DNA of 64,000 bases. It comes from Octopus vulgaris (lineage: Eukaryota). Of this stretch, positions 1-64,000 are shown piece after piece. Numbering within the stretch: position 1 is the first letter of the stretch; each line of letters opens with the position of its first letter. A program made the translations under genes and the position numbers. The stretch spans positions 6,076,001 through 6,140,000 of the forward strand of contig OX597815.1 in assembly GCA_951406725.2 (NCBI GenBank), written 5' to 3'. The notes under the pieces were generated by a model. That model worked only from the letters and a program-made list of their open reading frames with translations. It made no database searches and was not told the DNA's origin.

Positions 1-16
1 TGCGTGTGTATGTATG

Positions 17-63
<47 letters not shown>

Positions 64-76
64 GTGTGCGTATGTA

Positions 77-122
<46 letters not shown>

Positions 123-346
123 TATACTTATATATGTACGCATGTATATGCATCTGTGTGCGTGCGTGTGTGTGTGTGTGTGTGTGTGTGCGTGTATTCT
201 TTTACTTGTTTCAGTTATCAGATTGCGGCCACCCTGGGGCACCTCCTTGAAGAATTTTATTCGAAACGAATCAACCCCGGTCCTGGTACGGTCGCAGTTC
301 AAAATATAAAAGGACAATGTGTGTGTGTGTATGTGCCTGTGTGTGC

Positions 347-399
<53 letters not shown>

Positions 400-1006
400 C
401 GTGTGTGTGTGTGCGTGCGTGCGTCACGCGGCTGTGATGCTTTGCATGTAAGCCGCCGTGTAACATATTTCCACATGCAAACGTTTCCCTCCTTGACACG
501 GTTTCGCACTAAAAGACATCTTCATCTTCGCAGAAGAGAGCAGGATTATTATTGTTCCATTGTGTTCCCATGGATTTAATTATATTTGCCACATTCCAAG
601 CACAATAAACTTCTCAGACAAGACAACTGCGCTATTGTTGGTGTCTGAGAGATTCCTGCAGACCGTTCTGCTGATGCGAACGACGGTTTGTATTCAACAA
701 GGAAGGAGTGGGGGTGGACAGTGCAAATGTGTGTGAGAGGGGCATGTGTGTGTGAGCACTTGGCATTATGTGTACGTGTGTGTGTGTATGTATGTGTGTG
801 TGTGTATGTGGCGATGTATGAGTGAGTGCACGAGTAGAAATGCTTGTGTGTGTGTATGTGTGTGGCAATAGGAATTAGTGTTCGAGTGCGGGTATGTGTG
901 TGGTGGGGTGGGTACAGTGTGTGTGTGTGTGTGTTAGTGTGTGAGCAAGTGAAAATACGTGTGTGTGTGTGTGTGTGTGTGTGTTAGTGTGTGAGCAAGT
1001 GAGAAT

Positions 1007-1037
<31 letters not shown>

Positions 1038-1102
1038 AGCAAGTGAGAATACGTGTGTGTATGTGTGTGTGTGTGTGTGTTAGTGTGTGAGCAAGTGAGA
1101 AT

Positions 1103-1144
<42 letters not shown>

Positions 1145-1439
1145 GTGTGTGAGCAAGTGAGAATAAGTGTCTGTGTGTGTGTGTGTGTGCACAATGTATG
1201 TGTGTCAGTATCTGTATAGGCGCGTGTGTGGAGGTTAGTATGTATGTGTGTGTGTGTGTGCTTATACGGAGTTGCGGGTGGAAGCCGAAACGTGTGTGTT
1301 GTGTGTGTGTGTGCATAAGTGGGTATATGTGGGAGTGCGTGGGAGGAGAATGCATAAGTATGTGTATATTTATGTGTGTATATATATGTGTTTATTTGTG
1401 TGGGGGCGTTTGTATATTTACGTGCTTGTGTGTGTGTGT

Positions 1440-1482
<43 letters not shown>

Positions 1483-1507
1483 TGTTGAGGTGCGGGTGTT
1501 GCGATGT

Positions 1508-1545
<38 letters not shown>

Positions 1546-2100
1546 TGTGTGTGTGTGTGTGTTGAGGTGTGTGTGTTGAGGTGCGTGTGTTGCGATGTGT
1601 GTGAGGTGTGTGTGTGTGTATGTGCGGATTAAGGTGTGTGTGTGTGTGTGTTGAGGTGTGTGTGTGTGTTGAAGTGCGTGTGTTGCTATGTGTGTGAGGT
1701 GTGTGTGTGTATGTGCGTATTGAGGTGTATGTGTGTGTTGAGTTGTGTGTGTGTGTGCTGAGATGTGTGTGTGTGTGTGCTGAGATATGTGTGTGTGTTG
1801 AGATGTGTGTGTTGGGGTGTGTATGTGTGTTGTGTGTGTGTGTGTTGAGATGTGTGTTGAGTTGTTGTGTGTGTGTGTGCTGAGATGTGTGTGTGTGTGT
1901 GCTGAGATGTGTGTGTGTGTGTGTGCTGAGATATGTGTTTGTGTTGAGATATGTGTGTTGAGGTGAGGTGTGTGTGTGTGTGTGTGTGTGTGTGTTGAGA
2001 TGTGTGTGTTGAGGTGTGTGTGTGTATGTGCGTATTGAGGTGTGTGTGTGTGTGTTGAGGTGTGTATGTATGTGTGTGTGTTGAGATGTGTGTGTGTGAT
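1..2100. repeat. Compound (TA)n/(TG)n microsatellite field with higher-order units (TTAGTGTGTGAGCAAGTGAGAATACG at ~933-1165; GTTGAGG/GCTGAGA interruptions at ~1480-2090)
   Basis: Direct reading; overlapping ORFs are YI/CV/HT dipeptide artefacts. Confidence 0.9.
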
Positions 2101-3094
2101 ACTCGTGTACTACAAAAGTCACTGCCAACCATACATGTACAGTTATTAGAGGGAATTAAATCCGCATCCCACCCCCTCTCCCTTACCCCCACCCCACCCC
2201 ACCCACCCCTCTCCCTCGTCTTCCCCTCCTCCCCCTACCCCCCTTTTTTTTCTCCAACAATAACTTCATTTGGTGAGAATTTTTATAATTTTCTTAATTT
2301 ATTTGCTCCACCTCCATTACCGCCCCCTCTTCCCCCCTACCGTGTATTATCACCGCCCTCCCCTCTCCCCCTCTTTCCTTCCCCCCCCCCTTTAATTAAT
2401 GTGGCATCTTAAAATGTTATTACTATCACTACCAATTTCACAGAATATGACGTCAACGTCTCTATCTCCCCCTCTCACCCCTACTCTTCTCTTCCTCTCT
2501 TTCCCTCTCTCTCTCTCTTATTCCTCTCAGCCCTCAGCCCTCTCTCTCTGTCTTTCTAAATTTTCTTTCTTTATCTCCAAGTTTTGTTAAAAAAAAATAA
2601 TTACCAAAGTTTCTGAATTTGAGAACGAAATCTTTCCCTCTTGTCTGTATTTAACGAAATTATTTCTGTTTTCGAACAAAAGCTTTCGGACGACATCGTT
2701 TAACTGGAATAAACCGATTGATTTGCATGGTAGAAATAACATACAAACCAACCGACCAACTCGTTTCAGACTTCTAGAACCGCAGAGTAATTAAAAACTA
2801 TCATTTTGTCAGCAGAATGCCGCGAGTTACGGGTTTTCTGAGAGTCTATTTCCAATTTTGTGCAATCACAGAACCCAAAACTATTTCTCATTACTTCTTG
2901 TGGCAACTGCTAACAACTAAGTCAAAATTTTAAAGTATAGAAACTACACTGACTTTCCGGACAGTGATGGTCCGGAACTTGTGATCCACACTAATTTATA
3001 CTGAAGTACGGGTACCTGTGTTTCATTTAATTAATTCTTTAAGTGAATTTAAAATTTGTTTAATTTAGAATGTGTTGATGAAGCTGACCGCCCG

Positions 3095-3520
3095 TGGATC
3101 AGAAAAATCAGCAATCCGGAAAGGTTTCGGAACCAAAGGTTCTGGAGAATCGATGCTGAACCTCCTCAGCTCGAGCCGTTACTTGTCCGCATTGAAAGGT
3201 CCCAGCTCCGGAGCTACGGAAACGGGACTAAAATGTCGCGGGAAAGAATCGTAAAACGGGTTCTCCAAGCCGAGCCAACTGGCAAGAGGTTTAGTGAATA
3301 AACCAAGAATAAGATGGGTGGATAATCTCCATAGTTTGTGTTGGTGATGCTTGGGAAATCCAGTCGAAAAGTGAAATGTGGATTGCTTCAGAGAGATGCC
3401 TTTAGAGGCATCTGAGCCACTCTAGCCCCATGAACATCCCAAGAATAACCAGCAGAGAAGATGAATGGATGGATGTGCGGACGGACGGACGGATGGATAG
3501 ATGGATGGACGGATGGGTGG
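3095..3520 (+). mobile_element. RTE-clade LINE 3' fragment with (GGAT)n tail
   Basis: Peptide IERSQLRSYGNGTKMSRERIVKRVLQAEPTGKR..KPRIRWVD resembles the RTE ORF C-terminus; ends in GGAT repeats; related tail at ~35580-35722. Confidence 0.65.
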
Positions 3521-3603
3521 ACTGGCTGGTATTAGTTACAGCACTTAGTTCTATCATTACCTTATTTTCACTTCCTTCAATGCTCGGAAGTTGATTGTCT
3601 TCT

Positions 3604-3850
3604 GCGCCCTTTTAAAGCCTAGCCAGGCTCATGGGCCCGGTTTCCCGGTTTCCATGGCGTATGTGTTCCCAAACTGGACGGGACGCCAGTCCATCGCAGC
3701 GTTACTCAATTTTGCCATCTGAGTGGATTGGAGCAACGTGAAATGAAGTGTTTTGCTCAAGAACACAACGCGTCGCCCGGTCCAGGAATCGAAACCGCAA
3801 TCTTACGATCATGATGCTGACACCCTAACCCCTTAGCCACGCGCCTCCAT
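3604..3850 (-). mobile_element. tRNA-derived SINE (family B) with target-site duplication
   Basis: Minus strand begins GGAGGCGCGTGGCTAAGGGGTTAGG (A box) and has GGTTTCGATTCC (B box); flanked by direct repeat TTGATTGTCTTCTGC at 3591 and 3851. Confidence 0.85.
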
Positions 3851-4106
3851 TTGATTGTCTTCTGCACTCAATCATTTCCCCCTCACTGCACCTATTCGAC
3901 TTTTTCAATCTCAATGGGGTTTTTTCAACTCACTGCAATTTGATTTATTTTCAAACTCAGGAATTTTTAGCTCACTTCTGTAGCTTTGATACTCAGAGTT
4001 TCAGCTCAATTCTATTCCACTCGCTTCCATACTCAGAATTTGAACTCACCGCTAATGAAATTACATTTACTGCTTTATTTCCAGACTAAGATTTTTAACT
4101 CAATAC

Positions 4107-4355
4107 TGTTGGGTTGGGGCATAATTATTGCTGCTTCTTTTCAACAAATTTTATTCAACAAAAACAATAACATGTAACAAAAACATCTTTAAAAGATTAT
4201 TCCGGAGCATATTCACCCTGTACTTCAATTACTGCTTCCCATTTGCTTGGCAGACGATCAGACCGTCATTTAAAAGTGTTTTTGTTAAATATTGTTCTTG
4301 TTTGTTGAATAAAATTTGTTAAAAAAAGCCGCAATAATTATGCACCAACCCAATA
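4107..4355. mobile_element. Mariner-type MITE, copy 1
   Basis: TIRs TTGGGTTGGGGCATAATTATTGC / GCAATAATTATGCACCAACCCAA; no ORF. Confidence 0.8.
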
Positions 4356-4394
4356 TATAAAATACATTGGTCAAATAGTACATCACCATTTTAT

Positions 4395-4675
4395 ATTGGT
4401 TTGGTGCATAATTATTGCGGCTTTTTTTCAACAAATTTTATTTAACAATATTTAACAAAAACATCTTTAAATGACCGCAACCACTTCACTGACAAAGCTT
4501 CGTGCTGCACGAAGCTTTGTCATCTTTAAATGATTATTCCGGAGCATATTCACCATCTACTGCTTCCCATTTGCTTGGCAGACGATCAGACCGTCATTTA
4601 AAAATGTTTTCGTTAAATAGTGTTACTGTATTTGTTGAATAAAATTTGTTGAAAAAACACCCGCAACAATTATGC
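4395..4675. mobile_element. Mariner-type MITE, copy 2 (tandem; carries 46-bp insert)
   Basis: Near-identical to 4107-4355; left TIR ATTGGTTTGGTGCATAATTATTGCGG; right TIR partial. Confidence 0.75.
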
Positions 4676-5087
4676 AAAGAATATTGCTAATGTCTCAATA
4701 GAAGTCTTAAGGTGTTAAGTCCTGTCTTATTAATAAACAACATAAATTATTGATCTGTTGTTCGCAACAAGTCAATAAAACTTTTTTTTTATAGATTCCA
4801 GTTAACGAATTCCTTTATTTGATATCGTGTCGACGATAGCGTTTCTATTTCTTCGTCTTATTATCGCTTTTCGAAGATTCTTCTGTATTTTTTAATGTCT
4901 TTTAATCCCCGATTAATTAATTCCTATACAACTAATCATTTGTCTTTTCATTCAATTTCAACTCTAATTGACCTTTCAATATACTCAGTCCCTGGGGGGG
5001 AACAGCGTATATTTATGTAATATATCTACTTACATTACTCTGTCTACCTATCTAGCTATCATATTACTAGTTTCACGGTTTCGTATA

Positions 5088-5489
5088 GGCGCAGGAGTGG
5101 CTGTGTGGTAAGTAGCTTGCTAACCAGCCACATGGTTCCGGGTTCAGTCCCACTGCATGACATCTTGGGCAAGTGTCTTCTGCTATAGCCCCGGGCCGAC
5201 CAATGCCTTGTGAGTGGATTTGGTAGACGGAAACTGAAAGAAGCCTGTCGTATATATATGTATATGTATGTATGTGTATGTGTTTGTGTGTCTGTGTTTG
5301 TCCCCCTAGCATTGCTTGACAACCGATGCTAGTGTGTTTACGTCCCTTAGCGGTTCGGCAAAAAGAGACCGATAGAATAAGTACTGGGCTTACAAAGAAT
5401 AAGTCCCGGGGTCGATTTGCTCGACTAAAGGCGGTGCTCCAGCATGGCCGCAGTCATATGACTGAAACAAGTAAAAGAGTAAAAGAGTA
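5088..5489 (+). mobile_element. tRNA-derived SINE (family A, internal microsatellite)
   Basis: Head GGCGCAGGAGTGGCTGTGTGGTAAG...GGGTTCAGTCCC; internal TA/TG tract; tail TGACTGAAACAAGTAAAAGAGTAAAAGAGTA; many copies in window. Confidence 0.9.
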
Positions 5490-6259
5490 ATGATTTCTTA
5501 AAATATAATTTCATTAAATTTCAGTTATTAATTGGCCTAATAATAATTAACATAATTTCCCTTCGGGAAGAGTCATGCAGTGGTTAACCCCGTCTTTTCT
5601 TTCTTTGTTCTTCTCCACATTGCTTTTTCTTTTTCTTTTTTCTTTTAGATTTCTCTCACCTATTAACAGCAATACTAATAAACAATACAGTAACAGTTGT
5701 TGCTGCTGCTGCTGCTGTCTGAACTTTTGTCTTTCTTCTCGTATCTATGTACACCATACGTTTCGACATTTTTCTGACCCGTCAGCGTCAGTAACCCAGA
5801 TAAATTATTTATAGGAGAATAAACGAGATACCTTCTCTCCGTGATCCCTCTACTTTTGTATTTTCTCTGATACTATGCTGACTCAATGTCCTGGCTATGA
5901 CTTTAAACTGCAATTGGTAGAAGGGCCCGTATTCAGGATTTCTAGGGGCTTGAGAGGTGTGAAACCGCTTCTCGCCATTATTGTTCTCATGTCTGTTCCG
6001 ACCAGGAGTTGTAACACCTGCCAGCTATGGGTTAACATATCATAGAATTTCCTTCAGAAGAAGGTCACTCATACACTCCCCAACGGACCCAGGGCAGGTG
6101 AGGCTCTTTAGCTGCTCATCAAAGAGAAGGAACTCCATATAAATCCTGATAAATTCCTTATAACTACTGGGCTTGTGGCTCTAGTGGCACCCGACAGATA
6201 TAAATTTGGGGGATGAGAGAGTGAGACTGGCTCTGCACACTAAAATAAGGATAATAATG

Positions 6260-6303
<44 letters not shown>

Positions 6304-6631
6304 CCCCCTGCTATCTTGTTGGGTCATTTACTGAGCGTTTAAAAAAAGCTAAGGAAATAAACCCCATCAGAAAATCTGGAGTGAGGGGTCCTAGGGCAGA
6401 TAAGTACAGTTATACAACCAATGTCTGGCATCCCCTGCTGCTCCCTTGATGCTTTTCTTTACTTCATGGTGTATCCATGAGTGGAGACGTAGTTGGTGTA
6501 CCTGGAGTGAGGCACTTGCTTCTGGAAACGGTCCAGACACAGCACAGATGTCTCTTCAACGCTGTCGGCTAATCAGGAAAAAAATCCAACCATGTTAACT
6601 TAACGTTATTTATTTCGATGATCAACACGGC

Positions 6632-6830
6632 AAGCTGTTAGGATCATCAGCATGCCGGACTAAATGCTTCGCCGAATTTCGTCCGTCTTCACGTTCTGAG
6701 TTCAAATTCCGACGGGGTCGACGTTGCCTTCCTTCGCTTCGGGGTCGATAAAATAAGAATCAATCAATTACTGGAGTCACTATAATCGAAAAATTTCAGG
6801 CTCTCTGCCTATAGTAGAAAGGATTATTAT
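6632..6830 (+). mobile_element. SINE family D, diverged copy
   Basis: Contains GTTCTGAGTTCAAATTCCG...GGGGTCGATAAAATAAG core shared with other D copies. Confidence 0.7.
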
Positions 6831-6982
6831 TATTGTTGCTGTTGTTGCTGCTGCTGCTGTTGTTGTTGTTTTTGTTTTTGTTGTTGTTATTATCATCATC
6901 ATCTTCTAAGCCGCTCCCACTCATTATATAATGACAGTAAATCAAAACCATTTGATTCCGAGACTTATTTATGTTTAATAAC

Positions 6983-7293
6983 CAGTGGCGGACTAATCAG
7001 GTTGCCATTTTGCCCGATGGCAAGTGGGTCCCTGCGCCATTAGAATCTATATATGGGGGCCCATGTTAGTATCTAAGGGACCCATCCCCTCAAGTTTGAG
7101 AATTTTTTAATTCACTTCTGGAAGAATGCATTATTTCAGCCTGGCTGTGTTTGTAAACAATTGAAAAGAATACTTTTAACAAGAAAAAAAAATTAAATGA
7201 TAGCACTGTAGTTGTGGGTTGGCCTCTTTGTAGTTACGGGTGGGGCCCCTTAGTCACATGACAACCAATATTTTTAGACCCAGTCTCCCACTG
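6983..7293. mobile_element. hAT-type MITE
   Basis: TIRs CAGTGGCGGACT / AGTCTCCCACTG; 8-bp TSD TTAATAAC / TTAACAAC (1 mismatch). Confidence 0.7.
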
Positions 7294-8043
7294 TTAACAA
7301 CTGAATGAATTTAATAAAAGCATCTATGAAACATCATACTCGTTTATCCATTCTTCACGGACACTTCCTGCATTACCGTATTTGTATTTTTCAATAACAG
7401 ATTCTTTGTTGCAGAGTAAATTTGCTCGTGTTTATGGGCTTAAAAAACCTACAATTAAAACCAAAAATTATTTTATATGAGACTTCGCTAATAAATAGCC
7501 AAATGTCGAAAAAAAAAGACAGTGATCTTAACTCACAGCATTCAATTATTAAACATTCATAATTGGAATGAATAAATAAAATTGAATATTAAGTATTTAT
7601 GGAATTTTGGTTTAGTGTAGGCTGACCTTTGGCTAACCCTGTATATCTAAGACTGTATCGAACCATCTGTGCTATATTACTTTTGTTGATCGTCTTCAAG
7701 GGATAATCGGTGGTATTTTTATTTAATAGTGTACGGACTTAAATAATCTTTATATAATTTTCATATGTATAATCTAGCACGTTGTCTGATGTAACAATTC
7801 CAATAGTTATCGAAACGATCGTAACTAATAAATAAATGTGATACCGCCATTTTTATTCCTTTGATTGTTATATTTTATTCGCTGCGTTTATACGTTTCCC
7901 GGGTTTTCAGTTTGTATAGAACATCTTTGGATCAACTAGAAGCTTTTTTCTCTCTATACATTATGTTAACCGGGATTTCGCATTAGATGCTGAGGTAATG
8001 GCGTGGATTTCTGAGTTACCCTTCTCGTACTATATATATATAT

Positions 8044-8150
<107 letters not shown>

Positions 8151-8464
8151 CACACATTCACACATATACATACACACGCAAGCATCCCCCGAGTTGCGGA
8201 AGCGCTGCGTACTCGAAAATTTTGCCGTAATATGAAATTTCGTAATCTGAAATCTTGATTTGAACGGGGAAGTTTCGAATTATGGTAATATTTTCAGGAA
8301 TTCCACGCTTTCGTAAAATGATGAGTGTGTGTGTGTGTTTATGTGTGTGTGTGCGTGTGTGTGTGTCTGTCTGTGTGTGTGCGTACGTGCGAGTGTGTGT
8401 GTGTGTGTTTGTATGTATGTGTTTGTGTGTGTGTATGTGTGTGTGCGTGCGTGTGTGTGCGTGC

Positions 8465-8513
<49 letters not shown>

Positions 8514-8971
8514 TGTGTGTGAGTGCGTGCGTGCGTGCGTGCGTGTGTGTGTTTGTGTGTGTGCGTGCGTGTAATAATTATTCCAGAGATCCCGATACTA
8601 AAATACTAAAACCATGTTTACTCTTGGGCCAGATTTATGTCAGATTTTCATGAAACTAAGTTATTCCATTCATTAATTCTGCTGAAAACCACTTCCAAGA
8701 CTGCTAACATCGCCGTTTCTTTATTTGGCCATTCTTGCGATAAACATCTGACTTCTGCATAAAAGCTAACAATGGCTGCCATTGTTCCGTGACACAGTTG
8801 AAAGCAAACAGAATCGTTTGTTTACTACGTACACGTTCTCCAATTCCAGACGTTATATCCTATAAGATATAATACGATATTACAGTTTAGCATTTAATTA
8901 TATTCGAGTGTATCTCGCCATATGATGAATAATTTTGGAGGTATTATTCTTTTAGCATCAAGAGCAATATC

Positions 8972-9134
8972 AGGCGTGGATGTGTGCTAAGAGGTTCGCT
9001 TGCCAACCACATGGTTCCGGGTTCAGTCCCACTGTGTATCACCTTGGGCTAGTGTCTTCTGCTATAGCCTCGGGGCCGACCAAAGCTTTGTGAGTGGATC
9101 CGGGTAGACGGAAACTGAAAGAAGCCCGTTGTTT

Positions 9135-9200
<66 letters not shown>

Positions 9201-9281
9201 GGATGGATGGATGGATGGATGGATGGATGGATGGATGGATGGATGGATGGATGGATAGATGGATGGATGGATGGATGGATG

Positions 9282-9345
<64 letters not shown>

Positions 9346-9560
9346 TGTGTGTGTGTGTGTCTGACCCACGCCACCGCTTGACAACCAGTGTTGGTGTATT
9401 TACATCCCTGTAACTTAGCGGTTCGGTAAAAGAGGTCGCTAGAATAACTACCAAGCTTTTTAAAAAATAAGTACTCAGGTTAATTCTCACTCGACTAAAA
9501 ATTCTTCAAGGTGGTGCCCCAGCATGGCCGCTTTCTAATGAGTGAAACAGGTAAGAGATA
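8972..9560 (+). mobile_element. SINE family A, older subfamily with (TAGA)n(TGGA)n core
   Basis: Head and tail homologous to 5088-5489. Confidence 0.85.
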
Positions 9561-9729
9561 ACCAAGTGCACCGCTAATTGTAGGTGGAGTATCACCTTGG
9601 AATATTCCCACCGAAATATTTATAACTCTGGAATCATAATACAGTTCTATATTTAAAAGATGGGGAATTATGTACATTATTTACATTATTTACATTCGAC
9701 AGCTATTTGTCCTCATCTTGTTTGTTGTT

Positions 9730-9775
9730 AACACAAGGTTTCGGCTGATATACCCTCCAGCCCTCTTCAGGTGTC
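9730..9775 (-). ncRNA. Minimal type I hammerhead ribozyme motif (mutated stem III) in a Penelope-like fragment (~9655-9815)
   Basis: Minus strand: GACAC-CUGAAGA-G-GGCUGG(AGGGUAUA)UCAGCC-GAAAC-CUU-GUGUU; stems I and II pair; stem III would need GUU. Confidence 0.7.
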
Positions 9776-10029
9776 TCGGGGAAATTTCGAACCTGGATTC
9801 TCGTTCCTAAGGTATTGGAGACAATCACTTCATTTTCAGGTCTCGAATATGAGGACCGTGGAGAAGATCTTCGTCTGCTTTTCAAGGACAGCAACTAAAG
9901 TACCAGTTACTTTTGCTAGCTGTGTTGAGGGAATAAAGTTAAATGCTTTTTCTGTCGTCAAGCCACACGGACACAAGATTTCAGCGGTGCTCCGTTTCTT
10001 CCTTCGTAAATCTATATTTACCAAATATA

Positions 10030-10198
10030 GGCGCAGGAGTAGCTGTGTGGTAAGTAGCTTGATTACCAACGACATGGTTCTGGGTTCAGTCTCACTACCC
10101 GGCACCTTGGGCAAGTGTCTTCTACTATAGCCTCAGGCCGACCAAAACCTTGAGAGTGGATTTGGTAGACGGAAACTGAAAGAAGCCCGTTGTATGTA

Positions 10199-10248
<50 letters not shown>

Positions 10249-10450
10249 TATGTCCGTGTTTTTGTCTCTCCACCATCGCTTGACAACCGATGTTGGTGTG
10301 TCCACATCGCCGTAACATAGCGGTTGGGCAAAAGAGGCCGATAGAATAAGTAGTAGGCTTACAAAGAATAAGTCCTGGGGTTGATTTGTTCGACTAAAGG
10401 CGGTGCTCCAGCATGGTCACAGTCAAATGACTGAAACAAGCAGAAGAACA
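10030..10450 (+). mobile_element. SINE family A
   Basis: Full head, (TG)n core and tail. Confidence 0.9.
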
Positions 10451-10511
10451 AAAGCTTCACCCCACGTCCCTACACTCCTTTCTTTCCAACAGTCATCAGT
10501 GAGTGTAACAT

Positions 10512-10770
10512 TGTTGTTGTTGTCGTTTGTTCTTTCCCGAGCCATGCCTGGCTCATAAGGGCCAGTTTCCCCAGTTTTATTGGCGTATAGCTTCCCCACC
10601 TGGATGGGACGCCGGTCCGTCGCAGGTGAGCTGCAAGATGCAGGAGGAAAGAGCGAGAGAAAGTTATGGCGAAAGAGTCAGCAGAAGTTCGCCATTACAT
10701 TCTGCAGGAGCCGCGTGGAGCTGAGGTGTTTCGCTCATAAGCACACACATCGCCCGGTCTGAGATTCGAA
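10512..10770 (-). mobile_element. Chimeric SINE (family C body with family B 3' region), 5'-truncated, (CAA)n tail
   Basis: Minus: TTCGAATCTCAGACCGGGCG...CACCTCAGCTCCACGCGGCTCC (C-like), then GCGACGGACCGGCGTCCCATCCAGG...GAAACTGGCCCTTATGAGCC (B-like). Confidence 0.75.
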
Positions 10771-10912
10771 CATGGTTCCGGGTTCAGTCCCACTGCGTGG
10801 AACCTTGGGCAAGTGTCTTCTGCTATGGCCTCGGGCTGACCAAAGCCTTGTGAGTGGATTTGGTAGATGGAAATTGAAAGAAGCCCATCGTGTGTGTGTG
10901 TGTGTGTTTGTA

Positions 10913-10959
<47 letters not shown>

Positions 10960-10964
10960 TTGTT

Positions 10965-11023
<59 letters not shown>

Positions 11024-11205
11024 ACCGCTTAACAACCTGTGTTGGTATGTTTGTGTTCCCGTAACTAAACGGTTCGACAAAACAGAACGACAGAATAGAT
11101 ACCAAGCTTTAAAAAACATACCGAGGTTAATTCATTCGATTCAAAATTCTTGAAAGCGGTGCCCCAGCATGGCCGCAGTCTAATGACTGAAACAAGTAAA
11201 AAGAT
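10771..11205 (+). mobile_element. SINE family A, 5'-truncated near B box
   Basis: Starts CATGGTTCCGGGTTCAGTCCC; (TG)n(GA)n core; tail TGACTGAAACAAGTAAAA. Confidence 0.85.
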
Positions 11206-11492
11206 TTTTTTAAAAAGACGAGTATAATTATATGTTTCTATGTAAAGTTAATTACGGCATCAAATTGATTAAAGTAATTTAGAGTCATTAAAACTAATTA
11301 CAAACTTGTTTCTCGTCTTCTAAATTATAAAATCTCATTTTAATTATTCCAATATTTATTGTTTTGTTTTTAATTCTTTTAAGTGATTTAATTTGTGTTA
11401 ATTAAAGTAATTATTTGTACAATTCTCGCTCAACTTCCAAAAGGCATTCTTTTGACATTTAGTTTCCCTTCATCTTAGGCGCCTTCATCTTA

Positions 11493-11892
11493 GGCGCAGG
11501 AGTGGCTGTGTGGTAAGTAGCTTGCTTACCAACCACATGGTTCTGGGTTCAGTCCCACTGCGTGGTATCTTGGGCAAGTGTCTTCTGCTATAGCCCCGGG
11601 CCGACCAATGCCTTGTGAGTGGATTTGGTAGACGGAAACTGAAAGAAGCCTGTCGTATATATGTATATATATGTATGTGTTTGTGTGTCTGTGTTTGCCC
11701 CCCTAGCATTGCTTGACAACCGATGCTGGTGTGTTTACGTCCCCGTCACTTAGCGGTTCGGCAAAAGATACCGATAGAATAAGTACTGGGCTTACAAAGA
11801 ATAAGTCCCGGGGTCGATTTGCTCGACTAAAGGCGGTGCTCCAGCATGGCCGCAGTCAAATGACTGAAACAAGTAAAAGAGTAAAAAGAGAG
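11493..11892 (+). mobile_element. SINE family A
   Basis: Near-identical to 5088 copy; tandem duplication of CCTTCATCTTAGGCG at 5' junction. Confidence 0.9.
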
Positions 11893-11990
11893 AGAGTTAT
11901 GTGGTCAACTGCTGACCCTCCATACTGTCTATCATCTTCCCCCGGGTTTCGCTACCCCTCATCTTACTTAAACTTCCTCTTCTCCCTCAC

Positions 11991-12029
<39 letters not shown>

Positions 12030-12157
12030 TCTCTCTCTCTATCGCTCGTCCTTTTCTCTTTCTTTCTCCTCTGGTTCTGAAGGTGAAGAAAGTGCTAAGG
12101 AGATTTTACTGTTATGAACATGACATCGCTAGAAGAGATCTCATCAGTGTGAAATAG

Positions 12158-12770
12158 TCTTTTCTACTCTAAGCACAACGCCCGAAATTTTGGGGGAGGG
12201 AGCCAGTCGATTAGATCGACTCCAGCACACAACTGGTACTTAATTCATCAACCCCTAAAGGATGAAAGGCAAAGTCAATCTCGGCGAAATTTGAACTCAG
12301 AACGTAAAAGACGAAATACCTATTTCTTTACTACCCACAAGGGGCTAAATACAGAAGGCACAAACAAGGACAGACAAACGGATTAAGTCGATTACATCGA
12401 CCCCAGTGCGTAACCGGTACTTAATTTATCGACCCCGAAAGGATGAAAGGCAAAGTCGACCTCGGCGTAATTTGAACTCAGAACGTAGCGGCAGACGAAA
12501 TACGGCTACGCATTTCGCCTAGCTTTGCTAACATTTCTGCCAGCTCGCAGCCTTAATTAATTGCATATTCTTTTCTACTCAAGGCACTAGGCCCGAAATT
12601 TTGGGGTAAGAATCGACTCCAGTACACAACTGGTACTTAATTCATCAACCCCAAAAGGATGAAAGGCAAAGTCAATCTCGGCGGAATTTGAACTCAGAAC
12701 GTAACGGCAGACGAAATACCGCTAAGCATTTCGCCCGGCGTGCTAACGTTTCTGCCAGCTTGCTGCCTTA
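12158..12770 (-). mobile_element. Tandem cluster of SINE family D units
   Basis: Three repeats of GGATGAAAGGCAAAGTC..CTCGGCG..ATTTGAACTCAGAACGTA. Confidence 0.8.
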
Positions 12771-14914
12771 TCAGTGTGAAATATTGTATCTGTAGTTTGG
12801 TTGAGAACTTTAATGGTCAATTGTCGAGATTTGGACCCCTTGGATAAGCTCCCACCCCGGCGGCGGGGCGGGGTCAATACAAACTATTTTACCGACTCCT
12901 GATCTACACAGAAAAGTGATACCGAATATGCTATTATTTACATAGATCTAACATTAAAACTTGTATCATCTACATGGAGAGGTGACGCCATTCATTAATG
13001 TACAGGGCAAAGATTAGGGGTGACATAACCGAACCTTCATCACCCCAAGATTAATAGAATGTGAGGCGTAGAGAGAGTCCCAGCAATGTACCCTGACCGA
13101 ATAGATTTCATCAGCAGACGACAGTTTCGTCAAGAGATTTTCCGGTTGCTTAACCTTGAATTCTTAGAAACCTTTTCATGTAGTGAATAATTAATCTAAA
13201 TATGTTCTTAATATAATGTATTTATGATATAAAAATGGAGTAACGGGGGGTAAAATAACACATCAGATTAACGATTACAGATAAAATAGCCTTCGCCATT
13301 GAACTGACAGAAATGATGCTTGCTTTAACAAGGAGTAAAATACAGCCAACGTCGTCTGTGAAAGAATATCGATCTGGATTATAAATATGAATAAAACTCA
13401 TAAAAATAATAGTTTCCCCTCCGTACAATCTCATCTATTATTATATTTGTGGAGCGTTGCTCCTTGCCACATCAATAAGACAAAGGTAAATGGAAATTTT
13501 TTAAAGTATGATTGTTGTTGTTGCTGTTATAGTTGTCGATATTATTTTTACTTTAACAGCACTTTTAGCAAAATCAGTTTCTGGTTTTTTTTTCCTTCTA
13601 ATAATGTAAACATACACACAAAACATATATATAATACACGAATGTGTCTGTGCGTATATATGTTCGCTTTTTAGCATTTCAAAAACGAACATGAAAGCGA
13701 TTTTACACATGGATCAGCTCAACTGATCACACAAGACACACATAAATTTCAAATATCCAAATTATATTACTTCAACAACTTCAATGTACATTTGTATATT
13801 AAAGTTGAGTGTGTATAATAGTTGCTTTCAGATTTTGTTTGAGCTGCGACCATACACAAGCATAGCTAAGCACTAAAAAAACAATTTACCCTGTTGTATA
13901 AATAAAGTAAAAGTAAAATAATAGAAACCCCGACATAGAGTTTACTTAAGTATATCAATCGTTAATTTTCAACGAGACATTTTCACGTGGTTAATGATTT
14001 GTTTATATATACCCAGTAACTATATAACGACACCATGTTGGGTATTTGTGTTGGTCCATCTCTGAATGAACATTTCTACCGCAATATTTTGCTTGCAAAG
14101 CAGGCAAAACAATAAAATTGGATGCAATCTATTTGATTATACTCGATGTAACTAGTCGGCTGCAATTTCAAACTGGTCGGCTGCCGATCGTTAACAGCAG
14201 ATGATGTGGCGGCTTGTTGACTTTGCAATCAGTTATATCACGTGATAACAGTTATTTCTCAAGCGCCATTTTATTCGTCTCTGACTTACCGTTTCGATTT
14301 ATGGCAAACAGCAGACTAAAAAAGAAAATCGACCAGAGATTCATTATAAACGACTTCTAGAAGCAAACGAAATAAGTTTTCTTAGAAGTAGGATAAGAAA
14401 CGAGTAGTAAACCTGCTGCTAGCAATCAAGTAATTAACTGTGAATAATGCTGTAAGCCATATAAGTGGAGCTGACAAATGATGACAAAATGAACACTAAA
14501 GATGGAGACATCATCTTAAAATGACACTGTTTGATTAAGCGAGGATGCCATTAGCTTCCGTTTCAACCTGAATAAGCTTTATAAGATCTAACCGTTCAAC
14601 GCTAAATCATAAAATCTATTTTAATTCGAACGCTGTTAAAAAATACCGTGATAAATGTAACCGACATTTGCACTTCTTTAAAATATGACTTCTATCTATT
14701 AACTTGTTTCAGTCATTGGACTACGTCCATGCTGGGGCACCGCCTTCAAAGATTTTTTTCGTACTTTAGCCCAACAAATCGATTTCAGTACTTATTTTTT
14801 TAATCTACTTATTCTGTTTATCTCTTTTAACGAAAGCTAAGTCACGGGTACGTAAACATACGAACACCGGTTATGAAGCTGTGGATAAACACTGACACAA
14901 AAGCACACGCACTT

Positions 14915-14955
<41 letters not shown>

Positions 14956-15366
14956 TGATTTAGGAAGTAGAAGATGGATTTGGTATGGGTCTTTATTTTG
15001 TACGACGATCGATCCACCCTACAAGTATCTATTATGAGGGGGATTCTATGCACCATTTTGTGTTTCATCCATTTTGCAACCTGGGTCACATCAGGTACAT
15101 TCGTACATAAGGTGGTGCCTCGCTAAATATCTTGGGTTTGGGCAGTCATATCATTACTTGCCCGCTTCAGTAAGGGCAAATAATAACATCACTGGCCATC
15201 TTCTGTTTTCTGAATCGATTATTATCTCAACTAACGCTGCCGAATTCCTGAAGTAGATCCAAAGGAAATATACCCCAACTGCGGATGACACCAGGTAGCC
15301 CAAAACTGTGCCAGTGCTTTACTCAACACATCAGCACACTAACTGACATATACCCATTAGTCCAAA

Positions 15367-15433
<67 letters not shown>

Positions 15434-15591
15434 TAATATATGTCAAAATGAGGTTGGAAAAAATCTGGTGTTATTTATTCACCATTACACGTGTTTCATT
15501 TGCTAATGGGAGGTACAAAATTGTAAGTGTAGGAGAAACATGTAAAATATCCCTTATCAGAAATTCTTTAGAGAGAGAGGATTAAATGAAT

Positions 15592-15677
<86 letters not shown>

Positions 15678-15719
15678 CAGATAGACAGATAGACAGACAG
15701 ACAGACAGACAGATAGATA

Positions 15720-17548
15720 TTAGCCATACAGGGCTGCACACAGACGGGACAAATTACAAGGTAGAGCTTTTCTTTTTGGGGACAAAAAAGGGGGTTTGGT
15801 TTTCGATCAAAAGGGATCGTAAAAAGAAAGAAAGAGGAAAGCAAAAAAAGGGAGGATAAGAATAAAAGGAAAAAGAAAAAAAAATCGATCAATAGGGATC
15901 GTTATCACAGAAATGTCAATATAAAGTGTAAAGGGGAGGACAGGTGAGGTTTACCTGTGGAAAGAAAAACCTATGGAAAAGACCACGGTAACCTCGGTCA
16001 ATAATGTCACATGTTACCACATTTATTTGCAAGTAAATAACTCTGTTTTAATTTTTTCCGGGTTCATAGGATCATGCCCAAGGTGGCTTCGTCATTCATA
16101 TGTGCCATCCTTGCTACATTCACCCATCTTTTTTTTAAACATTCGCTAGACAAAACTTGCCTCTTAACTCTCACTTTCCTTTTTCAAGTGATACTTGAAG
16201 AAGTTGATGAGAGATTGACCAGAGAGGAAAGTGCTTGTCTCTAATCCTTTCAGACGCGTCCACCAGATACATTCTTTCGCCATAGCCACAAGGATGATGA
16301 AAATAGCTCTTCCTTCCCGTTTGAAGGAAGGAGGCGTGACGATATTGACGATAGACTCGCTGATAAACCGACACGTCCCACACGTGACAGCAGTCGTTCG
16401 ACATAAGCCCACAGGTGGGAAATTGTTGGACACTGCACGAGTGCGTGCAGAACGGTTTCGTCGCTCTAACCGCATCTGGGGCAGGTCGGCCCCGTGTTTC
16501 TCGAGCCGTGTCTGTAGAGCTTATCCCGAACGGGTAGCGCTTCACGGTAGCACTGCCAGGCCAGGAATCTCTGGAAGTTGTCCATAGGTCCCGGCCCGAA
16601 AGTCGTCTTGAACAGGCAGGTCAGGTATTCCTCGTCGACGCCCAGGTTCGCCCCGGGCTCGACGTCGTACCTCCCCTCCACTAATCCCCTATAGAATGCT
16701 TTGGTTGCGTTGAAGTCACTCAAGGTCGACCCGGGACGGCAGAGTTGCTTGAGAGCAACGCGACACTCGCGGTGCCATTCGCCCTTCCTCGGCCTCTTTT
16801 TGATCCACGACTGCAGTTCGGTCATGGAGACGAGTTGCGGGAAAGCGTGCCTCACAAACGGCGACCACACCTGTTCACCGTCGTCTACGTAGAGCCAGAG
16901 ATGTCGCAGTCTCAGCACGTGTCTGCGCATCATCAACCACGGCATGCCCAGCCCTCCTTTTAGCGGGTGTTGACAGCAAATGGATCGCCTGACCATCGGG
17001 ACGCATCCTTTCCACAAGAAGCGAAAGAAAATGTGTTCTAGTTTGATGATGGTAAGGTCGGGACAAGGCACGACGGTCAGGCGGTAGTAGATGAAGGACG
17101 CGATGTACGAGTTTGCCACCTCCGCCCGACCTTTTAGGGACAGTTTCCTCTCGGCCCACTGCCGGGCGAGAGTGACCGCCCTACTCGTTATCTCGTTCCA
17201 GTTTTTCTCCATTTGGAGGTCCGGACCAAACCAGACCCCGAGCAACTCGACCGGACCGTCGGTCCAGCGTCTCACGGCGGAGGCGCTGGTGTACGGCATG
17301 GGCTTGCTTCTCCAGGTGCCAAGTCGCAAGCCCACTGACTTTTCCCGGTTAATTTTTGCTCCTGTCACCGCTTCGTAGTCTTTCAGTGTCTCGCCGACCA
17401 GGTCGATGTGTTCGTGGCTAGACACTATGACGGTGACGTCGTCCGCGTATGCAGACACGCTCGTCCCGCATCCCAATTCTCGCGGGATGCCTCTCAGAGT
17501 TGCCAGCTTCCGCAATAATGGTTCGAGAGTCAATACGTAGAGAAGCGA
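15720..17548 (-). mobile_element. 5'-truncated L1/Tx1-clade non-LTR retrotransposon inserted in (GATA)n
   Basis: RT motif VSAYADD, thumb LLGVWF, GGLG motif, C-terminal CPRC..ETVLH..C zinc knuckle; GATA repeats abut both ends. Confidence 0.9.
16060..17548 (-). pseudogene. Tx1-like ORF2 remnant (RT C-terminal half plus zinc knuckle); stop at 16466-16468 and later frameshifts
   Basis: ORF 16466..17533 (355 aa) continues in ORFs 16250..16438 and 16164..16475; downstream end approximate. Confidence 0.85.
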
Positions 17549-18149
17549 GATAGATAGATAGATAGGTTGGGGTGGGTTGCAGCTGCCTACCTCGGTTGGT
17601 ATGGCATCGAGGTAGATACAGCCACCCTCGTTAACGGGGACAAAACCCGGATATAAAACACTGGATGATGATGATGATGATATACATATATATACAAAGA
17701 AACATACATCAATATGCTTGCATGTTTGTGCTGTTGCTGTACTTTGGGAGGGTCATTTTGCTAATAAAAGCACGCGCCTTTTTGTTTTCTTATAATTAAT
17801 CATCTACTTAACTAATTAACTAATCTGTTTCTCGACTAATCGCTTGATTAATCCATCAATTAGTTTGATAGAGTCCTTTGGTCGCCCTCTGTGACATCAT
17901 CTATGACGCATCCTCGTCCATTCCAGGTACAACGTCTGTTTTATTACACGATTTCACACAGGGAGACTTTTGCACGGCCATTGCTGTCGATAAATGAGTC
18001 ACCGTTGATTCGATTCGTCTCAGAATCCTTACAAATCGGAGTTACAGTTTATTGTTAAACATTTCCACTGAATGCAACTTCCGTTGTTTAACGTACTTAA
18101 TGGCACAAAAGATGCACCGCAATTTCAGCAGCGAATAGTCAGGTAAAGA

Positions 18150-18307
18150 GAGGAAGATAAGAAAAGAAAGAAAGAAAGAAAGAAAGAAAGAACAAAAGAA
18201 AGAAAGAAAGAAAGAAAGAAAAAAGAAAGAAAGAAAGTTAGATAGAAAGAAAGAAAGAAAGAAAAAAGAAAGAAAGTTAGATAGAAGAAAAGAAAGAAAG
18301 AAAGAAA

Positions 18308-18352
<45 letters not shown>

Positions 18353-18565
18353 AAAAAGAAAGAGAAAAAGAAAAATAAGAAAGAAAGAAAGAAAGAAGAA
18401 AGAAAGAACGAATGAAAGAAAGAAAGAAAGAAAGAAAGAAAGAAAAAGAAAAGAAAGAAAGAAAGAAAGAAAGAAAGGAAAGGAAAGAAAGAAAGGAAAA
18501 GAAAGAAAGAAAGAAAGAAAGAAAAAAGAAAGAAAGGAAAAGGTAGGAAAGAAAAAGAGAAAAAT

Positions 18566-18604
<39 letters not shown>

Positions 18605-18632
18605 GAAAAAGATAGGAAAGAAGGAAGAAAGG
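18150..18632. repeat. (GAAA)n polypurine tract
   Basis: Direct reading. Confidence 0.95.
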
Positions 18633-18869
18633 GAGCATTAAAATTTTGGACCTGGGGAGATTTTTTTTTAGACATTTATTTTATTTATTTTTTATCTTCT
18701 ACGTTTCTTCTTTTACTTGTTTCAGTCATTAGACTGCGGCCATGCTGGGGCACCGCCTTGAAGTATTTTTAGTCGAATGAATCGACCACAGTGCTTTTTG
18801 TTTTAAAGCTTCATACCTATTCTATCGGTGTCTTTTGCTAAACCGCTAAGTTACGGGGACTCTATAACC

Positions 18870-19308
18870 TCACAAAATTTGGTGGGTGCGGGGCCAGTCA
18901 ATTACATCGACCCCAGTATGCAACTGGTGCTTAATTTATCGACCCCGAAAGGATGAAAGGCAAAGTTGACCTCGGCGGAATTTGAACCCAGAACGTAAAG
19001 ACAGACGAAATACAGCTAAGCATTTCGCCCGGCGTGCTAACGATTCTGCCAGCTTGCTGCCTTAGAATCCCTATGAATATTCTTGTCTACTCAAGACACA
19101 AGACCCGAGATTTTAGAGGAAGGGGCCAGTCGATTAGATCGACCCCAGTACGCAACTGGTACGCAACTGGTACTTAATTTATCGATCCCGAAAGGAAGAA
19201 AAGCAAAGTCGACCTCGGCAGAATTTGAACTCAGAACGTAAAGATAAATGAAATTCCGCTAAGTATTTCATCTGGCGTGCTAACGATTCTGCCAACTCAC
19301 CGCCTTTA
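18870..19308 (-). mobile_element. Two tandem SINE family D units, preceded by a family A tail fragment (~18708-18860)
   Basis: Shared D core; ends CTGCCAGCTTGCTGCCTTA and CTGCCAACTCACCGCCTTT. Confidence 0.8.
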
Positions 19309-19407
19309 AACCAAATCAAAGACTATTGCAGCTCGGACTATAATTATCCGATTACTATCTCCTTTTAATTTAACGGGGTTGGTAACGTGTGTTTTTTGTG
19401 GGAGACT

Positions 19408-19473
19408 GGGTGGTGGTGGTGGTGGTGGTGATGGTGGTGGTGGTGACGATGGCGATGATGATGATGGTGGTGA

Positions 19474-19510
<37 letters not shown>

Positions 19511-19590
19511 GATGATGGTGGTGATGGTGATGGTGGTGGTGGTGGTGGTGGTGGTGGTGGTGGTGGTGGTGGTGACGATGGCGATGATGA

Positions 19591-19624
<34 letters not shown>

Positions 19625-19760
19625 GGTGGTGGTGGTGCGATGGCGATGATGATGATGATGATGATGATGATGATAACAATGATGACAATGATTGCGATGA
19701 TGATGATGATGATGATGATGATGACGGTGATGATGATGATGATGATGGTGACAATGATGG
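19408..19760. repeat. (GGT)n/(GAT)n trinucleotide array
   Basis: Direct reading. Confidence 0.95.
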
Positions 19761-20137
19761 TAAGGTGTGGTTCGAGGGAGATTTCGTTGCTATTTCCTTT
19801 ACAGGTGAGGGGCGATCGTGTATGTCGGTTTCGTTGGCAGCTTTCCTTTTTTTTTTCTTTTTTTTTTTAATCGAATTGGATTCCCGTCTGGCAATCCTGT
19901 TTGCGTCTTGTCATATTCTATTGATATTCTATCGATCGTGTTCTACGAAAAGGCCATTAACCCATCTTACATAGAACATACTATCGATCAGTTACGATGA
20001 CCATCCTAGGGTAATTAGTTTCAGTCACGCCACGGGGTTACTAGATCAAGTTTCAGGGTTGTTTGACCACACCAGCTTCGTCATACACGCTTCCTTCTTG
20101 TCTTGCTTTATTCTCAAGATTCAATATGTCAAAGGTC

Positions 20138-20522
20138 GTGGAGCCGCAATGGCCCAGTGGTTAGGGCAGCGGAGTCGCGGTCGTAGGATCGCGGTTTCGA
20201 TTCCCAGACCGGGCGTTGTGAGTGTTTATTGAGCAAAAACACCTAAAAGCACCACGAGGCTCCAGCAGGGGACGGTGGTGATCCCTGCTGTACTCTTTCA
20301 CCACAACTTTCTCTCACTCTTACTTCCTGTTTCTGTTGTACCTGTATTTCAAAGGGCCGGCCTTGTCACTCTCTGTGTCACGCTGAATATCCCCGAGAAC
20401 TACGTTAAGGGTGCACGTGTCTGTGGAGTGCTCAGCCACTTACACGTTAATTTCACGAGCAGGCTGTTCCGTTGATTCGGATCAACCGGAACCCTCATCG
20501 TCGTAACCGACGGAGTGCTTCC
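20138..20522 (+). mobile_element. tRNA-derived SINE (family C), full-length with 12-bp TSD
   Basis: A box TGGCCCAGTGG, B box GGTTTCGATTCC; TSD ATGTCAAAGGTC at 20126 and 20523. Confidence 0.92.
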
Positions 20523-20622
20523 ATGTCAAAGGTCACTTCCTGATACCGACCTTCCTCTCTTGAATAATTTCATTAACAGCCTTAATCAACAAAGAAACTT
20601 ACAAGGTCTGGATATATGGGTG

Positions 20623-21082
<460 letters not shown>

Positions 21083-21138
21083 TATATGCAAATTTTGAAG
21101 AATGCAATTCGATTTTGAGTTATTTTTTCAAAGCTATA

Positions 21139-21250
21139 ATGGAAGTGACAAAGGAGCAGATTCAACATATTTTGCTTCATGAGTTCAATAAAGGCAACAA
21201 CGCAACGGAAATTCCGAGGAATATTAATGCAGTCTGTGGGGATTGGACAA
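21139..21250 (+). pseudogene. Mariner transposase N-terminal HTH fragment
   Basis: [35 protein letters not shown] resembles the Mos1-type HTH start. Confidence 0.75.
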
Positions 21251-21382
21251 CGGGAACGTGAAACTCAGGGTCAAAGATTTTTGTGATGTTTTTGCAGCTT
21301 AAAAAACAAAAAGCATATTACTCTACCTTCGGTATTCGAGTACTATCTTATCCACCTTGTTTTGCATTTATGTGTTTACTCG
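21250..21382 (+). mobile_element. Single arm of the 48435-family hammerhead element (core disrupted)
   Basis: ACG-GGAA-CGU-GAAAC-UCAGG-GUC then GCATATTACTCTACC...TTATGTGTTTACTC, homologous to 48590-48720. Confidence 0.7.
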
Positions 21383-21397
21383 TGTGTGTGTATATAT

Positions 21398-21806
<409 letters not shown>

Positions 21807-22165
21807 CATACGTACATACATCGATATTTTAATCTAAAGCTGTTTGTTTCAAGTTCGTATATTAATTCAACTGATTGTATATTTTCTTCAACAAACAGAA
21901 GATAGATGAAAGCTGTAACTAACTGTGACAGATAAAGGAAATTCGACGACGTAGAACTTGTAAAAAAAAATTAATATCAACCAACAGCAACAACGACAAC
22001 AACAATATAACAATGCATAGAAACACCAGGGACACAAACTGTGTGCCGACAATAATGTTTCCAAACGCTGTTGTTTATTGGTTGCTTTAATTATCCAACC
22101 AAAATGTCGTTATCAGTTGAAGCTCGGTCGTCGAAGATGAAAACCAGAGACGAAATCTTTCGATT

Positions 22166-22364
22166 CTTTTATTTGTTTCAGTCATTTGACAGCGGCCATG
22201 CTGGAGCACCGCCTTTAGTCGAACAAATCGACCCCCACGACTTATTATGTGTAAGCCTAGTACTTATTCTATCGGTTTCTTTTGCCGAACCGCCTAAGTT
22301 ACGGGGGACATAAACACCAGCATCGGTTTTTAAACGATGGTGGGGGACAAACACAGACACACAA

Positions 22365-22417
<53 letters not shown>

Positions 22418-22955
22418 TACACACACATCTAGCCACTAAACCATTTTTTTATTGTCTCTGTTTATTTCTGTGTTTCTTTCTATTGAAGAGCGTTAAACTA
22501 AAACTTATACATCTCGTTGTTGTTTACACACCCGTCTTCGTCTTTTGTTTTGTTTTGTTTTTTTTGTAAATTCCAACTATATATATATATATACGACGGG
22601 CTTCTTTCAGTTTCCGTCTACCAAATCCACTCACAAGGCTTTGGTCGGCCCGAGGCAAAAGTAGAAGACACTTGCGCAAGGTGGCACGCAGTGGGACTGA
22701 AACCGGAACCATGTGGTTGGTATGCGTGTGTATGTGTTTGTGTCTGTGTTTGCTCCCCCACCCCCAACATCACTTGACAACCAATGCTGGTGTGTTTTCG
22801 ACCCCGTAACATAGCGGTTCGGCAAAAATGACCGATAGAATAAGTACTAGGCTTACAAAGAATAAGTCCTGGGGGTCTATTTGCTCGACTAAAGGCCGTG
22901 CTCCAGCATGGCCACAGTCAAATGACTGAAACAAGTAAAAGAATAAAAGAATAAA
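22166..22955. mobile_element. Inverted family A SINE composite (minus copy 22166-22720; plus 3' half ~22725-22955) with nested Penelope-like fragment ~22430-22578
   Basis: Tails point outward at both ends; insert is homologous to 21571-21761 with the hammerhead partly deleted. Confidence 0.75.
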
Positions 22956-22958
22956 ATA

Positions 22959-23062
<104 letters not shown>

Positions 23063-23306
23063 TTAAATGGGATTTAGAAATCAGACCGATTTCCTCATTT
23101 CATGATTTTTTATCTTTATCTGACGAGATAAATTTCGGACGATATGTAATACGTTGTAATATTAAACAATCATTTATATTCACGATGACTCTGAACCATC
23201 TGGTGTTGAAACGATCGTAATGAAAAAATAAATCTTACACCTACGCCTCCGATTTTCAACTTATCATATACACGTGACTGTAGCACTATGTCATTATATT
23301 GGTAAT

Positions 23307-23693
23307 GTGGAGGCGCAATGGCCCAATGGTTAGGGCAGCGGACTCGCGGTCGTAGGATCGCGGTTTCGATTCCCAGACCGGGCGTTGTGAGTGTTTATTG
23401 AGCGAAAACACCTAAAAAACCTCCACGAGGCTCCGGCAGGGGATGGTGGTGATCCCTGCTGTACTCTTTCACCACAACTTTCTCTCACTCTTACTTCCTG
23501 TTTCTGTTGTACCTGTATTTCAAAGGGCCGGCCTTGTCACTCTCTGTGTCACGCTGAATATCCCCGAGAACTACGTTAAGGGTGCACGTGTCTGTGGAGT
23601 GCTCAGCCACTTACACGTTAATTTCACGAGCAGGCTGTTCCGTTGATTCGGATCAACCGGAACCCTCGTCGTCGTAACCGACGGAGTGCTTCC
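23307..23693 (+). mobile_element. SINE family C, full-length with TSD
   Basis: Near-identical to 20138-20522; TSD ATATTGGTAAT / ATATTGGTGAT. Confidence 0.92.
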
Positions 23694-23910
23694 ATATTGG
23701 TGATGTATCATTACTGAGGTAACTTATCATTACTATGCCAGTGTATCATTACAGAGAATATGTGTCATTACAGTGGTAATAAGTCATTGCTGTAGGTTAT
23801 TATTCCCTGTCTATCGTTATTTGCGAACATCATCTAATAATATTAGATTACCTTAGTAATACTCCAGGTATTTCTTCATTGTAATCTTCTTAGAAGTTCT
23901 CAATATATTG

Positions 23911-23911
<1 letters not shown>

Positions 23912-23980
<69 letters not shown>

Positions 23981-23987
23981 TCACACA

Positions 23988-24022
<35 letters not shown>

Positions 24023-24073
24023 TCACACACACACACACACACACACACATTCACACAAACACACACACACACA

Positions 24074-24144
<71 letters not shown>

Positions 24145-24549
24145 ACACACACACACATTCACACACACACATACTTAGACACATTTGCATGCATTTACAC
24201 ACATAGACACACTCACGTACACAGACACATTCATAACTTCCCAGCCTCACAGACAAACCTCCACATGCATACACACACACACACACACACACACATACTG
24301 ACACTCGCATCGACGCACCCCTATGCATATACTTACATACACACTCCCATTCACGCGCGCATACACGTGCACATGCACACACGCACAAACATACATACAT
24401 ACACACACGCACACACACATATATATTTTCACACACACACACACACACAAACGCACATCATATTCTCACGCTCGAACGAAGAGTGACAAAGTTACTTTAT
24501 ACGTGGCCTAACGTACACACATTCTCAATCACACATCTACGTACTCACT

Positions 24550-24600
<51 letters not shown>
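23912..24600. repeat. (CA)n field
   Basis: Direct reading. Confidence 0.9.
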
Positions 24601-24819
24601 TTAGACACTACACAAAAACTAAGTTAATGAAGGCGATCTGTCTACGTTGGCAACTGTAATTTGCAGCTGAAAAACATTGGCAGAACTTCAAAATATGATG
24701 TTATGAAACAAGTAGAGACCTAAGTGAACTCTAGCGAGAATAAACAGTCTGTGACTTTAAAAGTGCTACAACGTTGGCTAATTGAAAGTATTCCACCGAC
24801 AGGTAACGATTCCCCACTA

Positions 24820-25950
24820 TTACACAACCTTACACCGTCTAGCACGATCTAACCTCACATGCTTTAGTACGGCCTAACACGGCCAAGCGGAGCCTAATAC
24901 AGCTTCACGCGGTCTAACACGATTTAACGGCATCACACGACCTCATACGTTCTAACACGGCCTTATACAGCCTAAGACAGCCTCCTGCAGTCTGATATAA
25001 CTTAACACAGTTTAACACGGCCTATCACAGCCTCACATGCTCTAACATGGCCTATCACAGCCTCACATGCTCTAACATGGCCTATCACAGCCTCACATGC
25101 TCTAACAGCATCTCGAAAGAGTCCGGAAGCTGGCTACCCGCATGGTTCTTGGTCTCAAGCATTTGTCTTATGAAGAAAGGCTGAAGACGCTCGACTTTTA
25201 TTCTCTAGAAAAACGACGTCGCCGTGGTGGTCTCATTCTTGCTCACAACATCATAAGCGGAAAGTGTAACCTCTCGAAAGAGCTGTTCTTCACTCCTGCT
25301 CCAGAGCGTCGGCTTCGGGGTCACTCCGAAAAGCTCTATCTGCGACGATTTCATCTCAATCGAAGGAGAGGGGCTTTCTCCGTCCGGGTTGCGGATCCGT
25401 GGAATAAGCTGCCGGACGAGATAGTGAAGATGCCGACGACCGCTCGGTTCAAAGTCTCCCTTGACCACAAGTGGCCTGAACTCTTTACATTAACACTACC
25501 CTATACATAACTCCATGTCCCCCTACATGGCCTTGCTTTTTGCTTTTTGAGCCAAAAAATTAACTAACTAACATAACCTAATATATCTTCACACGGTCTA
25601 ACATTGCCTCATGAGGTCTAATATGGCGTAATACAACTTCAAACGGCCCATATGCTTTACACGGTCTAACACAACCTCACACGGTCTAACACAACCTCAC
25701 TCGGTCTAACATAGCCTTACGAGGTCTAATGTAGCCTAATAAAACTTCAGATAGTCTAACAGCTTTACGCGGTGAAACACAGTCTCACGCGGTCTAACAT
25801 GGCCTAATAAGACCACACACGGTCTATAGGCTTTACATGGTCTAACACAGCCTCACCCGGTCTAACATAACCTGATACAGTCAAACAGTGCTTCACTCGG
25901 TCTAACACAGCCTCACACTAACATTTTCCCACAAGATTTAACACAACCTG
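24820..25950. repeat. Degenerate ~20/30-bp minisatellite (CACGGTCTAACACAGCCTCA-like), split by a CR1 insertion
   Basis: Recurrent GGTCTAACA; three tandem copies of CCTATCACAGCCTCACATGCTCTAAC at 25021-25106. Confidence 0.8.
25107..25572 (+). mobile_element. CR1-clade LINE 3' end (ORF2 C-terminus, 3' UTR, (TAAC)n tail)
   Basis: LSYEERLKTLDFYSLEKRRRRGGLI...LRGHSEKL...FSVRVADPWNKLP is the typical CR1 C-terminus; stop at 25510. Confidence 0.9.
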
Positions 25951-26504
25951 TATCTCTGCTTTTGATGGACTTTTTTCTACATTGATTAGTCTCTACTTAA
26001 GACCTTGTTCAGAGTCACAAAGACTGGTGGAAGACACTCTTTGGGGGTATCTGCGACGGTACTCGAAGTCTCTTCTTCAGTGAATCCGAGACTAGTGGGA
26101 GAAAGGATGGAAATTGTCTTTAGACTTGAGATATGACTTCGACGAGATCGAAATCAGAGTGTAAAGGGTTAAAAGAAATGTTGCAAAGCATTTTGATCGA
26201 CGCTCTTACGATTCCGCCAACTCACCGAATTATTTAAAGAACTGTGACGGATAAAAGGCAAAGTAGAGAACGTAGAGAACCGAAAGCAACAAGTTCCTGA
26301 GTTAGGTCTAGGACCAACGATTTTCAAGGGAAAGGATTAGTCGCTACTAACGACCCCTGTACTTGACTGCTACATTATTTTATCGACCTTGAAAGAATAA
26401 AAGGCAAAACCGACCTCGGCGGGATTTGAACTCACTGTAAAGAACCAGAAAGAGCAACAACAATCATGGTTTCTAAGTTAGGTACAAAACCAGTAGTTTT
26501 TTGG

Positions 26505-26735
26505 GGACGAGCTGGCAGAATCGTTAGCACGCCGGGCGAAATGCTTAGCGGTATTTCGTCTGCCGTTACGTTCTGAGTTCAAATTCCGCCGAGGTCGACT
26601 TTGCCTTTCATCCTTTCGGAGTCGATTAAAAAAGTACCAGTTACGCATTGGGGTCGATATAAGCGACTTAATCCGTTTGTCTATCCTTGTTTGTCCTCTC
26701 TGTGCTTAGCCCCTTGTGGGTAGTAAAGAAATAGG
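26505..26735 (+). mobile_element. SINE family D (diverged minus-strand relatives nearby, ~26090-26920)
   Basis: GAGCTGGCAGAATCGTTAGCACGCCGGGCGAAATGCTTAGCGG... Confidence 0.85.
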
Positions 26736-27284
26736 TTAGTCGATACTGACGACTTCTGGATTTGGCTGATCGATTTTGTTTTATCGACATCGGAAAGGAT
26801 AAAAAGATTAAGTTGATTTCAGTAGAATTTGAACTCAAAATATAAAGAACCAGAAAAAAAACATACCACAAAATGTTTCTTGTTTAACTTTCCGACGCTC
26901 AACCGATTCCGCCAAATCCGCTACCCTACAACATCGATAACAACAAGAACATCACCAACACATCAAAGCGGTTCTCAACTTATCTCCCCTTACATCCCAC
27001 TTTATCCAATCTTTCCGTAGTTCTCACAAAATACCGTTGGCAGCGAAACCGTGATTACCAAGCGGACTAATTAGCAAAGGTGGTGCTTAAAGCAATTAAT
27101 TTAACACCGTTAAATAACAACAGGCTCTTGATAATTCTTTAGAAACGGTTGGTTTGATAACATTTTCTTTTAGGATGTACTTCATAATTTTATTTTTCTT
27201 CTTGTATTTCCTTTAATATAGTCGTGAAAGGTCACGAAAACGTCTAGCGTTCCGGAATATGAAGATTTGGTCTAATTGACTGCA

Positions 27285-28090
27285 AATGTATTTGGCCGAA
27301 AATATATTTAGTCGATAATACGAGGGTGAGTCAAAAAATATTGCCATTTTGTTTAGGACAGGTATAATTACCAACACAGGAACATGTATCATACATCAAA
27401 ATGAAGCTTATTATGAGTTTATTGTTTTTCCTTTTGGCAAGAATGACCCCTTGAGCATCCCAAAAGACAGTCGCCATGATTTTTCCAGATGACTTTTGCA
27501 TCTTGAACTTTTTCGGTGGTGGTGACGTAGAGTGGCACCATTCCATTGACTGCCTCTTTGATTCCGGTTCATAATGATGAACTCATATTTCATCCCCTGT
27601 TACAACCCTTCGAAAGGAGGTGTTGTCTCTTTGACTTTGTAGTGAAGAAGCGACTCAAAGAACAATCAACAGAATTTTACGGGGCAGGGATACATGCTCT
27701 CGTTCAAAGGTGGAACATTGCTTTCGAGAGAAACGGTGACTATGTTGAGAAGTAGGGATGTGATCCACAGAGGACCAGCTTCATTTTGATGTATGATACA
27801 TGTTCCTGTGATGGTAATTATACCTGTCCTAAACAAAATGACATTACTTTTTGACTCACCCTCATATATTTCGTTAAAAATATCTTAGTCATTGGTCGAA
27901 AGTATATTTGGTCGAAAATATATTTGGTCGAAAATATATTTGGTCGAAAATATATTTGGCTGAAAATTATATTTACCATTGGTCAAAAATATATCTGGTT
28001 GAAAATATTTGATTGAAATATATCCGGTCGAAAATATATTTGGTCAGAAACACATTGTGTTGAAAATGTATTTGATCAAAAATATATAAC
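27285..28090. repeat. 16-bp minisatellite (TATTTGGTCGAAAATA) interrupted by the mariner
   Basis: Units present on both sides of the transposon. Confidence 0.8.
27321..27864. mobile_element. Rearranged non-autonomous mariner with ~88-bp inverted ends and TA TSD
   Basis: TA|CGAGGGTGAGTCAAAAA ... TTTTTGACTCACCCTCA|TA; transposase remnants on both strands. Confidence 0.88.
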
Positions 28091-28834
28091 GACTAATTTA
28101 TAAAGTATAATTTCCACAAACCAATCAAAGCTTTAATATGGTCTTGACCTTCTAGAAATAGCTGTCAAATCGCCTTCAAATTGCTCTCTATTGATTTTAA
28201 ACAGAACATATTGGATAATCTAAACCAATACACACTCTTTCTAGGAAGAAATTAGCACGGTCATGGCTGGAATACCTTTGATTTAAGGAATTCTGAGTAA
28301 AGCTTGGCCAAGGGCTAAATAATAATAGTGCCTTAAAATATGTACTCCACTTTCCATTCTTTCCTTTGCTAGAGTCGTCACTTCCGGGGATTTTAGGGGT
28401 TCTTTTGTTGTTTAATTTTCATCTCTTTCACATTTTTGTTTCCATGAAATCTACCCTTTAATCTGTTAAGACAAAAAAATGTTGGGAAAATGAATTTGAA
28501 CTCAGAACATTAAAAAATACCTTAAAATATTTACTCCGATACACTACAGGGGGCTTCCAACCACTGACGGTACGAACTCCTGCTCCATTAGCCAAAATGT
28601 CCTTTCTCGTTTGAGGCAAACAGAATATAAGGTAAGACAGATCTGGCAGTTAGTTCTAGGCAAACAAATGTAGTTCATATCGTAAAGGTGTTCCAACAAC
28701 GACCACCCCATATTTTAGTATATCAGGGGCTAAATATTGTCCACTCTACTTATCTATCCATCCATCCATCCATCTGTGTCTCTTTATCAATATATCTATC
28801 TACCTACCTATCTATTTCTTTATGTATGTATGTA

Positions 28835-28988
28835 CCTAACTGTGTGGTAAGGAACTTGCTACCCAACCACATGGTTTCGGGTTCAGTACCACTGCTTGTC
28901 ACCCTGGGCAAGTATCTTCTGCCATAGCCTCGGACCGACCAAAGTCTTGTAAGTGGATTTGGTAGACGGAAACTGAAAGAAGTCCGTC

Positions 28989-28990
<2 letters not shown>
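28835..28990 (+). mobile_element. SINE family A 5' half ending in (TA)n
   Basis: Head homology through GGAAACTGAAAGAAG. Confidence 0.8.
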
Positions 28991-29073
<83 letters not shown>

Positions 29074-29257
29074 TACCAATTAAGGACTGAACACGAAAAG
29101 TGGACAGTCAACATGCTAGATATAGACGTCAAATCGCCATTCTCCACAAAGATTATGTTCTCAAATAAAATAAAATTCAGCACAAAATTTTTATATATAT
29201 ATATATATATATGTGGGTACAGGACATAAAAAATAACGTGAACAAAATGAGAAAGTT

Positions 29258-29420
29258 AGGGGTTGTGAATCCAACCCACTAAGGGATAATATTTATCCAA
29301 TATACTGTTGATATAATACCCAATTATTAATACACAAGTGTTTTTAATTGCAATGCAATAAACTTATTTATTGTATTAAATGGGTGAAGGTAAAGAAATA
29401 TTTTACCATTAATTTATATT
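29258..29420 (-). mobile_element. Diverged 3' terminus related to the 57211-58604 element
   Basis: Reverse complement aligns by eye with 58435-58590 (TACCTTTACCCATTTAATACAAT...ATATTGGATA..TTATCCC..GTGGGTTG..TTC..AACCCC). Confidence 0.65.
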
Positions 29421-29523
29421 GCAAATAAGAAAATGTAGGAGAACAATAGTTGGTTCGTCAACTTTAGTACATTGAAAATATTAACTCATTTATTTATTAA
29501 ACTGATAAAGCTATATATATGTA

Positions 29524-29904
29524 TCTCTTTCTATATAAACGGCAGTTTGTCTGTGCGTGTTTCTGTGTGTCTGTCAGGTTGTACCCTCACCCTGACCACG
29601 GCTTTCAACCGATTCTGATGAAACTTGACACACACATAGCCCAATGTCATAATTCAAAACTAACGCAGCGAAAATTTTGAAAAGTTCCCCCAGTTCTGAA
29701 AAAATCGATAAATTCGACATGGGGTCGAGAATCAGAAACACAAACCGCAAACTGTCTAGGGGACGCAACTCCACCTTTTTTAACTAAAAAAAAATTTACC
29801 ATCATTTTTTTCCATTTTTTTGCTATTTTTTGGCTATAACTCTCTAAAAATGCTTTATAGTTATTTCCCTTACAAACCTGAGCAACGCCGGGCGATACTG
29901 CTAG
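29524..29904 (+). mobile_element. Non-autonomous Helitron
   Basis: A|TC 5' end; subterminal hairpin CCTGAGC-AAC-GCCGGG; CTAG|T 3' end. Confidence 0.8.
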
Positions 29905-30023
29905 TGTTATTATAATTATCAGTTTAATAAATACATAAGTTAATATTTTCAATGTCTTAAAGTTGACGAACCAACTATTGTTCTCCTCCATTTTCTTATT
30001 TGCTACATATATATATATATATA

Positions 30024-30234
30024 TATACTTTATTTAAAGCAGCAGAAAATTCAATAAAAACTGGGTTTCACGTTCCCGCTCGTCCGACAAAAAACTGTCC
30101 GACGAATGGGAACGTGAAACCCAAGTAACAGGTTTTGTTGAATTTTCTGCTGCTTTTAAATAAAGTATATTACTCTACCTCTGGTATTTGAGTACTCTTT
30201 TTTCCACCTTGTTTCACATTTATGTGTTTACTCC

Positions 30235-30236
<2 letters not shown>
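30024..30236 (+). mobile_element. Fold-back hammerhead element in (TA)n (hammerhead 30095-30131)
   Basis: CUGU-CCGACGA-AUG(GGAA)CGU-GAAAC-CCAA-GUA-ACAG; left arm is a shorter inverted copy. Confidence 0.75.
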
Positions 30237-30309
<73 letters not shown>

Positions 30310-30837
30310 GAAAGAATGGAGTTTTTTGACGTGAATTTGCTACCCAGGTTTCGGTTAAACGAATTTTCCATGCTGACAATAAACATAGGATAATTCATTC
30401 ACCTACTTAAATATATCTATATCTATATATATATCTATATATATATCTATATATATATCTATATATCTATCTATCTATCTATCTATCTATATATATATAT
30501 ATATATATATCGTTCATGAATCTAAAATAATAATAACGATGTCTCCCCCTGCTGGCGACAAATAGATTTCCTTTATTCCTTTATGGCAAACATATGCAAA
30601 TCGTGCCACACCTGCTTCTACGTATATACTACATGTGTATATACATTATAATAATCATCTGTTATCATGCTAAACACGCACTTACACACACACAGCAATA
30701 ACTTGATTGTTATAGTGGCCCCGGGACCATGGATGAAGCGATGGGGGGTGCAAGATACAACAAACTCTTACATTGCTTAAGATAATGTAATAATAATAAT
30801 AATAATAATAAGAGTAACGTTTGAATGTCTAATTGCA

Positions 30838-30945
30838 TCAGCTGTTGTCGTTCTTCGTTGAAGTTTTTTGGCTCAAATCCAGCAACGCCATATTTGGTGA
30901 GATTTCAACAGATCCGGATTGGAATCTACAACCAGCGGCCAATGC
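30838..30945 (-). CDS. Candidate microprotein, exon 2 (ALAAGCRFQSGSVEISPNMALLDLSQKTSTKNDNS*)
   Basis: Acceptor TTTTCCATTTTTTCCCTGACTCCCAG with CTGAC branch-like motif; phase 0 joins exon 34789-34830; unique sequence amid repeats. Confidence 0.35.
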   Translation of the reverse strand, partial: ALAAGCRFQSGSVEISPNMALLDLSQKTSTKNDNS

Positions 30946-31049
30946 CTGGGAGTCAGGGAAAAAATGGAAAATAATGTGTGATTGTTGGTTGGTGTTGTTG
31001 TTGTTTGGAGGGGAGGGAGGAACGGAGGGAGAGTTGGACGGGGTGTGGA

Positions 31050-31237
31050 GATGATGGTGTGGGTGATAGTGTTGTTGTTGGTGGTGATGATGATGGTGGT
31101 GATGGTGGTGGTGGAGATGATGATGATGGTGGTGGTGGTGGTGGTGGAGATGATGATGATGATGGTGATGATGGTGGTGGTGGTGGTGGTGGTGGTGGTG
31201 GTGGAGATGATGATGTGGGTGATAGTGTTGTTATTTG

Positions 31238-31268
<31 letters not shown>

Positions 31269-31360
31269 AGTGGTGGTGGTGGTGGTGGTGGTGGTGGAGA
31301 TGATCATGATGGTGGTGGTAGTGGTGGTGGTGGTGATGGTGGTGGTGGTGGTGGTGTTGT
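31050..31360. repeat. (GGT)n/(GAT)n array
   Basis: Direct reading. Confidence 0.95.
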
Positions 31361-31494
31361 TTATGCTTTTCATTGTTCTTCTAGTTCCTTTAGCTTCCTC
31401 TTCTTACCGTTTCCAAATTCTTTTAATCATTGTTTGTAAATGGATGTTTATCTTACACACACGTGTGTGTGTGTGTGTGTGTAGAATACATTAA

Positions 31495-31535
<41 letters not shown>

Positions 31536-31564
31536 CATATATCCGTATGTACATGTATATATGT

Positions 31565-34780
<3,216 letters not shown>

Positions 34781-34788
34781 AGGCTTAC

Positions 34789-34830
34789 TTGGTACAGAAG
34801 GTTCTCGCAGGTTGAGCTACTGTTAACCAT
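34789..34830 (-). CDS. Candidate microprotein, first coding exon (MVNSSSTCENLLYQ)
   Basis: Kozak-like TCACCATGG, in-frame upstream stop, donor CAA|GTAAGC. Confidence 0.35.
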
Positions 34831-35087
34831 GGTGAAGTATTCACAAACAGTGAGAAGTTAAACCTGGGCGAATGTTGGCGTGGTGGTGGAGACGACGTTA
34901 AGATTGATGGCGACGTTAAGATGAAGGCGACGGTGGAGGAGGTCCTGAATGTCGCTGGAACTGGCTGTGCTCTGTGGTCAGTGGTGAGAACCAAAGACGA
35001 GATATGGTTTGTTGTGACTAGCTTTATAGAGATTATTAGGCTCCAGCAGAGAATTTAGAAGACTGTGTCACGCGATCTTATCAGAAG

Positions 35088-35162
35088 GCTGCGATTGGTT
35101 GGGTTGCACAGTGGCTCGAAATAAAGCAAGAGACAAACTGCGCCAATACCAACCAATCAGAG
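35088..35162. promoter_or_regulatory. Paired CCAAT (NF-Y-like) boxes
   Basis: GCGATTGGTT (~35091) and AACCAATCAG (~35151), upstream of the candidate minus-strand exon. Confidence 0.35.
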
Positions 35163-36179
35163 TAGTGGACACAACAGGGCCTAAGCGGCCGAAGGTTAGC
35201 TGTTATCTCCTACGTCCGTATTTGTGTTATATATGTCAGAGAGAGAGGATTAATTTCACTAAGGGTCCGCTACAGGCTAAATAACAGCAACATTGGTCCT
35301 AATCAGGACTGCCACTTTACGTTGGCAAATGAAGCTTTACTCTATATCCTTAAATCCTTAAAAATGTTTTAGCCCGAATGCCGCGGCCATTATTATTTTA
35401 GGAGAAAGCGGTTTGCTTCTGAATAAAAATCGATGTAACTCGTTCCTATCTGCATCCTTCTTCATCAGAAGAAATTAATAATAAACTTAATAATTCAATT
35501 TCGCTTTTTGGATTTGGATTGCAAGATTTTTTTATGTGAGTTCGTGTGTTGAAGCATTTTCTTTTGTGTTTGGGGAGGTTGGATTACATCCATCATCTCA
35601 GCTGGTCATGCTTGGGAATTCCAGCTAGAGAGTGTAATGACCGTTGCTTCTGAGAGAACCCTGTGGATAAGGTGCCTGGGGATTCTACCCGTCTCTTAGA
35701 ATAGTGGGCAGAATGGATGGATTATTCAAGTATTTTATGGTGTGACACACACATCGACATTAGGGAATTTTTTAACATTAATCCCTCCGATATTTACCGA
35801 AGCTTCGTATCATTCGGCTCTATTTTATAAGTAAAATTTCACACGAACCAGCAGATCCTTTAGAATTAATAGTTAAATAGAGTATTAAGTATTATGGATA
35901 TAGATAAAATATTTCGTAGGTGGTGCAAGGTGAATATAATCTTAGTTTGATAAATTTAGTAAAAGGGCTTAAAGAAATAGGAAATATTATATTACATATA
36001 TACATAGATATACTCATATATATATATATGCATGTGCGTGTGCGTGTGAGCGTACATATACATACATAATACATACATACATGCATACATACATGCATAC
36101 ATACATACGTACGTACATACATACATACATACATACATACATACATACATACATACATACATACGTACATACATACATA

Positions 36180-36385
36180 GGGTAAATATAGAGAAACCCC
36201 AGTTATTGAATACAGAGAATATGACAACGAATATTGGTGGAATATTCCGATGGAAACTTGTATCAAGTTAAGGCTGGATATCGTTGTTTGGGGCAGACAA
36301 GAAAAAGTAAGTACCATCATAAGGGTCAGTTGTCCTGCTGGTGAGAAGACCTCTTTGAGAATCAAAGGGAAAGAAAAAAAATGAT
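36180..36385 (+). mobile_element. Degraded R4/Dong-like RLE endonuclease fragment
   Basis: NEYWWNIPMETCIK...LDIVVWGRQEKVSTIIRVSCPA resembles the PD..D RLE region. Confidence 0.55.
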
Positions 36386-36398
36386 GAACAACAATTTA

Positions 36399-36888
<490 letters not shown>

Positions 36889-37012
36889 ACTGATTCGAAA
36901 CGCCCAGCTTCTAAATTCAGATTACAAATATACGTTTACACCAATAACAATTGGTGAATTTAGTTTTGTAAACAATCGCAGCGTATCTTCGCACGATTTG
37001 TAAACAATCGTA

Positions 37013-37264
37013 GAAGGTGTTTATAAGCCATTTAAAAACACACGGAATCCGTTCGATTCACTTCAACATTTCAATTTAATTTGCCCAAATATTTTCGTCG
37101 CTTTGAGACCGCGACCTGTTCACTGACAAAATTTCGTGTTGCATTTTGTCAGTGAACAGGTCATGGTCTCAAAGCGATGAAAATATTTTGACACAAATTA
37201 AATTTAAATGTTGAAGTGAATCTAACAGTTTCTGTGTGTTTTTAAATGGCTTATACACACCTTC
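37013..37264. repeat. Fold-back element, ~120-bp arms, ~10-bp loop
   Basis: GAAGGTGT...CACTGACAAAAT / ATTTTGTCAGTG...ACACCTTC. Confidence 0.85.
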
Positions 37265-37641
37265 CATGAAGCAATTGTTTTTGTTTCAGTGCTGGATTTC
37301 AGATCAAATCACTTGCTATGCGAGTACATCTCCGTAATTAATTTTGTAAATAAATACCAAAGTAACACTCGCGATAAGCTAGGCTTTTCAGAAAAGAAAG
37401 TCAATCAGCCAACACACGCATTGCAAATACAATCCGTAAGTGGAACAGTAAAACTATGCAAGACTTTTCTCAAGTTTAAAATGTCACATCGTTTTTTTCT
37501 TATCGTTTTTCACATCGTTTTTTTTCTGTTGTGTTTGGGGAGGTTGGCGCTTTGTGGTTTTGTTAAAAACCAGCAACTTTCTTACAAGTAAACTTCAAAT
37601 AATTAAAAGCAGAAGAGAACATACATACCTTATCGTGTGTA

Positions 37642-37705
<64 letters not shown>

Positions 37706-37997
37706 TCTATGTGTACATATTCAGGGTATTGTCACCTGAATGATCGCACATAAAAGTAAGATCTGGGTAGCGAGTGTATGTGTGCATATATACATACATA
37801 TATATACATATATACACACACTAATGTGTTTATATCTACGGTATCCTACCAGCTTTTGATACTATGATACCTTCGTGGTTGCTTAACCCCACTGCGAACC
37901 CATGTTATTGTACCTAGCCATTTCTGGCGTCCTACGTGATAATGTACCCAGATTATATATGTATGTGTGTGTGCGTGAGTGGGTGCGTGAGTGGGTG

Positions 37998-38057
<60 letters not shown>

Positions 38058-39069
38058 TGTGTGTGTTCCTGAAACGGAAGAGCTCTCCATGGGGCTTTTT
38101 CGCGGCTAATACACCTCTCCACTTTCATAAAAACAATGGGGGCTTTTTTTAGGTTCATACTGGATATATTCCGTATGTGTGTATGTACGTACGTACATAT
38201 GCATGTATGTATGTATGTATGTATGTATGTATGTATGTTTGTATGTATGTATGTATGTACGCACCTATGTATGTATGTATGTTTGTATATATGTATGTAT
38301 GTATGTATGTGTGTGTCTATGTATGTATGTGTGTCTTTGTACGCACCTATGTATGTATGTATGTATGTATGTATGTATGTATGTATGTATGTATGTATGT
38401 ATGTATGTATGTTATGTATGTATGTATGTATGTATGTACGTACCTATGTATGTATATATAAATGTATGTACACACCAATGTACGTATGCATGTATGTATG
38501 TATATATGTACGTACCTATGTATGTATATATGTATGTATTTGCGCACCTATGTACGTATGTATGTATGTACGTACCTATGTACGTATACATGTATACATG
38601 TATGTACGCACCTATGTATGTATGTATATTTGTACGTATGTACGCATCTATGTATGTATGTACGTATGTATGTACGTACCTATATACGTATGTATGTATG
38701 TATGTTTGCATGTATGTACGTACCTATGGATGGATGTGTGTGCATTTTTCCTTTGTGTCAATCATTAGTCTTCAATCCCGGTGACCCCCACCCACCGCCT
38801 TCCCAGCTTCCAGTCAATCACATCGACTATCGACTTCTGTGCGTATCTTCGCCGCCTCCAGCGTGGCCGTCTATTTTCGCATTGTGCACCGCTTCCGTTC
38901 CATTGTCTCACTGAAGCAAGGAACGGTGTCAGATGCGATTTACGGCGGCGGCGTCGCCTCCCCCCCTCCCCCACCACCAGCATCCCCACCCTACTGGTAT
39001 TACATGCAAGTCTGTAGAAATGTCTACTTAGCTGCAGCTGCTCTCTTCTCTCTGTGCGTCGTCGTCACC

Positions 39070-39070
39070 G

Positions 39071-39117
<47 letters not shown>

Positions 39118-39119
39118 TA

Positions 39120-39168
<49 letters not shown>

Positions 39169-39174
39169 TACATC

Positions 39175-39206
<32 letters not shown>

Positions 39207-39239
39207 CTACATCATCATCATCATCATCATCATCATCAA

Positions 39240-39324
<85 letters not shown>

Positions 39325-39326
39325 TA

Positions 39327-39367
<41 letters not shown>
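39070..39367. repeat. (ATC)n array
   Basis: Direct reading. Confidence 0.95.
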
Positions 39368-39452
39368 ACACGATCATAATCGTCGACTCAGCCTCCTCAT
39401 CATCGCATCGTTTATCTATTCGTAGGCAGCAATATCAACGGTTCGAGCAATC

Positions 39453-39510
<58 letters not shown>

Positions 39511-39751
39511 GCTTTTCTTCTTTCAATTTTTGCTTCGATTTCTTGCCGAGTGCCTTCCCGACACCTAGAACAATGAAACTCGTTGTATACATTGATAAGT
39601 CATTTAAGATAAACACACCGGATTGTTCATTTACAAAATCAAATGAAGTTGTGTCAGAAAAAAAAAATTTCTTTTCTTACATAACTTCATGTACATGTTA
39701 ATACTTCCAATCAATTAAGATCAGAAGCCTTTTATTATTATTATTATTATT

Positions 39752-39821
<70 letters not shown>

Positions 39822-39833
39822 TTGTTGTTGTTG

Positions 39834-39864
<31 letters not shown>

Positions 39865-39865
<1 letters not shown>

Positions 39866-40460
39866 GCCTTTGTACAGCTTCTAATGCTGGAGATGTACCA
39901 CGGCGTCAGCTGTTCACTACCAGTGAACTAAAGTGATATCCCTTATTTTTCGAGCACCATCCGGAGTATTCGAGCGGTTCCAAGCAGTGCTGTTTTCTTT
40001 CTACAAGTGCTCCACCCTTATTGCAGCCCCTATTTGTTCCACGTACTTCTCGAGATTTTTGCTCACTGTTCCCAGGGATATGACAATTATTGGTACCACT
40101 ACCACCTTTTTCATCGGCCATAACTGCTTAACCTTCTAAGCTAACCTGTCATACTTATCGACTTTTCTTTCTTCCTTATCGCATACCTTATTGTCAGCTG
40201 GGCATGCTATGTCTATGATCCAGCATAGTTTGTTTTCTTTCTCAATTAAGACTATGTCTGTCTTCCTATTCTCTATCTCATGGTCGCACTGAATCATAAA
40301 ATCCCATAGGATCTTTGCATTATCATTTTCGATGATGCCTTCGGGTTTGTGGTCGTACCAATTCTTTGCTCTGTCAAGTCTATACTTGCTGCAAAATGCC
40401 CAATGGTCAAGCCTTGCTATATAGTCGTGGCGTCTCTTATATTCCTTCTGGGCCAGTGGA
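39865..40460 (-). mobile_element. R4/Dong-like non-LTR retrotransposon 3' end (RLE domain) ending at (TAA)n/(CAA)n
   Basis: Manual translation: YKRRHD...KILWDFMIQCDHEIENRKTDIVLIEKENKLCWIIDIACPAD..KVDKY...TALLGTARILR; stops and frameshifts present. Confidence 0.85.
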
Positions 40461-40834
40461 ATACATTTATATCAACTCCAGTACTTGACTGGTATTTAAT
40501 TTTATCAACCTTGAAAGTTGACCTCGGTGGAATTTGAACTCAGACCATAAAGAACCGACAGAAATACCACAAAGCATTTTGTCCGACGCGCTAACCATTC
40601 TACCAGATCACCACCTTAGTTATAATTCTACTATATCTATGTTTCGGGTCACAACAATGGGCTTACAAATAGCGACCCCCAAGCAATTATTGATACCGTT
40701 GTTATTAACAACATCTCATATTTTAAGACTGGAAACATTTAAGAGCAGTATCATATTTTAAAGCGGGTATGTGATACACATTACGACTATCAGAAGTAAC
40801 CATAGTAACTATTCTTCATAATTATTTCATAAGC

Positions 40835-41490
40835 TAAGGCGATGAGCTGGCAGAATCGTTAGCACGCTGGACGAAATGCTTAGTGGTATTTCGCCCGTCG
40901 CTCCGTTCTGAGTTCAAATTCCGCCGAGGTTGACTTTGCCTTTCATCCTTTCGGGGTCGATAAATTAAGTACCAGTTATGCACTGGGGTCAGTGTAATCG
41001 ACTTAATCCCTTTGTCTGTCCTTGTTTGTCCCCTCTGTGTGTAGCCCCTTGTGGGCAGTAAAGAAATAAGAATCGTTAGCACGCTGGACGAAATGCTTAG
41101 CGGTATTTCGCCCGTCGCTCCGTTCTGAGTTCAAATTCCGCCGAGGTTGACTTTACCTTTCATCCTTTCGGAGCCGATAGATTAAGTACCAGTTGCGTAC
41201 TGTGGTCGATGTAATCGACTATCCCCTCCCACCAAAATTAGGCCTTGTGTCTTTAGTAGAAAGGATTATCATATAATAAGCTCCAAAGGCGGCGAACAGA
41301 CAGACTCATTACATCGACAGACAAAATGCTTGGCGATATTTCTTCCCGTTTTACGTTCTGAGTTCAAATTGTCGCCGAGGTAGACTTTACCTTTCATCCT
41401 TTCGAGATCGATAAAATAAAAACCAGTTGAACACTAGGATCGATGTAATAGACCAGATCCTTCCCACCTAGTTTTAACCTTTGTGCCTAT
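40835..41490 (+). mobile_element. Tandem SINE family D cluster (three units)
   Basis: Repeated AGAATCGTTAGCACGCTGGACGAAATGCTTAG and D core. Confidence 0.85.
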
Positions 41491-42246
41491 TGTGGTGGAG
41501 GCGCATTTACCCCGCTTGACAGCGGGTTTAAACAAGCTTGGCTAGATGGCGCAGCAGCGGTGAGATTCTGACACGAGGCGTTGCAACTTTCTCTCTTTTC
41601 TCGTCAAGACGTCCGACCGTAAAGACATAAGTTAGTTGGCTCTCTCTCGCGACACACGTGCGGCGACTAGGAGACAGGAGGCAACGCACGGGAGAAGATC
41701 ATGGGCTCCACGCATCAAACCATTTCCATTTATCATTCACCTTGTATATATATACTAGCAGTATCGCCCGGCGTTGCTCGGGTTTGTAAGGGAAATAACT
41801 ATATAAGCATTTTTAGAGAGTTATAGCCAAAAAATAGCAAAAAAATGCATTAAAAATGGGAAAAAAAATTATGGTAATTTTTTTTTTAAATCGTTGACTC
41901 ATCGTAGAAATTTTTAGAGAGTTACTTCCCTTATATAATAGCGAAAAAAATGCATTAAAATGGAAAAAAATGATGGTAATTTTTTTTTTTAATCGTAGAC
42001 TCATCGTAGACGCGCGCTAACACCCAGAAGGGCTCGATATGAATCACGACTATAAGATACCCGGTTTTGGTTAAACTGCACCGCAAAATGTGGGAGTAGT
42101 TAGGAATCTAAATCGTAGGAGACAGACACACAACGCGACTTTTATATATAAAGATATATATACGTGTGGCTGGCATTAAAAGTATTTAAAGTTACCGCAT
42201 TGTTTTATGTATTCTTTATACCGTGTGTCTGTCAAATGATATTACA
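41491..42246. mobile_element. Possible solo LTR (TG...CA) interrupted by a Helitron
   Basis: Begins TGTGGTGG, ends TATTACA, ATTAAA near 3' end; no clear TSD. Confidence 0.3.
41755..42154 (-). mobile_element. Non-autonomous Helitron inserted in (TA)n
   Basis: Minus strand A|TCTTTATATATAAAA ... CCCGAGCAACGCCGGGCGATACTGCTAG|T. Confidence 0.85.
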
Positions 42247-42677
42247 GCCTTTTGAACAGAGTCATATTTAGATGGCTCTACAAATACGATGCAAACAGAC
42301 CATCTAAAATGGTGACTGCGACGTTCCAGACCACTGTACCATCTAAAGAGGGAAGAATTATTGTGCAATAAGCTTCTAAAGTGGCGAGCTGATAGAATCA
42401 TTACCAGGTCAGGTCAGATGTGGGAGCATGCGCCGTTGCGCTGCACTGCTTCATTCGCCAGTTGTCAGTATATCCCTGAGTCCTTCCAGGCGCCCTATCA
42501 TGCAGAGTCCCAATCAGTCCGCATCTCCGCGAAATACCTAATCATCTGCCGTGACCATGTGGCATGTGGTCGACCAACCCGAACCGTCGACCCATCCGGA
42601 TCTTCAGTGAAGAGAACAGGGTAAGCAGGGCTTAATTTGGAAAATTGAGCAACATAACCAAACAGTCATAACCTACA

Positions 42678-43095
42678 GGCGTAGGAGTGGCTGTGTGGTA
42701 AGTAGCTTGCTTACGAACCACATGGTTTCGGGTTCAGTCCCACTGCGTGGCACCTTGGGTGAGTGTCTTCTACTATAGCCTCGGGCTGACCAAAGCCTTG
42801 TGAATGGATTTGGTAGACGGAAACTGAAAGAAGCCCGTCGTATATATATGTGTATATATATGTATGTGCGTGTTTGTGTGTCTGTGTTTGTCCCCCCAAC
42901 ATCGCTTGACAACCGATGCTGGTGTGTTTACGTCCCCGTAACTTAGCGGTTCGGCAAAAAGGGACCGATAAAATAAGTACTGGGCTTACAAAAGAATAAG
43001 TCCTGGGGTTGATTTGATCGACTAAAGGCGGTGCTCCAGCATGGCCACAGTCACATGACTGAAACAAGTAAAAGAGTAAAAGAGTAAAAGAGTAA
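42678..43095 (+). mobile_element. SINE family A
   Basis: Full-length homology. Confidence 0.9.
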
Positions 43096-43593
43096 GAGTC
43101 TCTGAGCTGGTATTCCTGAACAGAGCGCATCCTTATTTCTGGATACAGTATCCGACCAACGGTAATCCATAATCCTCTGAAGAGTCCTCATACCAAAGGA
43201 GTTGGTACCATTTTGTCCACACCTGAGAAAACGCTTAGCAGCATTTCTTCCAGCTCTTTACGTTCCGAGTTCGAATTCCGCCGGGGTCGGCTTTGCCTTT
43301 CATCCTTCCGGGGTTCGATAAAACAAGTACGAGTCAAGTACTGTAGTCGATGTAATTGACTAGTTCCCTCCACACCCCCAAAAAAAATTTTCGGCCTTGT
43401 GTCAAGAGAAGAAAAGTAAAAATGATGTAATAACCCCCCCCCCCCACTACACATCATCAGCTAAGTCAATCTACATTCTGGTGTAACTTTACACAGTTAA
43501 TATTTTACTGTCTAAACACCCACCACCCTCCCCTGTCCCTGCCAATCACCGCCGACAGAACATTCAACCCCACACCCAAGCACCCCGGCGGCT

Positions 43594-43651
43594 TCTCTCC
43601 CTTTCCCTTTATCTCTCTCTCTCTCTCTTTCTTTCTTTCTCTCTCTCTCTT

Positions 43652-43702
<51 letters not shown>

Positions 43703-43719
43703 CTCTCTCTCTCTCTCTT

Positions 43720-43774
<55 letters not shown>

Positions 43775-43899
43775 CTCTCTCTCTCTCTTTCTTTCTCTCT
43801 CTCTTTCTTTCTCTCTCTCCCTCCCTTTCTTTCTCTCTCTCTCTCTTTCTTTCTCTTTCTCTCTTTCTTTCTCTCTCTCTTTCTTTCTCTCTCTCTCTT

Positions 43900-43988
<89 letters not shown>
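43594..43988. repeat. (CT)n/(CTTT)n polypyrimidine tract
   Basis: Direct reading. Confidence 0.95.
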
Positions 43989-44269
43989 AAGAGGGACTAA
44001 ACTACCCTTAGAACCCGCAACAACCCACACTACACCCTACAACACGTGCACGCGTACCTACTTAGCTCCCGCACATCATTCGTATTATATTTCATAAAAA
44101 AAAGGGGGTCAGATTACAAAGAATTTAGTGATCTGGGATTATTTATTTATCTATTTATTTATTTATTTATTTATTTACTGAATTGCAAAACAAGCAAGAT
44201 GAGATTTTGGCTTGAGGCTAGAGTTATTTGACTAGATATCCTACAAATATGTGTGCGGTTAGTACATTT

Positions 44270-44307
<38 letters not shown>

Positions 44308-44542
44308 GAGGGAGACAGATGGGAGGAAGCGGCAGCCCCCCCCCCCGCCACGCCATCGTTCAAAGTGCATGTACATATATATATATATATATATGCACTT
44401 TGAACGATATGATATATATATAATCTTTCTCTCCCTAGAGTTTATTATCTGTATTCTGGGGTTCTAGAAATGAGAAACATTAAAGAACCGCTTTAAGATA
44501 TTAATATCGCCCGAAGTATGTTAAATGTCAGCTAATACACTC

Positions 44543-44580
<38 letters not shown>

Positions 44581-44649
44581 GTGTGTGTGTGTATGTATAC
44601 TGGCTCATATAAGCACAATGTAGACACATGCGTGCGCATATATATAGAC

Positions 44650-44776
<127 letters not shown>

Positions 44777-45909
44777 TGGCTCATATGAGCACAATGTAGA
44801 CACATGCGTGCGCATATATATAGACATAATATACACATTCATACACATATATAGGTACAATGCACACACATATACGTGTGTGTGTGTGTACGTGTGTGTG
44901 TGTGTGTGTACGTAAAGATGCAATACATATACACACAAGGATACACATATATAGGCACAATACGCGCGCGCGAAAATACGATTAAATATATATGCATCCA
45001 CAACACACACACATACAAAGATACAATACACACACAAACGCAATTTAGTAGAAAGACTGAGAACACCTTATCACTAAGTTGACTGACATAGCTTTGAGAA
45101 ACAGCTGAAGGAATTCTGTACTGAAACATAGAAGAGGGTGAGAGACAATTTCGCGGTGGAGAGAAACAAGGCTTTGTATGGACAACTGGATGGCTTTGTT
45201 TGGGATTCAATTCGCCAACTTTTTATAACACAATGGAGTTGTTCTAGAAAGTTCGACCAGGCTATTTAACGCGAAAATTTTAGCTCACTTGGCTTTGATT
45301 AGTCGTGATATGTTCGAGTAGACGTTAATGCCTTTTATGACGGCACATTTTTTCATAACTAGCCTTGCCTTTTAAGGCAGTATGCTATGCCGTGGCAACC
45401 TGACTGTAACAGTTGAAAACTCAGCAGGAGCCTTGCTACAATGGTTTCTAACATATTTCACAATACAAAGTCGCATTGTTAGCGGGCAGAATGCAGTCAA
45501 TTAAGATCAACTCCCAGCTCCTCCCTGAGACATTATTTTAACCATGGAGGGATAAGGACAAAGATGACAACAGCGGGATTCGAAATCAGAAAGTAAAGAG
45601 GAGCAACTAAATACTGCGATGCATTTTGTTCGAACGCTTAATTAATTCGGCCAATCCACCTCACCCCCACCCCGAGCAGAAAAATGTTTGAGAGAGGTTT
45701 TATAACAAAGAGGTCGTCGTGTGTTTGTTGCCTTGGATGTAGGAATATAGTCGTAACATGGGCCAAAACGAGGGACTTCGCAACATTTACAGTCAGCCAT
45801 TTTGTGAAGAATTATATCGCAACACATTAACAGCAGTTCACTTGCGAGTGTTTTATATCAACTGTACCAGATGTATTTACTACCACCACCACCACCACAA
45901 AGGGTGATT

Positions 45910-46162
45910 ATAATCAAAATAAGCAACAAGGATATCCAAGGTAGTGTAGTACACTCGTTTCATGCTACTTCATTTTATTAAACACTGCAAGTATTACATC
46001 ACTTTTAAAATGTCGAGCAATCTTCAGTTCTATTCTATATGCGGCTGAAGATTGCTCGACATTTTAAAACTGATGTAATACTTACAGTGTTTAATAAAAT
46101 GAAGTAGCATGAAACGATTGTACTACACTACCTTGGATATCGTTGTTGCTTATTTTGATTAT
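45910..46162. mobile_element. Fold-back element (~118-bp arms) with extended-stem-II hammerhead motif (46041-46126, +)
   Basis: GCGG-CUGAAGA-UUGCU...AGCAU-GAAAC-GAUU-GUA-CUAC; left arm ends at TCTTCAG; related single arm at ~59508-59580. Confidence 0.75.
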
Positions 46163-46177
46163 GTATGTATGTATATG

Positions 46178-46570
46178 TCAGGTCACTTTCGGGTGCTACT
46201 GGTAACATGTAACTCAGTACAACCTGTTGCATGGTCGGGCCGTCGGCGACTAAACCGGCAACCCCACCAAGCTTGCTTGATGAGGAGGGTGTTTATTGGA
46301 CACCCTGCAGGATGAAAAACAAAACCCGTCAAAGGGCGGAGGAACTTTTGAGAGTCAACGGCCATCCAATAAATGTCTTAAGGCTGTATCATGCGCGGGT
46401 ACATAGAAATAATCGGACTGAATACCCGATCGCGCGGTTAAACCATTGGGAGTGAAGGACTCCTAGCCTTAGTTAGGGCATCCTTCGAGGAGAAGGTAAC
46501 GCAGGTAACTGGGATAACTCCGACATAAAACCTGCGGCTGAGTGGTTACCGATGATGTTGATTTGTTCTT
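46178..46570 (+). mobile_element. Probable RTE-type LINE 5' UTR-derived repeat
   Basis: TTAGGGCATCCTTCGAGGAGAAGGTAAC...ATAAAACC resembles RTE 5' UTR motifs; similar motif at ~6095-6146. Confidence 0.35.
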
Positions 46571-46772
46571 CTTTTCGGATTATGGCTGCTGTTGCTTAGT
46601 GAGTGGGATTGAGTCAGTGCACAGCCTTTCCTCACTTAAAAAAAAAATCTTCTTGCACAGGCATTGCACGATAACAACATTGATTAAGCTTCGTGCAATG
46701 GCCATATTCGATAACGAGAGGGCAGCCACCACCATGTATGTATGTATGTATGTATGTATGTATGTATGTATG

Positions 46773-46803
<31 letters not shown>

Positions 46804-47001
46804 GTAGGCAGCCAGGCGGATAGGTATGAATGTAATTAAAGAACACAACCAATTCTTTTTATAACTTATAAATTAATGTATCAATCCGAATAATTATTTT
46901 GCGCATGTGCGCGCGTGTGTCTATCTGTCTATATCTACGTGTTTGTATGTGTGTATATGTCTATACACATAAACATATAAACACAGACACACACGGACAA
47001 C

Positions 47002-47046
<45 letters not shown>

Positions 47047-47048
47047 TA

Positions 47049-47085
<37 letters not shown>

Positions 47086-47137
47086 CTTTTTAATTAATTA
47101 CGATAGATTATGGTTATTATACGCCAATATTTTTAAC

Positions 47138-47205
<68 letters not shown>

Positions 47206-47252
47206 GTATATATACATATATATATATATGTATATATATATATGTATATATG

Positions 47253-47310
<58 letters not shown>

Positions 47311-48391
47311 TATACGCAACTGCCGCTGTTCCACCCTCCACCCACCATAGCCAGGTTATTAATTATAATCAATCCGATACACAACTCAATTAACTCCAAA
47401 CTGGAAGATAGTCAAAATAATATAATAGATATAAATAACCATGAGATCAATGCTTTCCAATCCGGGGTTATATGATTCGTTCCAGTAGTCACTAAGAACC
47501 GAGATTACAATGGTACCAGTAAATTAGATTGAAGATTAGCGATGCTGGCCGTTTCGATTTGTCCTCAAAGAGGGTCGAGGGGTAATGGGCTAACGAACGA
47601 AATGAGACGATAGGGCGCAGCCGCTTGCACGCTAAGGATTTGGCATGGCTGACTGAACATGTCAAATCCTCAGCATGGCTGACTGGACATTTGGCTTGTT
47701 TTGGCGATAGTACGTTTTGGCACTGGAGGCAATCACATGCGCGCGAGCATGCACTTACACGCATGTACTCAGACGCATGCGCGTTCAGAAGTATACACAT
47801 TAACATGACATACTAATACACGAAGATACATTATCTTCGTGTATTAGTATGCCCTGTTTATGTTGTATAATTATACAACAAAATTCTCAAATTTTCCACT
47901 AGACTTCGTGTTCTAACTTGTATCCTATCGTGTGAATTATTAATTCAATATGTCTTATATTATGTTGATGTTTTATATTTTGCTTGTGTATATATATATA
48001 TTAGCATTTTGAATATTTCTAAATACCTACGAGTTTTATCTTATACCATATCGACATTTTATATCTATTTTTATATCTATTTGTATATCTATTTATGTAT
48101 TTATATATTTATAATGCCAACGTATTTTTAAGTATTTTAAAATATTTTTAAATATTAAATATTTATATGTTTATATATTTGTATGTTTTGATACTCTATT
48201 ATCTGGAACTTTATATTGATTTATTGAGGTCCAATGAAAGTACACACATATATATTGAATAATCTATTGGATATTGGATAATGTGTCATGTTCCTCTAGT
48301 TTTCCGCTGGTATTGCCTCCATTGAAATTATAAAATGGAACTTAGCTCAATTAGAGCACGAGCCTTGTTAAAGTTAAAAATCTCTACATAG

Positions 48392-48434
<43 letters not shown>

Positions 48435-48436
<2 letters not shown>

Positions 48437-48720
48437 GGAGTAAACACATAAATGTGAAACGAGGTGGAAAAAGAGTACTCAAATAGCAGTGGTAGAGTAA
48501 TATGCTTTATTTAAAGCAGCAGAAAATTCAACAAAACCTGTTACTCTGAGTTTCACGTTGCCGTTCGTCGAGCAAAAACTGTCCGACGAACGGCAACGTG
48601 AAACTCAGAGTAACAGGTTTTGTTGAATTTTCTGCTGCTTTAAATAAAGCATATTACTCTACCACTGGTATTTGAGTACTCTTTTTTTCACCTCGTTTCA
48701 CATTTATGTGTTTACTCCGG
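48435..48720. mobile_element. Near-perfect palindromic hammerhead element flanked by (TA)n
   Basis: ~136-bp arms CCGGAGTAAAC...TTCGTCG / CGACGAA...GTTTACTCCGG. Confidence 0.88.
48579..48616 (+). ncRNA. Minimal type I hammerhead ribozyme (U4C core variant)
   Basis: CUGU-CCGACGA-ACG(GCAA)CGU-GAAAC-UCAGA-GUA-ACAG; all three stems pair; GNRA loop II. Confidence 0.75.
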
Positions 48721-48800
<80 letters not shown>

Positions 48801-48949
48801 TGTATATGTATATGTATGTATGTTTGTATGTATATATATACATATATACACATACATATATATATATAAGAAAATATATATGTATACATATAAGAATATA
48901 TAAAAAACGATATTTACATATTCACACATATTTGTTGGATGGTCGTTGA

Positions 48950-49265
48950 CTATTCACGAGTTCCTCCGCCCTTTGAGCAGCATTCTTTGTCTGATAACCT
49001 CGAATACAAGCCCAAAGAAGTCGCACGACTCTACCGCAACATATCTTCAGATGAAAGGATGAGCGTATATGAGCAGAAGACTATGCATAGATATGTTAGT
49101 AGAAAGCTCCGAGATGATAGTAACATCGAACATCAAAGCAGTCTATCATGGACCAACAACCGGCTTACTACTTCCCACTTTGAAGGGCATGCGTTTGCAA
49201 TCCAGGAACAGGCAATAACATGCACAAAAGGGACAGAAGTGCAGGAAAATATGACAACCGATGCT
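48950..49265 (+). mobile_element. R4/Dong-like LINE internal fragment
   Basis: YEQKTMHRY...SLSWTNNRLTTSHFEGHAFAIQEQAIT, the motif that precedes the CCHC knuckle in RLE LINEs. Confidence 0.65.
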
Positions 49266-49853
49266 CAGAAGACAGTGAACGGGGCGTAGATATAATAGAA
49301 GACACTTGTCCAAGGTGCCACACTCCACGTGGGTACGAAAAGAGATTATTAACCACACAGACATTTGTCTGCGTCTATCAAACTTTCTACAGACAAGATA
49401 AACAAGGCCAAGATGTGTATTCAATGTAGAACTTCGATCATCAAAGAGCGAAGATATTCTCGATCAATAATTGTATTGGAGATGTTAACCAAACGAGAGC
49501 CATTTAAATATGTTAAATTACATGGCGAGAAAGAGATAAGGCGGGTTTTAAATATAATTAACTTGACGCTACGGCTGAATCTTACATCGTACAAACCCCG
49601 TTATTATTTACGTCAGATTTGCATGTTAAATATATATGAAAAAAAAAATAATAAAGGAGAAAGTTGGGAGTTCAGGAAAGTTATTATAAAAGATAACATA
49701 TCGGGAACGTTGTAGATAAGGTTTTAGTGAATAATCTACAGTGAAAACAAACTTAACGAGTAACAAGTGAACCAGTTGGAAACTTGTAGTTAACGATGCT
49801 ATTAACTTATTGCTACACAGAATAAATAAAATACAGATTATACATATGTAATC

Positions 49854-50357
<504 letters not shown>

Positions 50358-50417
50358 AACAAAGTGAAGTTGTAAGGTAAGTTGGAATTTATATATATAT
50401 ATAGATAGATAGATTTT

Positions 50418-50665
50418 TATAATTATCAGTATAATTATAATTAGGGTTCAGCAAAAATAATTTGTTTCACCACATACCGAAATTTAGAAATAGCAGTTAA
50501 AACTAGCTATTTCTCTACCATAAGAAAATCTCTCGGACAACAATACTCAACAACCCATGCAGGCAAAGGGAGAAATAGGTAGTTTTAACTGCTATTTCTA
50601 AATTTCAGTATGTGGTGAAGCAAATTTTTAGCTGAACCCTAATTATAATTATATTCATAATTACA
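50418..50665. repeat. Fold-back element (~100-bp arms) near (TA)n
   Basis: TAATTAGGGTTCAGC...CTATTTCTC / GAGAAATAG...GCTGAACCCTAATTA. Confidence 0.8.
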
Positions 50666-50789
50666 AAAAATTTTGTTTAAGTTTACCGCTAATGGTTCTT
50701 TTAACATACCGAACTACTTGGTAAAATTATTAATTATTAATTAATTAATTAAGTTTACCCTTTATTATCATTAATTATATATATATCGG

Positions 50790-50951
50790 TTCTTAGTGAC
50801 TACGATGAGTCTACGATTTAAAAAAAATTTACCATCATTTTTCCGCATTTTTAATGATTTTTGCTCGGGTTATATAAGGGAAGTAACTCTCTAAAATGCT
50901 TATATAGTTATTTCCCTTACAAACCCGAGCAACGCTGGGCGATACTGCTAG
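50790..50951 (+). mobile_element. Helitron 3' fragment
   Basis: Same terminal CCCGAGCAACGCTGGGCGATACTGCTAG as 29524 and 41755 elements. Confidence 0.8.
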
Positions 50952-51192
50952 TATATATATATAAATAAATGTAAGATGCAGGGATCGGTGTGGGGAAGAA
51001 AGTTAGCTTGTTAGCTCCAAGCAACTCGTAGTAAATATTAAAAAAAACAACTTTCAGGTACATTAGTGGTTTATTGAGATGGAAGGTTGTGGTTGTTTTT
51101 CGTATCGAAGTACGATAAACTGAAAAAAGTTCTTTTTACATTTCATGTTAGGCGACCAGGGTTGCCGGATGTGCAAATAAGAATACAAGAGT

Positions 51193-51395
51193 TACGGAAT
51201 GAAGTAGATAAGATCCGGGCTACATATGTTTCATACCGAGTGGAAGCTCAGAAGTGATGAATATCCAGGCGAGGTGTATACCGCAGGCTACTCTACAGGC
51301 CGAGGATATCTTGAAAAAATTAAAGTTTACATTGCCGCAAGGTTTCGCTCGCTATGAAACAAATGTAACCTGGATCTTATCTACTCCATTCCGTA
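51193..51395. repeat. Diverged inverted repeat (~55-bp arms)
   Basis: TACGGAATGAAGTAGATAAGATCC / GGATCTTATCTACTCCATTCCGTA. Confidence 0.75.
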
Positions 51396-51677
51396 CTTCT
51401 TTTGTGTACATCTAGTCTAGGATATAAATCGCAGTATGTATGTGTATATTGACTAACGCATACATTTCCACAATTTTCAACCGATTTTCACCAAACTTTA
51501 CACACACATTACTTATGTCCCAAGGATGGTCATGCTCTATAACATTTTGCCCAGAGTTCCTGCGTAAATGGACAAACCAGGAAAAATGGTTTTTTACACG
51601 GGTTTTCTCTAATTCATTGTATATACATATTTTTTAGTATGTAGAGTCTTCCATACTTTTTTAATCTATATGGTTAG

Positions 51678-52072
51678 TCTTTTACTCTTTTACTTGTTTC
51701 AGTCATTTTGACTGCGGCCATGCTGGAGCACCGCCTTTAGTCGAGCAAATCGACCCCGGAACTTATTCTTTGTAAGCCCAGTACTTATTCTATCAGTCTC
51801 TTTTGCCGAACCGCTAAGTGACGGGGACGTAAACACACCAGCATCAGTTGTCAAGCAATGCTAGGGGGACAAACACAGACACACAAACACACATATATAT
51901 ACATATATACGACAGGCTTCTTTCAGTTTCCGTCTACCAAATCAACTCACAAGGCATTGGTCGGCCCGGGGATATAGCAGAAGACACTTGCCCAAGATGC
52001 CACGCAGTGGGACTGAACCCGGAACTATGTGGTTGGTAAGCAAGCTACTTACCACACAGCTACTCCTGCGCC
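51678..52072 (-). mobile_element. SINE family A
   Basis: Full-length reverse-complement homology. Confidence 0.9.
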
Positions 52073-53373
52073 TATATTTTTTTTTTTTGGTTTTTCACAT
52101 TTTTTTATGTATTATTTATTTATATGCTGTAATTGTGTATTATTACTTGGTTGGAGAATATTATAAAAGTCTACTTATATATTTCGACTGTCCAACTGCG
52201 ACGGTTATCAAATTGACCAGGAACACTGTACGTGATGAATATCCAATACCAAACACTCTTAATCTCCATATGTAAACTGCATTAAACTTTACCTTTACCT
52301 ATTCTGAGTTACTCGAAAGGTGATGTTCCCTTCCCTCTCTTCTATTTGTTGATACCTTTGTTTACCTGCCAATGCGTTGTTTCGCTTTAAGGATGCTTAT
52401 TTACCCATCCATTATGATATTTCGGACATGACATCTTTTCACTGCAAACTGTTTAAGATTCAAAGCAATATTCGTGAACTGAAGTCAAACTCTTCATCTC
52501 TTCATTTTCCATTACCTGAAGTTCATTTCAGAGTGGTCGTACACTGTAAGCACATAGCAAATACATTCCTTTAACTCTACTTTTTCAAGTAGGTATTATA
52601 TTGCCATTTTTGAACGCACCAATCATACTTCTCTCCGAAAAAAATAGCTCCCTTTGCTGTCGAATAAAATAAACTTGCGGAGGGGAAGTTTCAACATCTT
52701 TCAATTTCATTACACCATTTATGTGGCTGTTTCTGACAAGAAATTTCGCTTTCATGTAAAACAATATTTTGTAGTCATTATCCGTAATCTACTCCCAAAA
52801 CACTTCAGTTGTTCTACTTTGCATCGCTTGCAAACATATATGTTCTATGATCATTAACATGCAACGACCGCCACAATAACCAGCCTTCAATTTGGTTTTC
52901 TGTTCCTAAGTTAATCGGAAACATAGATCGCCGTGCTATTCATAAACCTTCTGGGTAGTTCAATTATTTGGTGAAAAAAATACCACCAAAGCAACTCAAA
53001 CCGTCCAAAGGACGGGTGCGTTTGCTAGTGTGGGTGTGTGTGCGCGCGCGTGTGTATGTGTGTCTACACACATACATATATGTACATAAATGCGAATGTA
53101 TGTGGTTATGTATGTGTGTTTAGCACCGAAAATCTCTGAAATGGTGCATTCTCGAGAAAAACGGATTTGATTTTCGAAACATGCGTCTCAAAGAAAAGGT
53201 CGAAATAGATGGAATAAATGAATCCTAAACTCGTATTCAGCGTGAAAAAGTACACCAATATACCAAATTTGAAAATTTTCACTTAATCTTGAAATTTCAA
53301 AATCTGCGACAGTCACAAAAGAGATCTTTCTCTGGCTGTCTCTTTCATTTTTCGCTTTTCTCGAAGTAAACTT

Positions 53374-53451
<78 letters not shown>

Positions 53452-53474
53452 CATTTTCACCACACACACTCTCT

Positions 53475-53514
<40 letters not shown>

Positions 53515-53910
53515 TTCTCTATAAAAATATATCGCTTATCCTCTGTGTGTGTGTCTTATCCTTTATTTGTTTTATTTATTCGCCTGCGGTCATACCGGAG
53601 CACCGCCTTTAGGGGTTTAGTGAACAAGTTGACTCCAGTACCAATTTTTAAAGTCTGAGTCTTCTGCTGTCTGTCTCTTTTGCCGAACCGCTAGTTACGG
53701 GAACGTAAACGAACCAATACCGGTTGTCAAGCGCTGTGGGAGTGACAATCACACACACACACACACACACATACACTCGTAGGTCTGCTCTGAGTCCCTG
53801 ACCTTGAAGAAAGAGGATAAATCACTGAGAAGGTCTCGAAAAGCAACAGGACTTTAACAAACAACCGATTGATTGATTAACTTGCACATTAAACAGACGA
53901 TCGATTTGTT

Positions 53911-54085
53911 AGGGATGTGGCTTTGTGGTAAGTAGCTTGCTTACCAACCACATGGTTCTGGGTTCAGTCCCACTGCGTGGCACCTTGAGCGAGTGTCTTC
54001 CACTATAGCCTCGGGGCGACCAAAGTCTTATGAGTGGATTTGGTAGACGGAAACTGAAAGAAGCCCGTCGTATGTATGTATATAT

Positions 54086-54153
<68 letters not shown>

Positions 54154-54373
54154 AGTGTGTGTATATGTTTGTGTGTCTGTGTTTGTCCCCCCAACATCGC
54201 TTGACAACCGATGCTGGTGTGTTTACGTCCCCGTTACTTAGCGGTTCGGCAAAGGAGACCGATAGAATGAGTACTAGGCTTACAAAGAATAAGTCCTGGG
54301 GTCGATTTGCTCGACTATAAAGGCGGTGCTCCAGCATGGCCACAGTCACATGACTGAAACAAGTAAAAGAGTA
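53911..54373 (+). mobile_element. SINE family A
   Basis: Head, (TA)n core, tail. Confidence 0.9.
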
Positions 54374-55718
54374 ATCGACTAACAACAAAGAAATAATATT
54401 CAACCAGTGCGTGTATATTATTATGAGCGTAATGAACCTCCCAAGGCAAGATTTGTTTCAACACACGAATTCACGTCGAGAATCTTGCTAACTATACACA
54501 AAAACGGAGATAATGTATGTATTTCATCATAATATTTACATATAACCATAATGTATATATTTACTTTGGCAAACGATGAGTGTTTAATCAAGCGCGGGCT
54601 TTTGATAATCAAAGGAGGAAGAGACGGAGGCTGTATTGCTCGAACCCTTCTAAAGATCATTCAGTACATTGAACACTTATTATTCCGAATGAAAATCAAA
54701 TGATTTGATCTAACTTTCCAAATAATACACCTTTTATTCTGCATAAATCATGGCATTTCTTTATTGTTTTCGAAACAAAGAAAATGCAGAGACCCGAGAG
54801 ATGATGTCTAGGCGAAAGTAGCTGATCAATTAAATAATAGACTGGTTTAATGTTTTAGTGGAACAATTAAGAATATTAATTAACAGGGCAGATACGATGT
54901 AAATAAGCTGGTTATTGCAACATTAGTGGAGCAATAAAAAGAAAAGAGTCCTAAACAAGGCTACAATTTCTCTGAAACACGGCCAACAATAATAATGAAT
55001 CAATTAACGTGGAGATCCAGTTACTATTTATAAGAGAGAATGTTATCGAATGACTTCTACATAACAACAGTAAAAGAAAAAACGATCCTATTGTTGTTTT
55101 ATTGATGAAGAGAATTGACCAAAGGATAAATTTAAATTCTGTTTACAACAAATATGTAATCACTAAGCATCTTATTGATAAAAAAAAGAAATCTCCGTCA
55201 GTTATTATGAAACCACTAAAATCAATTATAGAGCGACCATTGTAGACCAGCGGATAGTAAATGTTTTTAGCCGACTGACTGATGAAACAAAATGTCGGCT
55301 GGCTGTTTTGTTTCTAGGCGGGATCTTAGAAATTACGTCATTTTAACAATTGGACGTTAGTCAGACTAGATTTACTGAGTATGGACCAACTAAAGGACTA
55401 GTAGACGGAGTAGAGAATACTTAGCACATCTCTGTCTGTGAAGTGTGGGCTAAACTAATGAATTTATACAAATATTATGGTATTTTTGTTTCGACTGAAA
55501 TTCAGAATCTACTAGATTTTAGAAGTGAGGTGTCTAACGCGAGAAGGTATGGGATATATGTACGTATGCATGTATATATGTATGTATGCATCTATGTATG
55601 TATGCATGTGAATGTATGTATGTATGTACGTACTTACGTATGTATGTATGTATGTATGTATATTTGTATTATCTTATAGATACAGGTATGGCTTTGTAGT
55701 TAAGAGGTTGTCTTAAAC

Positions 55719-55996
55719 TATAGCCCCAAGCCGGCCCGCGAAATTTTTTTCCCCACGAGAGTTCCGGACCCCAGTAATGAACTTGTCTGCATACAGCCAA
55801 TCAGAGCAGAGCCACCTTTATCCCTTTTTTCCTTTCTAGTCAGCACCGTGCATTCCTTACTCTTTCCCTCCCTACAGGCGGACAGCAACTTCTTCGTCCT
55901 CCATCTACCTGTCGGGTAAACAAATAAATATATGTAAATAATATTTCTTCCTTCTTAGTGTTGGTCCTTCGATGTTCACTGGTGACTCCAACGTTG
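55719..55996 (+). mobile_element. Probable gypsy LTR with primer-binding site
   Basis: CCAAT box, AATAAA, end ...GTTCA followed by CTGGTGACTCCAACG (PBS-like); starts TA rather than TG. Confidence 0.5.
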
Positions 55997-56149
55997 GTGC
56001 AATAATACACTTGCACAAACTGAACTGCTGGAGTTATTTCATTCTTTTTTTCAGAAAAATGTTTTTAAAAAGTTATGGTGGTTTAAAGTCTGATCCTGTT
56101 TCCAGACTGGGTGGAAAGGATCAAACCTCTATTACTTTAAACCTCTACT

Positions 56150-56582
56150 CTTTTTTTTTTTACATGTTTCAGTCATTTGACTGCAGCCATGCTGGAGCAC
56201 CGCTTTTAGTCGAGCAAATCGACCCTGGTGCGTAACTGGCACTTAATTAATCGACCCCAAAAGGATGAAATGCAAAGTCGACCTCGGCAGAATTTGAACT
56301 CAGAATGTAACGGCAGTCAAAATACCACTAAGCATTTCGCCCGGTCTGCTAATGTTTCTGCCAGCTCACCGCCGTAGAATCACTATGAATATTCTTTTCT
56401 ACTCTAGGCACAAGACCCGAAATTTTGGGGGAGGGAGCCAGTCGATTAAATCGACCCCAGCATGCAACTGGTACTTAATTTATCGACCTCGAAAGGATGA
56501 AAGACAAAGTCGACCTTGGCGGAACTCGGAGCACAAAGCATTTCACCTGGCATGCTAACGTTCCTGCAAGTTCGGTACCTTA
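56150..56582 (-). mobile_element. SINE A tail fused to two family D units
   Basis: Junction at the shared AAATCGACCC motif. Confidence 0.75.
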
Positions 56583-56971
56583 CTAAATAACAAATATTGC
56601 ACTAATTGATACCTTGCCTGATAGTTTGCTTCAATTAATGAGTTGTTACTAATTATCAGCCACACATTTGTTATATAATGACGTATGAAAAATTAACTTC
56701 TCTCATTAAAGTGAAGAGAATAATCGTTATTTTTTGTTCACAAATAGTATTTCCAGTTCACATTATATTTTATTTTTGAGACAGAAAGGAGAAGAATTCT
56801 TGGCTTCTTCAATTCAGTCTCAAATGACTGATCAATTTGGAAAACCTTTAGTATTGATGTGTAAACCTTGTTTCTATGATGATGATGCTTATCCATAACC
56901 ATTTCGTGATATCCAGACAGGGGTTCCTACAAAGACATGCACAAACATATACGTACATATATACATACATA

Positions 56972-57185
56972 TAAGGCAGAGAGCTGGCAGAAACTTTAAT
57001 ACACCGGGTGAAATGCTCATCAGTATTTCGTCTGTCTTCACGTTCTGAGTTCAAATTCCATCGAGGTCAACTTTGCCTTTCATCCTTTCGGGGTCGATAA
57101 AATAAGTACCACTTGCGTACTGGGGTTGATCTAAGAATCAACTGGCCCCGTCCCCCAAAATTTCAGGCCTTGTATCTATAGTAGG
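56972..57185 (+). mobile_element. SINE family D
   Basis: TAAGGCAGAGAGCTGGCAGAA...GGGGTCGATAAAATAAGTACC. Confidence 0.85.
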
Positions 57186-57408
57186 AAACAAAAATATATA
57201 TATATATATATAATACTACAAAATTAGAGAATGGAGAAACATACTTAAATCAGTAAAACATCAACTATCCGATGATACTCAATCCATACTTTAATACACC
57301 ATTACATATGAGTAAAGGCAATATATAAAATGAAATGAGGTATACAGTAATAGTAAAAAGATAAAGAGATATAAGTAAAAAATTTCAAATATAATATGCA
57401 AATAAATC

Positions 57409-57524
57409 AAAACTGACAGCTGTTTCGGCAGTGAGGACAGTCATACCTCATTTAACCTATAAGCCATAAAGGCAGGTATAAATGAGGCATTAACAAGGAT
57501 GCCCCACGGCCTCTTCAGAGAATT
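57409..57524 (-). ncRNA. Mirror copy of the 58121-58236 hammerhead
   Basis: Reverse complement within the left arm (TGACAGCTGTTTCGGC...GCCTCTTCAG). Confidence 0.8.
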
Positions 57525-57736
57525 AAATTAAATTTGTTATAATAGTGAAAAATATTATATAATCATATACATATAAATATAAAAATATAGAAATGTAAAA
57601 TATAAAAACTTATACATCATAATGCTACACTTATATAATATAATACCGAAATAACTATATTATTTCGAAATAACTATATTATTTCGATCTTGAAAGGATG
57701 GACTTGGTGCTAACTTAACTGTATCTATTTTTATTA

Positions 57737-57785
<49 letters not shown>

Positions 57786-58120
57786 AGTAATTTTTATTAA
57801 CTTTTATAGCTTTAGAATTTTATGAACTGTACCACGGATTTAATTATTATTTTTCATCTCCATATGTGTTAGCCTTTTTTTATAAAAAAAACTATTAGCC
57901 AAATATGTATAATATCGGTACTTATTAATATTAATATATACACTGTTATATATTTTGTTTTATTTTGTTCTGTTTACCTTCCTTTTTTGTACAAATGTGT
58001 ATTATATTATATAAGTGTAGCATTATGATGTATAAGTTTTTATATTTTACATTTCTATATTTTTATATTTATATGTATATGATTATATAATATTTTTCAC
58101 TATTATAACAAATTTAATTT

Positions 58121-58236
58121 AATTCTCTGAAGAGGCCGTGGGGCATCCTTGTTAATGCCTCATTTATACCTGCCTTTATGGCTTATAGGTTAAATGAGGT
58201 ATGACTGTCCTCACTGCCGAAACAGCTGTCAGTTTT
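58121..58236 (+). ncRNA. Type I hammerhead ribozyme with long branched stem II
   Basis: CUGAAGA (58127-58133), GGC...GCC, GAAAC-AGCU-GUC (site after 58230); palindromic stem III ACAGCUGU; short, interrupted stem I. Confidence 0.8.
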
Positions 58237-58602
58237 GATTTATTTGCATATTATATTTGAAATTTTTTACTTATATCTCTTTATCTTTTTACTATTACTG
58301 TATACCTCATTTCATTTTATATATTGCCTTTACTCATATGTAATGGTGTATTAAAGTATGGATTGAGTATCATCGGATAGTTGATGTTTTACTGATTTAA
58401 GTATGTTTCTCCATTCTCTAATTTTGTAGTATTAATTTACGGTAATATTATTACCTTTACCCATTTAATACAATAGATGAACTGATTGTTTGACAATTTT
58501 TAACATCTATGTATTAATTTTGTTGGGTACCTATCTAGCAGTATATTGGATATATATTATCCCATGGTGGGTTGAATTTTCAACCCCTATCTCATTTTAT
58601 AA

Positions 58603-58661
<59 letters not shown>

Positions 58662-58680
58662 GCATATATACATATATATA

Positions 58681-58827
58681 TCATCATCATCATCGTTTAA
58701 CGTCCGCTTTCCATGTTGGCATGGGTTGGACGGTTCAACTGGGGTCTGGGAAGCCAGAAGGCTGCACCAGGCCCAGTCTGATCTGGCAGTGTTTCTACAG
58801 ATGGATGCCCTTCCTAACACCAACCAC
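58681..58827 (-). mobile_element. SINE/LINE 3' tail fragment (family E) with (GAT)n tail
   Basis: Minus GTTGGTGTTAGGAAGGGCATCCATCTGTAGAAAC; homologous to ~61615-61750. Confidence 0.7.
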
Positions 58828-58869
<42 letters not shown>

Positions 58870-59929
58870 GGCTTACTGACACTTGTGGTGGTGGCACAGG
58901 AAAAACACGTGCCCCCACCTACTACCAGCCATAAGTTTTCCATTTGTCATAGAATAAGAGAGAGTGATATTGTAGGAGGAGGAAGAGGAGGAGATGTTGA
59001 TATGGTTTGTGTTTCTTTCAATTAATTTTAAATATAACAAAGAATTTAGTAAAATAACTTAGTTATCGTTAAGCTAGTGTTAGGGACATAAATTGTGACT
59101 AAGGTTTAATGGAAGATTTTAATTCAAAACTTATGAAAATAAGACATTTGAATTACAGAGCCAGAGGCAGTTTCACCTGGGTGGGTAATGAAAGGGTGAA
59201 GGTAAATGAAGAGGGAGGTGGTTAACGAGTAATTTATAATGACAGTTGTAATTAGACCACACACCAGAACCCTTTTTGAAAAACTTATAACAGGAAACAA
59301 ATGTAATTTGTTGGTGGCACAAAAATGAAATTAGTTTACAACTGCACCAGACATGTAGCTCCAAATATCTTTGATCTTTTACTTGCTTCAGTCATTAAAA
59401 TGCGGCCATGCTGGGGCAATGACTTAAAGAATTTTTAGTTGCTTGTGTCAAACCCAGTACTTATTTCTTTTTTCAAGCCTGGTACTTATACATATATATA
59501 TATATATATAACCAAAAATAAGCAACAAGAATGGATCCGGTAGTTTAGTACAATTGTTTCATACTATAACAATTTATTAAAAGCTGCAAATATTACAGCA
59601 GATATAATATGTCAAGTATTCTTCAGCTAATTTCATATAGGTTTTCCAATAATGTAAAGTTCTCAAATCAATTAGTAACATCCTAGAGAAGGTAAATATA
59701 CCGATAAGGCTGTAGATATGAATTTCAGGAACTTGAAGTAGGATGCCAAGCAAACCAAAATTAAGTTCATATAGGTTTTCCAACAATGTAAAGTTCTCAA
59801 AACAATTAGTAACATCCTAGAGAAATATATATATATATATACATAAGGATAAGATCGTTAATTTAAATTAAATATCGATCTTATCAAGTGGTCAGCATGG
59901 GAATAAAAACCTTCAAAGGTAATAATTAT

Positions 59930-60104
59930 TATTAAAATTATAACTTAGAGTATCTACGAGATACCGCCATGCTGAAAATAGTAGCCAAAATCTGACTCTA
60001 AAACCTTGTGCTGTATGAACATTTAATGTGGTTTTAGAGTCAGATTTTGGCTGCTATATTCAGCATGGCAGTATCTCGTAGATACCCTAAGTTATGATTT
60101 TAAT
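59930..60104. repeat. Fold-back element (~75-bp arms) abutting (TA)n
   Basis: TAACTTAGAGTATCTACGAGATAC...CTCTAAAACC / GGTTTTAGAG...GTATCTCGTAGATACCCTAAGTTA. Confidence 0.85.
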
Positions 60105-60419
60105 ATATATATATATATACAGCATATATTTTTATGAGCTAATAGTTTCATGTGACAAAAATGGCTCAGACAGCATTTCATAACATGTCTGGTACCTTTT
60201 TGCAATCCTCGGGCTCTGCCCACATAGCATAATCAGTTAAAACATATACATATGTATATATATATAGCTCATTATGCTATGTATATATATATATTATTAT
60301 TACATATTTGGGATACTTTTTACATTGCATTAGGAAAGTGTAATATAGTTCTGATAACATAGAATACTTGTTATTCCCTAAGATTTAAAAAAATATATAT
60401 ATATATACATATATATATA

Positions 60420-60621
60420 CGTGACCTCGTGTGTACCGTTGGTGATTTTTTTTTCCTCTGTCTTCCCTTCTCTGGATCTTTCCTTTACCTATGTTTCCGA
60501 CGAAGAGCTCCGCTCGAAACGTTAAACTCTCCTTCTTTCCTTCTTTCCTGAGCGTCCAATAATACTATATTTGTTCCACGTCCTCGCGTTGTTGTGTTTT
60601 TTTGCGCTTTCTTGTTTGGAT

Positions 60622-60625
<4 letters not shown>
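60420..60625 (+). mobile_element. Penelope-like fragment in (TA)n with minimal hammerhead (60493-60527)
   Basis: GUUU-CCGACGA-A-GAGC(UCC)GCUC-GAAAC-GUU-AAAC; palindromic AACGUU stem III. Confidence 0.75.
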
Positions 60626-60682
<57 letters not shown>

Positions 60683-60859
60683 GGAAAGTTAGAAGTAAAA
60701 AAGTGAAAATGCACATTGAATATCAAAAAAATAAAGGCTTTTTAATGAAAAGTAGCGATAAATAGATACAATTAGATGAACTGAGGTAGAATTAAGAGGA
60801 ATTAAATTCATTATTTTGAATTGATAAAGAGATTCAAACCGGTTTCGTCATTGCTGTTC

Positions 60860-61117
60860 ACTAGGTTTTAATTCCCAGGCCAGGCATTGGTGAGTGTTTA
60901 TTGAGCGAAAAAGACCTAAAAGCTCCACGAGGCTCCGGCAGGGGATGGTGGTGATCCCTGCTGTACTCTTTCGCCACAACTTTCTCTCACTCTTTCTTCT
61001 GTTGGCCTGCTCACTTAGCCAGCGGGGTGGCGTCATTTGAAGGCTAAAACAATGTGAAGCGCATTGTGACCGGCGATGTGTAACAACATCTGATCACCTG
61101 GTCGGTCACGTGATCAT

Positions 61118-61122
<5 letters not shown>
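60860..61122 (+). mobile_element. SINE family C body with an alternative 3' tail
   Basis: Matches family C through CTTTCTCTCACTCTT, then unrelated tail ending GGTCACGTGATCATGTGA. Confidence 0.8.
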
Positions 61123-61178
<56 letters not shown>

Positions 61179-61539
61179 TTAGAACAAACAGTAAATTGTC
61201 ATTATAGTACTCGGAAGTCTCATTCTTTACCTGTCACTTTTTATTATTATTATATGTATATATATATATTTTTTTTGTCCTCCACCTCTACCCCGCTGTA
61301 CCTGCTGTATATATTGACCCCTTGCTATACCCCTGCTGTACCATGCTGTACACATACCCACCACCATCTCTCTCCATCTCTATCATTCTCTCCCTCCTAT
61401 TCCAACTGGTCCATCCTTGTATCCCTTCTCCAGCAAGACCCCCTATTTCTATCCCTCTATTATTCTTTCAATCTCTCATCAACTGGCACAAAGCCACATC
61501 CCCTAAAACCCCATTTTCCATACTCCCTGCCGAAGGGTC

Positions 61540-61832
61540 TTTGACTTGCAAGTAACTTTGTGATTCTGTCAGTGCTGGTGCCCTGCAGAAGGCACCCAGT
61601 GCACTTTGTTAAGGGGTTGGCATTAAGGGGGGCATCCAGCTGTAGAAACCTTACCGAAGCAGACAGTTGGCCTGGTGCAGTTCCCTGGTTTGCCAGAACT
61701 TGTAAAACCATCCAACCCATGATGCCAACGCATAAAACAGATGTTAGACGATGATGACGATGATGATGATGATGATGATAATGATGGTGATGGTGATGGT
61801 GATGATGATGATGATGATGATGATAATGATGG

Positions 61833-61870
<38 letters not shown>

Positions 61871-61906
61871 GTGATGGTGATGATGATGGTGATGGTGATG
61901 ATGATG

Positions 61907-61938
<32 letters not shown>

Positions 61939-62003
61939 GATGACGACGATGGTGATGATGATGATTATGATGATGATGATGATGATGATGATGACGACGA
62001 TGG

Positions 62004-62049
<46 letters not shown>

Positions 62050-62165
62050 GGTGATGACGATGATGGTGATGATGACGATGATGATGATGACGATGATGAT
62101 GACGATGATGATTATGACAATGACGACGACGATGATGATAATGATGATGATGATGATGATGTTGA
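61540..62165 (+). mobile_element. Family E SINE 3' part with greatly expanded (GAT)n tail
   Basis: GGCATCCAGCTGTAGAAACC...CCAACCCATG...GTTAGACGATGATG, then ~410 bp of (GAT)n. Confidence 0.7.
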
Positions 62166-62175
62166 TATATAGATG

Positions 62176-62218
<43 letters not shown>

Positions 62219-62313
62219 TCTGAATAAAGCTTTGAAAGACAGATAATGCTAAATTAATGCATGTTAACGAGGAAATAATTGTAATACTTGAGACGGCCCT
62301 ATTATATTTACAC

Positions 62314-62388
62314 GTGTGTGTGTGTATGTGTGTTAGTGTGTTAGTGTGTTAGTGTGTGTGTGTGTGTATGTATGTGTGTATGTGTTAG

Positions 62389-62419
<31 letters not shown>

Positions 62420-62424
62420 GTTAG

Positions 62425-62455
<31 letters not shown>

Positions 62456-62568
62456 GTTAGTGTGTGTGTGTTTGTGTGTGTTTGTGTGTGTGTGTGTGTA
62501 TGTATGTGTTAGTGTGTGTGTGTTTGTGTGTGTTTGTGTGTGTGTGTGTGTGTGTATGTATGTGTTAG

Positions 62569-62599
<31 letters not shown>

Positions 62600-62630
62600 G
62601 TTAGTGTGTGTGTGTGTGTGTATGTATGTG

Positions 62631-62669
<39 letters not shown>

Positions 62670-62670
62670 G

Positions 62671-62767
<97 letters not shown>
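62314..62767. repeat. (TG)n with recurrent TATGTATGTGTTAG interruptions
   Basis: Direct reading. Confidence 0.9.
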
Positions 62768-62768
<1 letters not shown>

Positions 62769-63440
62769 GCTCAAACTAGTTTTTTTCTCAAATTCCACCG
62801 TTCCATTCTGTGTTGTTTCGGTGAAGAAAGTCTCTAACAAAAATACACAAAAGTAAGTTGTTCAGTCTATTCTTTGAAAGCAACGAGGCGGCGGCAGGTT
62901 TGGTTAGAAGAATCCTTCGATGTCTGCTCGGTTATTCACACCAGAACATATGGTTACGCTTAGAGCCATTAAACTGAACACAGTTTTTTTGCTTATCACA
63001 ATCTTGATAAACACTGGCATGGTCTACTTATTGGCCATGCAATAATTAGCAAACAGGGAGGGAACCTTTAGCTGCTTTCAGGTTACTAGATATGCTAGAA
63101 ACAACAGTCAAATCTCCCTCGAACTTACTGTCTTAGAAAATGGACACTGATCAGTGTGGCCTTGTATATATCGTCATCATCATCATTCAATGTCCACTTT
63201 TCAATGCTGGCATTAATTAGGTCAGTGGTTCCCAACGTTTTTATTTAAATGAGTTGGTCTCCTTGGCAACGCTTACGACGTGTGTTTTCCCTCCCCTCCC
63301 CTTCCCCACAGCTTCACGAGGGAGGGAAAGAAGGGGAGGAGCAGCACAGGTGCAGGTGCGAGCATGGACGCCGACACACGAAAAATTGGAAGAACCCAGA
63401 CGACAGCTTCACAGTCAAACGACTACTACGGACAACTCTG

Positions 63441-64000
63441 CCACCACCACCACCACCACCACCACCACCACCACTACCACCATGACCACCACCACCATCA
63501 CCACCGCTACCACCACCACCATCATCACCACCACCTCCACCACCACCACCACCACCACCACCACCACCACCTCCACCACCACCACCACCTCCACCACCAC
63601 CACCATCACCTCCACCACCACCACCACCACCACCACCACCACCACCACCACCACCACCACCACCACCATCACCATCACCACCACCACCACCACCACCACC
63701 ACCATCACCACCATCATCACCACCACCACCACCACCATCACCACCACCACCAACTCCACCACCACCATCACCACCACCAACTCCACCAACTCCACCACCA
63801 CTACCATCACCACCACCACCACCACCATCATCACCACCACCACCACCACCACCACCACCACCACCACCACCACCACCACCATCACCACCACCTCCACCAC
63901 CATCACCACACCACCACCACCATCACCACCACCTCCACCACCTCCACCACCACCACAACCATCACCACCACCACCACCATCACCACCACCACCACCACCA
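63441..64000. repeat. (CCA)n array running off the window
   Basis: Direct reading. Confidence 0.95.

What the first reader, a model, noticed from the sequence alone, without database searches (positions are those of the whole stretch)
45910..46162. Inversion breakpoints coincide with the 5' edge of the hammerhead in unrelated families
Seen: the left arm here ends exactly at TCTTCAG, the complement of CUGAAGA. In the sequence-unrelated 48435 element it ends at TTCGTCG, the complement of CGACGAA, and at 30024 it ends in stem I. The inverted arm in the first two therefore lacks the 5' strand of stem I. Inference: the folded ribozyme stalls the RT or primes fold-back synthesis, so the ribozyme would set where palindromes form. 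The 57211 element does not follow this rule.
Basis: partly seen in the sequence, partly recalled or inferred. Interest (0 to 1): 0.7.

Follow-up and report, generated by a model that had tools for sequence, protein, structure and literature searches.

The report
Penelope fold-back breaks near hammerhead core
This hairpin-shaped repeat is likely an ordinary head-to-head insertion of a Penelope-like jumping gene, and in 43 similar insertions from other genomes the break fell at the start of the ribozyme in only 7, so the ribozyme at most nudges the break point and does not set it.

Summary
Observation partly confirmed. The 45910-46162 palindrome is real: two 118-nt arms, the left ending exactly at the complement of hammerhead position C3.

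The structures match the known head-to-head ends of Penelope-like elements (PLEs): minimal type-I hammerhead, (TA)n-type target, one-sided tail. No PLE reading frame was found in the window.

I tested the rule on 92 metagenome loci picked by one arm only; 43 had an inverted arm (20 families). Short-arm breaks ran from +49 to -456 (median -44), and no two copies of a family shared a junction (0 of 76 pairs). Seven of the 35 arms that reached the core broke at -4..+1 against 2.5 expected (p 0.011-0.018; 0.13 allowing any window). A -17..+1 window (9 against 8.2) and the long arms showed no excess.

Verdict: the rule is refuted; a narrow two- to three-fold preference at C3 is possible but unconfirmed. 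If real, a helix I formed between two RNA copies could explain it (inferred).

The parts
45910..46027 (-). Short, inverted arm of family A; ends on the complement of hammerhead C3 (offset 0)
45901..45909 (-). Likely short piece of the family's 3' tail on the left arm only
   Evidence: resembles the loose-end letters behind 46162 in run X1 (18 contigs, agreement 0.68); inference
46028..46044 (+). 17-nt spacer: 5' extension of the long arm (family-like from about 46032-46034, with a 5-nt duplication at the junction), holding a weak 5' strand of helix I
46045..46128 (+). Minimal type-I hammerhead: core 46045-46051, 59-nt helix II region, GAAA 46111-46114, palindromic helix III (ACAATTGT in most family contigs), predicted cut after 46122, 3' strand of helix I
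   Evidence: G46116A in about 72% of summed depth in X1; cleavage untested
46045..46162 (+). Long (sense) arm of family A, ending in a (GTAT)n microsatellite
59515..59640 (-). Single, non-inverted family A relative (79%), C3 at 59626, continuing upstream and ending in (TA)n
48435..48720 (.). Family B palindrome B1 in (TA)n; core CCGACGA at 48583; junction +1 raw, -3/-8 curated; both arms full length
30024..30236 (.). Family B palindrome B2 in (TA)n; C3 30099; junction -3/-9; 66-nt tail on the right arm only
21249..21381 (+). Single family B arm cut inside the ribozyme (about +7), joined to a mariner HTH remnant
57211..58434 (.). Family D palindrome, 436-nt identical arms, C3 58127, breaks -128/-480, about 170 further nt on the right before (TA)n
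37013..37264 (.). Palindrome C with a candidate G3-C8 hammerhead (position 3 at 37152), breaks -9/-19; may instead be a mariner-derived element

Best explanation
The 45910 hairpin is likely a routine head-to-head insertion of a Penelope-like retroelement, made of two variably shortened copies of its hammerhead-bearing 3' end, and in comparable insertions the joint falls anywhere from inside the ribozyme to hundreds of bases upstream, with at most a weak preference for the first core base. Shown: the anatomy, the spread of breaks, and that joints differ from copy to copy within comparison families. Inferred from published PLE biochemistry: the element's protein nicks both strands of an AT-rich target and primes on both; the two copies end early and are joined, or the first cDNA snaps back on itself, often at a micro-palindrome. 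The apparent rule in this window arises because the ribozyme lies only 117-137 nt from the 3' end, where many truncations fall; because only palindromes with both cores are noticed; because two of the three supporting cases share one junction; and possibly from a small real excess at C3.
For: Anatomy matches PLE insertions with an adjacent inverted 5'-truncated copy, one-sided tail and (TA)n bias (PMC8557442 passages; PMC3846280 passages). The lizard PLE protein cuts and extends both strands, has two start sites that make the tail, and ribozyme mutants do not change product size (PMC11167929). Comparison set: 43 of 92 loci inverted, short breaks +49 to -456, median -44; one loosely clustered 14-member family has 10 breaks from +46 to -208; 0 of 76 within-family pairs share both breaks within 3 nt. 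Spacers of 2 nt or less in 6 of 43 against 2.3% expected, p 4e-4, fit joining or self-priming at micro-palindromes, already proposed in PMC3846280. Focal family: 2694, 1929, 139 and 87 contigs laid in four runs; the best-supported upstream loose ends run into ordinary upstream family sequence, not an inverted core.
Against: 7 of 35 short arms at -4..+1 against 2.5 expected (p 0.011-0.018) and 2 of 3 sure window families there: the break is probably not fully blind to the core. B1 and B2 share both breaks, which no comparison pair does. No PLE reading frame was found in the window (19 of 129 open frames scanned with Pfam). The comparison set comes from other organisms and one core type. One search did not list the focal junction itself and hid 155 loose-end rows, so it is insensitive to inversions.
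Confidence: 0.72

Rival explanations
1. A real, narrow stop site on top of the broad spread: minimal PLE hammerheads fold as dimers, so the 5' strand of helix I of one RNA copy would pair with the 3' strand of the other copy. That helix would still be intact when the first-primed polymerase reaches C3 and would stop it there, while the second polymerase finds it already opened and runs on. This would add to the best explanation, not replace it.
For: Excess confined to -4..+1 and to short arms (7 of 35 against 2.5; long arms 1 of 43 against 1.7); the 7 cases lie in 6 families; no pile-up in 700 simulations (7.0% estimated, 8.6% true); window families A (0) and B (-3) fall in the same bin; dimeric folding of minimal hammerheads (PMC4209133) and a predicted protein dimer (PMC11167929).
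Against: Any 6-nt window reaches 7 in 13% of null sets, and a cluster of 5 lies at -53..-58; -17..+1 shows no excess; the window edges were partly chosen after seeing the data; ribozyme mutants did not alter product size in vitro; minimum-energy cofolds of two arms did not give the dimeric ribozyme; helix I of family A is weak.
Confidence: 0.25
2. Inherited centres: some families (B, perhaps C) would spread from a palindromic master, with arms re-homogenised by snap-back copying or gene conversion, so the centre reflects one old event and perhaps selection for the smallest unit with one whole ribozyme.
For: B1 and B2 share both breaks while each has its own variants in both arms; C and the 4389-4522 element share a centre at about -17 to -19; PMC3846280 notes one copy that may have given rise to an identically organised insertion.
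Against: Family A contigs mostly continue upstream as non-inverted sequence; 0 of 76 comparison pairs share a junction; a palindromic transcript is predicted to bury the ribozyme in one long hairpin; B2 has the one-sided tail of a fresh PLE insertion.
Confidence: 0.4
3. One reading: the folded ribozyme stalls the polymerase or primes fold-back and so fixes the palindrome centre in unrelated families.
For: Exact end at C3 in A, -3 in B, -9 in candidate C; weak excess in the comparison set.
Against: 36 of 43 comparison breaks elsewhere; D at -128; the A-family joint at +40/+75; B3 cut at about +7; dual opposite-strand hammerheads 100-700 bp apart reported in Schistosoma, orientation not stated (PMC4209133).
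Confidence: 0.04
4. B and C are TA-targeting DNA-transposon miniatures whose hammerhead-like folds are decayed or accidental, so they say nothing about reverse transcription.
For: B has U4C and C needs a swapped pair plus an extra base; the relaxed descriptor gives 1.3 chance hits per window; mariner remnants are in the window; C shares its centre with an element whose ends look mariner-like (recalled).
Against: B forms helices I-III with conserved GAAA and GUA in both copies, has a one-sided tail and a single 5'-truncated copy; U4C is a described natural variant (PMC3088659 passage); an extra base after position 9 is typical of PLE hammerheads.
Confidence: 0.12

Closest known systems
Insertion unit of endonuclease-bearing Penelope-like elements (Craig et al. 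2021, PMC8557442; Arkhipova et al. 2013, PMC3846280; passages read)
   Same: Head-to-head inverted 5'-truncated copy, tail at one end only, (TA)n or AT-rich target, hammerhead near the 3' end, palindromes at the junction read as self-priming.
   Different: No reading frame here; the passages read do not relate the break point to the ribozyme core; tails here are 66 nt (B) and about 170 nt (D) rather than 30-40.
Minimal type-I hammerheads of metazoan PLEs (Cervera and de la Pena 2014, PMC4209133; parts 1-2 of 4 read)
   Same: Short helix I, large helix II, palindromic helix III, extra base after position 9, mostly single truncated copies, some pairs on opposite strands.
   Different: Family A has a 59-nt helix II region; B has U4C; C has G3-C8, where that paper reports U3-A8.
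Anolis Poseidon PAc in vitro mechanism (Frangieh et al. 2024, PMC11167929; parts 1-2 of 4 read)
   Same: Both strands nicked and extended, two start sites giving the tail, AT-rich target.
   Different: cDNA 3' ends and inversion junctions are not mapped in the parts read; clade of the window's elements unknown.
Non-LTR retrozymes (bioRxiv 10.64898/2026.07.22.740005; part 1 of 5 read)
   Same: Non-coding, type-I hammerhead, PLE-derived.
   Different: Retrozymes are tandem direct repeats; these are inverted pairs or single copies.

Membership tests
Penelope-like element (EN+) insertion | Telomerase-like RT plus GIY-YIG endonuclease reading frame | tested here: inconclusive
   None among 19 of 129 open frames scanned with Pfam; no genome held; short truncated ends are expected to lack it.
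Penelope-like element (EN+) insertion | Type-I hammerhead near the 3' end | tested here: met
   A, B, D: position 3 lies 117, 137 and 307 nt from the arm end; descriptor hits 9 against 1.3 by chance.
Penelope-like element (EN+) insertion | Inverted 5'-truncated copy, head to head | tested here: met
Penelope-like element (EN+) insertion | Tail at one end only | tested here: met
   B2 66 nt, D about 170 nt; only a 9-nt candidate in A; B1 has it on both arms.
Penelope-like element (EN+) insertion | (TA)n or AT-rich target | tested here: met
   B1, B2, D, 59626 copy; family A loose ends behind 46159-46162 in X6 and X15; the focal copy ends in (GTAT)n.
Minimal type-I hammerhead ribozyme | Canonical core CUGANGA / GAAA / UH | tested here: met
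   A and D; not canonical in B (U4C) or C (G3-C8).
Minimal type-I hammerhead ribozyme | Self-cleavage as a dimer | not testable with these tools
   needs a bench assay
Non-LTR retrozyme | At least two tandem direct units with a hammerhead | tested here: not met
   No such tandem array in the window.
Tc1/mariner miniature element | Whole palindrome copied as a unit with one fixed centre | tested here: inconclusive
   Not so for family A; two B copies share a centre; not tested genome-wide for B or C.

The most novel reading that the evidence does not exclude
PLE inversion junctions carry a footprint of the dimeric hammerhead: helix I formed between two RNA copies stops the first-primed reverse transcriptase at the first core base, giving a narrow hotspot in short arms across unrelated families and animals. 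That would be genomic evidence that minimal PLE hammerheads fold as dimers during integration.
Probability: 0.2. Interest if true: 0.62.

Novelty: new member of a known kind. Interest (0 to 1): 0.3.

Why it matters
The role of PLE hammerheads is open (PMC8557442 says their function is still unclear; PMC11167929 found cleavage dispensable in vitro), as is the origin of the inverted copies. A stop site at the helix I border would show that the fold exists on the template during copying and would be cheap to test in any assembled genome. As measured here the effect is small and uncertain, and the structures themselves are known.

Tried and rejected
No whole genome is held, so the genome-wide test in this organism was not possible. 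Rfam showed no hammerhead in the rows listed. A family A motif found 0 metagenome loci. A head-to-head core pattern gave 15 viral loci, none with arms extending more than 4 bases: chance. No RNA holder listed for the stretch. Laying contigs on the spacer plus sense arm did not recover the focal junction, and depth falls at both ends of the reference, so it gives no truncation profile. Junction microhomology against family members was 0-3 nt in 13 cases, several with loose alignments: uninformative. Breaks downstream of the core (8) did not gather at the predicted cut site, though short arms are under-detected. Arm-versus-relative identity (21 of 32) was set aside because some end-free alignments were too short. 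Snap-back through helix I and stalling by a monomeric fold were rejected on geometry (inference). Rows dropped from the comparison: 49 of 92 loci with no inverted arm found, 20 of the 92 having under 300 nt upstream; 5 loci were added by hand to the 38 automatic ones (L019, L065, L074, L084, L092) and L048 was moved from 0 to -10 on family evidence. Look-ups of earlier findings by place, by two sequences and by the first word set returned nothing.

Full report
Setting. The window is microsatellite-rich animal DNA with SINE, mariner and LINE remnants; the repeats look cephalopod-like, from recall only. No genome is held. Offsets below are relative to hammerhead position 3 (0 = C3, negative = upstream); 'short' is the inner end of the paired arms and 'long' is short minus spacer.

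The observation. The focal element has arms 45910-46027 and 46045-46162 with 4 mismatches and a 17-nt spacer; the left arm stops exactly at C3. The right arm holds a minimal type-I hammerhead: CTGAAGA, a 59-nt helix II region, GAAA, a short helix III and a weak helix I. The 48435 and 30024 elements are one family (88%) with core CCGACGA. The first ends at TTCGTCG in a plain alignment (+1), but pairs on to -3 past two transitions, which makes its junction the same as that of the second (-3/-8 and -3/-9). The 57211 element breaks at -128/-480. I found one more candidate, 37013-37264, with a G3-C8 core and breaks at -9/-19; it shares its centre with the element at 4389-4522 and may be transposon-derived. 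A single B arm at 21249 is cut at about +7, and single hammerhead copies at 23120 and 59626 run about 60 nt or more upstream.

What it is. Head-to-head arms, 3' ends in (TA)n, a hammerhead 117-137 nt from the end in A and B, and one-sided tails (B2, D) are the published anatomy of Penelope-like element insertions (PMC8557442 passages; PMC3846280 passages; PMC4209133 parts 1-2). The lizard element's protein nicks and extends both strands and starts at two sites, and ribozyme mutants do not change the product (PMC11167929 parts 1-2). PMC3846280 already reads junction palindromes as self-priming. Membership rests on anatomy: no PLE frame was found in 19 of 129 frames scanned.

The focal family elsewhere. 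Contigs of four public runs were laid on 46028-46165 at 80% likeness: 2694, 1929, 139 and 87 records. The best-supported upstream loose ends (33 and 15 contigs in X1; 32, 11 and 14 in X6) continue into a shared upstream sequence like that of the 59626 copy, not into an inverted core, so the family is not one amplified palindrome. The only opposite-strand joint listed is 46085 to 46120 (+40/+75; one contig in each of two runs; orientation not given). The test is insensitive: the focal junction itself was not listed and 155 loose-end rows were hidden.

A fair test in other genomes. Nearly all read as PLE-type minimal hammerheads. An inverted upstream arm was found in 38 automatically and 5 more by a second pass or by BLAST; 20 of the 92 had under 300 nt upstream. 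The 43 fall in 20 families, and flanks showed no duplicated locus among the 40 with enough flank. Short breaks run from +49 to -456, median -44; 8 lie inside or downstream of the core and 26 beyond -17. One family has ten different breaks from +46 to -208, and 0 of 76 within-family pairs share a junction. The general rule therefore fails.

What remains. Of 35 short arms that reach the core, 7 break at -4..+1 against 2.5 expected from the upstream hazard (p 0.011; 0.018 under an exponential null; 0.13 for any 6-nt window); 9 against 4.9 at -10..+1 (p 0.045); 9 against 8.2 at -17..+1 (p 0.44). Long arms show 1 of 43 against 1.7. I checked the near-zero cases against family members and moved L048 from 0 to -10. 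Simulation shows no estimator pile-up at C3. A second cluster of 5 lies at -53..-58. Spacers of 2 nt or less are in clear excess (6 of 43 against 2.3%), which fits joining or snap-back at micro-palindromes; L018 is centred on a native four-base palindrome at the core's edge, so local sequence could explain part of the excess.

Mechanism. Shown: anatomy, spread of breaks, independent junctions in comparison families. Inferred: two-strand priming or cDNA snap-back, early termination, joining. A dimeric fold would avoid this: the 5' strand of helix I would be held by the other RNA, intact until the first polymerase arrives at C3, which would also explain an excess in short arms only. This is a hypothesis with weak support; minimum-energy cofolds did not produce the dimer. 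For family B an inherited centre is the likelier reason for the shared junction, though the one-sided tail of B2 points the other way.

Novelty. The architecture is known. A relation between break point and core position was not found in the passages read or in the listings of searches; the library lacks most subscription papers and no supplements were read. Earlier scan notes on other genomes report the same architecture and mild position preferences; they are unchecked leads. Verdict: real but ordinary structures, rule refuted, small hotspot open; interest 0.3.

Noticed in passing
window 37143-37200 (+) and mirror 37075-37132 (-): Candidate hammerhead with swapped G3-C8 pair and an extra base after position 9; helix II is better in the left arm and helix I in the right.
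   Followed up: partly
window 4109-4680: Complex tandem and inverted element with mariner-like ends (recalled) and a perfect 16-bp hairpin at 4490-4522 whose sequence matches the centre of palindrome C.
   Followed up: partly
window 59842-60109: Palindrome of 80-nt arms in (TA)n with about 85 extra nt on one side and no hammerhead found in the arms; PLE-like anatomy.
   Followed up: partly
window 59620-59824 (-): Upstream of the single family A copy a 60-70 nt stretch is repeated; the first copy stops just where the core would begin.
   Followed up: no
window 46044-46076 in runs X6 and X4: A 33-nt direct go-back joint returning to position -1 of the core, seen in one contig of X6 and as a loose end in X4.
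   Followed up: no
window 23059-23245 (+): Single hammerhead candidate with an 81-nt helix II region, starting 61 nt upstream of the core right after (TA)n.
   Followed up: partly
window 21572-21762 and 22428-22578: Related elements between microsatellites with a degenerate hammerhead-like core, starting about 60-70 nt upstream of it.
   Followed up: no
window 27299-27886, 21140-21245, 16469-17752: Mariner transposase remnants (PF01359, PF17906) and a decayed reverse transcriptase frame (PF00078, below cut-off).
   Followed up: no
L018, L021, L023, L029, L030, L064: Near-perfect palindromes with 0-2 nt spacers, in excess of independent truncation.
   Followed up: partly
window 50430-50653 and 47789-47872: Further palindromes without a recognisable hammerhead.
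   Followed up: no

Follow-up and report, generated by a model that had tools for sequence, protein, structure and literature searches.

The palindrome at 48435-48720 is most probably formed by two 3' ends of a Penelope-like element (PLE) of the Hydra clade, each about 150 bases long and joined head to head within a (TA)n microsatellite, with the mirror arm made anew at insertion and not inherited as part of a fixed repeat. We give this reading a probability of about 0.85. An earlier note on this DNA had seen here a hammerhead-bearing retroelement end with its inverted copy, and not a Tc1/mariner MITE; public contigs and the likeness to Hydra-clade elements bear this out and narrow it to Hydra-clade PLEs. 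The insertion pattern itself is already published, and the novelties are small ones: the U4C core of the hammerhead, a conserved tail hairpin and a mapped two-end structure. The points weighing against the Hydra-clade reading include the C at core position 4, a comparison made by eye, a tail of 66 nt, a folding z-score near zero, the null result with Rfam and the lack of a PLE frame in the window, which is the whole 64-kb stretch of DNA that was analysed.

Architecture of the palindrome

According to BLASTN within the window, 48435-48720 is a fold-back inside (TA)n with arms that are 97.8% complementary over 139 nt and a 13-nt spacer. The palindromic form and the related copies, found here at 30026 and 21249, had already been noticed in the earlier note. 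The host DNA around the palindrome in the 64-kb window is that of an animal and is rich in microsatellites and in SINEs, which seem to be of octopus type. The features of the palindrome are:

48405-48434, no strand: (TA)n microsatellite, left flank and putative target
48435-48570, minus strand: inverted arm (the left-arm match starts at 48433), starting at core position C4 and finishing at the long 3' end
48571-48582, plus strand: spacer of the palindrome, which is the 5' strand of the extended helix I and pairs with 48613-48624
48583-48589, plus strand: hammerhead core CCGACGA (U4C variant), a descriptor match
48590-48599, plus strand: helix II of 3 bp with a GCAA tetraloop and A10.1-U11.1
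48600-48612, plus strand: GAAA and the near-palindromic helix III segment ACUC-A-GAGU (48603-48611), with the predicted cut after A48612
48613-48624, plus strand: 3' strand of helix I, with G48617 unpaired and variable (folding and public contigs)
48650-48654, plus strand: internal TA-like site at which the short 3' end recurs; in other copies (AT)n comes next
48655-48720, plus strand: optional tail of 66 nt (public contigs and window comparison)
48656-48680, plus strand: tail hairpin ACTC-TACC-loop-GGTA-bulge-GAGT-ACT (descriptor), with counterparts found by eye in Hydra-clade consensuses
48721-48772, no strand: (TA)n microsatellite, right flank

The inverted arm starts at core position C4 and is therefore without C3 and without the 5' strand of helix I. 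From the predicted cut site it is 108 nt to the long 3' end and 42 nt to the short 3' end at 48654.

The hammerhead motif and its predicted folding

The motif of the right arm has the layout of a type I hammerhead. The descriptor used to search for it was written after the motif had been seen and allows C or U at position 4; it matched 1 of 20,000 shuffles of the right arm. Across the window it found three CCGA cores and two CUGA cores, where 100 shuffled windows averaged 0.02 and 0.03, respectively. The core reads C3 C4 G5 A6 C7 G8 A9 and not CUGANGA, so that the hammerhead consensus (C3 U4 G5 A6 N7 G8 A9 ... G12 A13 A14, NUH) fails at one position, U4C. Moreover, A-U replaces G-C at 10.1-11.1. 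These deviations were absent from the earlier note. U4C is probably the state of the family, judging from the sequences at 48584, at 30100 and at one independent public-contig locus; the table of family variants has no rows before 48607 and misses a known change at 48594, so the core lies outside its coverage. U4C occurs naturally in a viroid, where it strongly reduces activity in vitro (PMC3088659); in the literature searched, this is the only paper in which it was found. The study of PLE hammerhead variants by Lunse et al. (PMC5785218), which was outside the search, could describe it.

Helix I extends to 11-12 bp and takes up the entire spacer. In the isolated 55-mer the pair probabilities are 0.77-0.98 for helix I, 0.77-0.79 for helix II and below 0.1 for helix III as a monomer, and two copies of the helix III segment pair with each other at -7.4 kcal/mol. 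Three helices around the core are thus predicted, helix III only as a dimer. Weak palindromic third helices that need dimers are described for PLE hammerheads (PMC4209133; PMC6765202). With helix III pairing predicted below 0.1, a cleavage test on the monomer 48579-48616 would probably turn out falsely negative. Within the full palindrome, helix II has a probability of 0 and the hammerhead is predicted not to form; within a transcribed palindrome it would be locked in a 139-bp duplex. Folding of the 150-nt right arm is no more favourable than that of 200 shuffles (z 0.15), and the arm's minimum free energy structure is not a hammerhead. There were no hammerhead matches at gathering level to Rfam in the window and none among the 41 weak matches at 48400-48760, which we rejected as hairpin or microsatellite artefacts.

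Related copies in the window

BLASTN detected relatives of the arm at 30023-30238 and 21249-21381 and nothing else of weight in the window. These copies and the neighbour of the latter are:

30026-30237, plus strand: copy 2, a fold-back in (TA)n; the left arm (30026-30089, minus strand) ends at the short 3' end, the right arm has the tail, the core is at 30099 and helix III is damaged
21249-21381, plus strand: copy 3, a lone arm of a second subfamily with 79% identity, which begins within the hammerhead at helix II and ends in a microsatellite
21151-21243, plus strand: N-terminal fragment of a mariner transposase (Pfam HTH_48, E 1.2e-8), outside the element and adjoining copy 3

The right arm of copy 2 (30090-30238) has 94% identity to 48571-48722. 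Its left arm (30023-30089) is shorter, carries a 7-nt deletion and stops at the same 48654 site as the recurrent short end described below, so that the unequal arm is stronger evidence than the earlier note had made of it. Copy 3 has neither the hammerhead core nor the 5' strand of helix I; it is fused to the mariner fragment with an overlap of 1-2 nt and so is not a clean insertion. The argument that this solo arm favours retrotransposition is a weak one, as a deletion product is possible under either model. Each fold-back has (TA)n to its left and right, and copy 3 has it on the 3' side.

Stem II (ACG/AUG-GNRA-CGU), GAAAC and GUH are common to all three copies and stem I (CUGU/ACAG) to both fold-backs, as the earlier note had stated and as the descriptor and folding confirm. 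Its observation holds. The kept GNRA loop, from which it had read an RNA constraint, is a weak argument and was rejected as evidence, because GCAA and GGAA differ by one substitution and by simple arithmetic a random substitution in the loop keeps GNRA in 1 of 3 cases.

The family in public sequence data

Out of 24 listed public runs, 20 contain half or more of the words of the arm, under four organism labels. None of the 24 is on record as RNA, and for the run X16 this status is a guess. Four runs were aligned to 48571-48722, with 4,473 contigs placed for X1, 3,634 for X7 and 484 for X16, and nine raw reads for X22. The nine reads come from 1,934 million letters, which is at odds with a high-copy family; in the other runs, one of which has the same species label, the contigs number hundreds to thousands. 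Summed contig depth was rejected as a measure of copy number. The loose ends discussed below are the best-supported ones, besides which 268 more exist, and the view upstream of the aligned part covers 30 letters.

The short 3' end at 48654 with (AT)n coming next was found in at least 42 contigs of X1, 35 of X7 and 3 of X16. Since this end recurs and matches the ends of tail-less Hydra consensuses, the unequal arms reflect a second defined 3' end and not a random loss, while microsatellite-assisted deletion at the TA-like site could contribute to the short ends. Two 3' ends therefore recur in the family, at 48654 and at about 48720, and its one-sided tail of 66 nt is optional. Five X22 reads, probably from one locus, have the tail alone behind (TA)n.

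Letters that do not mirror the arm were found before 48575/48577 in at least 83 contigs of X1 and at least 74 of X7. These upstream loose ends agree only at 0.49-0.55, so most such copies seem to start within about 20 nt of helix I; a conserved element body upstream was rejected for the same reason. The consensus loose ends show a swap between subfamilies in helix I: upstream CATCAC goes with downstream GTGATG, and upstream AAC with downstream GTT. Helix I pairing thus appears to be kept through the subfamily change, if the consensus ends reflect linkage on single molecules. Furthermore, all 10 of the listed variant sites fall on predicted unpaired positions (p ~0.01), including 4 of 4 inside the modules (p ~0.001), in a post hoc count on an incomplete table. 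At 48694 the two arms of the fold-back at 48435 share a C, compared with T in over 99% of the family depth, which indicates that the arms come from one template or were homogenised.

Six of the eight rows with joints change strand, at differing coordinates. At one locus both arms extend past helix I. A joint besides these eight rows reads as head to tail, from 48686 with six further family letters back to 48575, and is found in X1, X7 and X16, probably from a single locus. It would be a candidate for the partial head-to-tail tandems by which endonuclease-bearing PLEs form pseudo-LTRs. A snap-back of the cDNA through helix I roughly fits four of the six opposite-strand joints (48575-48577 to 48633-48645), and not the copies in the window.

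Exact-pattern scans for the element had no matches in genome contigs or viral contigs, and none in either of two scans of metagenome contigs. A degenerate pattern of 22 nt matched four times in prokaryote contigs; these matches show no likeness past the pattern and were put down to chance.

Comparison with Hydra-clade and other Penelope-like elements

The reference set consists of the 26 Hydra-clade rows that Craig et al. 2021 list in their File S2 (PMC8557442). In 20 of these rows helix III has a near-palindromic segment of 9 nt, and in five the form is actc-N-gagt. The segment of Penelope-3_HM is exactly that of 48603-48611, and Hydra-2_aMil also has the ctgt/acag helix I found here. All 26 rows have U4 in the core, in contrast to C4 here. 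According to the same paper, nearly all Hydra families insert into (TA)n.

The tail hairpin at 48656-48680 lies 43 nt behind the cut site. It is present in all three copies that have a plus-strand tail, three matches compared with 0.01 expected; a looser descriptor matched once in 10 of 200 shuffled windows. By eye and without a score, counterparts were found in three of the six new Hydra consensuses in the PMC8557442 supplement, at distances from the cut site of about 43, 38 and 47 nt. The common design is GCTC, an inner stem-loop, a 2-nt bulge, GAGC or GTGC, ACT and a run of T. As far as this comparison by eye goes, the changes are compensatory: the outer pairs are G-C in the Hydra consensuses and A-U here, and the inner stems are altered on both sides, with one mismatch in the hairpin of Hydra-1_Crog. 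The remaining three of the six consensuses run out some 36-47 nt past the cut, comparable to the short end here at 42 nt. A description of the tail hairpin was not found in the openly available literature searched.

In summary of the likeness, the 3' ends of Hydra-2_Amil, Hydra-2_Ajap and Penelope-3_HM share with the arm a type I hammerhead whose distance to the 3' end is about 100 nt, a short helix II, a 9-nt near-palindromic helix III, (TA)n targets and a hairpin about 40-47 nt behind the cut, and Penelope-13_HM likewise has an inverted 5'-truncated copy (PMC8557442). The non-coding feature of the clade, a type I hammerhead near the 3' end with a short palindromic helix III, is thus present. 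Apart from C4, the palindrome differs from Hydra-clade PLEs in having no linked reading frame. A Hydra-clade protein would be a single frame with a PLE reverse transcriptase (RWK and DKT motifs) plus, at the C terminus, a GIY-YIG domain without CCHH, and none of the 358 frames of the window matched GIY-YIG in Pfam; six had Pfam matches, with low-complexity frames and those below 45 aa excluded beforehand. The published Octopus families Hydra-1_Obim and Naiad are different from this one: three marker words of the arm (9-12 nt) do not occur in the supplement, and the hammerhead of Hydra-1_Obim differs.

Inverted 5'-truncated copies and one-sided tails, the latter 30-40 nt long, are published traits of PLEs (PMC8557442; PMC3846280), and both are present here, the inverted copy in the head-to-head form. 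The endonuclease-bearing PLEs with pLTR and tail (Arkhipova et al. 2013, PMC3846280; Frangieh et al. 2024, PMC11167929) resemble the palindrome in the head-to-head inversion, the one-sided tail, the two 3' ends and the hammerhead being copied uncut. They differ in their shorter tail, and the insertion here is reduced to the end module. In the lizard PLE, the start sites have no homology to the DNA that is cut (PMC11167929), whereas the short end here is a target-like internal TA site. The minimal PLE hammerheads of Cervera and de la Pena 2014 (PMC4209133) also have a weak palindromic helix III that needs dimers, and the opposite-strand pairs of Schistosoma PLE hammerheads noted there, 100-700 bp apart, resemble the fold-backs. 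The hammerhead here has no extra base between 9 and 10.1, A-U for G10.1-C11.1, a 3-bp helix II and U4C, unlike these minimal hammerheads; a core variant named in that paper is U3-A8.

Other hammerhead-bearing units and elements in the window

Three unrelated hammerhead families with a fold-back shape occur in this one window. At 45909-46176 an unrelated CUGA-core family has the same head-to-head build, turning exactly at its core with a 17-nt spacer. Because this unrelated family also turns at its core, a turn at the edge of the hammerhead is not a trait of a single master copy. A second copy of this third hammerhead family, with CUGAAGA core and long helix II, is located at 59494-59833 (minus strand); the two are 79% alike, and the copy at 59494-59833 is a partial tandem ending in (TA)n.

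The fold-back at 57211-58434 belongs to another unrelated CUGA-core family and has 436-nt arms that are 100% complementary, a 352-nt spacer, (TA)n on the left and a tail of about 170 nt on the right (to about 58600) with a homologue at 29244-29438. It is a very young PLE-type insertion of another family. Its hammerhead, near 58127-58231, has CUGAAGA, a long helix II and an AGCU loop that is palindromic.

At 60421-60630 there is a fourth, again unrelated unit between TA flanks, whose minimal hammerhead has the core CCGACGA at 60497 as well, so that U4C is present in two unrelated families within one window. At 23060-23260, a single copy of a hammerhead-like motif stands just behind (TA)n (CUGACGA at 23120, palindromic GAUC loop). 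The small fold-back at 59930-60105 has arms of about 75 nt and (TA)n on one side only, and no hammerhead was seen in it.

Mariner transposase fragments were annotated at 21151-21243 and 27334-27582 (Pfam HTH_48, Transposase_1). Fragments of non-LTR retrotransposons are located at 16466-17752, 25106-25510, 40136-40471 and 48894-49289, of which the first alone has a Pfam match (RVT_1). We take them to belong to the clades L1/Tx1, CR1/L2 and R4/Dong.

Alternative explanations

A fixed hairpin MITE of a Tc1/mariner or other TA-targeting DNA transposon, resembling a hammerhead by chance, is very improbable and largely refuted by the public contigs. It would agree with the symmetry of the 48435 copy and its TA on both sides, with the mariner fragment next to copy 3 and with a core that is off consensus and has no Rfam match; it would leave to chance a descriptor match seen in just 1 of 20,000 shuffles and two structured modules that match Hydra-clade 3' ends in order and spacing. 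Moreover, the flanks are long microsatellites and not a 2-bp duplication. The earlier note had named fixed symmetric termini as the finding that would speak against its reading, and the public contigs do not have them: copy 2 is asymmetric at a recurrent end, and the upstream letters are non-mirror in the contigs counted above. Recurrent one-sided 3' ends, non-mirror upstream letters and varied joints are not predicted by a fixed MITE and are predicted by Penelope-type inversion with a 'tail'. The palindromic Harbinger repeat of Xenopus tropicalis (PMC5625713), a hairpin MITE, is also a palindrome of 200-290 bp that would form a tight RNA duplex, whereas the ends here are neither fixed nor symmetric, the centre varies and a ribozyme motif is present.

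We see a small chance that the unit derives from a PLE and is now fixed, spreading whole from a palindromic master (as DNA or hairpin RNA) with its arms kept alike by gene conversion. Both palindromes in the window turn near the core, within a few bases of each other, as a common master would cause, and a single junction with one or two substitutions in each could suffice; the private variants shared by the arms would fit conversion as well. The two spacers differ, however, although the 48435 arms are only 2% apart, other loci turn elsewhere, one with both arms past helix I, and the turn of an unrelated family at its own core shows that the hot spot is not specific to this family. Still less credible than either of these is a SINE or retrozyme with a hammerhead that was mobilised by a LINE other than a PLE, of the R4/Dong, RTE or CR1 type, and inverted by twin priming. 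Twin priming gives non-overlapping inverted pieces and not the duplicated arms seen here, even if LINE-like fragments are present in the window. There is also no poly(A) or LINE-like 3' end. Retrozymes do have type I hammerheads (bioRxiv 10.64898/2026.07.22.740005), and the animal non-LTR retrozymes of that 2026 preprint are, like the arm, non-coding; the preprint proposes that they derive from PLEs. They are defined as tandem arrays, in contrast to the dispersed fold-backs and single arms here: a hammerhead in two or more consecutive units was found in none of the three window copies, and the public contigs contain one partial tandem, the head-to-tail joint.

Proposed mechanism

Purified protein of a lizard PLE cuts and extends both DNA strands, uses uncut RNA and has two start sites that bound the tail; the lizard hammerhead cuts only with protein (PMC11167929). 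The sequence copied here spans the cut site, indicating that the template RNA was uncut. In the proposed insertion of a Hydra-clade end, a PLE protein with reverse transcriptase and GIY-YIG domains, supplied in trans or by a full-length parent, would bind the RNA at the tail hairpin and nick both (TA)n strands, each of which would prime a cDNA. Reverse transcription of the uncut RNA would begin at its end near 48720 or at the internal UA-rich site at 48654, the latter start leaving off the 66-nt tail; the short end may be primed by target DNA pairing with the UA-rich site. Synthesis of both cDNAs would stop at the hammerhead's 5' edge or close to it, and the two would then be joined head to head. 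The stop could be caused by an RNA start in the pLTR or by a stall at the folded or protein-bound ribozyme. The hammerhead itself would act, if at all, on the source RNA, as a dimer or with help of the protein. Self-priming, as proposed for PLEs (PMC3846280), is a further candidate route.

Implications

Fold-back repeats of such shape would be filed as DNA-transposon MITEs, and PLE activity would thereby be understated. The stub isolates candidate cis signals of the Hydra clade, namely the hammerhead edge as a stop, the internal TA site and the conserved tail hairpin, and the origin of PLE inversions and tails becomes testable on 150 nt. That a large family keeps a U4C core raises the question whether PLE hammerheads need to cut at all. 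In the octopus, the fold-backs are candidates, if transcribed, for the unusually abundant near-perfect double-stranded RNA reported there (PMC5625713).

It is conceivable, and we hold it with well under even odds, that the family is a SINE-like parasite of Hydra-clade PLEs of 150-170 nt. Such a parasite would start just upstream of helix I, carry an active U4C hammerhead, use the tail hairpin as a clade-wide binding signal for the reverse transcriptase and prime either from its end or from an internal TA site that mimics the target, and its fold-backs would fill the genome and give double-stranded RNA for A-to-I editing. If this were true, the parasite would represent the smallest PLE substrate in nature and offer a ready-made map of cis elements for a clade without biochemistry.

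Follow-up and report, generated by a model that had tools for sequence, protein, structure and literature searches.

The locus described here occupies positions 57211-58604 of a 64,000-nt window, the whole stretch of Octopus vulgaris DNA that was analysed. The window is AT-rich, microsatellite-rich DNA of animal type with many SINE-like repeats, and the repeats adjoining the locus resemble what we take to be octopus SINE families. Elsewhere in the window, a 428-aa frame at 16466-17752 (minus strand) is the C-terminal region of a non-LTR retrotransposon RT with a YADD motif and is unrelated to the insertion. A second LINE-like fragment is located at 25106-25510 (minus strand), and a MITE-like 76-nt inverted repeat, 93% complementary with a 24-nt spacer, at 59930-60105.

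Self-comparison gives two inverted-repeat arms, 57211-57646 and 57999-58434, each 436 nt long, 100% complementary without a mismatch, and separated by 352 nt. Only the right arm is extended, by 170 nt, and (TA)n lies on both sides of the unit. A preliminary description, made from the letters alone, had reported equal-length arms free of mismatches, a one-sided 3' extension and (TA)n on both flanks, and these observations bear it out. The 352-nt spacer that it reported has the correct length; it is not unrelated DNA, since 57679-57998 is family sequence and only 57647-57678 is filler. Because 57679-57998 is collinear with the right arm, the unit resolves into a direct copy, an inverted copy of 57999-58434, and 32 nt of filler. 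The two copies of one 3' region stand head to head with their 3' ends outward, one ending at 58434 and the other 170 nt beyond, at 58604. The features of this locus and of a second insertion in the window are as follows.

57195..57210, no strand: left target tract, (TA)8, read from the letters; continues into the arm's own first TA (possible microhomology)
57211..57646, minus: inverted 5'-truncated copy of the element, 436 nt, 0 mismatches against the right arm
57407..57526, minus: mirror hammerhead, C3 at 57518 and predicted cut after 57415; coordinates by symmetry
57647..57678, no strand: junction filler, two overlapping short fold-back (palindromic) units, from letters and fold; loose contig ends at 57679
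57679..58604, plus: direct copy, truncated at its 5' end, 926 nt; represents the pLTR-like 3' region of a multi-copy family, AT-rich and non-coding
58119..58238, plus: motif of a type I hammerhead with its core at 58127-58133 and 58219-58230; stem III of 2 bp, palindromic; stem I weak; cleavage predicted after 58230
58134..58218, plus: stem II rod, 85 nt; 33 bp in the MFE fold, with three G-U wobbles
58435..58604, plus: one-sided tail, 170 nt; homologous tail at 29.2-29.4 kb, 75% identical
58569..58586, plus: terminal hairpin, 6-bp stem and 6-nt loop, candidate RT initiation or recognition signal; stem kept in the 29-kb copy
58605..58656, no strand: right target tract, (TA)26, read from the letters
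29213..29508, minus: direct 3' end of a second, older insertion; tail of about 200 nt, then (TA)n; too short to reach the hammerhead region
29916..30012, plus: inverted arm of the second insertion, 97 nt, 92% identical; ends in (TA)n about 5 nt from the site homologous to 58434

The 3' end of the inverted copy points to the left flank and coincides with internal end site 1; this site corresponds to 58434, where the arm's last bases merge with TA. A palindrome is present at the inverted junction (57647-57686). No credible ORF lies inside the 926-nt direct copy. The tail was considered as the start of an ORF; its sole open frame has no ATG and, by eye, is not conserved in the 29-kb copy. A direct tandem of the kind that forms a pLTR is absent at both loci in the window, as expected for short truncated copies, and no target-site duplication is readable within the (TA)n.

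Two insertions with a common layout

When the element was compared with the window by BLAST, a further 3' end, 75% identical, came up on the minus strand at 29244-29451. It belongs to a second unit, whose arms (29412-29508 and 29916-30012) are 97 nt long, 92% identical, and stop short of the ribozyme region. Both of the two loci in the window are thus inserted in (TA)n, and both carry a one-sided tail, of 170 and about 200 nt. They have the outer end and the target in common and differ in their inner ends (arms of 436 versus 97 nt). That a subfamily diverged by 25% repeats this layout is the strongest reason to attribute it to the insertion mechanism. Both tails close with an identical 6-bp hairpin stem bearing differing 6-nt loops, and a 20-mer beside the hairpin occurs twice in the window, once per locus, against 0.00 expected. 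Between the arms of the second locus lie about 400 bp of another repeat (29509-29915), parts of which recur at 41754-41888 and 50820-50952; this repeat is presumably Helitron- or HINE-like.

The inverted repeat might be an assembly or library artefact, either a fold-back chimera or a collapsed repeat; the preliminary description had raised the case of an assembly artefact. The arms are 100% identical even where the copy departs from most family contigs (58305, 58360, 58366 and 58392), and the inverted structures of Penelope-like elements (PLEs) are known to trouble assemblies (PMC8557442, which, like the other papers cited, is represented here by part of its text). However, an artefact would not reproduce the layout at an older locus whose 92%-identical arms end at a homologous site, and the left arm halts at (TA)n, next to which comes a SINE-like repeat of the ordinary kind and not a mirror image of the right flank. 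We give this explanation only the slightest of chances.

The continuity of the spacer with the family, taken with the like layout at the second locus, argues both against an artefact and against a unit purpose-built to carry two ribozymes. The preliminary description had favoured such a unit, with the two-ribozyme inverted repeat itself as the mobile entity. This is not supported, given the second locus, which has the layout with 97-bp arms short of the ribozyme, and given that inversion is a standard by-product of PLE insertion. It is also very improbable that the 436-bp arms are the terminal inverted repeats of a non-autonomous DNA transposon or of a fold-back element inserted at TA, in which the hammerhead would be a passenger or a chance occurrence. 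Perfect arms and TA at both ends are what such an element would have. However, only the right arm goes on into the 170-nt tail of the family, the spacer is itself collinear with the family, and the arms of the two loci, common in their outer ends, differ in length and in their inner ends.

The hammerhead motif and its stem II

The motif has the CUGANGA and GAAA elements, the NUH core and the three helices that characterize type I hammerheads. On the plus strand, C3 to A9 occupy 58127-58133, G10.1 is at 58134, C11.1 at 58218, G12 to A14 at 58219-58221, A15.1 at 58222 and C15.2 at 58223; the loop AGCU and the triplet GUC (58228-58230) follow. A canonical core had been claimed for each arm, and it is indeed complete on the plus strand (58127-58230) and mirrored on the minus strand. 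Stem III consists of 2 bp and a palindromic loop, in agreement with the palindromic stem III described earlier, and the 8-nt palindrome has a self-duplex energy of -11.1 kcal/mol. Stem I is weak, with 2 bp, a 2x2 U-U loop, and then 4 bp.

The insert that forms stem II is predicted to fold at -38 kcal/mol (z -5.52), and none of 200 shuffles was equally stable; its antisense strand gives -27.7. The closing pair has a probability of 0.91-0.99 across four sequence contexts. The structured stem II of about 85 nt noticed in the preliminary description is accordingly reproduced as a 33-bp rod, and both of the pairings named there occur in the fold. With such a rod, the short loop II that normally docks on loop I would be missing. 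On account of its length alone, the rod was also considered as a microRNA-like precursor. The active monomer fold makes up about 1e-4 of the ensemble, as estimated from nearest-neighbour energies without tertiary terms, and the MFE fold sequesters the core CUG. A further pairing, of 58192-58202 with 58302-58312, was rejected, having a probability of 0.0 in three folding contexts.

A loose hammerhead descriptor matched just 2 of 2000 dinucleotide shuffles of the 926-nt element, which also tells against the hammerhead being a chance passenger of a DNA transposon. Across the window the same descriptor has five matches, the two arms and three others with inserts at -9 to -14 kcal/mol. The Rfam check proposed earlier came out negative: no hammerhead was found at the gathering score in the whole window or at E values up to 10 in 57000-58800, and apart from noise from AT repeats these searches gave nothing, neither a group I intron nor any other family that is credible. 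The Rfam models probably miss the motif because of the 85-nt insert. The insert was also considered as a spliceosomal or group I intron and rejected as such, as it has no Rfam match and no joint, and GT/AG pairs chosen by eye would restore no short stem. Positions 58197-58204, in the 3' strand of stem II, form a good site resembling a 5' splice donor; its GT is altered in a subfamily (58199, 58200), and no joint is listed there.

The preliminary description suggested that the enlarged stem II is a recognition domain for a partner RT. This is disfavoured, since the ends at the two loci correspond to sites that lie downstream of the ribozyme by about 200 and 370 nt, and since, for the one PLE assayed in vitro, hammerhead mutants and a 5' truncation into stem II were still inserted, according to the available text of PMC11167929. 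The tail, with the conserved hairpin that terminates it, would be a better candidate for recognition by the RT than stem II.

Copies of the family in sequencing runs

Between 0.65 and 0.77 of the words of 57647-58604 are present in 20 of the 24 runs listed (seven studies, one organism). Contigs of four runs were aligned to 57560-58604; X2 and X13 are DNA runs, and X1 and X3 were guessed to be RNA. The two DNA runs, from different studies, contain 1573 and 589 contigs of the element. Their identities to the locus span from below 90% to above 99%, so that this is a multi-copy family with subfamilies, which agrees with the mobility postulated for it earlier. The spacer is covered by contigs, and its boundary with the right arm is bridged by X13 record 10 (57962-58028) and X3 record 27 (57885-58023). 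Loose contig ends at 57679 in X2 and X1 mark where the family diverges from the locus upstream, and in one contig it continues for at least 186 nt. For the filler, 57647-57678, the four runs gave no exact contig cover at 57660/57662 and no joint; contigs drop rare variants, and the records were filtered, so this weighs neither way. Past 58434 the summed contig depth drops in both DNA runs, a depth that is not equal to copy number. Loose contig ends show, by eye, more variants of the terminal hairpin loop, several of them AC-rich, and the closing pair of the hairpin is changed from G-C to A-U in two runs (1 and 3 contigs, by eye).

In one frame of the 30 letters available upstream of 57679, a short W-x-x-F-L stretch is followed by a stop that coincides with the truncation point, and another in-frame stop lies slightly further upstream. 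We assume the stretch to be reminiscent of the ends of Penelope/Poseidon ORFs.

Core conservation across copies had been named as a test of the ribozyme. Among the 40 of 73 variant rows that are listed, none from the DNA runs alters the core, which counts for little in a young family. The DNA-run variants listed for stem II comprise five substitutions and one insertion. Three of the six (58178, 58184, and an A inserted after 58176) fall in a loop or bulge, and two turn a G-U into a G-C pair: 58200 T>C and 58208 T>C, the latter at a summed depth of 250091/663834 in X2 and 18638/31298 in X13. The remaining one, 58199 G>A, disrupts a pair, and none of the rows listed compensates for it; nor do the DNA-run variants listed include any two-sided change in stem II. 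This pattern is mildly consistent with a structure that is kept, yet it is not covariation.

A different signal appears in the presumed RNA runs. Changes of A>G or T>C account for 27/42 and 27/44 of the changed places there, versus 10/27 and 8/25 in the DNA runs (Fisher p 0.013-0.055, on places that are not independent). Ten of the 40 rows listed are missing from both DNA runs, and eight of these ten are A>G. Among them are two core positions, A14 (58221) and A15.1 (58222), with four X1 contigs apiece; the latter is also changed in one low-depth X3 contig. Several low-depth contigs have 11-19 differences per 120-150 nt, across 57927-58430. The clusters are likely the product of ADAR hyper-editing of long duplexes, the RNA status of the runs being guessed, the DNA unmatched, and the depths low. 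Editing of this kind is common in the repeats of metazoans, and its level in octopus is high (PMC5625713, in part). Since the clusters reach far past stem II, the duplex of the arms, with an energy of -711 kcal/mol, is favoured over the rod as the substrate.

A bolder explanation of the same changes holds that the hammerhead is active and that ADAR is brought in by its rod; editing of the adjacent catalytic A14 and A15.1 would then turn off the cleavage of the retroelement RNA. An active class of hammerheads would then have been overlooked by standard searches because stem II is a 33-bp rod. We regard this as quite unlikely; if true, PLE families now deemed to be without hammerheads may conceal long-stem ribozymes.

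A probable Penelope-like insertion and its relatives

The structural features of published PLE insertions are an inverted 5'-truncated copy, a one-sided tail of 30-40 bp and a (TA)n bias (PMC8557442, in part). The microsatellite (TA)n bias is that of Neptune, Hydra and Naiad PLEs. Both loci in the window have the inverted copy, the one-sided tail and the (TA)n target, the direct tandem being the exception. Palindromes at inverted PLE junctions are described in the available part of PMC3846280. Penelope-13_HM, of the Hydra clade, has an inverted 5'-truncated copy at its 5' end, a (TA)n target and hammerheads on both strands (PMC8557442, in part), as does the octopus locus, which also resembles Pen2a_Av (excerpts of PMC3846280), among 5'-truncated EN+ PLE insertions with an inverted pLTR, in its junction palindrome. 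Unlike those EN+ PLE insertions, the loci described here have a tail of 170-200 nt versus 30-40 bp, the stem II of the present locus is 85 nt, and no ORF is linked to it. Hammerhead pairs on opposite strands, 100-700 bp apart, have been reported in Schistosoma (PMC4209133, in part).

The motif is comparable to the D. virilis Penelope hammerhead in being type I with a conserved core, a G10.1-C11.1 pair, a 2-bp helix I, a bulged and enlarged helix II and a small palindromic helix III; unlike in the variants of that paper, whose helix II has 6-8 bp, stem II is an irregular rod of 33 bp (PMC4209133, as far as available). Among the entries listed in the accessible part of PMC8557442, the longest stem II is about 45-55 nt (PLE-X1_sMoe and PLE-X1_sTam of spike moss, marked as non-canonical). 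Cases of half-cores 35-50 nt apart are noted for Naiads, and the core-only search in that study used a spacer of 7-17 nt. In its supplement, two Naiad 3' ends, in the entries just before Naiad_Lpol and Naiad_Hcon, have core halves that close a stem II region of about 40-50 nt, so a moderately long stem II may be common in Naiads. By eye, the 3' ends of Naiad_Obim, Naiad_Ovul and several other Naiads there contain hammerhead parts in permuted order, with the cleavage triplet and a stem I strand first, then the GAAA half, then the CUGAUGA half, such that stems I and III can pair. These motifs resemble the type-SGC non-circular permutation (PMC10085705, in part) and may explain some of the 'HHR_half_core' labels. 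Naiad_Obim, Naiad_Ovul, Naiad_Omin and Hydra-1_Obim had no 3' sequence or hammerhead in common with the element in a string search and by eye of the same supplement, where line breaks may hide matches. The literature searched, thin for subscription papers, contained no description of the family, nor of a stem II of 85 nt; Repbase or Dfam may already have an entry for the family.

A long-stem hammerhead of this kind was also sought outside the octopus. A metagenome scan for core halves 60-90 nt apart gave 34 loci, 0/34 with a closed long stem II; no metagenome contig matched the element in BLASTN, and the viral-contig scans gave 0 matches. The core-half matches were rejected as long-stem hammerheads: in eight contigs the pattern spans two short tandem units, and the rest look like chance. 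Those eight contigs (L004, L013, L015, L016, L021, L022, L025 and L034) contain tandem short type I hammerheads about 80-100 nt apart with the element's stem III sequence, and they are retrozyme-like and probably host DNA.

The comparison with retrozymes bears on a rival explanation for the whole family, that it is a non-autonomous, non-coding ribozyme retroelement of about 1 kb, retrozyme- or SINE-like, moved in trans by a PLE enzyme. This is what the view in the preliminary description becomes once the inverted pair is no longer taken as the unit. The element resembles animal non-LTR retrozymes (PMC7229834; bioRxiv 10.64898/2026.07.22.740005; both in part) in being non-coding and in having a type I hammerhead, a 2-bp stem III and a palindromic tetraloop. 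Its 926 nt without an ORF would fit, as would the argument in the available text of the preprint that animal retrozymes, with a consensus of up to 972 bp, derive from PLE pLTRs, and the canonical tandem units with identical stem III sequence in the eight contigs, which come from one metagenome assembly. Retrozymes, however, consist of short units repeated head to tail, in which stems I and II are canonical, and such tandem units define the non-LTR kind, whereas the present copies are head to head and neither locus is a head-to-tail tandem. Among contigs, no joint that would suggest a circle is listed. Furthermore, one contig carries family sequence for at least another 186 nt upstream of 57679, and any autonomous PLE truncated at its 5' end leaves behind just such a 3' region. 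We consider this explanation rather unlikely, if less so than the other alternatives.

The best explanation, with a probability of roughly 0.7, is that 57211-58604 is one recent 5'-truncated PLE insertion in (TA)n, whose predicted hammerhead would cut only as a dimer or with the assistance of protein. As no RT/GIY-YIG ORF was found or linked, membership in the PLEs is assigned from architecture. The mismatch-free arms, the (TA)n flanks and the match to published PLE hallmarks sustain the earlier view of a young, (TA)n-targeting, PLE-like insertion. The proposed course of insertion starts with nicks in the two strands of the (TA)n tract, made by the RT/GIY-YIG protein of a PLE. cDNA would be primed at two preferred sites of the RNA, one at about 58604, just past the terminal hairpin, and the other at 58434; both cDNAs would abort early and then be joined through fold-back synthesis. 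As the inversion would arise by PLE insertion, the two opposed ribozymes would be its by-product.

PAc, a Poseidon element of Anolis (PMC11167929, in part), offers a parallel. It has two internal RT start sites that define the tail, extension of both target strands, an AT-rich target, and RT initiation in a stem-loop near the 3' end, for which the terminal hairpin is the candidate counterpart at the octopus locus. Unlike in PAc, where the ORF begins in stem II and the tail is coding, the tail here is without a conserved frame, and the end sites are 170 nt apart. The PAc hammerhead is protein-assisted, and its cleavage is unnecessary for insertion, according to the same text. In the octopus family, the 8-nt palindromic stem III could form between one copy and another of a tandem transcript, with stem II held closed by the 85-nt rod. 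It may be in copies elsewhere, tandem or full-length, that the ribozyme has its use, either dimerized or assisted by protein.

The arms face outward, so that a transcript entering from either flank makes the antisense arm before the ribozyme. It had been noted earlier that a transcript of either strand would carry one ribozyme plus its antisense, and this follows from the opposed arms. Unless transcription starts inside the unit, the ribozyme of a read-through transcript would likely be trapped in the 436-bp duplex and hyper-edited rather than cleaving.

Two opposed ribozymes in a perfect inverted repeat within (TA)n are thus a known footprint of PLE insertion, and no new system is needed to account for them. 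The 33-bp stem II, the tail of 170-200 nt with a conserved hairpin, and the A>G clusters that include A14 and A15.1 look new. If confirmed, a natural hammerhead with an 85-nt stem II widens the descriptor space for assigning ribozymes to PLEs. The internal end site and hairpin common to loci 25% apart would amount to a testable map of RT start sites for an invertebrate PLE with an unusually long tail. If confirmed as well, inverted PLE insertions would supply long dsRNA steadily, and the editing-like changes in the core would tie host RNA editing to the control of the element.
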